Source of the DNA: Lepidodermella squamata
Lineage: Eukaryota; Animalia; Gastrotricha
Direction of reading: 5' to 3'
DNA: 64,000 bases
Assembly (NCBI GenBank): GCA_047495785.1
Contig: JBLDXI010000003.1
Span: 2,728,001 to 2,792,000, forward strand
Shown here: in pieces, positions 1-64,000 of the stretch
Layout of the letters: the number at the start of each line of letters is the position of its first letter
Position numbering within the stretch: position 1 is the stretch's first letter
Translations under genes and position numbers: made by a program
Notes under the pieces: model-generated
Databases searched by the model: none
What the model was told of the DNA's origin: nothing
What the model saw: the letters and a program-made list of their open reading frames with translations, nothing else

Positions 1-1015
1 CAAGCTACTAACCGTTCCAGTGGATACAAGATTTGTGTCATACGGAATGCCGACGAAACACTTTGGAGAAAACGCTTATATCTGCTTGGACTTGGCTTTG
101 GAAGACGATAAACGAGCTACAGATTACGATGGAATCCTCGTAGCGGCAGATGATGTAATTCTAAATGTTTGGACTTGGAGAGATGCTAATCTTAGCCTGA
201 ACAAAAACTGGCTAATCAAAGTTACAGATTACTTACGAGTTTTCAAGCTTGAAAATGTTAGAACTACCATTTATATTTCAGTGAAAGTCGTATAACTATC
301 ACAATTTTAGGGTCACTTTTGCAATGGAACGACGTCAAACAACGATAAAGACTGCCTGGCAGAGGTTTGGCCAGAGACGTGGCGTTGGTGCAAGACCTAC
401 AAAAATGAGATGAGAAGTTTCTACGATCAATTGAAGCAGCTTGCCAGCAAAAATAAAGCTGACAGTTTCTGGCCTCAGACCTTCAATGAACTTACAAAAT
501 CTGCCCATGGGGAAAATCGTCTCTTCAGAGGTTTGGCTGATGTTTTCTACGTCTCGAACAAATATCTAACCCAAATTCGACCCATACTGAGACTTCTCAG
601 CAAGTTGTTACTACCCTTTACCTATTCCAAGTGTTTTAGGTTTGCGTTTAACAGAAACAGAGTTTGGCTTGAAGCCGGGGTTGAAACAGCAGTAAGGATT
701 GTCTCTCCTCCAGAAGACATTCAACTGCTTCAACTTGACGGTAACGATTACGGCCATGGTCATACTGTTCGAAGGAATTACATGATCAACGGCTATGCAT
801 CGTACTACCAATACATTCATCCATTCAAAATGAGCCAGGTCTTCAAAGAACGCATCAAAAGTGCCCGATTTCGATACGATGAGTCACGTCTCCATCTTCA
901 TAGCATAAACCGCAATCATTTCAAGCAAGGGGATTGGACGATCTCTTGTGTCTATTGTTACTTGTTGAAGCTGTTTTCGTCCTACAAAACTGCTATAGAT
1001 TCTTTGAATACGTAG
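1..1015 (+). CDS. 3' part of a DUF288/STELLO-like putative glycosyltransferase (5' end outside window; intron ~257-310)
   Basis: ORFs 20-295 and 410-1015 join in frame through GT(257)...TTTTAG(310). Motifs YDGILVAADDVILN, ADVFYV, WLEAGVET and YIHPFK resemble the DUF288 family. Confidence 0.55.
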
Positions 1016-1179
1016 CGCAAATAATTGAACATTTTACTTGATATACTTGACATTATTGCACTCTAATAAGTACATGAATATTACGTTAGTTGATACAATT
1101 TTTCAAACTAACAGCATTCGTGGATGAGAAATGATAGTAAGATAACTTGATAATCGCGCTCTCCGTCTTTAGATTGCTC

Positions 1180-4138
1180 TCAATGCATGTCTTCCGATAA
1201 CTGGAAAGATCCAGTTGAATCCGATGTGACCTTTGATTTCTCCGAGATGAGACTCTTAATTTCGTCATCATCGTCATCCGGTATCTCCCAATCAGCCCAG
1301 TAGGCGCGAATAGGTTTGTCCTCGGTGATTCCGTCGACTTCGCCCCGCGACGTGAACTCGATTTCTTCAACCTTCTTGCGTAAAAGATTTCGCACAGTGT
1401 CAGAAACCTGAATTTTCATTGCTGAAATGGTACAAATGTTAATACTGTTTTTAATTATTTTAGCAAGCTAATTACGTAAGCATGTCGAGTGGATTATTGA
1501 GACGACTTGAACCGCCGAACCAATTGCGACGAATCTCGGGAATTGCAGGTAGGCCGCTCGGGCATGGCATGTACCGACGTGAATGCCGAATCGCATGGAC
1601 ACATCCTCCTCGACTCCCTCAAGGCTGTCGTTCAATTCCTTTATTTTATCCCTTAATTCCAGAGCAATGAAAACCTGATGACAAGAAATTGATAGGGATA
1701 TCCATAGGGAGTTATAACTTACCATCTCGGCAATGTGTTGATTCATAATATGATGCTCGCCGAAACCAGTCCCAATCATGATGCAGCTCCCTGAGCAAAA
1801 CGGCAGTGAAACGATGAATACGGAGACTATGAAATTACCTGTAACTTCAATTTTGAGACAGCTATGTTTTCGAAGGCAGTCTTCAATCATTTCATAAGCC
1901 GTGTACATTGTTCGGGCGAAATCTTCCAAACTCAGGTCGTTCATCAAGCTACCAACATTGCTTACATCAAATATCATCAAACAAGCATCTTAAATGAAAA
2001 CACTGATTCTATGAACTTCCGATTTCAGAGCAATTAAAACCTGGATAAGCCTTTACAGGAATTGGCTCGCCGTCACGTAAGCTTTTCGACAGCAAGAAGG
2101 GAAGTGTTGCCATGACCTCCTGTGAATCAGGCAGGTAGTTGTAGATAAGTTCGAATGCTTTGTTTAGCAAATCAAGATTGGCCTGAAGATCGAGAATTGT
2201 ACGCTGTAGCCGGGAAGTGGCAACCACGTGAACAGGAATTGCTACAACGGCGAAGAATGCCGAGATGCTAATCATTATCACAGCTGTAATATAGCAATGA
2301 ATATTTCAGCCGAAATGTTGCCGCGTAACAAAATTTTACAGAAATATTCGATGTCGCTCCACTTGCCGACAGCATACGCCATAGCATCTGTAGTTCTGTG
2401 ACGCAGTTCAGTTAAGATCCAGTTGAGGTTTTTGTCTTGCTTATCGGCCGGTTCTTGCACCATTTCCGGCGACAGTGATGTGAAGTCCAGTTTCCCTACC
2501 TGCAGAATCATATGTTTGTCAGCAATTTCTAAGGACTTAAAACTTACGTATTGAGTTTGCAAACGCTCAAGCTGCTTATACTGGTCTTGATCGTCAGTGA
2601 TGTTGCGCATTTGCGCCGCTGAAAATTCTGAGTCAAGCCTTGCAATGGATATGAATTCAGTGTATCGAGTGTAGTAGAGTACGATAGCTTTGAAAACCGG
2701 ATCGCTGTAACTCGAAACAGTTCGATCTATTTAAAGAATGCCACAGGTTTGATAGGGATGAATCAAGACATCAACTTACTTTCAGCGGCCAGTTTGCTCA
2801 AAACAATGTTGTAGCGCTTTAAATTAACGATCTAACAACGAAATCTTTGTCGCTTTCTTATATTTGGAAAAGATACGGTTTATCTTACAGCTTGAAAGAT
2901 TCGAGTTGTAGAAAGCAGCTCTCCCCAACCTGGGAATCGCTTCGCTGCCGTAGTTGTCGTTCTTGCAATGATAGCAAGGTTATCGCCAATTTTTGAGTAG
3001 AAGTTCAAAACATCAGCCTCTGTTTTCGGAGAAATCATATAACCAACCATGAAATGTTACCATGTGACCATTAACGGGTCAAAAGAGGTAGTGTCCTATC
3101 TCATGGACAGGAAAAATATCTAATGCCATCGGAATAAAGCTTGACAACATAACCAAGAAAATACGGATAACCGGGCGAAATAATGCCGAACCATTTACCA
3201 TCGGGTTTTCTCCGGTAAATATGGGATATATATGGATGAAGAATGCCCTACTATGCTTAACTTTGCCCGAAAGTAGTAGTTACAGATTCGCTACATCAGC
3301 ACTTACCAACAGATCCATTCACAGTTTTACGCGTGTCTCTTTGAGCTCTTAAAGCCAATCGCAATGCCAGTGATGATGTAATATTAGCTCTCTCGTTCGA
3401 AGGAATGACGAGCAAATCAGTCGGAGAAGGCCAAATATCACTGAACGTCAATTTCTGTATAAAAGTAGCTTTACCCTAATTCATTCTTATCGTCATGTGG
3501 CAACTCACTGTATCGACAGCTCTCATAACATCCTTCGCCTTCTCTTGAAATAAATCATACGACCCAGTGTTATACCTGATTTCGTAAAATCGTTAATTAA
3601 GCCTCCAGATCAGAATTTTCAATTACGTGTAAAATGGCTCGGCTTCGAGGGATAACAGCATCGAAACGTCCATCCTTAAGGCCCATGTCAACATAGGCTC
3701 AGAATATTCACAGAGCAACTTACATTTCCGATGTCAGAAGACTGACAGACTGTGATGGAGTAAAGATGAACAAAAATTAAACAAAATTTAAAGAATGGCT
3801 TTTACCCGCAAATCTCGGCTTTGCTTGTCTCGAAGTTCCGATAGGTCAACATCCGTTAGCACTTGAACCAATATTGCAGCAATGGCAATAAGCGCGAATA
3901 CAATTATCTGGAACAATGCTTTTGAATTTCGAAGTTAAATTAAAATGGCAACAAATTTAACTGCAGCGAATAGAACAGCTCGCCCGGCGACTGTTGTCAC
4001 TTTCGGGCTGAAAACAGACAGCCAAAATTGGGTGCATTGATACTCGAGGATGTTAAAGCTATGAGACGCAAATCTTGGTGGCGAATATTCGCCATCCAGC
4101 ACGATCGACGGCTTTTTCGTCGGTGATACAGAAGTCAT
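1180..4138 (-). CDS. Multi-exon membrane-anchored class III nucleotide cyclase-like protein (possible NIT-type sensor region), catalytic motifs degenerate
   Basis: Exon ORFs contain LIYNYLP (coiled coil before cyclase), MIFDVSN, KIEVTGN, MRFGIHVGTC, FPRFVAIGSAVQVVS, KIQVSDTV, FTSRGEVDG and IRAYW, which follow the guanylyl cyclase motif order. Hydrophobic segments near 3900 and 2250; many short introns. Confidence 0.65.
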
Positions 4139-4836
4139 AATTATACTCTCCTATACACGTCTGAAAGTCTGAAAATGAAATGGAAAGAAGAGATGGATGA
4201 TTTATATATATATTAGGATTTCTGACCAGTGCACTCTGCCGGGCAATATGTCCACAAGTGGGTGAGCAATTAATTAAACTCCCTCTCCGCTGATCAGATG
4301 CCTAATTGAAGAGCTCAGGCAATTAATTTTACCGGCTAATCATCGTTTGACCATGTATTGAGCTAAATATGTCTCAGAATTGATTGGCCACTTAAGACAG
4401 GATTATTGGCCATAATAAAAATATTTTCATTAGCGAGTGCGGGTAAGTAAGTGGGAAAACTGGGTTTAAACCGTAAACGAGACTTGTAATCATTATTCGG
4501 AAATTTATCTGCAATTAATTCGCGGAAAATTTTTAATTACCATTTTAGGTTCAATTCACTTAAGATAAAAGGGTCTTAAATGATTGCACCAATAAAATTG
4601 AGATTCTAGCACTCAATTCAGGAACTATATCCCCCAGTTTTTTGCGACTTCGACTTATCCTTTTCCTGATTGATACTGACTTTGGATTATGACCCTTATG
4701 TTAGGTATGCCTTCGAGATTTGGTAAAATTGGGACAAATTTAATAATTGCTTTCTAATTATTTATTCAAAATTTCAGAAAAGTCCTCCTTAATTTCAACA
4801 AGTTTCAAAAATTGAAAAAAAACAAAATGCAAAAAT

Positions 4837-6899
4837 ATGACAGGTTCATGGATCCTAACTGCGTTGACCTGTGCTTTTTTATTAGCTGAATGTCGCGATC
4901 CAAATTTCGGCCGCATTATTATACCAAATTCTGGGTCGCTCGTTTTCACAAAAGTAGCGAAAGATATCACATCGATCGCTCTACAAATCAATCAAAACAA
5001 CTTCGATCGGTTGAATTTCACCGTCAGTGTTAACATTCATTACCAAATCTCACGTATCGCTAACGAATCCGATGAGAGCCTCGTCACATTGCGTTGGCAT
5101 GTTACCCGAAATGAAATTCAATTAGACACCTATGCGGAACCTTGTAACGCTAACCTTAACCAAACCGATGTTGAAGAAATACCGAAATACAAGGTGGAAA
5201 TCCCGCCGGCGCAGAAGGTTAACACATACCGTGTTGTAATGATACCTGTTAATATGAAATCATTAGACAGCGGGGCTGTGTTGATGGATAGCACCCTTCG
5301 GTACCCTTTAATCACCCTGATGCGCCCGACAGGGTGCCATTGCGTCGAAGCCCTTAATGACGGCTATAATAGCCATCAGGCTAGAATTTCTTATCTATCG
5401 ATTTCGATATCGGATAAAAGTGGATTTGAATCGAAGGATAGTATTCAATTGGTTGCGCATCGTGATGATTTCGACCTTGCGATGAAAGAATGGTACTTTG
5501 TGAGTTACAGGCGAAATTATTCGCTCATGGCTGATACTGAGCATTCAAATTGTGAGGACGCGTTTTGCGATCCGGTTTTTATCGCTCAGTCCTATAGCGG
5601 CTTGTCTTACGACGAGTTCGGATGCCGGCATCGAGCTCACGATATTCAAGAGTGGTGGCAATGCCCGACTAATGTTGGGGCGCAGTTGAATGCTCCGGTG
5701 AATGCCGCTGCTATCTATGGTCGCCACATAATAGTGACTCAACTTGGAAAAGATGACGTTTTATTAGGTATCTCTAATTTTGACGATTTTTTTTGCCATA
5801 AATACTTGGCCTCAAAAACTGCTCAAAATCACTGATTTGTAAAATCGATAGTCGATATCAGAAATCGATATTGGCCGAAGTAGATTTCAAGGATGAGAAT
5901 ATTTGATAAATTTGAATTGAAAAATATCGAAATTTTTTTATTGGTCGTGCCTTTCAAGTTTCAATTTTTTCAACATTTTCAAGTTTTAACAAAAAAATTC
6001 AAAAAATTTCAAAATTACAAAAAAATCAATAAAACGTACGCTTATCGTAAATTAACCGATCAATGCCAATTTAATTTATAATTTAAAAATTTTCAATTTT
6101 TGTTTAATTTCAAAATATTTTTAAAAAAATCACTGAAATTCTATCGCTTTTTGTATCTCCCTTTTTCCTAGAAAATTGTCATAACAAAGGATCTATGCTA
6201 GCATACTGGTTTTTATACGATAAGGATGAGCGAAAATTTGCAGCCTATAGAACTGACTCAGATAACGCTATTTCCTACTGGCCTCGAGCTCTTCTCGTAC
6301 CAGTGCCAGAAAACGACGTAACCTACCGCTGCCTGAGTACCGGTGAAAAAAGAATCGCCGACTATCATATAATAGCTAACGAAGAGCGATCTCGAGTTAC
6401 ATGCCAAATTTTACCCGATAAGGATGAATTTGGCGCTATCAACTTGAAAAGGGTGAAAGCTACTCCTCAAACTTGGTCTCTTCTAATCCTGCCGAAAATG
6501 TCTTTCATTTTACGAATTTCTTGCCTAGCTAATGGCGAAATTTCACGCGCTGAAATTTTAAGGTGGACACGTGGTGATGGTAACTGCAAAATTACGGCAA
6601 AATTGCGGCAAATTCAGCAAAATATCGTCCTGGATATATTCAGCAATTTTAGCATGGAAAATTCGAGCTATACCCGATCGATTACTCTTGATTGCGGAAC
6701 TTTGGTGTTAAATGTCACGTTAAATTCTTCGGCTTTCGAATATTTAACCCTGAAAGTCCACCCTAGATTATTCGATCTTCCAACAAAACTTGAAAAATTG
6801 TGGTTCAACTTCAGATACAGATTCGACGTGGCAGTTGGGTTGCTTCTCGCCTTTCAATTCGTTCACCTCGTCGGGTTAACTGCTGTTTTATTAGCTTAA
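4837..6899 (+). CDS. Uncharacterised single-pass or GPI-anchored membrane protein (exons 4837-5767, 6172-6899)
   Basis: N-terminal signal peptide MTGSWILTALTCAFLLAEC; phase-1 GT(5768)..AG(6171) intron joins the two ORFs in frame; C-terminal hydrophobic stretch. Confidence 0.6.
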
Positions 6900-6934
6900 A
6901 TAAATTGTCGGTATAATAATAATTTAGCGTTCAG

Positions 6935-8604
6935 TTAATTTTTTTTGATCATTCCATTTTGTCCGACGTGAGCGCCATTGCCGAGCGTGAGTAGACGGGG
7001 TCGTTCGTAGGCTGGTATGCCCGGATAGTGTGGGACATTGCGCCTTACAAGGCCCCGCGGGTTAGGGTGGTCTTCTTCATCAAAAGCTTGCTGTTGGGCG
7101 GCTCTGATAGGCGCTGCTGGCTGAATCACCTGCCGTTCCGGTTGACTGACCCTGGGAGGTTGTACGAACTGAACCTGAGGGCGTTCCGGTGGAGCAGCCT
7201 CGGGTTGATGCGGCTGTTCCCGAGCTGGTTCTTCGGCATTGTTACGCTGGGCTTGAATGTGGATCTGCGGCCGTTCCACATGGCTGGTCACAGGCTTTGG
7301 AGATTCTGGTTTAACCACAGCAGCTGTTTGGGGTCGAGGTTGAGCGTGCATTAGTAGACGTTGCGGAAAACTGACAGCGGCTCTCGGAAATTCTGGCCGT
7401 TCAAACTGCTGCCCAAAAACGAATCTACGCGGCGTTTGTTCAATCTCTTCATCGAACTCGTCATTAGGGCCTGATGATTCACGGGCAAAGTTCCAAGGCT
7501 GATGCCATGTCACTTCAGGCTCCGGTGGATCGTCTAGCCGTTGATCTGGCTCACTGAATCTTCGAGTCCCTTGAATAGACCTACGACTCGGAGGCTCCAC
7601 GTTAACCGGACTTGGTGACTCGATGAAGCTTGAAACAATGCGAGGCAGACCGTGATCGCCTTTCTTCCATTTTGCAACGATTTGACCGCCCCAAGACTCT
7701 ACAAAATTAAAAATAAATTCCAGAATTAATTATCGTAATACGAGAAGACATTTTTTAAATTAAAATTGCGAAATTTGAATGAGCATTTGAATAAAAACGT
7801 GCATATGCTAATGAGGCGTCCAAATTTACCCACATCTTTAACAATTTTTTATAAAATCAAATTAAAATGAAAAAATTCCATGCTTCCTCTTGTGCCCATA
7901 AAATTTTAGATATTTTTTTAATTTTTTCCTGATTTTCTAAACCTGAAAACAATTTTTGAAAATGTATTATTCAAATATTTATTATTTAAAAAAATCTGTT
8001 ATATGAATATAAATATGGTATATGGTAATTTAATTGAATTATGAAACCTACTGATCAAAACTCCGCTGTTGCTCGAATCGCTCTTGCGACTTCTCCGGTT
8101 GGACCGACGACTATGATGGCGCTTCTTGTGGTGTTTTTCCTCACTGAATCGATCATCATCTGCTGACCAGCTTTTACTGCTGCGATGATGGCGCTTCTTG
8201 TGACGCCGCATTTTCTTTGCTGCAAATCGGCGACGATTAAAGCGACGCCGACGATGATGATGACGGTTATTTCGCAATCCCCTGTGCGGGACAATGTGGT
8301 GCTGGTGGTGATGCTGGTGGAAGTGGTGATGCGGCTGGTTGCGCTGGCGATGGCGGTGTCGTAGGTAGCGGAAGTAAGGAAATTCAGGGCGTTTCAACGA
8401 GCCGTGGTGATAAGTTTTCACGCCCGAAAACGACCTTTGACGGCTAGTTCTTTCGATATCGCGGTTACCATGAAGCTTATTGAGTTTCTTGTGGTGGCCA
8501 GCCGACGCTACAGCTGAAATAAAAAAGTTAAATCCCTAAAAGTCGGAAAAGGAATTACCAAAGCTGAGCAGGCTGATTGCTAAAATTGCCAGCAATGCTT
8601 TCAT
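6935..8604 (-). CDS. Secreted His/Arg/Lys-rich then Pro/Gln/Glu-rich low-complexity protein (3 exons: 8604-8559, ~8513-8052, ~7698-6935)
   Basis: 46-nt signal exon MKALLAILAISLLSF, phase-1 intron, then AVASAGHHKK... joined in frame with ORFs 7999-8421 and 6935-7600. Confidence 0.75.
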
Positions 8605-8832
8605 CTCATTTGGAATCAAAATTTTCGGAAATGAAGCATCTCATCGGGCGTCTACGGCCTAACATTTCCATTGCGAATCACTTAATTGGAAGCGATTTTA
8701 TTTTAGGCAAACATACGCATTAATCCTCATTTTCCAGTTTATTATTCACATTTTTTTTAACAAATTTTATAATTATCGCAATTAACATTATTTAGGTCAA
8801 AGCTGTACAGTGTCTAGACATCAGGCGAATTA

Positions 8833-9294
8833 TCACGAGCCAGTGTTTGAGTTGAGGTAGAACAAATCGATTTGATCGAATTTGCCGATGCGGCGATCAT
8901 GGCCGACGTCTGAAAGGCGTTTTTTCGAGGCACTTTCCGGCTTCTCAGGCTGAAGGAGTGCCTGCTTTGAAACCGCCGGCGTTTGATGGTCGGATGACTC
9001 GAGATGGGTCTTCGAGTTGTAGAGAACTGAAAACTTGGCCAACTCACCGCATTTTGTTGGCAATTTTTCATGAGCCCTAAATTTCGAGTAATGAAAATGT
9101 AAAATAGGTTTACATGAATGTTTATACCTGGTTAAATTCGGAAGAGAGCCAGTAAGAGGGCGCGTCATCGAAGGAAACACTGTCTTACGCGGCAAATCCG
9201 CGGCAACGATGCCAGCATCTGAATTTGAGTGTTGCTGCTGCGAGGACGATGCCAGCTTTTCAGCCGGCGTTTTACAGCCGATCATCATACTCAT
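8833..9294 (-). CDS. Small hypothetical protein (probably one ~50-nt intron near 9079-9128)
   Basis: 153-aa ORF with coding-like composition and an internal AT-rich GT..AG segment; no recognisable domain. Confidence 0.35.
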   Translation of the reverse strand: MSMMIGCKTPAEKLASSSQQQHSNSDAGIVAADLPRKTVFPSMTRPLTGSLPNLTRYKHSCKPILHFHYSKFRAHEKLPTKCGELAKFSVLYNSKTHLESSDHQTPAVSKQALLQPEKPESASKKRLSDVGHDRRIGKFDQIDLFYLNSNTGS

Positions 9295-12200
9295 TTTTAA
9301 AAAACTTCGATTGAATTTTTATAAGAAAAATCAGTACATTTTCCCACGCTATAAATACCGTCGAGTTATGACGAAGAGAGACACGCAACGTGCCTGTTAT
9401 GTCTGTTGTAACAAGGCTACAGCAAATACACGGTGTGGACGTGAATTATTATTTTCATCCAATAAGGTCCCTTCTGTTGCCTGTTCGTATTATTCAATTC
9501 AATAGAAGTTGTGTGCGTCAACGTTCGTCATAACAACATGGCGCCATTATTAATCATCAAAACAATAATGCAAAAAATAATAGAAACCGGCGAGGTCGTT
9601 TCAAGGTCGATATTTTATCTTTTTACCCTCGATTCCCTTGAGAGATGAAACCGCGGCGTGAATTTCATGCCAGAAAGCCGGCTTATCATCGAGACGTTCA
9701 CGGTTAGATAACTGAAGGAAAAGAATGTCAAAAAAATTGAAACCAAGCTGCGAACTCTCGCAGACAACAACTTGATCCATCATAGAAATCGATTTTCTAG
9801 AAAGGTCAAATTTTAAATGTTTACTCGCTATTTTTATGATTGCGAGGTCGTATTTTTATCGATCAAATGAGTGCAATAATATTTCCTGCGCAATAAAATT
9901 ATATCATGACCGCAAAATGACCCTGAAAAGTTCGACACAAAAGATATGAAAAATTATAGATTTTTTATTTTTAGCATCGCCAAAAACGAGTTTTCTGCCG
10001 CAACCACAGGTTTTGTAACAAAAATTGAATATATTTGTTTAGCATCATTTCTCAACGATTTTTTTTTCATTACCTTGTTGGTAATAATTTCCACCCCATT
10101 CAGACAATGAGAAAAAACTATAAGAATAACCGGATTTTTTCAGTGACCGGGCATAAATTTGTTATAATAATAATAATATGATACGAAAGAGCCGAGAAAA
10201 TGAAAAAGAAGGTAGATGATGACGACGATCTTTAGAATAGTTTCAATAAGCTGCGATTTGATAAGACAAAACCACACGACACATTGAAACTAATTCATTT
10301 TGAAACAGCTAAATTTGTAAATGTAGGTAAGATTAATTGTTCACGGCGTAAATTAGCTGTACAAAGTCCGTGTCGCTCATCTTCTTCTGTTGTTGTTGGC
10401 CCTGTATCAGTCGAACAGCCGCTAGCGATGGTGATGTCGAGCTGGCGAGGGGCGAGATTGGTTGATTTTGATTCAAACAAGGCGAATTCGGCGCGAAAAC
10501 AGTGTCGTTTCCGCAGTTCCAGTCGTCAAAGCTCGACATATCGGGGCTGGAAGAAAAATTAAAAATTCCACCTTAATTTTAAAATTAATTGTCAACAACA
10601 AACCTGTAGATTTTTTTTGTAAAAAACGGCGGGAAGAAATTTCCAGTATTTTTAGGAGAAAAAGCTGCTGAAGCCATATTTTATCGCCGAAAAAATGTGT
10701 TTAGTTTAAAACTGTCTATATAGAACAGAAAAAATAGATAACGATAAATGAAGGTAATGCATCGATTCTTCTATATCGAAAAGCGTAGGAAAACATCCCT
10801 AGATATAAACGGGCTAAATTGGCTTTGTCTGATATTTACTTTGTCGAAGAAAAATAGACCAGAGAAAAAACGGCCTGCCACTACCTGTTTTTCGAAGACA
10901 GCAGAATAAAGTGATAGCCGGAATTTTTTCCTATATGGCGTATTATAGACGAGAGCAAAAATACAGCCTGGTATTGCATTAATAACGCGCGTGCGAGGCG
11001 AAAAATACGAAACGTGTTTGTTTCGCCGGCTTCATCCCTAGGCTCAACTGAAAATGCGCTATCGAAAAATCGATGCGATTATTTTTCAGCTCAGAGAAAA
11101 TCGCCGCTCTTAAGCGGAAAATTCGGGAAAATTGCCATTAAAATGAGGCGCCTAGAGGTGTAGAATTTCCGTTTTTCAACAGGTGCGATATTCAATTTTT
11201 AAGATTAAATTTTCGCGTAAATTCAAAATGCGTTTTCTCATTAAAATGCCCCTGTTTTATTTGACAGCGCGCGCCAACTTGTTTATCATGAAAAAACGCC
11301 TACTAAAAGAACGTCGGGGTTATGACGTGTAATATAAGCTGGAATACTCTTAGTATTATCAATAGGCCGGTGGAGTAATATAGGGAAATAACTATACAGG
11401 CGGTGTGGCTGATTAAATCTACAACTACTAGCCCGGAAAAAACGGCATGTGAAATGGCCGAATTCCGTCATAGGACAGCTGAAAGCGTGTTTTAATAATC
11501 ATGATGAAAAACAATCGAGTTTTTGAATGATGAGAACAAACGCATTTTGGACGGCGGTGTGGCTGGTGTGATGACTAATAGCGTTGATATATCACTGCTG
11601 GCCTTGGCGCGTGCCCAAATTTTCGGACACGCATCTGCAGACACGTCTGGTTGCTATTGTGGTGCAGTGATGTAGCGTAATCTTGGCGGGGTTTTATTTT
11701 AATGGCATTGAACCACATTATTTATGGTGTATGAGCCAAATGTTTTGTTCTCAGATTTTATTGAAGGGTTGGAGTAACAAATTGTACAAAAACTGTCTGG
11801 GGTTCATTGGAGATAAGCCATCGACTGGTCGGATTTCAGAAAAAAATGAGCGATAATCCGGCAAAAAGTTGTAAGCGTTTCTGGTAGTTGTAAATCCCCT
11901 AGCAATCATTTATGAACATAAGTCATTCATTAAATCGAGGGGGAGGGGAATTAAGCGAAATAATGAACGGAAATTCGTTTGGCCAAGAATTTTGGGATTT
12001 TATGACCCAGGTCAGGCAAACAAGTTTTATTACTAAATAGATAAGCGGAATATTACTGGTTTGGAGTGTGCGTTTGGTGAGGAAAGAGGTCAAATAAAAG
12101 CTTTACTGTTTTGTTTTCTTCGCGCAATAGACAGAAAATGACTGTCAAAGTTCGGACTGTCAAGAAAATGAAAAAATACAGCGCCCTGAGGATCAAAAAA

Positions 12201-12653
12201 TCGTGTAAAAGATGAAAAACAGGAAAATTAATGTCGCCTAATACGCAGAATTTCGGATGAATTTACAGAGCTAATTAGACATGGTGCTCTTCTCATCATC
12301 TAAGCGCAATTTATTGATTGTCTGGAAATGTCTTCAGTAAACACATTTGTTTAATCAACGGATGATGCTGTGGTAAAATATTCACCCCTGAGGTGTCATG
12401 TACGAAAAAACTGACGGCAATTATTCATTATTTGAATTAATGACGGCTCCAGCTTCATAAAAAGTGAGTTGTCTTCGACACTGATCCAAAGGTAAAACAA
12501 AGATGGACGATAGACAATTTATTTTATTCCTGAGATTTTCTTCAAGCAAACATGAATTATTTATCCCATTCAAGAAAAATAATTGCAATAGATTAAGAGT
12601 AAATCATTGATTTTAAAAATAATTAGGTCCAGGAAGAGAAAAATAATGATTTT

Positions 12654-13799
12654 TCAAGCGCGACGTTTGGATACGCGGCTGTCATCGTCGACTGGCAGGT
12701 GTTCGAACGAATTATCGCCTGAATGGTGCTGTTCTAGCTTAGCGTCCTCATGCTCATCGCCCTCGCCACTGTGGCCATCCATCTGCAAATAACGAACAGT
12801 TTCCTTCATCTTGCGAAGTTTCGTCACCAGACTTTGAATCTCATCCGACTGAACGCGGTGATTCAACGGGTTGGGTTGATAGTTATTCTTGCTCCGCTCC
12901 TCCTCGTGATGAACCCTCGGCTTCGGAGTTGTGGGAGTCGTCGTCGTTGTTTGGCCTGGCTTAAACTTGGTCGATGAAGCAGTTGCTTGCGTTGTCACTT
13001 CGACGGCGGCGAGGTTAGAGGACTTCAGGCGTAAAGTTTGCCTTTCATCGCTGTCTTGGCCCTGGAAATTGTACTCCTTCCGAAGGGCAGCTCGTTCCTT
13101 CTGGTATTTTCGATGAGCCTGAAAAAAAAAAAATTCACAAGGAAATTCTTGACCAAAACAAATAAAAAATAAATTATTAGATAAAAAACTTTGCGCGAAA
13201 AATTAAAATAAAAAGATTAAAAAAAAAATCCAAGATATTTTTCCAAAATTTATGGATCAACAAAAAATGAAGGAAATCTTCCGGAACGGAATTCATAATC
13301 AACTTCGATTTTAAATCTCAATAAAAAATTTCAAAATAATAAAGAAGATTTACTTCGAGGTCTCGCTTTAAGAAGGATTTGTTTAAATTCGACAGAATTT
13401 TCTCGTATTTCTCATGCATAGCGCGATGGTTGCGCTTGAACGTAGCCGTCAGCTCGTCGCGCCTGTCCTTGTACTCGCGAATTTTGCTGATGCCCTCGAG
13501 CACGGTCGGCATTTTCATCAGCTTGTCCTCGGCGGCTTTCGGCAAATTGTGCAACTCAACTAGGTCATCGCTGATTTTATCGTCGAGAAACAGACGCAAA
13601 AACTGCTCCAGTGCTTCACGAGTCTCCTTGTCACCATCTTGCTCCTTGGCGTAACAACTAGCCAAAACTGGAAAAAATCGTAAAATTCGTGAAAATTCGG
13701 AAAATAAAAAAATCGTAAAATATTGAATAATAAATAATTAAAATATTAAAAAATACCTGCAAGGCAAAGAAAAACCGATAAAACCACAGAGTTGTTCAT
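12654..13799 (-). CDS. Secreted charged/His-containing low-complexity protein (3 exons: 13799-13757, ~13667-13354, 13118-12654)
   Basis: 43-nt signal exon MNNSVVLSVFLCLA, phase-1 intron, VLASCYAKEQ...; in-frame splicing to ORFs 13318-13665 and 12654-12998. Confidence 0.75.
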
Positions 13800-14001
13800 T
13801 CTTTTAAACCGACAAAATTTCAATAGCTGAACTAAAATTGAAAAACGTTTAAGCCGAATCGCGTGTATGGATTTTCAACACCTCAAACAGGTTTCAAACT
13901 CGTGTCATTAAAAATCGCGTGCCACAATTTTCCACTCATTCCGTAAATAATGTCAATTTTTTTCTATTTTATTACAAGGCGTTCGTGTAATTTTATTACT
14001 A

Positions 14002-15000
14002 ATGAACGGTTATTTAGCGATTTTTGTTCTCCTTATCGGTAATTTTTCATTGATTTTTGGTTATTAAGAATTTACCGATTTTTTGTTAGGAGTTTGCTCG
14101 GCTGGTTTTCCTCCGAAAAATGGAAAGCCAATCGTTGATAGTGGCGATAATGTTCGTCACTTCCGGCACGCCAGGAGTCTGAAACATCGCGAAACTTCGG
14201 ACGAAACCGCGAAGCAGAACCCGATTTTCCTACCCGCGAAGAAATCAGTCGGATTCGAACATGCCAAAGTCGCGATCGCAAAAACTAAAGCTTCGAACAA
14301 CGTCGAGCAGAAAAGTCCTGACGAAAAAATGGCTGAATCTTTCGAGTTCAAGCCCCGTTGTTCGATCGAGCACCACATCGATGAGCATTTCAACGGCAAA
14401 CTCGGCGAGCTGTACCGGCTTTTCCTGAAACGCTACGGCCGGCAGGTTGTTTCGGGTAAAAAGTACGCGGAACAGGTGCGGAACCTGGCGAAAGACGATG
14501 ATAAATCTGTGTACAAGTACAGCGAGGAGGAGATTTCGAACTACGAAGTTGCGAAGGAGTTGGCTAGACTCGAGGCTGGGGATGACAGTCGGATGGACGA
14601 TGAAGATGAGGCGCCTGGGTACCTAGACTCGCTTGATTATCACAAGAAAAATCTGCTGCGGAAACACGCTGGTCGGTCGGAGGTTTCTGAGGAGAAACCA
14701 TCGCCGAAGTCATCGCATCACGACCTTCCTAGTGCTAAGCCGAATAATTTGAACAAGGCCTACCCGAATTTGTTCCATTTCCAGGAGGAAGATAACGACC
14801 GCCGTTCGCCGATGAAGATCAGCTATTTCGATAAATTGAATGAGAAGATCAATTACCATTACCAGAATGCTGAGGAACAAGATAAAGGCAAAAATACTCA
14901 GCCTCGGGCTGGCTCTGGGTGGTCGAATTTCGGTAACGTCAAGCAATTGAAACCAGCCCAGAATGCTCGTCACCAGTACGCTAAGCCGAATTTCTTCTGA
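14002..15000 (+). CDS. Secreted charged low-complexity protein (exons 14002-14038, 14090-15000), divergent from the previous gene
   Basis: 37-nt signal exon MNGYLAIFVLLI, phase-1 intron, then GVCSAGFPPK... continuing the 305-aa ORF. Confidence 0.75.
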
Positions 15001-15293
15001 CAACCTTCTCTACAGGACTGATTCTGGATGATAATTAAATATTAATTGAATACTATTACTTCAATTTATTTCCCAGTGCTATTTGGAGCTATTTAATTTA
15101 ATAAAATTTTCTCAACCTGCATATTCTGTGAATCATCTTTGGACTATTTAAACGTTCAATTGGATGGTACGTTTTAACATAAAAAATTAGATCAAGGGAT
15201 GAGGCAGGAGTCCATAAGTGTAACATGTGCTCATTTCGGACAAACTCGTGTTTTTTGGGTTTTACTTATCATTTGTATTTATAAAAATTACGT

Positions 15294-15770
15294 AGGGTGA
15301 CTACAACCTAAGGGAGTCTATAAGACATATCTCCGCGCTGAGAAATAGGAAATGTATAATAAATTCTGTGACGGATACCAAATAACCCGTGTCTCGTAGG
15401 CTTGGTGATGAGCTAGGACCTGTTTTATGAGTGTCACCAAAATGCCCTCAAGTGTCATCAAAATCGAGTTTGCTCAATTATCACCGGTGATCAAACATTT
15501 TCTAGGTAGATCTCACCACGCTGATGACCTTTTTCTTTGAGAGCGGCTTCCTAGCTATCACCATTCTCGAGATAACCGCTCAGGTGTGACGCCAGGTTTG
15601 AGGTCACGTGACCAACTTGACACTGGATTTTCTCCCTAACCGCAAGTGATACAAATATGGGGTTTTCGAATTCTTGCTCCCCAATTTTTTCTCTATCGAA
15701 ATAGCGCGTGCCAATAAGGAAAGAAAAATAAAATATTTTCTCAAAAATATTCTGGGCTTCAACAGTCACT
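15294..15770. repeat. Interspersed ~450-bp non-coding repeat family A (MITE-like), copy 1
   Basis: Starts tagggtgactacaacc; shares long blocks (e.g. aggtcacgtgaccaacttgacactggatt) with copies at ~27419, ~30250 and ~46535. Confidence 0.8.
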
Positions 15771-15962
15771 GCCCCGCAAATAAAAAGGTGACAAGAGCGA
15801 TTTGAATCAACATTTTTCTATTCGATTTCCCTTCAAGTTTCTGATTTTTACCAGGATTTTTTCAGTATATTTGTTATTTATTTTTGCACTTTGATACGAC
15901 CCATAAGTATCACACTTATTTATTAGCATTTATCATCTCGAATTTATTCAATGAAATTAGAA

Positions 15963-16001
15963 ACACTGTTGCAACAACTTGTGGCCCTGAAAAGGGCCGG
16001 T
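15963..16001 (-). promoter_or_regulatory. Histone 3' stem-loop plus conserved downstream element (H3)
   Basis: ACCGGCCCTTTTCAGGGCCACAAGTTGTTGCAACAGTGT on the minus strand. Confidence 0.95.
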
Positions 16002-16033
16002 CGGTGTGGTGAGATCTTCAGTGAACTGGTGGT

Positions 16034-16465
<432 letters not shown>

Positions 16466-16544
16466 TTATTTAACGAAAAATGCTATTGCAATTCAAATTG
16501 AAAACAACCGACAATAAAACCGTTGTAATTTCATATCTGATGCG

Positions 16545-16663
16545 CTCGCGAGGGCGGGAAATAATAGCCAATGAGAAGTGTGCGCAATTATTACATCCGG
16601 CCAATCAACGTGCGCGCACAATTATTAGCACGTAAATAGCGCAGTAAAATGCACAAACGGTTG
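16545..16663. promoter_or_regulatory. H3/H4 bidirectional promoter: GC box, two CCAAT boxes, TATA-like TAAATA (16633)
   Basis: GGGCGG ~16552, CCAAT ~16569 and ~16602, TAAATA 16633-16638, located between divergent H3 and H4. Confidence 0.65.
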
Positions 16664-16665
16664 AG

Positions 16666-17679
16666 ATGACGTCGGCAGCTGGACAAGCGAAGGTCCTCGA
16701 CTGTGGCAAATGGCCGGCGGACGCATTTGGTGGCAAGGCGTGGTCTCATCAGCCAGGCGACTACGCCAAGCGGCCCGTCCAACGACCCGAGCGACAACCG
16801 GTTCGACCTTTGCTCTGGAAAGCGAAGACGTACGGCCTTCCCGACTGGGCCGAGCTAGACGAAGTCGAAACCGACCTTAAAGGTGACGGTATTTCTAAAT
16901 TAATTAGAATTCCATCTAAAATCGGCCGCAATGGCCCAGTTGTCATTGAATTTAATAGTGAAGATGCCCGGAAGAAAGCGTTCGATACTGGCCTTGTCTG
17001 GTGCTCGATGCTTCTGAAGGTCGTTCCGTACGTCGAGAAGCTGCAGCCCAGGCAGTGCTACCGGTGTCAGGGTTTCGGCCACGTCGAGCTCGCGTGTCCT
17101 GAGAAGCAGCCGAAGTGCGCCAACTGCAGTGGTCCTCACGACCGGCGAGTCCTAGGCGCCTGCCCGATCGAAGCTGAGAAGAAGAAGCGCGAGGCGGAGC
17201 GGCAACGCCACCTTGAGCAGATGACCGACGAGATCGTGGTCCCGGAGCCTCTGCACCTGGTCTGCGCCAACTGCGGCAAAGACCACTCGGCGAGCTACGG
17301 CGGCTGCGAAGAGAAGAGGAAGTGGAGTCAAGTCGTCGCCGGCAAGGCCGATCGCAAGCCCGAGCAGAAGCCCGAGCAGAAGTCGACCCCGCCGGCCGAG
17401 CAGGCGAAGAAGACGGCAGAGAGTACTGGTAGCGACGACGGTGTCATCCGCAAGGAGGACATTCTGGACATCCTGAAGACGATGGCGACGGCGATGGTGG
17501 CGGCTTTCACAGCGGCGAACAATGTCGGCAAAGGCAAGTCACCTGCTGATGCTGTTGTTGCTGTCATCGCGGATAGTCTCGCCGCGCTGGTCAAGCCCGA
17601 CACGGTACGATCATGGTTCGCCAAGGCACCGCGTCAACCGCCCAGTTCAGGCAACAACGGTCGAACGGGTCGCCGCTGA
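16666..17679 (+). CDS. LINE ORF1, gag-like nucleic-acid-binding protein with three CCHC knuckles
   Basis: CYRCQGFGHVELAC, CANCSGPHDRRVLGAC, CANCGKDHSASYGGC. Confidence 0.9.
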   Translation: MTSAAGQAKVLDCGKWPADAFGGKAWSHQPGDYAKRPVQRPERQPVRPLLWKAKTYGLPDWAELDEVETDLKGDGISKLIRIPSKIGRNGPVVIEFNSEDARKKAFDTGLVWCSMLLKVVPYVEKLQPRQCYRCQGFGHVELACPEKQPKCANCSGPHDRRVLGACPIEAEKKKREAERQRHLEQMTDEIVVPEPLHLVCANCGKDHSASYGGCEEKRKWSQVVAGKADRKPEQKPEQKSTPPAEQAKKTAESTGSDDGVIRKEDILDILKTMATAMVAAFTAANNVGKGKSPADAVVAVIADSLAALVKPDTVRSWFAKAPRQPPSSGNNGRTGRR

Positions 17680-17681
17680 GT

Positions 17682-20543
17682 ATGGCCAAGTGGACCGACG
17701 GGCAAGCCGGTATGGAGAGATGGTTGTCTGTCGTAGGATGGAACTGCAACCGGTTCAACGCACGTCACCCAGCAGATTATGCTCATTTAGTAGACGAGAT
17801 TAGGCCACATGTGATATGTTTATCTGAAACTTGGTTGCTAAATAGTGATTTTGATAATTACGATTTGCTCGGCTACACTGCCTACCCTTCCGCGAGAAAA
17901 AAGGACAAAATGGGTGGCGGTGTAGCCGTTCTCCTTCGCTCAGACCTAGAATTAATATCTATTACCGAATATGTTTACGCTGAGGACGACCCGAAGTCAG
18001 CGACGGAGTGGCTCGCGGTCACGTTTCGACTGCCCGGTAGCAACGAGGAGCTGACCGTGGCGGCGTTCTACCGTGCGCCCGATGTCGAGCTGGACGCGGA
18101 GGCTCTTAGGACCGTTCTGAAGCGCGGCCGCTGCATGGTCTACGGCGACTTCAACGCTACGATCGGCTGGCTCGGCTACGATGGCTACGACCGGCCCGGA
18201 AGGCTGATCGACGAGATTGTGGTGGATGGCGATGGTGTGTGTCTGAACAAGGCGAACGACCCGACGTTCTGGTCGCACTTGGGCAACGGCTCGACGAACG
18301 ACCTGTGGCTGGTGTCGCCGGACGTGGCGGCGCGGTGCGAGCAGGTGGAGGTGTCGGAGACGTTTGGCAGCAACCACGCGGCGATCTGCACCCGGTTCCA
18401 GTTGGGCCCGGCTGGTGGCAACGGCGACAACGCGACGCAGCAAATGCGGCGCAACTACGCTGAAGCGGACTGGCCGAAGTTTGTGGCTGAAATCGACCGG
18501 CGGCTCGAGGAGGTCGTACCGCCGGACCCGATGACGGCGACCGAGCAGCAACTCGACGACTACGACGCGACAGTGGTCAAGGCGATGACCGACGCGGCGG
18601 ACGCGGCGATCCCGCTCGTACCGGCGAAGAAGATCCGAGGGTGGCGCCTGACACCGAAAATCAAGGCGGCGATACGAAGTCGACACCGTTATCAGCGGCT
18701 GTGGCGGTCGACCAAATCGTTTTATTACAAGCGGTTGTGGCAGTCGAAATGCCGCGAAGTCAAGCGGCTGGTCAAGGATGCCAAGGCGAAAGCTCTGGCG
18801 GCCAAGATCAAGGCGATCGAGCGGCACCGCCACATCAACATGCGGTCTTTCTGGCGGCAGTACCAGCAGGTCAGCTCGGGCGAGGGCTACACCCCGAGGG
18901 CCCGGTTCAAGCCGATCAAGGCGCCCGATGGTTCTATGGCGACGACCGACGAACAGCGAGCCGACGTAATTGGGCAGCACCTGTGCAGCTCATTCGAAGG
19001 CGATGCGCGGCCACCCCAGTGTGCCGAGGGGGCCGCGCTTCATAACCAGGTCAGTGTCGCTTTTCCAGAAAAATGTAGTGATGTTTTAAACCCTCTCCCG
19101 GTGGGCGACGCGAGACGCAACGCCGATAGGTCGCTTCTCATCAGCCGGTCCGAATTTCGACGGGCCGTTCGAGGGCTGCGACTCAAAGCACCGGGTCTGG
19201 ACGACATCAGCAATCTGCTAATCAAGCGGGGCGGCGCGACGCTTCACCGGCATCTGCGCTGCTTGTTCAACCTGTCCTTGGCAACTGGCTACGTCCCGCG
19301 GCGGTGGAAAATCGCCGTAATCGTGCCGCTGCCTCGGGCGGGCAAGGATTTGTCTACACCGGACGGTTATCGACCGGTCTCGCTCTTGCCTACAATCGCA
19401 AAGCTGCTGGAGTTGATTCTCGCACGGCGGCTACTCGAGATGGCAGAACGAGCCGGAATTCTACCCGAACACCAGAGCGGATTCCGTTTGCTGCGCTCGA
19501 CCGACGACGCACTGTTTCGGCTGTCGGAGTTGGTCGCTCGCGGTTTTACACGGCGAAGAGCAACGGTGGCGGCCTCCATCGATTTCAAGGGCGCATTCAA
19601 CGCCGTGTGGCACGATGGGCTGCGTCTGAAGCTAGTCGAGCTGGCGCCAAAGAAGGTTCCGGTCGGCCTCGTCCGTTGGCTGTCGTCGTTTCTCCGCGAT
19701 CGGCAGTTCTGCGTACGGGTCGGCGAGGCAATCAGCCGACTGTTCGCAATTAAGGCTGGCGTGCCGCAAGGCAGCTCGCTTTCACCGGTCTTATTCATCA
19801 TTTTCACGGCCAACCTGTTGGCCGACACTGACAACCCGACGAACGCGTCGTTTGCCGACGATGCGATGACGGCTGCCTCGGCCCGCGATGTTAAAACCGC
19901 GGCCAAGGTGGTGCAAGCCGCTCTCGACCGGGTCTCTCGCTGGAGCCGGATGTGGCGGCTGCCTCTGAACCCGACGAAGTGTGTGGCGATGTTGTTTCGA
20001 CGTAACAACAAGAAGCACTCGCCGAAAGATGTCGAGCTGTTTGTCGATGGCGTCAAACTCGAAGTCGTCGACAGCACGAAGTACCTAGGCGTGACTTTCG
20101 ACTCGCGGCTCTCGTTCCGCGAGCACTTCCGCACGGTTGCCGACAAGTGCAAGCGCCGCCTTAATGGCCTGCGCCTCGTTGCTGGCAAACGTCTTGGCTT
20201 CAGCGTCAGGTCGGCACTGCTAGTCTACAAGCAGCTGATCCGATCTGTGATGGAATATGGCGCACCGGCGTGGGTTGGCCGTCTCAACAAGCCGTCCCGC
20301 GTCGCGAATCTACAAGTTGTCCAGAACGCCGCTCTTCGGACGGCGCTTCATCTGCCTCGCGATACTCGCATTAGCGAGCTACATCAGCTTGCCGGTGTGA
20401 GGCTCTTCTGCCGACACGTCGTCCTTCGCTGCCGGCGCTACCTGGCACGAGCAACGAAGAACTTGAAGGTGATCAAGCACCTGGCTGGTCAGCACGCTGT
20501 GTGGCCGTCGAAAAACGGCCCGCTATCCGTCATTCTGCGCTAA
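17682..20543 (+). CDS. LINE ORF2: apurinic-like endonuclease + reverse transcriptase (no RNase H)
   Basis: APE motifs WNCN, LSETWL, GGGVA, YRAP, GDFNA, SNH; RT motifs KAPGLD, YRPVSLL, QSGFR, DFKGAFN, GVPQGSSLSP, FADD, KYLGV. ATG 2 nt after the ORF1 stop (the ORF track starts at 17613). Confidence 0.95.
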   Translation: MAKWTDGQAGMERWLSVVGWNCNRFNARHPADYAHLVDEIRPHVICLSETWLLNSDFDNYDLLGYTAYPSARKKDKMGGGVAVLLRSDLELISITEYVYAEDDPKSATEWLAVTFRLPGSNEELTVAAFYRAPDVELDAEALRTVLKRGRCMVYGDFNATIGWLGYDGYDRPGRLIDEIVVDGDGVCLNKANDPTFWSHLGNGSTNDLWLVSPDVAARCEQVEVSETFGSNHAAICTRFQLGPAGGNGDNATQQMRRNYAEADWPKFVAEIDRRLEEVVPPDPMTATEQQLDDYDATVVKAMTDAADAAIPLVPAKKIRGWRLTPKIKAAIRSRHRYQRLWRSTKSFYYKRLWQSKCREVKRLVKDAKAKALAAKIKAIERHRHINMRSFWRQYQQVSSGEGYTPRARFKPIKAPDGSMATTDEQRADVIGQHLCSSFEGDARPPQCAEGAALHNQVSVAFPEKCSDVLNPLPVGDARRNADRSLLISRSEFRRAVRGLRLKAPGLDDISNLLIKRGGATLHRHLRCLFNLSLATGYVPRRWKIAVIVPLPRAGKDLSTPDGYRPVSLLPTIAKLLELILARRLLEMAERAGILPEHQSGFRLLRSTDDALFRLSELVARGFTRRRATVAASIDFKGAFNAVWHDGLRLKLVELAPKKVPVGLVRWLSSFLRDRQFCVRVGEAISRLFAIKAGVPQGSSLSPVLFIIFTANLLADTDNPTNASFADDAMTAASARDVKTAAKVVQAALDRVSRWSRMWRLPLNPTKCVAMLFRRNNKKHSPKDVELFVDGVKLEVVDSTKYLGVTFDSRLSFREHFRTVADKCKRRLNGLRLVAGKRLGFSVRSALLVYKQLIRSVMEYGAPAWVGRLNKPSRVANLQVVQNAALRTALHLPRDTRISELHQLAGVRLFCRHVVLRCRRYLARATKNLKVIKHLAGQHAVWPSKNGPLSVILR

Positions 20544-20772
20544 AAAAGCTGAAAAATCAATCAAATATATATATTTTATTTCTCTATTTTATCCGGTGAT
20601 TCAAATAATTTCTCTCCTCCGTGATTCTGATAATAGCGTAGTTTTTCTGGAAATATTGATGATAATTCTGATGCAGTGTCGTATGGGCCGTACGACATTT
20701 TGACTGTCAAGAGGTCCAGTGCTAAATAAAACCAGAAAATGCACAAAAAACAAACGGTTGTTAGTGGCTTAA

Positions 20773-21129
<357 letters not shown>

Positions 21130-21178
21130 GATCATCATCAATCGACTGCTCTCAACATCAGCGTCATAATCAGCCCTA

Positions 21179-21217
21179 ACCGGCCCTTTTCAGGGCCACA
21201 AGTTGTTGCAACAGTGT
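21179..21217 (+). promoter_or_regulatory. Histone 3' stem-loop plus conserved downstream element (H4)
   Basis: Same 39-mer as after H3. Confidence 0.95.
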
Positions 21218-21853
21218 TTACCCTAAACGAGTAACGAAATAGTAAACCGATCAAATAATAAACATGCCTCGTCTTGTTGTCTGATTTTAAATAAAATTGC
21301 GGCTGAAATACAGGTGAAAGTGTTTGATTAAACAAACGAATAAGTTTTCGATCGAAATATTTGGGGAAATCCCATTATAAAAATTCCATTAAAAGTTCAG
21401 AGCTATCCGGTAAAATAAAAACTAAAGTAACATAGAATAAATAAATGAATAAATAAATAATGATGTAACTGCAGAATTCTGGCGAGATCGATTTGTCAGA
21501 AACTAATTCAAAACGAGAATGGAGTCAACCTGCGACTTGGAGCATTTTATAAGACTTAGCAAATTCAATTTGCAAACCGACCAGGTGGGTCATCGGCTAC
21601 GGCACTCGAAAGCCGTCTCAAATTATTTTTACCCAGTTACGTTTAGTTTTTTGGTGTCGCCAAAAAAAGAACCAGAATCCTTGGCAAATTTGCGATTGAA
21701 ATCGAGAAAATTGTTCGTAAAATTAGTAGTTCATCAAATCGATGGAAGAATAAATAAATTAATTAATTAATTAATTTTCTGTTTTCTGTTACGGGTAAGG
21801 TCTGGTTTCGATATCAAAACTCAGAAAACTACATTTCACTAGTAATAGCGATA

Positions 21854-22543
21854 CCGTGGTGTGGGGTAACTTGGCCGGAAATATGGTTTTTTGAACCTCT
21901 TATGTCTCCGGTAACTTGTTTTGCTTTAAATTTTATACCTAAAAAAATCCCCGTTCAATTCACGATCGATTGGTCAAAACCCGGTCGACGACCGATAAAA
22001 TCAATCGATTCTGTGGAGGTTGAAGTGATCTTGACCAAGTGGGGTAACTTGGCCGGTGCGTGGTGTAACTTGGCCGCATGGCTATTTCACTTGGCGATGA
22101 ACCGTCTGACAGAAACTAGGACGATGATTCATCACACCCTCTCATGTCCAGGCCAAATTTTGGTGCGCGTTTCGCACGTTAAAAATCGGCCAAGTTACCC
22201 CACAAAATTCAGGTAATTACCGCTCGCGATTGCGACATCAGTTTTCTGAGTTCAAGGTGTCATTTGAAAGATATCACCGGGAAGAATCTTTCTGTGAAAA
22301 CGGCGTTTTTATCCGATCCCAGAATTCCTTGTTATAAATGCTCAAAATCTCAGCGCCTAAAATGAACGAGTTGGTACTGACCTACCTTGTCATTTAAAAA
22401 ACGATTTTTCGAATTCGGTAAAAAGGGAGCTGTAGCTCAGGTGGCAAGGAATGTTCTTATGAAAAAAATCCTCGAAAAAAGTTTTTCTCGATGTGAAATC
22501 GTCTAGAAGGCGACTTTTACGGCCAAGTTACCCCACGCCACGG
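21854..22543. mobile_element. Non-autonomous TIR element (MITE) with TA duplication, between H4 and H2A
   Basis: TA|CCGTGGTGTGGGGTAACTTGGCCG ... CGGCCAAGTTACCCCACGCCACGG|TA (24-bp TIR, 1 mismatch); internal copies of the TIR core at ~22039, ~22060 and ~22187. Confidence 0.85.
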
Positions 22544-22694
22544 TAGAATTGTATCGCGCCATTTTTATTGTTTTTCGTATCAGCCGAATTTTTTATTCAC
22601 GCTCGAAATCGGTTTTTTGATAAATTTCACAAATCTACCTGCATTATACGATTATTTTATTTCCTTTTATGGCTAGTGAAAATAAGAACTATAA

Positions 22695-22733
22695 ACACTG
22701 TTGCAACAACTTGTGGCCCTGAAAAGGGCCGGT
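22695..22733 (-). promoter_or_regulatory. Histone 3' stem-loop plus conserved downstream element (H2A)
   Basis: Same 39-mer on the minus strand. Confidence 0.95.
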
Positions 22734-22769
22734 TCATGCTTTTTGAAAAGCAGCTCGATGGTTAGTCGC

Positions 22770-23213
22770 TTACTGAGATTGGCTAGCAGCGGCCTTCTTC
22801 TTGCCACCAGTCGCCGGCTTGGCAGCAGGTGCTTCGGCCGTCTTCTTGGGCAACAAGACGGTCTGGATGTTGGGCAGAACACCGCCTTGAGCAATCGTAA
22901 CGTGCGACAGCAGCTTGTTCAACTCCTCGTCGTTGCGGATCGCCAGTTGGATGTGGCGAGGCACGATGCGCGTCTTCTTGTTGTCACGAGCGGCGTTACC
23001 GGCCAACTCGAGCACTTCCGCAGCCAGGTACTCCATGACGGCGGCGAGGTACACAGGTGCACCAGCGCCGACACGCTCGGCGTAATTACCGCGCTTCAAC
23101 AAACGGGTGATACGACCGACCGGAAATTGAAGACCGGCACGCGATGACTTAGTCTTGGCCTTCTGGCGGTTAGCCTTGCCTCCCTTACCACGACCAGCAG
23201 CTGGAGCGGACAT
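22770..23213 (-). CDS. H2A: Histone H2A with extended C-terminal tail ending ASQSQ (H2A.X-like)
   Basis: [12 protein letters not shown]...[13 protein letters not shown] core; 147 aa; stem-loop downstream. Confidence 0.98.
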
Positions 23214-23572
23214 TGTTGATGATGTTGATAAGCGTTAAAATTGCGAATATTACAGAATGAGCACGAACAAATTGCCCGAACACCTGATTTTTCATTAAAT
23301 ACCCCACGTTGGCATTAATTTCTGTCTCATGTGCGATTCAAATTTTCAAATCATTGTTTATTGCTTTATTAGCCAATCAGATTGCGTGTTTTTACCGCGC
23401 GCGCGTATTTACAATTATTGCACACTTTATTGGCACGTGTCATTAACGCGAACCGGACGCGCGCACTAATGCCGACCGGATGTTATAATGAAAGCGAAAT
23501 TGCGCGCTTAGATTGTTCGGAAGTTGTAATAAATTTTTGCTTAATCAACGCTTGAAATCTCAATCTACCACC

Positions 23573-23947
23573 ATGTCGCCTAAGGTTACTGGTAAAGTTG
23601 CGTCGAAGGGTTCGAAGAAGGCCGCGAAGCCGAAGACCGCCGGCGAGAAGAAGAAGCGCCATCGTCGCCGTGAGTCGTACAACATCTACATCTACAAGGT
23701 GTTGAAGCAGGTTCACCCTGACACCGGCATCTCCGGCAAGGCTATGGCCATCATGAACTCGTTCGTCAACGACATCTTCGAGCGCATCGCCCTCGAGTCG
23801 TCGCGCCTGGCGCACTACAACAAGAAGGCCACAATCAGCAGTCGAGAGGTACAAACGGCTGTTCGACTCCTGTTGCCCGGTGAGCTCGCCAAGCACGCCG
23901 TCTCCGAGGGCACCAAGGCTGTCACCAAGTACACCAGCTCGAAATAA
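23573..23947 (+). CDS. H2B: Histone H2B
   Basis: MSPK...[22 protein letters not shown]...TKYTSSK, 124 aa; start at ccaccATG 23573. Confidence 0.98.
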
Positions 23948-23986
23948 GCTGCTGACGAAGACATCAACATCGTCTTCCTACTCCGA

Positions 23987-24025
23987 ACCGGCCCTTTTCA
24001 GGGCCACAAGTTGTTGCAACAGTGT
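23987..24025 (+). promoter_or_regulatory. Histone 3' stem-loop plus conserved downstream element (H2B)
   Basis: Same 39-mer. Confidence 0.95.
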
Positions 24026-24419
24026 CAATTTTAGTTTGAATTTCGAACTTTTTGAATAAAATTCCTGAATAAAATGATGTGGAAAATCGATGCTGAGCCG
24101 GTAGGGCGAAACAAAGGACAAGGGGCGTTAAGATGCAAAAAAGTGAACATTTTGCCGCAGGCGATTCTTAACGCCCCGCTTTGGGCCGATTCCTGTGCGT
24201 TAACGCCGCTTGTCCTTTATTCTTGAAGCTTGAGAAAATTGGTTACGTATCGATTAAAAAAATTAAAAAATTCTATGAGAAACGGTAAAACGTGAGACAT
24301 AAATTCATTCATCAGAAATAAATGAATTATCAGAAATAATCAGAAATTTGAAAAACAGCAAAAACTCGTTTTGGACATGAGGAAACTCAATTTTCTCCTA
24401 TGATTGAGGCTAAAAAACG

Positions 24420-24705
24420 ATACAGAAATAGTGTTTCTGTATTCCTGTACAATACAGAAACACTTTTATTAAGATGGACTTTTTATTTTCGCATTTTCCT
24501 ATATAAATGGCGTACAAGATCACTTTTTCCCGCACTTTCTAGCTACGTTTCTCCGAGTTTTTAGCAGATACAGAGGAGAAAAGCAATCTCGGATTTACTC
24601 CGAATACAGAAACACTTTTCTTGTACTCATGACTGTATTCATCTTCGGTTCCTGCGGAACCTCGATTCATACAGTCATTCGTACAAGAAAAGTGTTTCTG
24701 TATTC
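24420..24705. repeat. Fold-back repeat; 104-bp hairpin 24602-24705
   Basis: Perfect 25-bp inverted repeat (24602-24626 / 24681-24705) with nested 10-bp and 6-bp IRs; extra copies of tacagaaacac at ~24421-24467. Confidence 0.8.
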
Positions 24706-25510
24706 TGAGCCATCCAAGATTGCTTAAATCTCCAATTAGGAAAAATAATCAGCTCTACATTCTCTCCTTCATTACCTGGAATCTCTTCGATTTCCGTCAT
24801 CTTCAACCGCAAAGTGTTCGAACTCGTCCAACTTTTCGTAAATTTATGAAAACAAGAGCCACAACAATAATATTACGATTTTTTCCCGTCTCATCAGCGT
24901 GACGACAAAATTAAACTTTAAATATTTTCCTTTTAATTTCACAAACTCAGGGTTTGCAATATTTTGAAGGAAACTTCACGTTTACCGATTTATTTCGATT
25001 TTCAAAGGTGTATTCTTCAAGTTGGAGCTTTAGAGGCTAGTTTCCTGCAAAAAAGGCGTTAAAATCGGCTACACGCCGTTCGACGGAAAAATTTGTTGTA
25101 CGTGAGCTATTTTTACGAACAAATTTTTCAGCTCCAAGGACGATGCATATATCGGCACGCCCTTTTTAATTTTTGAATATCAAATTCAACCCTATTCCCT
25201 TCAAAAAACGGGAGTCCCACTCTAAGTAGTACAGATAGCGAAAAATGTTACCGAAAATTGCTTTGTTAAAGCTAGAAAACACGTGCAATTTGTGAAAAAT
25301 TCCAACTTGATGATAACCGCTTCGACTTGATGTCTCTAAGTGGCATACCTACCCTATTCTAGAGTGCTCAAAGTTCGATTTGAAACATTTTATTTTAATA
25401 TCGAAAATATATTATAAATATCATTCTGCGAAGTTACCTTTCAACATGATTTTTTTCTATAACATCGGTGGTTAATTTGGAGCTTTTTGGTGAATTCAAC
25501 AACTCGAATT

Positions 25511-26229
25511 TTAGGCGGTACACCGGTAGAGAATACGATTGCCAACACTAGTAGTGTAGGTCAGCGTGGAGAGAGCCGGCGAAGCAGCACAGCACTCAGC
25601 GAATGATTCATAGCCTGGGGCCTGTAATATGGAATACAATTTTGAAAAATAATTTCAAATTTTGTAAATTTTACTCCAGTGGTAGATCGCCGGTCGTAGG
25701 AAACTTCGGGCATACTCATGCAATGCGCTGCTGTTGACGGAGTCGCGGCCATTCTCCGGTACAGGGCTGTCTTCGGCGTGCAGAAGCCTATGCCTAGAAA
25801 AAGCAAAGAGGCATAGTGGCCGTAGGCTGTGCTTGACGCGTCCGCTATCGAAGCGCAGCACGCGGTGAAAGTTGAGTACTTGCTCGAGCCGAAAACGAGG
25901 GAAGATATCGGTGACGTGCAATCGGGAAATGTAGTGCAGTATTTGTAAGCAACCGTATTGTCTGCATTGTTCAACTGACATACGGTATACTTTTTGGAAA
26001 ATTTAAGGAATTATTCGAAGCGAAAATCAGTGAAAAAATTCAAGCGAACCGTTGCGTCAGCCGGGGATGGGCTGGTAACACTGAGGCAGGACAAGCCTGT
26101 CGAACATGCGGATTGATTAGCCGGGCATGGCGCCGTTAAAGTCACGGATGTAGAAGATGGGCAGCTATAACTGGCATCAAATACGCTAACCATTAATATA
26201 ACAGCGTACAAAAAATTGGCGTTTTTCAT
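25511..26229 (-). CDS. Small secreted Cys-rich protein, paralog 1 (3 exons)
   Basis: Signal peptide MKNANFLYAVILMVSVFDASYS; ORFs 26011-26229 and 25561-25974 plus a last exon APGYESFAECC...RILYRCTA*. Confidence 0.7.
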
Positions 26230-26558
26230 CTTGAATGTGCGATGATGGAAAGTTGGCAGAACTGCGTGAGCTTTAATACCTAAAATTTCAGGATGTTATT
26301 GACCGGAGGTATTTTTTTTTATAGCCCTAATATTGAGTAAACTGTGAATTTTTCGCTACAGAGCCTCTGTTTTTTAGGCGCTATCTCCAACTCATTTTTT
26401 GACAACTTGTAGTATTTTTAGACATTTTCACGGCCACCTATGCGTCATACGTGACAGGCTAATAAAGTCGCGCTTTTGGTATAAAATACGAGAGCATATT
26501 AGTTTCATTTCATACTACTCATCGCCTGATTATTTGTTTTTTTTTTCTGCTGCTGAAA

Positions 26559-28461
26559 ATGACAAGTTGGTGCTTACTCAGACTGGCAGTTGCGGCTGCG
26601 CTATTATATACTTGTTGCCTTTGTTGCCCGTCCTCATCCTCATCCGCATCCGCGTCGTCAGGAACTTCGTCCGGGTCGTCGGCAATCACCACGCCATGCC
26701 CAACACCAGCGTCATGCGCATCCGGTCTCACCTGCCAAGATCCGACTAAATCGGTATAGTTTTAGCTATAGCGCACGGTTGATGGATAATTGGACGTAGT
26801 GCACAACCCATCAAAGTTAAATGAAAGCTTTTTCGAAAACCCTATACAGCGTGTCCCATAAGTTGCGCCATATTTTTTTAAATTTCGCAACCTTTTTTAG
26901 GTAATTCATCTAATTTTTTTATAATTGAAACTACCAGGAGAATCTTCTATCCTTTCCCCACGATTTTACGGAAAAATAAAAAAATTATCCGGAAGATCCC
27001 AATTGGCTCGGTAAAATTTCGGTATTTTACCCAGTTACAATAAATTTCCTCGGATTTTTTTAATCCCATTGCCAAGTAGAATATTTTATTGCTATTCTAT
27101 AGTTGCATTTTGAATTTTTCTAAGGATTTTTGGGCCATGAGATATAACTTCGCCTCTCATTTTAGAGTTTCCAGTGTATTTCGGTGTATTTCGGAGTGTT
27201 TTGCTTGTTTGCGTCACAGATGTGACACGCTGTATTTAAAAATTAAGTACAGGGTGACCAAAAAGTTCCGCAGAAGGCGAATTCGATGCGCATCAATTTA
27301 AAGTTGAAAGAATTTCAAGCATTCTTTTGCCAATGGAACTCCTCAATTTCTTGTAACTCTTCATTAAAATGATGCGCATCGAATTCGCCTTCTGCGGAAT
27401 TTCTTTAGCCTCCCTGTATAGGGTGACTACAACCTCAGGGTGTCTATAGGCATATTTCCGCGCTGAGAAATAGGAAATAGCATAAATTCGGTGAAAACGG
27501 ATACCAAATAACCTGTGTCTCGTAGGCTTGGTGATGAGTTAGGACCTGTTTTTTATGTGAGTGTCACCAAAATTCACTCAAGTGTCATCAAAATCGATTC
27601 TGCTCGAATTTTCACCCGGGACCTATAACCGAAGAAGCATTTTTCGGTAAATCTCACCACGCTGATTAACTTTTCCTTTGAGAGCGGCTCCCTAGCTATC
27701 ACCGTTCTCGAGATAACCGCTCAGGTGTGACGCCAGGTATGAGGTCACGTGACCAACTTGACACTGGATTTTCTCCGTAACCGGAAGTGATAAAAATATA
27801 GGGTTTTCGAATTTAAGCTCCCTCATTTTTTCTCTATCGGAATAGCGCTTTTCAATAGCAGGGAATTTTAATGGGCTTTTTATATATATATATAAGGTGC
27901 CAGTATGTTCGTACACGCTGAGCGGTAGCGTTACGACAGTTTATTGCTCTACGAGTGGACTGTGCGACGCTCCAGGTTCCAGCGTCTTCGGCACAACGCG
28001 TTACTCGGATGTCAGCGCGTGCTGCACTGCTCTCAGCAACGCTGGAGCGATCGGCTATACGTCAATTAGGCAGCTGCAACCGACCAACCGCACGATAGGT
28101 GTCTGTGGCTTCTCGCGACTGCTATTCCGCCGCGTTCCCGCATCTACCGGTGTTCCTGCTTATTGCCTCAGCTTGCCTGAAACCACTCTCGGAGCTTCGA
28201 TTTCAGGGGTATTTAACCAATTTCTTCGCTTATTTTTAATAAATATAAATTAAATATTTTTTTATTAAACTACTCAACTTTTCCCAACCTGCGACACATT
28301 TTTGATATAAATATTGTGTTGCAACTAATTTTCTAATTAAATTATTAATTTTGCAGGCTAACGGTTACGAATCTTTCGAGCTTTGCTGCGTCTCTTCATC
28401 CTTCGCAAAAGGATCTTTTCAAGAATACAACGGGCTGATTCTGATGAAATGCAGCGCTTAA
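26559..28461 (+). CDS. Small secreted Cys-rich protein, paralog 2 (3 exons: ~26559-26753, 27897-28208, 28357-28461)
   Basis: Signal peptide; Cys spacing and motifs (VFG..Y..(F/V)xACC, L.RR..A, C.S.PE, GYESF..CC, C.A*) align with paralog 1. Confidence 0.7.
26847..27232. mobile_element. MITE with TA duplication
   Basis: TA|CAGCGTGTCCCAT ... ATGTGACACGCTG|TA. Confidence 0.65.
27250..27416. mobile_element. Short palindromic MITE (Tc1/mariner-like CAGGG ends, TA duplication)
   Basis: TA|CAGGG...CCCTG|TA with a perfect 30-bp internal IR ttccgcagaaggcgaattcgatgcgcatca. Confidence 0.8.
27419..27860. repeat. Repeat family A, copy 2
   Basis: High similarity to 15294-15770. Confidence 0.8.
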
Positions 28462-28940
28462 ACAAAACTTGTTGGCTGATTTACCTTCCGCTTCATTCCG
28501 GTTGACAAACAAATAAAAACAAGCTTTTTTAAGTTTCTTTTAAATTCAGTTTTTTAAGTTTCTTTTTATTAAAATCGGAATAAAAATCCGAACTTCGAGA
28601 CTTTCATTTTATTATTATCCATTTTTAAATAATTTTAAAAATTTAAATAATTCCAGGATCGATATCGACTTATTTCACGGGCGATCAGGACGGTCGGGAC
28701 GATCCCAGTGGCGCGGGCCACGTGGGTCAGCACGGGGGTCACGCGAGTCAGTCCATTATTTCTGATATTGACTCGTGAATATGATTAAACGGCTATGATA
28801 TGTAAGATCAAATACAAGGCACTGACTTCCATATAATAAATTTATTTTCCGATTTCGCGAGGTATATCAAATTTATCATGCCAAATTTAATTTATTTCAT
28901 CACATGGCTCAGTTTGACACATTCCAGCGGTATCGGTTTT

Positions 28941-29925
28941 TCAGGGGCGTGGGTCTCGTGGGTCTCGAGGATCGCGCGGGGCACGCGGATCACGCGGATC
29001 AGCACGAGGGTCACGCGGGTCAGCACGAGGGTCACGCGGATCAGCCGGGCCTTGCTGGTTGAAGATCGACATCCAGTCGGGCTGGCCCTGAGGCGTCTGC
29101 GGGAAGATGACAGTGGGCATACCCGGGCGAGGTTCGTTGATAGCAATACCAGGAGCAACCCGTGCGCCAGGGAAGCTCGGGAAAATTTGGCGAGGGTCTT
29201 GAGGAGCACCCGGAGGGTCACGAGGAGCAACCGGCAGAGTGGCGCCACCCCATGGCAGATTCGGCTGAGCACCATTTTGCCAGCCTTGACCAATGTGGAC
29301 TACACCAGGCTGGTTCCAAGTGTGAGGCTGTTGGCCACTGAACGGAGCATTCGGTTGCCAGCCGGATGGTTGAGCGGGTACAGCGGGCTTCGACGGGTGA
29401 GTCCAGGCGCCACCGGGCTGCTGACCCCAAGGACCATTCCAGCTGGGAGTCGATGGCACCTTGCTGACAGGTTTGCGGTTGAACTTCTTGTGCTTCTTGT
29501 GGCGCTTTTCCGGCGACCACGATCGCGAGAAGGAGCTGCGCGACGAGCGAGACCAGCTTCGGCTTCGGCTGCGGCTGCGGCTCTCGCTCTCGCTGCTGCT
29601 GCGCTTGCGCTTGTGGTGGCGCCTGCGCTTCGGGTGACGCGACTTCTTGTGGTGGAACTTCGGGGCGCCGTGGCGAAGGGTAGGTTTGCGAATACGAAGG
29701 TCGGGCAGGCTGACACTGTTCGACCCAGAGCCAGACTCGAAGCCGCGGAAACCAGCCATTGCAGTGCCTGTAAACGATATTCGATATTAAATGATTGGGA
29801 AATAAGTATATAATATCGGAAAAAATCAAAAAATAGGGTTTTTAATTTTGAAAAATTACGTAGCCGTTAGTGGAAGCCTTACCAATGGCCAAAAACACAA
29901 TGGCGAGTACGAGAGAGAATCGCAT
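28941..29925 (-). CDS. Secreted basic (H/K/R/S) - W/P/Q/G - (A)DPR-repeat protein, copy A (exons 29925-29883, 29767-28941)
   Basis: 43-nt signal exon MRFSLVLAIVFLAI, phase-1 intron, 272-aa ORF ending in DPR repeats. Confidence 0.85.
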
Positions 29926-30249
29926 TTTTTCGATTATAGAGATAGAAGAAAAGGAGGCTGCTGATGAGATGATTATCAATTTTAACCCCAAATAGAGCCT
30001 TATAAAGGCTTGCGGCCCATCATTAAAGAGCCGTTTTTAGAATTCTAATGACGTTTAAGTTACATACAATCTGTTCGTTTTTACCGGGACAATTTTGAAT
30101 GCGCCAAAATTCGAATAAATTTTGATAAAACTAAAATTTTATTTTGACTTTTCACTCATTATTTCAAGTGATGTAAAACTGAACCTATATTATATCCATT
30201 AAAGCGCAATGGAAGCTTTTTCTAGCACTCCATTAATAAAAAAATTCAC

Positions 30250-30685
30250 CAGGGTGACTAAAACCCACAGGGTTTCTAAATGGTATATAAGTATTCGCGC
30301 TAGGAGGTCATATAAATTCAGTGAAAACGGTTATAAAACCAGCGTCTCGCGGGCTTGATGATGAGCTGGGACACTTTTTTATGGGTCTTACTTTTTAGGC
30401 GAAACCAAATTTTGGAATTTTCAATCTTTGAGCTTATTTCTATCAGGCTGGAAGCGGTCATCAGACTGAATGATGAACTTTTTCTAAAGCCGGCTCCATA
30501 GCGATTCCAGCTCTTGAGGTAATCGCTCAGGTGGGACATCAGGTATGAGGTCACGTGACCAACTTGACACTGGATTTTCTCCGTATAACCGCAAATGATA
30601 AAAATATGGGATTTTCGAATTCTTGATCCACGATTGTTCCTCTATCGAAAATCGAAGGAAAGAAAAATATAAGATTCACTCAAAA
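30250..30685. repeat. Repeat family A, diverged copy 3
   Basis: agggtgact start and shared gaggtcacgtgaccaacttgacactggattttctcc block. Confidence 0.7.
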
Positions 30686-30804
30686 AACAACGCTTTAATG
30701 TTTACTGGCTTTCAACTATGAATTGAAGAATAAAATAATTAAGAAATATTTGTGTCATTTAGCGGCTTTTTGAAAGCCGAGTTCTTGCTGTCTCCGATCT
30801 TGAT

Positions 30805-31445
30805 TTAGAACGAGAAATCATCGAATTGCGGGTTCCAAGTTATGCCGCATTTAGCCTTATCGTTACACTCGTCATGGCAGCATTGACAGGCCATCGATAA
30901 TAGCGACGACTCTTGCTGGGCATAGCTCAGCGATTCAGTACATTCTCGCCGACCTCGCGGTACTATAGTACCATCATCATCTTGCTCATTTGCATCGGAA
31001 AATCTACGCCGTCTCCCGACTAGAAAAGTCACCCATTCACGCGTTGTTGTCGGTAATATCGTTGTAGTTGTTGTAGAGACATTCCTCGATGGTGAAGTTG
31101 GAATTTCTTCATCATCATTGTCATCTTCATCGCCGAAAATTCGTTCTGATTTTCTGTGGCATTTGTATTCGTTGAGAACCAGAGACAGGACGCCCCGGTT
31201 CAGAAACACCTTGGTTCTCTGTATAATAATTTGAATAATCATCATTTGAATTTCTTTTATTAAGGAGGAATTTGTTGTCTCACCGAGCAATATTCACACC
31301 CTGAAACCAGTATGGCATCTCTAGGTTTCCGAGGAGCTTCAGCCACGGCGGAGAACATTCCAGTTCTTGTCCCGTTCCAACATGATATCCCAATGACCGT
31401 TTTGCAAACAATCGAGAACAACACAAATAGGGTAACGAAAAACAT
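30805..31445 (-). CDS. Secreted Ly6/three-finger-like protein with a large acidic/Thr-rich insert (intron ~31221-31283)
   Basis: Signal MFFVTLFVLFSIVCKTVIG, ISCW...CEYC, C-terminal CQCCHDECN; phase-0 GT..AG joins ORFs 31260-31463 and 30805-31290. Confidence 0.55.
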
Positions 31446-31721
31446 TTTTGAAGAAAAAAACAAAGAATCCTGAATATTGCAGTTCTACACCTGTTTCTGG
31501 TTCCAGCTCCCTATTGTTTGTTTTTGTCAACAATGAGAACCTTTGAGGTGTGATGCTAAAAACAATGGAAATCCTTACTTGATATCGCCATTAAAACATT
31601 CATTTTTTTTAATTATCTCGAGAAATGATTCAACCAGTGTAAAATGTAGTGGACTTTGTATTAATTTGGGAAATATGGATGGCAAATTTTCAAATATCAT
31701 TATTTTTGACATTTAAGAAGT

Positions 31722-32262
31722 AGAGCATCCCGCACTAAATTCGGCCACTTTTCAGATTTTTCCTACTTTGCCAGCCAGATGAATTTTTAGAAAATATTCA
31801 GCAAATACAGAATTGTAGAGGATTTCTTGGGCTATCGAATGCCGGTTTCCGCGAGTCCGGGCAATTTTACCTTGATTTATGGCTAATTTTGAAGGCACCT
31901 AGACTCCTGGCCGGAACTAGGGACCCGGTGCCCTAATTTCGGCCACCTCATCCAGTTACGCTAATACCTTAACTTTGATACCGTTAAATTCGTCTCGACA
32001 AGCTGGGAGCTTTACCTTGACGACGTGATGCCTGAAACTCTGATGTTTATGGCAACAAAGCAATCGAGAAGCCACATGACCCCCTAAATAGAATTATTTT
32101 CTGCGATCACGTGCTTGAAAATTCATGAAAACAGATTGGCTCAACAAAATGCAAACTTCCTGAGTTGCGTGCAAAAATAACTGCTGTTCAGCACTTAGCG
32201 TTCAAATTTCGGCCGGTAGCCGAAGTTAGGTCGCAGCAGCCGAATTTAGGGTTTCCTGCTCT
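31722..32262. mobile_element. Probable MITE
   Basis: Imperfect terminal IR agagca..ctaaattcggc / gccgaatttag..tgctct and internal ggccga/tcggcc motifs. Confidence 0.45.
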
Positions 32263-32547
32263 GGATATGCTAAAATTTCAAAACGTTGAACTCTAAAATT
32301 TGAGTAATCATAATTTTTCAAAAGATGATAGGCAAAATCCGGGACAATGAATTTTAATAGCACACATAATTGGGCCAAAAATGGAAATGGTTACTAATTG
32401 AACAATCTCAATTTAAACTGAATCGTCATGAAAATTCTGCGTGAAGCTCGTTAATGATGGAGGACAGGGTTTATAAGGCACGATGTTTGGCTCATCAAAT
32501 CATCATCGGCAGCTTTTCCTCATTTCTTATCTATTCAATCAACAAAA

Positions 32548-33564
32548 ATGCGATTCTCTCTCGTACTCGCCATGGTGTTTTTGGCCATTGGTAAGGCATC
32601 TACTAACGGCTACAAGCCATGTAATTTTGCAAAATTGAAAATCTAATTTATTTAAATTTTCCGAAATTATTTCCTTATTTCCAAATAATTTAATTTGTGT
32701 TGAATTGTGTTTACAGGCACTGCATCGGCTGGTTTCCGCGGCTTCGAGTCTGGCTCTGGATCGAACAGCGTCAGCCTGCCCGAATTCCGCATGCGCAAGC
32801 CGAACCTTCGCCACGGCGCCCCGAAGTTCCACCACAAGAAGTCGCGTCACACGAAGCGCAGGCGCCACCACAAGCGCAAGCGCAGCAGCAGCGAGAGCGA
32901 GAGCCGCAGCCGCAGCCGAAGCCGCAGCTGGTCTCGCTCGTCGCGCAGCTCCTTCTCGCGATCGTGGTCGCCGGAAAAGCGCCACAAGAAGCACAAAAAG
33001 TTCAACCGCAAAACAGTCAACAAGGTGCACCCGACACCCACCTGGAACGGTCCTTGGGGCCAGCAGCCCGGCGGCGCCTGGACTCACCCGTCGAAGCCCG
33101 CCGTGCCCGCTCAACCATCCGGCTGGCACCCGAATGCCCCGTTTTCTGGCCAACAGCCTCAAACTTGGAACCAGCCTGGTGTAGTCCACATTGGTCAAGG
33201 CTGGCAAAATGGAGCTCAGCCGAATCTGCCATGGGGTGGCGCCAGTCTGCCGGTGGCTCCTCACACTCCGGGTGCTTCTCAAGACCCTCGCCAAACTTTC
33301 CCGAGCTTCCCGAGCTTCCCCGGCGCACCTGTTGCTCCTGGTGCCAACGATCCCCGCCCGAATATGCCGACTGTAATCTTTCCGCAGACTCCAGGCGGCC
33401 AGCCTGACTGGATGTCGATCTTCAACCAGCAAGGCCCAGCTGACCCGCGTGACCCCCGTGCTGATCCGCGTGACCCTCGTGCTGACCCGCGTGACCCTCG
33501 TGCTGATCCGCGTGATCCGCGTGCCCCGCGCGATCCTCGAGATCCACGAGACCCACGTCCCTGA
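32548..33564 (+). CDS. Secreted basic - W/P/Q/G - (A)DPR-repeat protein, copy B (exons 32548-32590, 32717-33564); inverted duplicate of copy A
   Basis: MRFSLVLAMVFLAIG/TASAGFRG...; highly similar to copy A including ~180 bp of 3' flank. Confidence 0.85.
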
Positions 33565-34200
33565 AAAACCGATGCTGCTGGAATGAGTCAAACTGAGCCA
33601 AGTGATGAAATAAATTAAATTTGACATGATAAATTTGATATACCTCGCGAAATCGGAAAATAAATTTATTATATGGAAGTCAGTGCCTTGTATTTGATCT
33701 TATATTTATCAAAACTGTTCAATCATATTCACGAGTCAATATCAGAAGTCAGGGAAGCTTTCAAAATTTGTGAAAACTATTCAGTTTGTCTCTGAGAATG
33801 AAGAATCAGAGAAAGTGGGTCACGCCTAAACAAACTCTTATTGTTGCAGCATTTGTTCCTACAATTTCACAGCAGCGACAGAGAGAAATTCTTGGTGAAA
33901 AGCTTTCGTATTTAGGTTCCGGAGAATCGTAACTTCTCACAATATCAAGGCCTAAATTATTGATTGGCTGAGAATTGATGTCAAAATTAAAATCGAATCC
34001 GAAAAAATTGAGGTTGTAGCGTGGGAACCATTGAATTTTTGTGTCAAAAAACGCAAAAAAAAACGAAAGATAAGGTTTAAGGCGACTTTTCCGTCCGGTG
34101 ATTCATTCAACTTCCAAAAGGCCTTCCCACAAACTCGTTTCTTTTTTTTTCTCATGCGTATGCGAGTAAACACATACACATACAGCAAAAAGCATACAGC

Positions 34201-35300
34201 CCCCGTTCACAAACTGATTTCTTTTCTCCTTGTGATTTTTTTTCTGGCAGAAGAGGTCACTGAAAAAAGGGATGGCGGCACGTCGAATCGAACCCTTGTC
34301 GACTTCGCACTCATCGATAATTATATCGACATGGCTAAGCCGTCAAGCTTAATTTGTGACCTATAAATTAGGCTTTAAGGCAAAAAATTCATTGATGAAA
34401 ACGTCAACAAACAAGTCGAAGATTAATGATTCATGCCCGCACTTGACCCAGAAAACGCGGATAGCTTTTATAATAATATCTCTCCGTTGAGCATTTTTGC
34501 TCAATTGCACAACTTGTGCTTAAAGTGCTCAATCCGTGCTCAATCCGTGCTCAATCTGTGCTCAATCTGTGCACAATCTGTGCTTAAAGGTTGCTCAACG
34601 AGATTCCAACTGCTCAACGTCCTGCACAACATTATGTCTGACCAGCATAAAGCACCCAAACATTGTAAAAAACTGCGGCAACATTTAATTTTAATTTTTC
34701 ATAAAAACTCTAATTTGAAAATAAAGTTTGATCTTTATTAAAATGCATTTTTATTGCGAATTTTGAGTGAGAAGCCAAGCTAAAAATTTAGACGCTGTGG
34801 ATAGGGTAAAAAATCAAATTTTCGATGAGCTGAAAACAATTTCTAGTTTGTAAATTATCATTGGGTGCTCAATGGGGTGCTCAACAGGTGCTTAACGAGT
34901 GCTTTACGAGTGCCCAACGAGTGCTTGATGGCTGCTTGAAGAAGCTCAATGTGCTCAATGAGAATGCTCAATTCGCGCTCAACGTGCTCAACGTTGCTGA
35001 ATGAGGTGCTTAATCGCGCTCAACGAAATGCTTAACAATGCTCAACGGAATCAAGCATTCCACCAAACCGGTGCTTAATGCGTGCTCAACGGAGAGATAA
35101 TAGATATTAGCAACCAATAATTTGGCTTTTCATAGCGACAGATAAATATGATGGCAACATAGTGCAGCTGCTATCATACCGGCCTGTCCATCGGGCGGAT
35201 GGGGTTCGAGCCTCATCGAAGTTGGTCATTTTTTTCAGCGGCCTCTTCGGCCAGAAAAAAAATCACATACAGGGAGAAAAGAAATCAGTTTGTGAACGGG
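34201..35300. mobile_element. Fold-back element (arms ~34201-34268 / ~35229-35300) containing a nested MITE 34477-35099 rich in TGCTCAA repeats
   Basis: Outer IR cccgttcacaaactgatttcttttctcc / ggagaaaagaaatcagtttgtgaacggg; inner perfect 17-bp TIR tatctctccgttgagca / tgctcaacggagagata. Confidence 0.75.
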
Positions 35301-35716
35301 TCTGTATGCGATTTTTTTTCGCCAACACATACGACCCCGGCAAAAAACTTATTACAAATCACATACACATTTTTTCATATGAGTTTGTGCGCAGACCTAA
35401 ACATTTTCAATCTATTTCAAACCAAAAAAGCAACCGTCACCTTTCTAACCATTATTTCCTTTGCTCAAGGCTTCCGATATCGAGAAAATCACTGATTAGT
35501 ATAATCGATATTTAAAATCGATAATCGATATTGACGTTTGGTCTGCAGGTTAACTGGTCACATAACATTAATAATAATTATGGAAAAAAATCGGTCAATT
35601 GCGAAGCTCATTAGCACTACTTAATTCTAGTTGCGCAACGGCCCGCGCCATGCAATGCAGCTGAAAAAAACAGCGAATGATGAGCGGTTTTTGAAAAATT
35701 TATTCTTAATGAGAAA

Positions 35717-36795
35717 ATGGCAATTTTTCGCCTAGCATTACTGTCCTTAGCCATCGTAATTTTGGCAAATTTGCCAGAATCTTCGGCCGAATGCAGTGCT
35801 TATCAGCCGGCTACAAGCGGCTCTTGGAGCTACATCGACTACGTCGCGCCACTCAACCACGTCGATAACGCTTGGCAGCACCACCAAAGAATCCACGAAT
35901 GGAACGAACATCGGCGGAATTTGCGCGAAAATCGGAAAAACAAACCTCGCCATCCCCGGCGCCGTCCTCGCCAATCTCGGGGAATTTCAAATTTGAGCCG
36001 CAAGAGGAAAATAGCGACAAAACGGCAACGTCGTTTCTCGTCTGTTTCGAAGCCGAAAATTATCGAAGCTCAACATCGAAGCTCTCAATCAGGCAATCGC
36101 CAGCGTAAAATCTCGAAGAAAGTTCGCCGCCAAGCTAAGATTTCGAGCAATTCAGGATTCAATGCGGAAAAATCGGGTCGAAAAAATCGCCAACGTAGGG
36201 AAAAGCCGGCTTCGAAATCGGTGGAAAAACGGATTACGCCACTTCGAAAAAAGCGAAATCATCGCCATTTCTCCCGATCGCATTCTTCGAATATGGTTAA
36301 TCATTTCCGGAAAAAGAAATCGGCATCGAAAAGTCGTGATTGGAAGCGCAAAAAGCAGCGCCGAACTAGCTCCAAACTGGAACCTTTTGTCGATAACGTG
36401 AGTTTTTCGAATCTAATTTCCGAATTTAATTTCCGAATTTTTCTTAGCTGCCAAGTGGTTTCATTAAGCTGCCAGAACATGGTTCTAATAGCAATCAGCA
36501 ACGTGGGAATGGCCATCATGTCAAGATAAATTCAGATGAGCGTTCGCCGTTCAAAGTTGAGTATTTTTCATCTATTAAAGACTTTGAAAATCGACACAGC
36601 GATGCGAATGATTTCGACGCACCAATTGACACCGGTTATCAGCGAAACGACTTCGACTCTCATCCGATAAGAGTCGACGACGGCTATAGCCATCGCGAAA
36701 CATCGATCACGGAGCATCGAAAAGTTGAAGGACCAGGTTGGATTCCGTTTATCGGCTGGTTAAATCTTGGTAATTGGAACAGGCAAAGCCATTAA
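35717..36795 (+). CDS. Secreted Arg/Lys/Ser-rich protein with acidic C-terminal part (intron 36399-36447)
   Basis: Signal MAIFRLALLSLAIVILANLPESSA; very basic middle; splice AAC|GTGAGT..TTAG|CTG continues in frame to WIPFIGWLNLGNWNRQSH*. Confidence 0.75.
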
Positions 36796-37136
36796 TTAAT
36801 GAAACCGTGATCTTGACCTTTGTCGAATTATATTTAATCAATTACAAAGTTAAAGTTTAAGAAAATTACAAATAAAACTTTATTTTGGTCTTTTTGTAAT
36901 TTTGGTAATTTTCGGTATTTTATTAGAATAAATCAGAATTTTTTGAAAAAAATAGGTCAGCCGTATTTCAGGGACATGAGGTTTACCGATGTCCTTAAAT
37001 TAGGACAAAGCTTCATCAAATTGTTGCGATTTTTTCTTCGCACTGTTACGCAATCAGACCGCGCATCAACCGTTTTTTCGAGTAAATCCACGAAAAATAA
37101 CCCACTCAGTCGGAAATTTTTCTTCATGTTTTTATC

Positions 37137-39967
37137 ATGAGTTCAACACTGGAAGACTGCTGGCGGAAGGCGGGCAATAACCCCGTGAGCCTTGTCCAAT
37201 TTTACCTGGCCGATTTACAAAACGAGTGCGCCCGTCTCGGACTTCGAAAATGCGGCAAAAAGAGTAAATATTTTATTTCATTTTTTTGCCATCGAATTTA
37301 TAAAACATTTCCAGGTGATTTGATTGATAGAATCGATTCGAAATACCGAATCAAATTAGCAGCTGAAGAATCGGCCTCACTTCAAGCGGCTCATCACATG
37401 CCGATAGGTGATAAATCCAGCCAAAATTGCGGGTCAAATCAGGTCATCGTCAAACAAGAATCGATTAATTACACCGAAAACTGCGACTTGAAGCGCCGAT
37501 CGAGCTCACCTATTCAACAAGAAAATTTCGAAATTCCTAAACCAAAGCAGCCGAAGGTTAAATTAATTTTTTAAATTTTTTTTCACTCAATTTTGACCTT
37601 ATTTTCAGGTTGGCAATGGTTCGGAAAAAGAAGCTGCCCTTCTCAGTCGTTTGAGCAGTTTTTTGTCCAATGAAAATCTCATCTCTGGAAACGGGGCTGA
37701 TTGGTGCTGTGGGACCTTTGAAGACGCAGTCCCACTTACAAACATCTACGGCTGGGAAATGAAGTACCCGATAGACGAAGCAACAATCGGTCCAATGATT
37801 CGATTTTCCACGCCGACCGCCTTCGAAAATAGCGACAATGAAATAACGCTCGATTTGAACATTTGCAACAGCTGCCAAATTTCCGAGAGGACAGCTATCA
37901 AATTTCACCCGAATTGGCTCGGCGATTGTACTTCAAATTCTTCGCCTCTTCTCGAGAAAATTCGCCGCATCCTTTCGCCAGATTGCCGCGCTATTTCGGC
38001 TCATTTCGACAAGGCAGTCATCTACCCGCCTGGGGCTTACTTCAAAATGCATAAAAATTACCCGAAAAATGCGAACCATTTCGGAATTATGACGATTTAC
38101 CTACCGAATCGTTACAACGGCGGGAAATTAACCGTTCAAAATGGCGATATTCAGCGATGTTTCAAATTTTCGGCCGATGCAGACCAAGCTTTAAAGTTAG
38201 TAATGAAAAAAAATTCACATTTTTTTATAAAAAGTTTTCAATCAATAGGTGTAATATTGTAGCTTTCTCACTCGACTGCGAGTTCGAAATTCAACCTGTA
38301 ATTAGCGGCGCGTGTTTCACGTTGAATTACAACCTTTACTACAACGAAGACGTGAATTTTTCGGGTTTTTTCAACTCAGTCCCGCGAAACTCGAGCAATT
38401 TAAGCGGCTTGGAGCGGCGGATTGCTGAATGTTTTTACCAGCTTTTAACCGGTTGCCCATCTTGGCTGGGTAAACAGGCTGGTATAGCGCTGAATCACGG
38501 CGATTTTGACCTGGCTAATTTGTCGCCGATCCAACTCGAAAGGCTTGAACGCATTGTCTACAACGCATTGGTTGACAGTGGAGCTTTTAAGGTTCAACTG
38601 ATCGCCTTGCAGATTCGGCGTGCGAATAGCGATTACAGCCCTGTTTTGGAAATTCGGCGACTTGAAGCCCTGCCTCGGGTTGAGAGTGCTTCAAATTCGA
38701 GAAGAGATGATTCACCGCTGAGCATGGATGATAATCGTGTCCCGTCGAAGCAATCGCCCGATGATCGCGATTTCGATAAATTTGTCTTGCAAGATCAACT
38801 CGCGTCGTTTGCTGATCGAAATGGGACCTTTGACAACGTGGCTTTCATCAACGATTTTACTTGCGGCCGAATTTCAGAGTAAGCTGTCATTATTTTCTTC
38901 ATAGAGGATTTCGAAGAGATTCATTGCGAATCAAAAATCAACAGAAGACAATTTTAGAAAATTAGGAAATTTTAGACTCTCAATTTGGGTGTGACAAGTG
39001 TGCACCCTAAATTTAGGGTTCCAGCACTAAATTTGAGACTCCAGCACTAGATTTTCCCTAAACATATTTTTTTTCGAATTTCTAGTCTTCACTGGAATCA
39101 CAAATTTTTTGTTATCATGCCTAACCGATAGACCTTCATATTACGCGTATTTCGCGCTATGAGCGGTCAGTTTACGAATTATACTTCATCCTCTATAGCC
39201 GATATCGATTCCAAGTATCGATTTTACAAATCAGTGATTTTTCCGATATCAGCCGTCTTGGAACCCAGCATCAATAATTGTTCTGCGTAGCTTATGGCAC
39301 CATGCAGCTAAAATAATAATCCTAGGATCAGGGAAGGCATCAGTATCGGTCAAAAACCGAAAACGCCGAAATCGCAAAGAATCTAAAAAATTTCGTGCTG
39401 GAACCTCGTTTTTAGAGGTGGAAATACGTTGACCCTTGAAGATTAAAGTCGACTTTTAGAAACAATTAAAAGCCGGATAGGTTTCATGGCCCCTCCCTAA
39501 ACAATTTCCGATTATTTTTGATGAAATTGGTAAGGTATTCTTCTACAATTTCTCACTCCGAAATTTTAGGAAAAATCAAATCGATTAATTTTGGACTGAA
39601 AATTGTATTTTTCCTGATTAATTTAGAATTTTTTTTTTTAAATTCGAGGACGAAAATTCGAGCCCGCCTTAGGAAGCCGCTATAATGCTGGTTAAAGTCC
39701 ACCATTCCGGCTAATTGAAAAACTTGACGGAAATAAGGTGAAAATAGCGAAATTTTCAAAATAAGAATGAAAACAAGGAATCTCTTTGTCCACCTCTGCT
39801 TTAAATTTCAGAATTTCTTGAAGGAGGCTGATTTTATAAATCGCGTAAAGAAATATGTTTAGCCTTTACGTTTCTTGGCAGTTATCGTGGCTCCTTATTT
39901 ATGCTACTTTTTTCATTTCAGTTTCTACAACGTTGCCGCTATTTTGGTCAGCTTGAAAGACGTTTGA
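37137..39967 (+). CDS. SAP domain + degenerate 2OG-Fe(II) oxygenase-like protein, paralog 1 (multi-exon)
   Basis: LADLQNECARLGLRKCGKK/SDLIDRI (SAP); DKAVIYPPGAYFKMHKN...HFGIMTIYLP..YNGGKL...DCEFEIQPVISG.CFTLNYNL (double-stranded beta-helix motif order); last exon 39922-39967. Confidence 0.7.
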
Positions 39968-40206
39968 CTTCATAACAAAATCGCCGAATAAAATGTGAAT
40001 AAATGTGATAAAAAAAATGTATTATTTTACCGTAACTACAGCCAAATAATAAATTTATTGTCCGATAAATGTGTAATCTCGTGTTTTCTTTTCTGTTTTA
40101 CATCAATCAAATTTTCATTGTTTCTTGGCATCAGTTTCACTATATAATTTCACGTAAATATCGCTGGGAATGTTTCAAGTCTCAGATTATCGTATCGAAG
40201 GTATAT

Positions 40207-42537
40207 CTAATGATGGTGCTTGGCGCCGTTGCGGCGAGCGTGGCGTTTATGATGGTGCTTGTGCTTGCGATGGCGCTTGTTGTGGCGCGCCTCTTCCTCC
40301 TCGGAGTGCTGACGGTGAACTTCCTCCTCCTCACTGCCGAAATGTTCGAACTTCATCTGCACCGGGGTCAGCTTGTTCTTGGCCGGTTGTTGTTGTTGTA
40401 GCTTCAGGCTGTTCTGGCTCAACATTTGCTGCTGTTGCTGGTCGTTCATGTTGACCTTGACCTCGCGAACCTGAACCGGCGGCTGAACCATCGCGTCCGG
40501 GCGGTGCTGGACGGCAGCCTCAGCCATCGACTGCTGCTTGGCGGGGAACTGCTCCTTCTGGTTCATCTGCATCTGCTGCTGCTGTTGGTGGCGCTCTTCG
40601 ACATTAACAGGCTGTTGGCGGTGGTAGGAAAGGGTGTGCCACAACTTGTTGTCGCGCTCTTCGACAGCCTCGTGCCGTTGTTGCTGCTGCTGTTGATGTT
40701 GTTCGAACTGCTGCGGTTGCTCTTGATGGTAGCCGGTCGACAAGAACGTCTGCTTGTGTTCAACCTAAAAAAACACAGATGATTAATATCGAAATTCACG
40801 AGGTCACGAGGTCATGAGGTCGGGCCATGTCCCTTAAGTAACGCAAGCAAAGAAAATACTCGGAAATGGGTTCAGAAACTCTAAAATTAGAGACGAAGTC
40901 ACATCACATGGCCATAAAATTTTTAGAAAAATTTAAATAAAATCACGAGAATATTAATCAAGTATGTCCCTTGTTAATGGGATTAAAAAAGTCCGGAGAA
41001 ATTGGGTCCAACCGGGTAAAATACCGGAAATTACCGAACCAGTTACCATCGGGGTTTTCTGGGTATTCTTCGGATTTTTCTTTCTTTCTTCAGTTAAATG
41101 GAATATTCTATCGGTAGGTTTAATTTCAAAAAAAATTTGAATTTCCTACGATAAGTTGCCAAATTAAAAAATAGTTGTGCAACTTCTGGGACACTAGAAA
41201 ATCCGGAAAACTGGGATTAGTGCTGATAATTATCGAACCGGGTTTTTCCGAGGCTTCTTTCGGCAATTTCACCATTCTCCAGTGAAATCGTGTGGAAAAA
41301 ACGGGAAACATTCTGTTTATTGGTATGTTTGATTTTGGAAAGCAAGCCTAATTGCTTGCATAAATTCCCAAAAATTAAAAAAAAAATCTGAACAATTCCG
41401 AACAAATCCCCATCATTGCCGGTACATTTTTTAATGAAATATAGCTGACATTACATATTGATGAGCCAAGCCTAAACCCCTTTTAGATTATCGATGACAG
41501 AAAATCCCGCTCAAAATTCCTCAGGATGATTAAAAATTTCGAGGGACGTTAAAGAAGGACCATAACCTAAATTTCAATCGAAAATTCAATTGAAATCTTT
41601 GCTGAAAGGTTTAAGCGCTTAGTCAGGTCCAATATACCAACATATCGATAGAGTCTTTCCGGGAAAGTAGAGAGGGATTTCCAATAATTTTCAAACTAAT
41701 TCAATGTGATTTCTAACCTGTTGCTGTTGGTGGTGTTGTTCCTTATGTTGGTAGTGGCTGTTGTGCGACTTGGACTCGTGGTGCTGCTCCTCTTGGTGCA
41801 TCATCATCTTCGCGAACTCGCTGTCCTGCTTCTCAGTCTGGGACGACGGGGCCTTGCGGCTCTTACGCTCCTCCTGGTACTTGGTCCACCAGGTCGGCAC
41901 CGGGTACTCAGGGAACGGCCATTCCTCAACCGCCGGCTGTTCGTGCTGCAGCTGCTGATGGTGGGCCTGGGGCTGGGACTGGTGGGCAATCACCGGCTTG
42001 GCAGCGACCTTCTCATGCTGGTTGGTCAGTTGTTGCTGTTCGTGCAGCTTCTCCTGCTCCTGGTCCTGGTGCGAGCGCAGGCGAACCTGGGCGTGTTGGT
42101 GCTGCTGATGCGGGTGGTACTGGTTGGCCTGGCGTTGAAGCTGGACAACCATTTCATTCAAATGGCCACTCTGAACAGGGACATGAGGAACACCAGCCTC
42201 GTCACGACGGTGCTGTTGCTGCTGCTTCATCATCGGAAGGCGAGGCGACATGGTGGTTTCAACATCACGAAGTTTTCGGTCCGATTTCTGTTGCTTCTTC
42301 ACCGGCTGGTACTTGGACGGCTTCTGCTGCTGGGGCTGGTTGCGGGGGCGGCGGGTAGTCGCCTCGACACGGCCTCGCCTCGGCTTGTAGCTCATCGATT
42401 CTTCGGTAGATTCGCTGAATTTAGCAGCGAACGCTATAAAAACAAATTTAACCATTAATAAAAAAATATTGAAAAAAATCAGAAAAATTACCAGCCGCGA
42501 ATAGACCGCAAACAACTGCCAGAGCTAAAATCCTCAT
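40207..42537 (-). CDS. Secreted Gln/His-rich low-complexity protein (exons 42537-42492, ~42433-41718, 40764-40207)
   Basis: 46-nt signal exon MRILALAVVCGLFAA, phase-1 intron, ORFs 41691-42515 and 40207-40743 in frame; ends ARRNGAKHHH. Confidence 0.8.
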
Positions 42538-43747
42538 ATTTTATGTAATTTCTATTACAAAGGTGAGAAAATTGTTTTTGTGATAGCTATAATTTGTTGA
42601 CTGAAAAAAGCTTTTATGAAATAAATTTAATTTCAATCGCTATTCGGTTTTTTTGTGAAGCGCGTGCCTCATATTATTACACGCGCGTCTCGCGTTATTG
42701 CGCAATGACACGCGATACGGCTTTTTTAGCGCCAAAATAGCACGTGTTTTATTCACCGGTGTTCAATTTTTATTTTGAAGTCTTTTTTCGTTGTACCGCA
42801 GGGCGACTTTCAGTGCATAGCAAGATCTTATTTCTTAGATCAAACTGAGCCGAAGAGATAAAACAAGGCGAGAGATTATCGCGCTGCCAAGTAAATAAAA
42901 ATGCGCAAAAATAATATTGAGATGAGGAATATAACGCGAACATAAAAATAATAATTATTCGGGGAAATTCTGATGAAAACATTGCTAAGCTGAAGAGCTA
43001 ACAACAACAAGTCGTTTACACCAACTCCGCCGAGGGAAAATCAAGTTCATTTCAAGGTTTCTTCGATTTCATTCCTTTTTCAACCATATATTATTGTCCC
43101 ATTATTTCATGAAAAAAGCGTTCTTCTTACTTCTGATTGCTCTCCACAAATCCAGGCTATTACTTTCAATGGTAATAAAAGTGTAAAAAAACGGCTACTA
43201 GGGTTGTTCCCGACAGATCGAACTATTGCGCTCTCAATTATATTTCATCCTCTTTATTAGCCGCAAAAAAACCGCAACTTGTTTGCCCGCGGCAACAAAT
43301 GAGCGCTATCAATCATAAGCGCATTATATGCTTAATATGGCGGCTAACAACAAGCGCAATGAGTGTCTTACCAGACATCGGGGTTCACATAGTGCGGCTA
43401 TCAATCATAAATGCCGCTGTTTTTACGATTGGATTGCAACCACCTGTTTCGAACCGGTTCCCATATTTTATAGCGTTCGCCCACACAAAAAGTAGATTCC
43501 CGATTTATTACAGCGCTATTGTTGCATAGCGTGTTTATCATTTTCGGGATTTAACCACCAATAGTTGTTTTGTCGGATATTACGATCCAGCGATTTCTCT
43601 GGAGAGAACATTTTTTATTCAGTATTTTAAAAGAAAATTTCTTGTTTAAAATGTAATCATATTTCGCAAATTTAATACCTGTTGCAAATGAATATTTTTA
43701 GACCTATTTAGATAGCAATATTGTAGGTTTTTTTCGTATATTTAACG

Positions 43748-46017
43748 ATGTTCGCCACCAGGCTAGCAGTTCTAGCCGCGACCTGCGTAATACTAGCAGC
43801 AGCCGAGAAAAAAATTGTCTCGACAATTGAAGTGAGTCATTTTTTATTTCACTCAGCGGTTTCGGGTTTCTATTTTCTTGATCGATAATGATACCCCGAC
43901 TTATTGTTTTAACTATACTTGGTAACATCAGGTAGCTAGAAAAATTCCGAGAATTAAAGTCCTATACAGTTCGGAATAGACTGATCATAGCGCAAAATAA
44001 AATAGTGAAATCTATCGGTCTGGCATGATAATACAAAATTCAGATCCCAAGGCCCAGGGGCAGCCTGAATTTCAAAAAAACCAAAAAACCAAATTTTCGG
44101 AAATTCTACAATTCTGGAGCTTCAAATTTGCCATGCCCTTTCGAATATTGATAGTTTCCGAGTATCAATAAAAAATCCCAGAAAATGTTGAAAATTTGAG
44201 AAGGCGACCTTGGTTACGTTTCAGAAAAGCTTGTTTCCGAACACAGTAACTTCGCACCGCTAGGATTAGGAAACTTAGAAATTTGACAATAATTCAAGAA
44301 TTCTTCCTTAAAAGTTCCTTACACGTTTTGAAATTTGCGCCGCACAGTTGAAGCAGAATTTCATCCAAACATGAAATCGACAGTTTTCCTTGTAGATCCA
44401 TGATTGAGATCTACTGGGGGCAAGATATATAAAGATTTCAATTTTTTATTAAAATGGAGGGAATATTTTATCAAAACCTCTCACTCACATGATTTTAAAA
44501 CCATATTCTACTTTTCAGCAAGAGCCATTCTTGCGCGACCTTGGCAATGGAGTTTTCGAGGGCTACTTGGTCGATCTCCTCGAAGCCGTCTCAAAACGCG
44601 CCGGTTTCGAGTACGAATTCCGCCTCGTCCCCGATCGCATGTACGGCCGGTTGGATGATGCCACAAATCGCTGGACCGGCATGATGGGCGAACTGGTCGA
44701 TAAGCGAGCCGACCTGGCCGCCTCGCCGTTAACCATCACCGAACAACGCGAAAAATACGTCGATTTCGTGCCATTCATGGAGACTGGAATATCTATCATG
44801 ATGCTGAAGCCTGAGTTCGTTAAAACGGGTGTCTTCTCTTTCCTCGAACCGCTGTCTAACGGCGTCTGGCTATGCTTCGCCGCTGCTTATGTTGTAGTCA
44901 CCCTATTGCTGTGGTTCATCTCGCGCCACAGCCCTTGCGAGAATAACGGCACCCAAGAGTTGGTAGAAGCCAGCCCATCTGCTGCTGTAACTATGAGATC
45001 TCGATCAGTTTCCGGCCGCTTTGTCGGCGCAGTTTGGTGGTTACTGACCATCATCGTCCTCGGATCATACACCGCTAATCTCGCGGCGAACATTGCTGTT
45101 GACCGAATGACTCAGCCTATTTTAACCCCGGAAGATTTAGGCCGCCAAAATGTGGTCCGAATGGGCGTTGTTGGCGGTGGGGCGACTTACCTGTTTTTCA
45201 AGCATTCTTACGACCCACTGCACCAGCGCATGCTTCAGTCTATGAACTTGGACCCGGCGCATAGTTACGTGAAAACTGTACCCGAGGGCGTTGAACGGGT
45301 GCGTAATTCCAATGGGCGTTACGCGTTTATGCTCGAGTCGAAATCGAATGACTACTACAACTCGCGGGAACCATGCAATACGTACAAGGTCGGGCGAAAT
45401 CTCGACACGAAATACTACGGCATCGCCTTCCAAAAAGGATCCTCATTGAAGTGAGTGAATTAAAATTCGGAATTTTTCAAAAATTGATTTTAAATTTTTT
45501 AAATTTTATGGAAAAAATTAATTTTTTACTTTCCCTTTGCCAATGATTACCCAATATTTTTTCATAAAGGGAAACCTTCGAAACAGAGATCAAAGTATTG
45601 CGAGATAGCGGCGAATTGGAAAGGCTGGAGAGCAAATGGTTCGATAACAGCGAATGTGGCGCAAATTCTGGCCAATTGAAAGTTTTAGCAAATGTAAATT
45701 ACTAATTTACTTTGCCAAATAAAAATTTATCTCAATTTTGAATCTCTAGGATGATGGAGGCAAATCTTTAGGTCTCAATAACCTGGCTGGGGCTTTCTAC
45801 GTTTTTATCATCGGCATCGTCATTGGACTAATAGTCCTCGCGATAGAATTTTTCAACGCAGCTAGACAGGAAGCTACCAGCCAAAATGTGAGCTTTGCGT
45901 TTTTTCAAGATTTAAATTTTTACTAACTCCTATTGAAAATTAAAGGCACCGATTGGAGAAGTTGTTAAGCGTCGACTCGGCTACAGCCAGCCCGAAGCGG
46001 CGAGCACATCAGCCTGA
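43748..46017 (+). CDS. Minimal AMPA/kainate-like ionotropic glutamate receptor 1 (no ATD, no M2); exons 43748-43831, 44519-45450, ~45570-45681, ~45750-45887, ~45946-46017
   Basis: Signal peptide then S1 (EGYLVDLL, WTGMMGEL, PLTITEQR), M1, M3 SYTANLAA, S2 (FMLES, YYGIA), KW..C, M4 LAGAFYVFIIG. Confidence 0.9.
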
Positions 46018-46391
46018 AATTGCGTCATTTAATTGCCCCAATAATCGTGTTATCTCCAGAGCTCACCCTGTGGCTCATCTTTGACTCATATTCTCATTAA
46101 AAAAATAATTACACCTGAATAATGCGCTTATTATAAATGTATTTTTGCAATAATTATTTGTATTCTGCTTCCAGTAATTGAAAATGAATGTTCTATAAAT
46201 AAGTTGCCTTTGTCCTTGCAAGACCCTGCAATCTCGAAAGAATAAACCAACGAAATTGATTTTTTTACCCTTGATAGTATAGAACGATTAATTTCTTTTG
46301 AAATCTAAAAGAAACGACGGATCTCCAAATTTCTAGGTATTGTTTATGGCTTTGATTGCTAAACATTCTAATTTTATTTCTCATTTAGAAA

Positions 46392-48292
46392 ATGGCAATT
46401 TCAATCTTCATGGTGTTTGCTGGACTGGCCATTTATGCTGCTAATAGCGTTAGAGGAGAGAGAAAAATTGTTTCATCTATTGAAGTAAGTTTGAACTCGA
46501 GAATTTTTTGCGGAATTTCTGGGAAATCGGTATTAATTCGGTGAAAACGGATACCAAAAACCTGTGTCTCTTAGGCTTAGCTGGGGCCGGGTTAATGGGA
46601 CTGTCGCCAAAATTCACTCAAGTGTCATCAAAATCGATTTGCACAATTTATCATCTGGGACCAAACGGAATCCATTTCTAGGTAGATCTCGCCACCCTGA
46701 TGACTTTTTTCTTTGAGAGCGGCTTCCTAGCTATCACCGTTCTTGAGATAATCGCCCAGCTGTGACATCAGTAAGGTCACGTGACCAACTTGACACTGGA
46801 TTATCTCCGTAACGGTAGACGATAAAAATATGAGGTTTTCAAATTATTAATCCCCGAATATTTCCCTACCTAAATGGCGTGTGTCAATAGGGAAAGAAAA
46901 AATGATTAAATCTTGGTATTTTATAATGATTTTTTCCTATTATTCACAGAATTTGCCGTTTTTGAGGCGCATCAGTCAGTACCACTTTGAAGGCTACATC
47001 GCCGATATGATGGATGGCATCGCACGGCGTGCCGGCTTTCGCTACGACTTCCGCCTCGTCGGCGACGGCTCATACGGCTCCCTGGACGAGTCAACCGGCC
47101 GCTGGTCCGGCATTATGGGCGACGTCATCGACCAACGCGCCGATTTGGCCGCTGCTCCGCTAACTATCTCCGCCCTTCGCAGTAAATACGTCGATTTCAT
47201 TCCATTCATGAGCTCAGGAATTTCGATAATGATGCTGAAACCAGACTATGTCACAACAGGGTTTTGGTCATTTCTCGACCCGCTGTCTAACGGCGTTTGG
47301 ATTTGCCTGTTTTTCGCCTATTTTGCAGTCACCCTGCTGCTCAACCTCATCCGCCACTTCTCACCAAAGCCAGAAAATTGCGCTGAAAACCGCCCGATTT
47401 CCAGCCGATTTGTCGGCGTTGCTTGGTGGCTGCTGACTATTGTAATTTTCGGCAGCTACACGGCTAATTTAGCGGCGAATTTCACGACAGAGCGGCTGAA
47501 ATTGCCAATTTTGAGCGCTGAAGATTTGTCGCGGCAGAACATTGTCAAGTATGGCAGTTTGCGGAAAGGATCAACGGCTACGTTTTTCGGTAACAGCAGC
47601 GACCCGGTCTACAGTCGGATGTGGGCGGCGATGAAGTTGGACGAAACTACGTTTGTTAAATCGGTTGATGAAGGCGTTGAACGCGTGAGAAATTCGAATG
47701 GGAAATACGCGTTTCTGCTGGAATCACGCACGAATGAGCACTACAATTCAATTGAACCGTGTAACACGATCAAAATCGGCAAAAATCTCGATGAGAAATG
47801 GTATGGCATCGCGTTACCAAAAGGATCTCCTATGAGGTAATTTTCTGGAATTTTCTAGAATTTTTCTAAATTTTTTCTAGAACCGGAATCGAGCAAGCGA
47901 TTGAAGACATGCGAAAGAGCGGCGAATTGGATCGAATTGAAAAGAAGTGGTGGGTCGATAAAAACGTTTGTGGGCTATCTGCTGCGAAAACTGTGGTACG
48001 GTCTCTTGCCCTTCCGGATCATTATTAAAAGAATTTTCCAGGTACCCTACGACGGGAAGAAATCCTTAACTCTGGAAAATGTTGGCGGCTCTTTAGCCGT
48101 CTTTGGAATCGGATTGTTTACTGCTCTGGTCATTTTCGGCATCGAAATGTTTCTTCAGGCTAGAGTGGATTCGATTGATCAACAGGTAAATATAGAACGC
48201 TTAACCGGTTTTATCGTCATTTTTTCTCATTTATTTAGACCAATTTCAGTGAAGCCATGCGCCGTAAAATCAACTGCTGCGGTACAAACTAA
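46392..48292 (+). CDS. Minimal AMPA/kainate-like ionotropic glutamate receptor 2 (no ATD, no M2); same 5-exon structure
   Basis: Exon 1 46392-46484 (signal + ERKIVSSIE), exon 2 46950-47836, later exons encode KKWW..C and M4 VGGSLAVFGIG. Confidence 0.9.
46535..46925. repeat. Repeat family A, copy 4 (in intron 1 of iGluR 2)
   Basis: Shared blocks with the 15294 and 27419 copies. Confidence 0.75.
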
Positions 48293-48753
48293 AATGCTAC
48301 GAGAACCCGATGTGACAGTTATTTTAGCTCAATCAGTTTTAGATGTTTTGATTTATTTTCAATGTTTTGGATGTGAATTTGAAGCATTGCGGTGAATTTA
48401 GCTCAAAATTAATTTGACCTCGTTTTAACGGACAGCCAGCGGTGTAATAAAATGCGCAATGCGCGCAATGTGCGGTCCTCGCATTTTCAGCACTCATTTC
48501 ATTCACAGAATTATCGCGTAATCATTATTACAAGCTGCTCGTGTTGTGAGTGATGAAAAAGGGGCAGGACAAGGGCGGCTAAGCCACGTGTCAGACACGC
48601 GATCTGTTTTTTACACAGCAAGTTCAGATCGCTCTTTTTTGACATCATCTCAAACACTTCAGCTCTTTCATCAATCAAGCTGTAGCTACTGATCGGGCTT
48701 TCAAACATAATAGTAAACTGGGTGCTCACTTATTTAAGTCGCCGATAATCAAA

Positions 48754-51700
48754 ATGCAACATTTGCTTTCATTATTGCCACCGAATGATGCTCAAACCAA
48801 TAATGTCGATAAGCCCTCGTTCCCTCCACTGGCCATTCCGAGAGACATCAGCAGAGAGATGGATAGTCTCGGGCCAGGACCTTCCGAGCCGAATGACGAA
48901 CCAGAAGCCAAGCGTAAAAAACAGGTAAATTTAAGGGAAAAATCAGTGAATTTTTGCATTTCCCCTCATTTTAGAGCGAAGAAAGCGGCGAAAATCAAGC
49001 TTATTCAGGTAGTGGACTCGACGAAATTTTCGGCGCTAAGTTAGTGACTGATCTGCCATCTGCTTCCTGGACTTACATGTCGCCTGTTGAGGTGCTACCC
49101 TCGATTGAAATCGGCAATCACGCGCTGAAATTTCCGTTCAACGAAGAAGCGACAACTCAAATTATTCGAAAAGCTCAACCGACCCAGGCGAAAAATATGA
49201 AGATGTACGAAATCAGCCCAAGTAATTTCACAATAAAAACTTCCGTATGGCAAGCAATGTTTGAAAGCTCGGTTACAAGCCCGTTACTCGAAGCGATCAG
49301 GCGTGAAATGGCGCCGGGGTGTGTTAAAATTACGGCCAAGTTGAATAAACTGCGCGTTCTTGATCGTGGCTCGTTTTTCCGATCTATCCCAACGTCGGCG
49401 TCGTCGAGCCACAGCCAGCGGCGGAATCATTTTGCGACGCTGTTTATGGTTATGCCGAGTTGCCACAATGGAGGCGTTGTCACGGTTCATCACGCCGGCA
49501 AAGAGCGGCCGTTTTCTTTCAATCTAGCGAACGATTGTCTCAAAAACGAAAACCTAAGGTCAGCTTTTATTTTACCGTTCATTTCAGAAACGTTTTTAAT
49601 AGGCCGCTAAAGATTATTTTTAATGGGAAATACTAGAAATATAGGGATCATAGAGATCTGGTTAACCATTGAGAAAACTCATGCAGAAAACTCTCTACAA
49701 AATTTTAGAATCTGATCTCTGTGATAGGAATAGACAGTTGTTTAGAAACATATTTATTAAGGAGGAATTCTTTATAATTATTTATTTTGAGAATACCGTA
49801 AGGGTGGTTAGTCTTGGACAGGCTAAATTTGGACAAAAAACTTCTACAACTGAAAGACTTCGATGTGCCTGGAAAGACGGGCCCTTCTACGGTACCAAAT
49901 TTACGGTATTCTGAAAGTTAGCTGTTTTTATAATAAATACATAGGTCTCGAAAGGTCGACTTGGGACCCCTCATTCCCGGTCAATTTCTTGGCACCATGA
50001 GCGCATTTTTTTCGGAATTTTAAGGAAGGCTTTTAGTCATGCACGCATCCCGACGATTATGAATATGCTAATGAGGTGACCAAAATTCCCCGCAAGTGTC
50101 CAAATTTATCCAAACCTTGCACCGTTTTTATAAAATCGACGTAATATAGGAAAATTACGAAATTTTGCACAGACGCGAGAATTTGGCCCCCTCATACCCT
50201 GAAATTTCCACTTTTTCATAATTTTTCCTGATTTTCTAGAGCTGAAAACCCATGTAAAAAATAACTGCTATACGTGCAATGGGTTGGATTTTTTGGGTGT
50301 GCCAAGTGGGCATCCTAAATTCGATATAGATTTTTTACAAATCATCGGTTTTTTCCGCGATCAAAAGTTTTGGAAACCAGCATTTAAAATATTTCTGCCC
50401 AGCTGTTATCAGATATAATCGGAATAATATAATCAACAAGCCCTTGAGCTAGAATTAGAACCTTTATTTTCTGCTTTTTTATTTCTTTACTGGCGATTTA
50501 ATTTTTTAATTTTCATTCCTACTTCTCATGCCCTAATTAAGGTTGTAAATGCATACAGTGACCAGGTTCATCAATATTTGCGCTGAAATAAAGATTAATA
50601 GCGCCGTAAGCTCGACAACAGCTTCCAAGTTCCAAGAAGTGCCTCGAAAGCTCTGCTTCATCGCATGCCCTAATTTGTTCGCGCAGAAGCAAATAGCTGA
50701 TGCATAAATCACAACACACATTCCGAAAATCGTCTGCCCGAAAACGTAATGCGCTGCGACAATACGGCTAGGCGTTTTCGGTAAATTTTGCAAAACTTGG
50801 TCTTGCATTACAAAAATTGCTAACATAACAGTACATGCGTAACACGACCTGTCAGGCATTTCAGGTGGTATAAGGAAGGAAGAAATTACTAGTAAGCTCA
50901 GAATAAGACAAGGCCCGAAGCAGTTCATCATATAATAATCGGGTTTTCGTTTGAATTTTAAGAAAAATGTTATCTGAAGAATTTCTTCACCATAATCTGG
51001 ATAACCAAACTCCAAACCGGTGTAATTTTTCGAAAATTTGCGAACCAACTGCCAGTTTGAATTTTGAGGAATAAAGGCATCAACGGTGAAAGGGTAATAA
51101 TCAGATGGACCAAATACTACATTCTTCGGCAATTGATTTGATGTCAACAAAATTCCACATGTTTGCTCATCGAAAGGAAACAGCCAAAAATCCAAGTCAC
51201 AATAAGTTTCTATCTGGCCAGTTTGGCTGAGTTGGAACGTTCCTATCGGGGGGTTAACATAGTAAAGCTGAAGCAAGCCGGAAGTTTCATCAAATGCCGA
51301 GCTTCGAATGTTATTTCTAACCATGATATTAGGTCGCCAATACATTTTCGGGTCTTCATGCTGAAGCTGGGTAATTTCAGGAGGCCACCAACTTCGCGAA
51401 TTTTCGTAGAAATTCTTGACACAAGGCACTTGCCACGATAGAATTATGGAGCCGATGAAGCTTAAAGACTCGCCGACGTCGTTAATTTCTAAAAATCGAT
51501 CTGGATGTAGAAAGGCGTTGACTTTTGTTGGTATTCTCTCCAATTCTTGCGGCGAATTCACGTAAGGCGCTATGTGGCAATTTAGCAATAGAGATTCTGT
51601 GAAATTCGACAGCGATCTCGTCTCCGCTGTCATCGCTAGAATTGCTAACCATTTAAAAACGAGCATTTTTGATGGGGATAAATTATAGATGACTGGATTA

Positions 51701-54700
51701 GCGTTTAAACAGAGTCGATGAAGCGGAAACATCCCTATTTACATAGCTCTAATTTCCGACAATTTGGATTTTCAATCGATTCCGTTCAATACTACGAAAT
51801 AAATGTCGCCAGGATTTTCCAGAATATGTCTAGGCGGATCCACATTCAAATATTTGAGACGAAATGCAAACTACTCTGAAGTGCTATTTTTGAATAAATT
51901 TCTGAATCATTATGAAAATAGTATAAGATTTTTTATTTATTTTTATGCGAAATTCCCAAAAATAATTTGGAAAATAAATTTTAGGCTTGGGCTTAGGTTT
52001 GGTTGAATTATTGGAACGTGCGCATGGGTACTTGCGCATAGAGTACTTTGAGGTAATTTGCGCATTGGCCTTTTGCGCACAAGAGCATTTCTAGGTAATT
52101 TGCGCACGAATTAACAATAATTATCAAAAAATATTATTTTCAACAAAAACCGTCGCATTTTAATTGCTAAAACAAATCGTCGTCACTGTCGGAATTATTA
52201 TCACTGTCATCATCACTTTCAGCCGTAAATGATGTCGGCCCTTCAGAGGGGAAAGTTTCATCGAATTGGTCCAGATTCAGAGCCAATTTATCAGTCAGTT
52301 CAAGCAGTGTGATTTCATTATTTTTAAACGAGTTAGCTAAAGTCTGAATATGATTTGTAACGGCCTCAGTTTTGCGGTTGATCTTCGCCTTGATGCCGGC
52401 GCCAATTTGTAGAAGAACCGATCGCATGTACGCCTCCTCGTTTTGCAGCGAACGAGCCAGCCGGTTCATTTTGTGGTTCCAACCTTCGACGCCTCGGTGG
52501 ACACGTTCCAGTCCTGAAACTTCACCTTGCCAAACCACTGTTTCTCGAAGTACTCTAGAAACTTTTTGAACTTGAGCCGATCAGCATTGGATAATTGGTC
52601 TTTGATGAGTTGAAATGCGGCCGGAACTTTTCGAGCAGGTATAAGCGGCAGGGCCATAAGACGCTTCGCAAGAGTACGAAAAGATGAGCCGGCTGTTGAA
52701 TAAAGTCCAATGAAGCCCTTTTGTTGTATCCAACGAATGACCGCCTGTTTAAAATGAAACAGGCAACCGACAAACGTTGCGCTGGGGAACTGTTTCTTGA
52801 TGGCTGGAATCAGCCCCGTCTCGAAGTCGGCAGTGATCGTCAATTTGCGAGAACTAGCCCAGCCAGGGGAAACTCGGGACATTTCTTGCTTTCAGCTCGT
52901 CCAACGTCTTCACACGTCTCAGTAATGCGCAACTCAGAGTTAAATTCTCACTCACACACCCTTTGCGCAAATTACCTAGAAATGCTCTTGTGCGCAAGTA
53001 CCCATGCGCATGTTCCAATATACCGTTTGGTTAAAAACGCGAAAATAGGATAGAAAATTATTTGAATGTCAAATTTCTTTATTTTTTGTTGCAGATGTCA
53101 CGCCCTTGCGTTTTTCCGGACATGCGAATACGAGATTTCGCCGATCGTAACTGGTCACATGGCAATGCTGGCTTACGATTTGTACCACGACGGAGGAGCT
53201 GCGCCTTTGCTGCCGATGACAACCTGTTCATTCGAAGAGGAACTCACTGGTAAATTGATTCATTTTTGATTCATTTTTTCCCGATACCGAATTGCCGAAT
53301 TTCTCAAACTTGAATAATCTGAGTATGAACTCTAAAGTTGGATTCACGGACGCGCGACTCGTCGTGCGCGACAGTCAAGCTGCGGTCACAAATAAAAATC
53401 CCGGCGAACATGGTCATGCAATCATCCGTGATGTTCGACGCGAATAGAAACTGTTCGCCGAAAAATTTAGCGAAGAAATTCGAGCTTAGCGGCAGCTCAC
53501 GTGACCCGTTTGTTTACTGTTACTAAGCAACTTGGCAACACAGGAGAATACATTTATTCCCAACGATAATTAATTGAAACACTCAAAGATTGAATTGTCA
53601 AATTGATGAGACCATTTTTATTTCACACTCGACCCGGCCCGCGGGTGTGAGAAACCTTTAACCTTCAAATGGTCTCGCAGTGCCGATTGGTTGCTCTTGT
53701 TACAACTGGCTCCTTGTAGTGGCAATAAACCCGGCTCGTTGCCTTCACCATGCCGTTGTGGGTCATCTGGACACTGGCCTGGCGCTGCTTGGGTGTGCAT
53801 GGGTACGGGTTGTTGTAATAGTAATTGTTGTAATAATAGCCATTATTCTAACTGACCATTAATGGTTTCAGTTATCAAGGAGTTTTGAAATGTTTTAGGG
53901 AGATTGGTTTCAAGTAAAGATATGTGCAAAGTGTCCGCGAAATCATTTTGTACCAGATTTCTGCGGTAAGGTGCAGAAATCGCCTCGCGAACGGCGGCTA
54001 GAACGTGAGCGTTCGGCTTGACCAGGCCACAACGGCCATACTTCGGGTTGGCTGTTGTCCTGCTCCAGTTTCAACTGGCGGGTGATGTAACCGGCGACAC
54101 TAGCTGATGAGCGATCGTCGGCTGGCAATTCGACTCGCAAAATCGGTTCGAGGCGGTTGTCCAGTTTCGAAAGCTGCTTCAACTTTCGGGCGGTAGCAAT
54201 TTTCAGGCTTATGATTTTGTGTCTTTGGACATTGGCATTCTTAGAAATTCCTAAATTCGAACCAAGGTATCGTAGAACAGCGATTCACTGAAGCATAACC
54301 GTATAGTTGAAGGCTGAAGCAGTAATCGGAAATAATTCCAAATATACCCCTCGACGTTGCACTTGAAACCTTCAGATTTGCAGGGGATCCGAGTGGTTGA
54401 ATATTGAAACTTCAATATCCGTTTGTCTCGAGGATAGGTTAGGTTCCGGCTCCTTCCTTCAATTTTCAGGGTAGTAAGCGACGTTATCGAGACATTTCTT
54501 GACCCGTAGAATTGCAGGGACTTGACTTCATGATAGCACGAATAATGGTAGTGCGAATTTTCGCGTCTACAGAATCGCAGCGAAGATCCATCAGCGGATC
54601 CACCGACAGCAAGTAGAAATACGCCAAATAGTCTTGGCGCAAGTTGAACGAAACACAACTATTCAAATATAAATGATCTCGCGTGAATCAGGCTCAAGAT

Positions 54701-55771
54701 CTGGCAAGGGCAAAAAGCTGTGGCATTATCACGTTGCAATGGGTTTTGAGGTCGGCTTCTTCGTTAAAAATGGGAAATCGATTTCACCATTTGCTAAGGC
54801 AATGAACAATTATTCGTAGCTGGTGAGGTTGCAAGCATTGTTTACGTCGTCACGAAATGGGCGCCACCGTAATGATTCTAAAACTCCTATGTTGTGATTG
54901 TGTTTCCAGATGCAACTCCAGGTATTTTTCGGTTACCAATCGCTTACTTTCATCGGTGATACACGCTCATTGAAATCGAGGATAATTTTCAAATCAAATA
55001 CTTTTTTGTTGAAATTTTGATTTTTAAGGGAGATTTCTTATTAATTTTTCAAAATTTCAAGAATTATTTACAATGGGAAATTTTTTCTATTTTAGAGTCA
55101 GTTCGGAAATTGTTCTCGAATCCCGCGTGGCCATCTAACAAAAGTCTCGGCTTCGTCCTCGGTCAGAAGTACCAGCAACTGTCGAAACCGAGCGCCGAGT
55201 ATTTTTTCCGCGAAGATCGAGCTGTTTTCGACGCTCTGAGTGAGCGATTCGACGTGGAAATCGCGGCTATTCATGTCAGACTAACCGTCAATTCAAGCGG
55301 CTCGGCATCGATAAACGACGATTTTGTGTCGAAAATCAATCAGATGAACGTTGAAATTCACCGCGTTTCACCCGCTCAGGCTGAAAGTGTTGAAAATTCG
55401 ATGAAATTACGGAAACATTTTGGTGGTTCTATTGCGACTGAAAAAACATCAGCGCACGATTTTGCGTCTAAGAAGGGCTACGATTTGATTGCTAGAGCCA
55501 GTTTTACGGCTAAATCTGACTCGGATTCCGGGTCATCGGATAGTTGCTGGCAATGGAATGGCGAGACGCGTTTTGTCAATGATTGGAAGTCGAAAATTAT
55601 TCAGTGTGGTCGGCCAAAGAGGCAGCTGGCGAAAAACGAGTAATTTTTCAATTATTTTAAATTTGATTGGTCAAGTGATTTTTTATAGGTTCGAAATCGA
55701 GATGTATTCGCTTGCTCTGATCTTCAAGCGCAGGCCGAAAAAATCGTCGCCAGTTTCTCCTCCCGCTGAAG
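48754..55771 (+). CDS. Degenerate 2OG-Fe(II) oxygenase-like protein, paralog 2 (exons ~48754-48924, 48976-49558, 53096-53249, 55096-55639, 55689-55771; probably continues to the macro exon 57724-58334)
   Basis: NLS-like EAKRKKQ; LNKLRVLDRGSFF...NHFATLFMVMPSCHNGG; CHALAFFRTCEYEISPIVTG; collinear similarity to paralogs 1 and 3. Confidence 0.65.
50533..51666 (-). CDS. Intronless pentameric (Cys-loop) ligand-gated ion channel subunit, nested in an intron
   Basis: Signal peptide, WRPNI, Cys-loop CDLDFWLFPFDEQTC, KRKPDYY, four TM helices, short M3-M4 loop; no vicinal cysteines. Confidence 0.9.
   Translation of the reverse strand: MLVFKWLAILAMTAETRSLSNFTESLLLNCHIAPYVNSPQELERIPTKVNAFLHPDRFLEINDVGESLSFIGSIILSWQVPCVKNFYENSRSWWPPEITQLQHEDPKMYWRPNIMVRNNIRSSAFDETSGLLQLYYVNPPIGTFQLSQTGQIETYCDLDFWLFPFDEQTCGILLTSNQLPKNVVFGPSDYYPFTVDAFIPQNSNWQLVRKFSKNYTGLEFGYPDYGEEILQITFFLKFKRKPDYYMMNCFGPCLILSLLVISSFLIPPEMPDRSCYACTVMLAIFVMQDQVLQNLPKTPSRIVAAHYVFGQTIFGMCVVIYASAICFCANKLGHAMKQSFRGTSWNLEAVVELTALLIFISAQILMNLVTVCIYNLN
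52009..53020 (-). mobile_element. Deleted Mutator-like (MULE) DNA transposon with frameshifted transposase fragment (52167-52882)
   Basis: ITADFETGLIPAI...GCLFHFKQA and VEGWNHKMN are MULE DDE motifs; ~30-bp IR tattggaacgtgcgcatgggtacttgcgca / tgcgcaagtacccatgcgcatgttccaata. Confidence 0.85.
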
Positions 55772-56199
55772 GTAACTTCACTCACACAATTGATTTAATA
55801 TGTTGCGATACTTTGAGCCCATTTATTCTGATTCTAAACTTTTCTATTTAATTTTGCGTTGAATGTTTCAAGAGTTGACGTGTCTGGCGGTCCATTGTTT
55901 TCAAACCTTTTTCCACCATGCCAACTCACCTTGACGTGGTCCCAAAAAAATATTGTGGGTGCTTAAAAATTGATTAATTTGACACGATTTGCGAACATTC
56001 CCCAACTTCAGTATTGGGTCGTATATTGAACTTGGTGAAACAAGTGTCAGCCAACGAGTAAATACAGTTGGATCACTTGAAACTACTGAAGCATCACTTA
56101 ATGGAACACTCCCTCACTTTATCCGAAATTTAAGCGATTTTCATGGAGTATCACATTTTCATATCGTCACCTTGAAACCGATTGGATCACTTGAAAGGC

Positions 56200-57650
56200 G
56201 AACACATCACTTCAGTTTATTCTCACCGATAATCACAGTAAATCGCAAGAAATTGGGGTTTCTCAGTATTGCAAGGATAGCAGGGCCCCCTGAAGCTGGT
56301 CGAGGAGCAGCCGTAGTCGGGCGGGCAAAAATCGGTTCCGCCATAGGATACCTCAAAGTCGGCCGAGGTTGAATAATATCATGAGTCCGAGGTTGAAGAG
56401 TAATTTGAGGTAAATCGCTGATTCCATCTTCTTTTGGGCTCCACGGCTCTTTGTGACGAGCTGAAATGTATAGAAAACACGATTGGAAGACGGGATTGAG
56501 GTGAAAGAAATTGCTTAATCCCATAATTTGATCAGCTGTAAGAGGTGTAACGAGCTATCAGAATCCATCTCAGCTCCGTACGATGGCGATGACTTGGTTA
56601 TTCGTATTTGACATTTTCTGCCGTTTCCTGCGCTCCCGTACTACTTGTTCATGAATGGGTCTTCGATATATTGATGCCGAAAATACTCGATGAAGCTAAC
56701 AAAACGTGAATCGGCTAGCCAATAACCAACAAACAGACCGCTGCTTGCTTCAAACATTTCGTCCGAGAGGGACAACTGAACCAGACTGACATCGCTAGCC
56801 AGTTGCTGCTTTAGCTTCCACATTTCGGCCACTTCTTCCTTGTTTTTGAATGTTTGAAGAGTTGAAAGAGCGCCTAATCTTGCCAAGTATTCAATTGAAA
56901 ATTATATAATAAATTATATTATATTTTCACGAATTCTGAATTCGCGAGCTGAGATTGTCGCGAAATTTCGAAAATTACCTCGAAATTTTTCACGTAACAT
57001 TATTTTTTATTTTCAATTTTTTGCCACAGAATTCGAGGCAGTAAATTATGAGCGAATTTGAAATACCTAATTGCAATTTTTTCGATTAGTGGAAGTAGTG
57101 CAATATAATCAAACAATTTTTAAGGAGGATTTTTTAATAGGGTGCCAACTTTAAACTTTCATAAATAGCTGAAAAAGCCCAGAAAGTTGTCGAAAAAATA
57201 TGGAAAAATTGGAAAAAAATTGCCAAGCTCAAAGCTCACATTTATTGTAATATACGTGATTCAACGAAATGCAACCGCATTAATTATTAAATAATTGGAG
57301 AGGACGAAAAATTAGTCACTCAGGCGCCATGATTGAAAAGGGCAAAAGGCTGCTGACAGCAGCATCCAGTTCCCACCCACTTTGAAGACGAGGTTGAACG
57401 GGCAACCGGTGTAATGACAGCTGATATGTAACCAATCGGTGGTGCTGCTACGGACTCGGACGCGTGCGTCGTTCGAGTATGTTTGTACAGTATGAAGTAT
57501 TTCATCTTTGGTGTTATAAATGCGATGAAACGCTGCCGATGAATTCATGTAAAGAGCGAACAATTTAGAATAACGATAGAAAACTGGGGAAGCAAAGGAA
57601 ATGTTAGAAATGAGCTTATTTCTTACGGCTAATATAGAAGCTATCAAAAG
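56200..57650 (-). pseudogene. Decayed MuDR/MULE-like transposase relic
   Basis: YNTKDEILHTVQTY...SSTTDWLHISCHYTGCPFNL resembles the MuDR N-terminal zinc-binding domain; broken ORFs; ~56430-56630 is duplicated at ~59300-59495. Confidence 0.45.
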
Positions 57651-57723
57651 GCAGGTGGCTGATCGCGCTGATATTTTATGCTCCTCAGAATTTGTTCGGT
57701 AATTTTGATTTTTTTAATTTCAG

Positions 57724-58334
57724 CGAAACCACCTGCTGCGAAAAGCGAAAGTATAACGATTCTCAACACGCCACCGCCGAAATTCGCGATTTTAGGCGAG
57801 CGTCTCCTCGGCTACGGCCGTAGCCTGAAATTCACCATAGCCCAGGGCGATATCACCAGTCTCGTTGTCGATGCCATAGTCAACCAAACGAATGGCTCCT
57901 TCTCAAAAATGGGCCCGGTAGCCGATGCTTTGACCCGCATGAGTGGCAGCGAATTCGACGCGAGTTTGCAAGATTTAGTCGGCCGTCACCAAACGCTGCG
58001 ACCGAGTGAAGCCGTCATGGTCATGTCATGCCACGATCACTTCAAATTTGTCATCCACGTCAATACAGCTTCGATGACAAGTGCCGGTGAAATCGAACAG
58101 GCTGTTCTCAATATTTTGACTCAGGCTGAGAAGTTGGAACTGCGATCTGTTGCCTTGGCTTCGATTGATCTGCCGGGGGTTGCCAAGTCGCAGAGTGGCC
58201 AGGCGACTGTTCGAGCGTTTCGTAATTATTTCGGAATGTTGCCGCCGACTTCGAGTGTTAAACACATCTACTTCTTGCCGTCTGATATGGAAACAGTCGG
58301 CGTCTACCTCCTTGAATTAGCCAAATGTGATTGA
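57724..58334 (+). CDS. macroH2A-type macro domain exon (no histone fold adjacent)
   Basis: FAILGERLL..QGDIT..VDAIVNQTN...KFVIHVN...LRSVALASI...SSVKHIYF..DMETVGVYLLELAKCD parallels the macroH2A C-terminal domain ([27 protein letters not shown]); strong acceptor at 57723. Confidence 0.8.
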
Positions 58335-58468
58335 TTTATTTAGCCAAGGCTGATATAACAGAAAACGATAGAATATAAAACTCATTTTTCGATTTGATCT
58401 TTGCAGGCATTAAAATCATGAATCTGTTGGATTTTCGCTGTTAATTTTAGATTTTTTCTCGAAGTAAA

Positions 58469-61400
58469 ATGGAGAAGGATGAAGGTGATATTTACTACTG
58501 GTGGAATACGATGGGGCGGAGTATGCGAAATTTTCATCGTTTTGATATTCCTGAGCTGCAACGGGAATGCGAGCGACGCGGTTTAACGACCGAGGGTCGA
58601 AAAAGTAAGTCCGAACATTTTCCCCACCTTAATAAATTTCGGACAAAATTTCTTGGTAATTCTATGTTTTAATGAATATTTTTTGAATCTTTTCGGAATG
58701 ATAAATTATTTATTTATTTTTATTTTTTTTAGAGCTCTTAGCAGAGCGACTTCAGGCTTGTTTCTTGGTGATTCACGGCGCTAGAAATCAAACTCCGAGC
58801 AGTATGGATGAAAATCGGCCGAGTTCTTCGGCGTCCAACACCGGACCAAAACATTCGCTGTCTGACGAATCATCTGACGAAGTGAGTTGACCTCCGTATT
58901 TTTACTGTTATATCAAACCATTTTTTATGGAATTATTATCGAAAACGAATGATTCCGATCATGAGTAATAAGAACGGAGCATGAAGAATAAAGACAGTAC
59001 GATTCAGCTGCGATATTTAGCGGATTGGTTTCTAAAATATGTTGGGCTTTGTAAATGATGGACAAGCCATCCCGACCAGGGAATCGTTTCAGAAACTTAG
59101 GATCACCGCCTTTCAGTCGTGGCGTTGGCAGTTTTTCAGATTTATTGTTTCAAGTCCATCCAACATTAAATATTAAGTTGCTCTCGGACCAGGGGCAGAG
59201 TCAGGCATTTCATCCGTTGCCAAGTACAGACCTAGAGTATTCGCAATTGCAACTGCGACTCAGCTATTGGTAGAAACAGAAAAAAAATCGCGGATTGCCT
59301 TTTCTTTTGGGCTCCACGGCTGTTTGTGACGAGCTGAAATGTATAGAAAACACGATTAGAAGACGAGATTGAAGTGACATTTGATCAGCAGTAAGCGGAT
59401 CTGGAGGTGGAACGAGAGGGTATCAGAATCCATCTCAGCTCCGTACGATGGCGATGACTTGGTTATCCGTATCCGACATTTTCTGCCGTTTCCTCTTTCT
59501 GCGTTTTAGGTTGATTTAGATGAATTTGATATAATTATTGCCCGCTTCTGAGACCTGCTTATGAGTTCTAAACGGTGTTTTCGATACCAAAGCTTGATGT
59601 TTGCTTTATCAAATAATAGTATGGGGCCAAGCTAGAGTTTATAGTTTCAACTAATTTCTTTACGAGGCGTTGCGGACAGACATTTTTCACTCAGCACTAT
59701 TGGATCTCTTCAGATCACAGAAGTTTACTAACCAACTGGCGTGGGCATAGGATTTCCACGAAGCTATCGGTAAATAACCCGTCTTGAGAAAAAACAATCC
59801 TAGAACCACTTCGTATCATAGGCGAATAAAATAACTGTAATTTTCAAAAAGTGAAGTGAAGTGTTTACGTCTTCGGAACTTGCTGCTAGCACTTGGAAGC
59901 TTTTACCAGCCATAGCAGAAATATGAGACGTTTCAACGACGAAAGGCTCTTGAATACGAATGCTGTGTTGTTTTACGGTTTTCGGGATCGGCTTCACCTC
60001 CCCGAGTCACTTCGACAGCATCGGCTCGCGTACGTTGAGGCCGGCGGTAGAACGTGTGAGTAAATCGGCCTCATCTTCAGGCACAGCTTCCGAGACGCTC
60101 GCTCACAGGGGCGAAAGTGATCAAGTCTGGGGCGCGGAATCTTCAGGCTTTTGATTGACGATAATAATTGGTAGCAAATACAGTCGACTACAGCGACTAA
60201 AAGCGCGAACGGAGTTGAATTTGTATATACAATCGCTTCATCCGGAATAATCAATTCATCCAATTTGTAATACTTCGACAGATATGAACGAAAATCCTTC
60301 ATGTTTTTTATTTTTCCTCCTTCCATTCAATCAAGCCAGTCAAGTACGTTGATAAAGCGCGTAGAATGAAATTTCGCCATGTTAAAGATTTGCGAGATTC
60401 GGTTGAGATTAGTTTTGGACCCAGAGATGAATAAAACGAGCGTTTCTGGGATATGGGATATGGGATATGGGGATATTGGACAAGAAGGAGAATTGGTCTT
60501 AGCAAGATTCTTCGCTGTTGCTGGTATGATCAGCATGGTCAACTGAGCTGAATTTTCGAGTTTCAGATCTCATAATTTCATCGCAACAACAGCTGTACAG
60601 CTGCTTCACCAACTCCGAAGCTCAAGGCGACAATGCAGCGGCGCGAACGATTGAAAACAAATAGTCTTCAACAATTATTGGGATTTCCCGCACGATAGCC
60701 AATAAAGACCCGCCGTTTACTTTTTGATAGAAACAATGGACATCGTATATGCGCCGATTGTGAGCTCGGAGGACGTAGGATCGGGGTAACTTCGGTTTCG
60801 CACCACGCGATCGAAGACGGGCGAAGATTACGTTAGACTTGAAAGTAATTTTGAAATAGAATTCGCCGCCGCGGTTGTTTTCCAGCAGCTTGAGGATCTC
60901 GCGAGGAATTAGCAGTCGGCTTTTTTGTTGAATCAATTCATATCGTTTTTCAATTTCACGAAAATCCGACTAGCCAAACAAGCAAAATATGGACATTTTT
61001 TCCGCAAATGATACTGAATGTTTGTCGTTCATGTGCTTCGCTCTCAAGTGGATATCCACCCTAATTAGCAGCTGAATTGGGGCTTATCGCTTATTAATTT
61101 CGAAATTTCATTATTTTCACTTGTTATTTTTACTTTAGGACGCGCCTCTTGCGAAAAATAAAAAGGTTTGCCTGAAAAATCTCATCGCCTCAATTTTTTT
61201 AATTCAACAATTTTAATAGCCACTGCCTGCTATGAATGAGTCCGGCATATTCGATGCTTTCGGCGAAGTTTTCGGATCGAAAAAAGGTGTGAAGCAAGGC
61301 CTATTGCCCGATAATGATTGGTATTGCCTTGGCAAGGTCGACTTTCTGCCCGAAATTACTGTTGGAAAAGCGAAACTCTCACTGCCCTTCGACTCAAAAG

Positions 61401-63895
61401 CCGCTACGCAGTTCGATCGCCAGTCCGAAAAACGGCGCGAATTTCGTACAGATGAATTTGAAATCGCTGGCCTACTTTGGACGAAAATGTTTAGTAATTC
61501 GCGATCGAGCGTGCTGCTCGAGAAAATTCGTCGATTTCTCGCGCCGAGAACTGTGTCGATTTCAGCTCGTCTCGACAAGTTGTTTGTTTTTGACAGTGAA
61601 CATGAACTCAACGTGAAGTCATCTTCGCCGCCTGGGGAATCGTTTGGCCAAATCACCGTTTTCCTGCCTAGCAAAGTTACGGGTGGCAATTTAACTGCTC
61701 GTCAATACGAAAAAGAGCTGGAAATCGATCTTTCGAAAATCTCAAACAGGTTTGTACTCAACTTATTTCTCAGCTTGACCTTTTGGAAAGAATCGAAAGA
61801 AGAAAAGAATGGAAATTCCCTTTTTATTCCAAGTTAATGTGAAATAATGAAAGTAAAGTCAGTCTACCATTGAAAATTGCGAGATGGGCGAGTGATAGGG
61901 CTCAACTTCTGGGTTTTTGTTGTCGCTTTCTTCGCAAGCTGAAATGATCGGAAAAATGTTAGTTCGTGGCCCAATTGTCGGTTCTTTGTATTTCCGAAAC
62001 ATTTTGGCCGTATAGCAATATAAAAATTTAATCGATAAACGTGAGGTCCCCGGTCAACCAGCAAGACTGAAATAGCCAAGAAACTACTTTTATCCTAAGT
62101 AGCGAACTGCCTTTCAGGGCCAAATAGGGCCAGTTTTTATAGCAACGAGGCACACGATATATAGCTCGTCGGGTTTGGAAATGTCAATAAGCGAGACTAT
62201 CACGAGCTGTGACATCTTGCCGTTAACTTTGAGACATTTTGAGTCTAGCCAGTGGATAGCGCTGTCAAGGTCATTTTCAGGTGCTGATTTCAATTCAGAA
62301 TCATTTTTGGCTGCAAAATATATAGTGATGTCATCAGCGTATTGGATTACGGTGGATTTTGTGATGAAATTGGCAACTTGTTATCACAAATTGTGAATAG
62401 TAAAGATCCCAATGCAGAGCCCTGTGGCACTCCATACTTCGGATGAACTGTGACCGAAGTTTTTCGAGTTACTTTGGTCAAATATTAGAAGTTATCTTGG
62501 TTTGGAGGAACCTTCGTGCCTTGTCCATCAAAGCAACGTTGTAGTCTTGATTGCGGTATCGGCATAAATCAGCCAAGACACCGATTTCCTCAAATTCACG
62601 GGACTAGTAGCAACTGTAGTGAACTTGCTCCGAGTTCTATAAATTAAATTGAATTAAACAATGGCGCCAAGAGCTTGGACATTTAGCCGGTGTGATTTCT
62701 TACCGTTAACCTTGAGGCATTTTGAAGTACTGATTCAAATTCAATATCGTCAGCGCGTTAGATTACCTTGGATTTTAGTGATGAAAGGGGCAACTCGTTT
62801 ACATAAATTGTGAATGCAGAGCCCTGTGGCACTCCATACTTCAGATGAATTGTGACCGAAGTTTTTCGATAAAATGACAACGTGTATTAAAGGGAATTTT
62901 TTTATTGCATCTCTCGGCAATTTATTATTTCATCGGGTATCGGGCTGACCTTTATTGGAAAAGTTGAAAGCATTAATCTCAACAAGTGGCAGATTTGTAT
63001 TTCGACAGATTGCTACAAATTATATGCTTTTATTCCTTTTTAGCAAATGCAAAGCGGTAGCCTTTTTCAATGCGTGGCCTTGCAAGCTTCAGCCGATCGA
63101 ATCCGGCCGATTGATCTGCCTGCGATATTTCCTAACCTACGAAGGTTCGATCAAACCTACCGCCCCGCTGTCAACCATGCTGTTAGAAAGCCGAATTTCA
63201 ACCCTGTTCAACGGCCTGATGTCTCTCCCTAGCTGGCAAGATGGCTCCCGGTCAATCGGATACATTTTTCAGCACAAATATTCTGCAGCCAGACTTCTTA
63301 ATTCGAGCAATAACAGCCTTTTGGGTAGTGATAGAATTGCTCACGAAGCTCTGACGAAAGGTGAATCGACCCCGTTTGAAATCGAAATCTTGCCTGTTGT
63401 TATCGAGGCTAATGCTCGCTGCCCTGTTGAGGACACCTACAAAGAAGCCGAATCATACTTTTTCGACTGTATCTGCAATAACAGGACTGTCGATGTGAAA
63501 ATCAATCGTTTATCAGCCAAGGCTGTAAAAGCCCTGAAAACTGTTGATTCGAGTGAGATGAGTGACAACAGCGACTGTGATGATGTTATTGGCGATGACA
63601 AAGGAAGTGGCGGCGCGTTAGCTGATTTCACGTTGAATTTTGAGGGTGGCAAAAAGACTGATCTCAAAATTCGGTTCGTTCAGGATTGGAGGAAAATCGC
63701 GATAACTCGAACTGTTGAATCGAAGATCTCTAAAGCTGGCAACTCCATGGTCGAGTAAGTTATTTTCCTTCTGAAAGTTGCTTTTATGAAATTTCGTGAA
63801 ATAGATGGGAATTCAAGTTTCATGCATCAGCAATGCTGATTAAGGCGGCGAAAGGTGCGAAGGGTAAAAGAAAAACTGCCGCTAAGCGGGGCTAA
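58469..63895 (+). CDS. SAP domain + degenerate 2OG-Fe(II) oxygenase-like protein, paralog 3, with Lys-rich tail (exons ~58469-58604, 58733-58881, 61139-61165, 61220-61749, 63044-63754, 63805-63895)
   Basis: IPELQRECERRGLTTEGRK/KLLAERLQ (SAP); RLDKLFVF...FGQITVFLPSKVTGGNL; CKAVAFF...LQPIESGRLICLRYFL; tail KAAKGAKGKRKTAAKRG*. Confidence 0.7.
59200..60960 (-). pseudogene. Decayed TE-derived sequence in an intron
   Basis: Fragmented minus-strand ORFs; shares a ~200-bp block with the 56430 region. Confidence 0.35.
62150..62870 (-). pseudogene. Decayed LINE reverse-transcriptase fragment, partially duplicated
   Basis: Minus strand GVPQGSALGSLLFTI (~62390-62435) and YADDIT (~62325-62345); second copy ~62745-62870. 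Confidence 0.75.
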
Positions 63896-64000
63896 AACTG
63901 ACACTGTTTTTTCACGTGTTTTATCAATCAATGAATAATCGAATAATAAACTTTGGTCACACTAGTTCTGTTTACAGCTCTTCAGTGAATGGTTTTTGTT

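What the first reader, a model, noticed from the sequence alone, without database searches (positions are those of the whole stretch)
43748..48292. Tandem minimal glutamate receptors lacking both the amino-terminal domain and the M2 pore loop
Seen: in both genes the signal peptide runs straight into S1 (KIVS(T/S)IE-xxPF), so there is no ATD. Within one continuous exon, M1 is joined to M3 by a short polar linker (gene 1 SRHSPCENNGTQELVEASPSAAVTMRSRSVSGR; gene 2 RHFSPKPENCAENRPISSR). The re-entrant M2 helix and Q/R-site filter (NSLWFSLGAFMQQG in AMPA receptors) are absent. Both change SYTANLAAF to SYTANLAAN. Ligand-contact equivalents of GluA2 Y450, P478, T480, R485, T655, E705 and Y732 are retained, as are M4 and the S2 cysteines. 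The paralogs are well diverged yet both open, arguing against pseudogenes. Established: ATD-less relatives exist (GluR0, many insect IRs) but keep the pore loop. Inference: a new receptor class, either a filter-less large-pore channel, a non-conducting signalling receptor, or a modulatory subunit.
Basis: partly seen in the sequence, partly recalled or inferred. Interest (0 to 1): 0.85.

Follow-up and report, generated by a model that had tools for sequence, protein, structure and literature searches.

The report
Glutamate receptors without a pore loop
Two neighbouring, transcribed and selectively maintained genes of a small invertebrate encode AMPA-type glutamate receptor subunits. They keep the glutamate-binding domain and three membrane helices but have lost the outer domain and the pore loop that makes such receptors ion-selective, so they are unlikely to work as ordinary channels.

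Summary
Window 43748-48292 (+) carries two five-exon genes, of 449 and 430 aa. Each has the order signal peptide, S1, M1, short linker, M3, S2, M4.

- **No ATD:** neither gene has one.
- **M2 missing:** M1, linker and M3 lie in one uninterrupted exon. Between the M1-end SP and the M3-start GR/SR the linker is 26 aa in gene 1 and 12 aa in gene 2. Canonical relatives have 34-50 or more there, and all carry NSxWFxxGxxxQQG.
- **Conserved parts:** the glutamate-contact residues, the S2 disulfide and M4 are kept. The gate motif reads SYTANLAAN.
- **Transcription:** a cDNA run shows GT..AG joints at seven of the eight introns and no intron depth.
- **Selection:** listed changes in a second haplotype are 20 synonymous to 5 non-synonymous. 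Paralog dN/dS is about 0.25.
- **A relative:** an intronless 431-aa protein (P0007) from two metagenomes has the same build, shares the linker motif VEASPSA, and groups with both genes (SH-aLRT 99) inside the AMPA-type group.
- **Structure:** AlphaFold2 models the linker as low-confidence coil, not a re-entrant helix.
- **Other lineages:** two more pore-loop-less transcripts (P0113, P0109) lie elsewhere in the tree.

Missed exons and pseudogenes are excluded. Function is untested. The most likely roles are silent or modulatory subunits, or a non-conducting glutamate sensor. I found no description of this in the searched literature, and the scan had not noted it before on other DNA.

The parts
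43748..46017 (+). Gene 1: 449-aa ATD-less, pore-loop-less AMPA-type subunit. Exons 43748-43831, 44519-45450, 45570-45693, 45750-45887, 45946-46017 (stop at 46015-46017).
   Evidence: Searches give the model. One search gives cDNA joints 43831>44519, 45450>45570 and 45887>45946. Intron 45694-45749 is inferred from GT..AG and frame.
43748..43804 (+). Gene 1 signal peptide (MFATRLAVLAATCVILAAA), followed directly by S1 (EKKIVSTIE|QEPF).
   Evidence: Hydropathy and upstream in-frame stop at 43724. The cDNA contig covers 43700-43831.
44849..44929 (+). Gene 1 pre-M1 and M1 helix.
   Evidence: AF2 helix at exon residues 114-137.
44930..45019 (+). Gene 1 M1-M3 linker (SPCENNGTQELVEASPSAAVTMRSRSVSGR). 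It takes the place of the M1-M2 loop, the M2 pore helix and the filter, and contains the VEASPSA vestige shared with P0007.
   Evidence: AF2 models it as coil with pLDDT about 52.
45020..45100 (+). Gene 1 M3, with the gate motif SYTANLAAN at 45065-45091.
   Evidence: The second haplotype differs here only at synonymous sites.
45783..45854 (+). Gene 1 M4 helix.
46392..48292 (+). Gene 2: 430-aa paralog. Exons 46392-46484, 46950-47836, 47881-47995, 48042-48185, 48239-48292 (stop at 48290-48292).
   Evidence: cDNA loose ends at 46484 and 46950 match each other, and joints lie at 47836>47881, 47995>48042 and 48185>48239.
47280..47360 (+). Gene 2 pre-M1 and M1 helix.
47361..47408 (+). Gene 2 M1-M3 linker (SPKPENCAENRPISSR). 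It is polar, has no vestige of M2, and is 14 aa shorter than in gene 1.
47409..47489 (+). Gene 2 M3, with SYTANLAAN at 47454-47480.
48081..48152 (+). Gene 2 M4 helix.

Best explanation
Shown. These are two intact, transcribed tandem paralogs that descend from an AMPA-type glutamate receptor subunit. An ancestor lost the amino-terminal domain and most of the re-entrant M2 pore loop (helix and Q/R-site filter), leaving a short cytoplasmic M1-M3 tether. Gene 2 later deleted the remaining 14-aa vestige. Because M2 is re-entrant, its loss does not change membrane topology. The glutamate-binding clamshell therefore stays outside the cell, coupled through conserved linkers to M1, M3 (gate motif 8 of 9 residues) and M4.

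Inferred. Such a subunit cannot build the narrow cation filter. On its own it is most likely non-conducting, or at best a leaky, unselective pore. The helices that drive tetramer assembly and gating (M1, M3, M4) are conserved, and first-reader notes report pore-bearing AMPA-type genes elsewhere in this genome. I therefore take a 'silent' or modulatory role as most likely: the subunits would co-assemble with canonical subunits and alter or suppress their conductance. The closely related alternative is a membrane-anchored glutamate sensor that signals without ion flux, comparable to the kainate-binding proteins or to delta receptors.
For: - **Build:**
- **Transcription:** cDNA run X1 has GT..AG joints, zero depth in introns and a SMART adaptor.
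- **Selection within the genome:** of the listed coding changes in the second haplotype, 20 are synonymous and 5 non-synonymous. In gene 1 codons 195-230 (the end of the linker, all of M3 and the start of the M3-S2 linker) they are all synonymous. For gene 1 against gene 2, dN is 0.41 and dS about 1.66.
- **Conserved family:** P0007 is intronless and has the same build and the VEASPSA motif. The clade has SH-aLRT 99 and lies inside the AMPA-type group.
- **Selection on P0007:** between two metagenomes its CDS differs at 4 of 1296 sites, all synonymous, while the upstream DNA is 93.7% identical with 13 gaps.
- **Linker structure:** AF2 gives low-confidence coil between confident M1 and M3 helices in P0007 and in gene 1. 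The P0007 model matches GluA LBD-TMD structures.
- **M3 changes:** the clade shares substitutions at near-invariant M3 sites (F607L, F608L, L610I, F623N/A in GluA2 numbering), which fits repacking after the loss of M2.
- **Recurrence:** pore-loop loss together with ATD loss also occurs in other lineages.
- **Possible partners:** canonical AMPA-type genes in the same genome are reported in notes s1-407682 and s1-402101. I did not check them.
Against: - No functional, assembly or localisation data exist, so the choice between modulatory subunit, non-ionotropic sensor and filter-less channel rests on inference.
- The vestige in gene 1 and P0007 (LVEASPSAAVTM) is nearly as hydrophobic as a canonical pore helix: an 11-residue Kyte-Doolittle maximum of 0.93 against 1.05-1.35. 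A shallow re-entrant element is therefore not excluded.
- The P0007 gate motif is degenerate (TYAANLSSA). That argues against a conserved gating role across the clade.
- Only monomers could be modelled.
- The cDNA contigs listed do not demonstrably cover 44869-44976, which encodes the end of M1 and the first half of the gene 1 linker.
- Only three family members were found, and the organism is unidentified.
Confidence: 0.5

Rival explanations
1. Homomeric 'filter-less' channel. Four subunits would form a glutamate-gated pore lined only by M3 (and M1), giving a wide, poorly selective conductance.
For: The M3 gate motif is kept at 8 of 9 residues, and the LBD-TMD linkers are conserved in genes 1 and 2. 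M4, which AMPA receptors need for tetramer assembly (established knowledge), is present. Conserving a gate suggests that something is gated.
Against: In known structures the M2 helices fill the cytoplasmic half of the pore module. Without them the M1/M3 bundle would be open to lipid, so a stable aqueous pore is doubtful (inference from established structures). The P0007 gate motif is degenerate. No tetramer could be modelled.
Confidence: 0.15
2. Non-ionotropic glutamate sensor or binding protein that acts alone. It would be a membrane-anchored clamshell working as a dimer or tetramer, signalling to cytoplasmic partners or buffering and presenting amino acids. The M helices would serve only as anchors.
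For: All agonist-contact residues are retained. The pore loop can be dispensed with entirely in gene 2. The nearest Atlas clusters by features are the ATD-less vertebrate 'glutamate receptor U1' proteins, that is the kainate-binding proteins, which have never been shown to conduct (plus established knowledge). The same minimal build arose independently elsewhere.
Against: Simple anchors would not need M3 and the pre-M1, M3-S2 and S2-M4 linkers conserved at channel-like levels. The cytoplasmic parts are very short and carry no recognisable signalling domain.
Confidence: 0.25
3. Artefact or decay: a missed M2 exon, an assembly error, or young pseudogenes.
For: The genes are missing from public protein sets. 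The listed cDNA contigs leave 44869-44976 uncovered.
Against: - M1 and M3 lie in one open exon, 36-78 nt apart.
- A DNA run reproduces the window exactly across 44525-45060.
- Spliced cDNA exists for both genes.
- P0007 is intronless and has the same gap.
- Synonymous changes dominate strongly.
- Both reading frames are intact.
Confidence: 0.03

Closest known systems
AMPA-type ionotropic glutamate receptor subunits (GluA1-4 and invertebrate AMPA-like subunits)
   Same: They are the best sequence and fold matches: about 47% identity to GluA2 over S1-M1...M3-S2, and Foldseek E about 1e-40 to GluA LBD-TMD structures. The genes fall in the AMPA-type group of the tree. Agonist-contact residues, the S2 disulfide, the SYTANLAA motif and M4 are shared.
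   Different: There is no amino-terminal domain and no M2 pore helix, Q/R site or filter. Near-invariant M3 residues are changed (F607L, F608L, L610I, F623N). The C-tails are very short.
Vertebrate kainate-binding proteins (frog, chick and goldfish KBPs; 'glutamate receptor U1')
   Same: They are ATD-less subunits of about 430-460 aa with signal peptide, S1, TMD, S2 and M4. They bind agonist but have never been shown to conduct on their own (established knowledge). By language-model features they are the nearest Atlas clusters to P0007.
   Different: KBPs keep a complete pore loop, are of kainate type and occur only in vertebrates. These genes are AMPA-type, come from an invertebrate and lack the loop.
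Insect and protostome ionotropic receptors (IRs), and bacterial GluR0
   Same: Many lack an ATD, and they are reduced iGluR designs.
   Different: IRs have divergent ligand pockets that lack the glutamate contacts (PMC2924276), and they keep the pore loop. GluR0 keeps a K-channel-like P-loop and lacks M4. Here the glutamate pocket and M4 are kept and the loop is lost.
Delta receptors (GluD1/2) as non-ionotropic iGluRs
   Same: They set a precedent for iGluR family members whose main role is not ligand-gated current (PMC10861852 and established knowledge).
   Different: GluDs keep the ATD, which is essential for their synaptic organiser role, and an intact pore.

Membership tests
iGluR superfamily (Pfam Lig_chan PF00060 + Lig_chan-Glu_bd PF10613) | Bilobed S1S2 ligand-binding domain interrupted by the membrane module | tested here: met
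   Pfam E-values 3e-31 and 4e-22 (gene 1) and 2e-27 and 9e-18 (gene 2). AF2 and Foldseek.
iGluR superfamily (Pfam Lig_chan PF00060 + Lig_chan-Glu_bd PF10613) | Re-entrant M2 pore loop (pore helix plus filter) between M1 and M3 | tested here: not met
   The linker is 26 and 12 aa, against 34-50 or more with NSxWFxxGxxxQQG in about 150 relatives. There is a gap against GluA2. No hydrophobic segment is present. AF2 gives coil at pLDDT about 50-60. Gene 1 keeps a 13-aa vestige.
iGluR superfamily (Pfam Lig_chan PF00060 + Lig_chan-Glu_bd PF10613) | M3 gating motif SYTANLAAF | tested here: met
   SYTANLAAN (8 of 9) in both genes. P0007 has TYAANLSSA, 4 of 9.
iGluR superfamily (Pfam Lig_chan PF00060 + Lig_chan-Glu_bd PF10613) | M4 helix after S2 (eukaryotic iGluRs) | tested here: met
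   Hydropathy. AF2 helix 386-428 in P0007.
iGluR superfamily (Pfam Lig_chan PF00060 + Lig_chan-Glu_bd PF10613) | Ligand-gated cation conductance | not testable with these tools
   Needs electrophysiology.
AMPA-type (AKDF) subunits | Phylogenetic placement with AMPA-type sequences | tested here: met
   The gene 1, gene 2 and P0007 clade (SH-aLRT 99) sits inside a 57-row group (SH-aLRT 93) that also holds the GluA-like rows. The top PDB hits are GluA1-4. Resolution within the group is weak, and the clade has long branches.
AMPA-type (AKDF) subunits | Glutamate-contact residues (GluA2 Y450, P478, T480, R485, S654/T655, E705, Y732) | tested here: met
   All are retained in gene 1, gene 2 and P0007. 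S654 is Ala in gene 1 and Thr in P0007; this residue also contacts the ligand through its backbone.
AMPA-type (AKDF) subunits | Amino-terminal domain (ANF_receptor) | tested here: not met
   The signal peptide runs into S1. There are upstream in-frame stops. The cDNA follows the genome through the 5' UTR. No ANF_receptor hit was found.
Kainate-binding proteins | ATD-less subunit of about 45-50 kDa with a complete M1-M2-M3-M4 module, of vertebrate kainate-type lineage | tested here: not met
   Size and the lack of an ATD match, but M2 is missing and the placement is AMPA-type. No KBP sequence was included in the tree. The similarity rests on Atlas features only.
Ionotropic receptors (IRs) | Divergent LBD lacking glutamate-contact residues | tested here: not met
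   The contacts are retained. The IR definition is taken from PMC2924276.

The most novel reading that the evidence does not exclude
Pore-loop-less, ATD-less iGluR subunits would be a recurrent and functional receptor design, arising at least twice in animals. Glutamate binding would be transduced through M3/M4 movements without a selectivity filter. The output would be either a gated wide pore or scramblase-like pathway, or ion-flux-independent signalling. This would be a natural experiment that separates iGluR gating from permeation.
Probability: 0.3. Interest if true: 0.9.

Novelty: new variant of a known kind. Interest (0 to 1): 0.72.

Why it matters
The pore loop is regarded as a defining and essential part of every ionotropic glutamate receptor. 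I found no natural subunit without it in the literature I searched.

These genes show that such subunits can be expressed and maintained by selection in at least two taxa. Similar losses happened independently in other lineages.

They therefore offer a natural test of three questions:
- Can the LBD-M3-M4 machinery fold, assemble and signal without a filter?
- Do 'silent' iGluR subunits exist, by analogy with silent Kv subunits?
- How far do non-ionotropic roles of iGluRs extend, as with kainate-binding proteins, delta receptors and metabotropic kainate or NMDA signalling?

The clade-specific M3 substitutions point to residues that normally pack against M2.

Tried and rejected
- **More family members (proteins):** three word-indexed protein searches added only canonical receptors beyond P0007. 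They used the whole exon, a family profile, and the M1-linker-M3 region alone.
- **More family members (DNA):** two JGI metagenome scans gave nothing, or only canonical AMPA-like loci with an intact M2.
- **Earlier notes:** a look-up by sequence in the scan's own notes was blank.
- **Shared synteny:** both the window and L001 have a Cys-loop receptor gene next to the iGluR. The two proteins show no similarity, so I rejected this.
- **Rfam:** the scan of the window found nothing.
- **Organism:** I could not identify it. No hit exceeds 51% identity in 1.8 billion cluster representatives, so it is not one of the annotated rotifers in that set.
- **Missed exon or pseudogene:** rejected (see rival explanations).
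- **Single origin of all five pore-loop-less sequences:** rejected by the AU test, p = 0.02. The group was named after I had seen the tree.
- **Operator rules:** The human proteins listed among the hits were not used further.
Full report
**1. What is in the sequence**

Window 43748-48292 (+ strand) holds two head-to-tail genes in a compact animal genome with 44-120 nt introns, plus one longer first intron in each gene.

Spliced models, all with GT..AG introns and kept in frame:
- Gene 1: 43748-43831, 44519-45450, 45570-45693, 45750-45887, 45946-46017 (449 aa).
- Gene 2: 46392-46484, 46950-47836, 47881-47995, 48042-48185, 48239-48292 (430 aa).

Pfam finds Lig_chan-Glu_bd and Lig_chan in the large exon of each gene. 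The two large exons are 55% identical. tblastn finds no other iGluR gene in the window.

**2. Absence of the amino-terminal domain**

Exon 1 of each gene encodes only a hydrophobic signal peptide. It runs straight into the first S1 strand (EKKIVSTIE|QEPF and ERKIVSSIE|NLPF). In-frame stops lie 24 and 6 nt upstream of the ATGs. A cDNA contig follows the genome from 43700 through exon 1 and then splices to 44519. Gene 2 starts 374 nt after the gene 1 stop, which leaves no room for an ATD.

**3. Absence of the pore loop**

M1, the linker and M3 lie in one open exon.
- Against GluA2, gene 1 residues 150-159 face chain residues 163-196. Gene 2 lacks a further 14 residues.
- I aligned the 156 hits (up to 1200 aa long) of two database searches and counted residues between the M1-end 'SP' and the M3-start 'GR'. 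Canonical sequences have 34-50 or more, always with the NSxWFxxGxxxQQG signature. One sequence counts 25 residues that are M2 itself. Gene 1 has 26 residues and gene 2 has 12, without the signature.
- Hydropathy shows a signal peptide, M1, M3 and M4 only.

Gene 1 keeps a 13-residue stretch, LVEASPSAAVTM. MAFFT places it under the C-terminal half of M2. It is mildly hydrophobic, with an 11-residue Kyte-Doolittle maximum of 0.93, against 1.05-1.35 for canonical pore helices. It is best read as a vestige. Gene 2 has deleted it.

**4. What is retained**
- The GluA2 agonist contacts Y450, P478, T480, R485, T655, E705 and Y732, and the S2 cysteines, are present in both genes. S654 is Ala in gene 1.
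- The gate motif is SYTANLAAN in both genes.
- M4 is present.
- The pre-M1, M3-S2 and S2-M4 linkers follow the family consensus.

**5. Are the genes real and in use?**

Run X1 behaves as cDNA. Its depth is zero in the introns and in the intergenic gap. Its contigs carry GT..AG joints at 43831>44519, 45450>45570, 45887>45946, 47836>47881, 47995>48042 and 48185>48239. Loose ends at 46484 and 46950 read into each other. A SMART cDNA adaptor is present. Both genes are therefore transcribed and spliced as modelled.

Run X2 covers the introns evenly, so it is DNA. It reproduces the window exactly across 44525-45060, which includes the gene 1 linker.

A caveat applies to the cDNA evidence. The contigs listed for X1 do not demonstrably cover 44869-44976. 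Direct transcript evidence for the first half of the gene 1 linker is therefore missing. However, no splice could add sequence between codons that are contiguous in an exon.

**6. Selection**
- Both runs contain a second haplotype or homeologue at about equal depth. Of its 25 listed coding differences, 20 are synonymous. In gene 1 the count is 15 synonymous to 2 non-synonymous, and all changes in codons 195-230 (the end of the linker, all of M3 and the start of the M3-S2 linker) are synonymous.
- Nei-Gojobori values for gene 1 against gene 2 are dN 0.41 and dS about 1.66. dS is near saturation, and the ratio is about 0.25.

**7. A conserved family**

A scan of 1.84 billion cluster representatives put a 431-aa protein, P0007, at the top (46% identity, one unbroken alignment).
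- It is encoded by an intronless ORF on contigs from two ENA metagenomes.
- It has the same build: signal peptide into S1, and a 25-residue linker that contains the same VEASPSA motif.
- It has M3 (TYAANLSSA) and M4.
- The two contigs differ at 4 of 1296 coding sites, all synonymous. Their upstream DNA is only 93.7% identical and has 13 gaps.

I built a tree from 84 sequences with the linker columns removed. Gene 1, gene 2 and P0007 form a clade (SH-aLRT 99) inside the AMPA-type group (SH-aLRT 93). P0007 branches outside the gene 1 and gene 2 pair.

This gives an order of events. The loss of M2 and of the ATD predates the split from P0007. The tandem duplication came later, and the 14-residue deletion in gene 2 came last.

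The clade also shares substitutions at near-invariant M3 sites: F607L, F608L, L610I and F623N/A in GluA2 numbering.

**8. Structure**

AlphaFold2 with a 54-sequence alignment gave confident models: P0007 with mean pLDDT 87, and the gene 1 exon with mean pLDDT 88.
- In P0007, M1 is 150-176, M3 is 198-231 and M4 is 386-428. The linker 177-197 is coil at pLDDT 50-60.
- In gene 1, exon residues 138-163 are coil at pLDDT about 52, with two isolated 3-residue turns.
- The P0007 model superposes on GluA LBD-TMD chains with Foldseek E about 1e-40.

It is not met. Only monomers could be folded, however.

**9. The same loss elsewhere**

Two other ATD-less sequences also lack M2:
- P0113 and its 99%-identical partner P0157 come from two Logan runs.
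- P0109 comes from a JGI metatranscriptome.

They fall in a different, kainate-like part of the tree. An AU test rejects a single clade of all five pore-loop-less sequences (p = 0.02; the group was named after I had seen the tree). These are transcript contigs, so exon skipping cannot be excluded for them.

**10. Interpretation**

M2 is re-entrant, so deleting it leaves the topology intact. The clamshell can still face outward and pull on M3.

Without four pore loops there can be no Q/R-site filter. In known structures the pore helices also fill the cytoplasmic half of the pore module. A conventional selective channel is therefore excluded.

Conservation of M1, M3, M4 and the coupling linkers argues that the membrane part does more than anchor the protein. 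First-reader notes, which I did not check, report AMPA-type genes with pore loops elsewhere in this genome.

My ranking of the functional readings:
- Silent or modulatory subunit in heteromers, or closely related non-conducting sensing: about 0.5.
- Stand-alone non-ionotropic sensor: 0.25.
- Homomeric filter-less pore: 0.15.
- Artefact or pseudogene: 0.03.

**11. Comparison with what is known**
- The closest family by descent is the AMPA-type subunits.
- The closest by design is the vertebrate kainate-binding proteins, which are ATD-less and of similar size but keep M2. They are also the nearest ESM Atlas clusters.
- IRs differ because they have lost the glutamate contacts while keeping the loop (PMC2924276).

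Full-text searches for pore-loop-less iGluRs found nothing relevant. Two broad phylogenetic studies do not mention such subunits. One of them filtered candidate sequences only by conservation of the SYTANLAAF motif. The library holds open-access papers only, so this supports novelty but does not prove it.

**12. Verdict**

This is a new variant of a known kind. It would interest specialists because it removes what is regarded as an essential module of the family. The scan had not recorded this feature before on other DNA.

Noticed in passing
window 46683-46839 (gene 2 intron 1): The DNA run shows depth of about 8600 here, against about 100 around it, with many loose ends. This indicates a very high-copy repeat or mobile element inside the intron.
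   Followed up: no
window 46396/46967, 46448/47027, 46450/47022, 47153/47258, 47372/47464: cDNA run X1 has low-depth contigs (about 8-10) that switch strand between these places inside gene 2. They are probably hairpin or template-switch artefacts of the cDNA or its assembly, but this is unexplained.
   Followed up: no
window 45031-45207 and 47307-47502: A second haplotype or homeologue, about 5% divergent, is present at roughly equal depth in both the DNA and the cDNA runs, so both copies are expressed.
   Followed up: partly
L003 96-1385, L009 102-1391 (P0113/P0157); L004 1-1209 (P0109): Independent ATD-less iGluR transcripts from other organisms also lack the M2 pore loop and have degenerate M3 motifs. 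They sit in a kainate-like part of the tree, apart from the window's clade. P0070 and P0127 have degenerate M2 regions.
   Followed up: partly
L001 2353-3648 vs L002 972-2267: The intronless relative P0007 occurs in two different ENA metagenomes with an identical protein. The CDS has 4 synonymous differences, while the upstream DNA is much more divergent. In L001 a Cys-loop receptor gene with introns lies next to it.
   Followed up: partly
window 50533-51732 (-) and 57678-58334 (+): One ORF has a Neur_chan_LBD (Cys-loop receptor) domain and another has a Macro domain. The Cys-loop ORF is not similar to the one beside P0007.
   Followed up: partly
window 41691-42515 (-): A long ORF rich in Gln and His lies just upstream of gene 1 on the opposite strand. 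Its nature was not examined.
   Followed up: no
window 45065-45091, 47454-47480 and M3 as a whole: The clade shows substitutions at M3 positions that are near-invariant in about 150 relatives: F607L, F608L, L610I and F623N/A in GluA2 numbering. They may be compensatory repacking after the loss of M2.
   Followed up: partly
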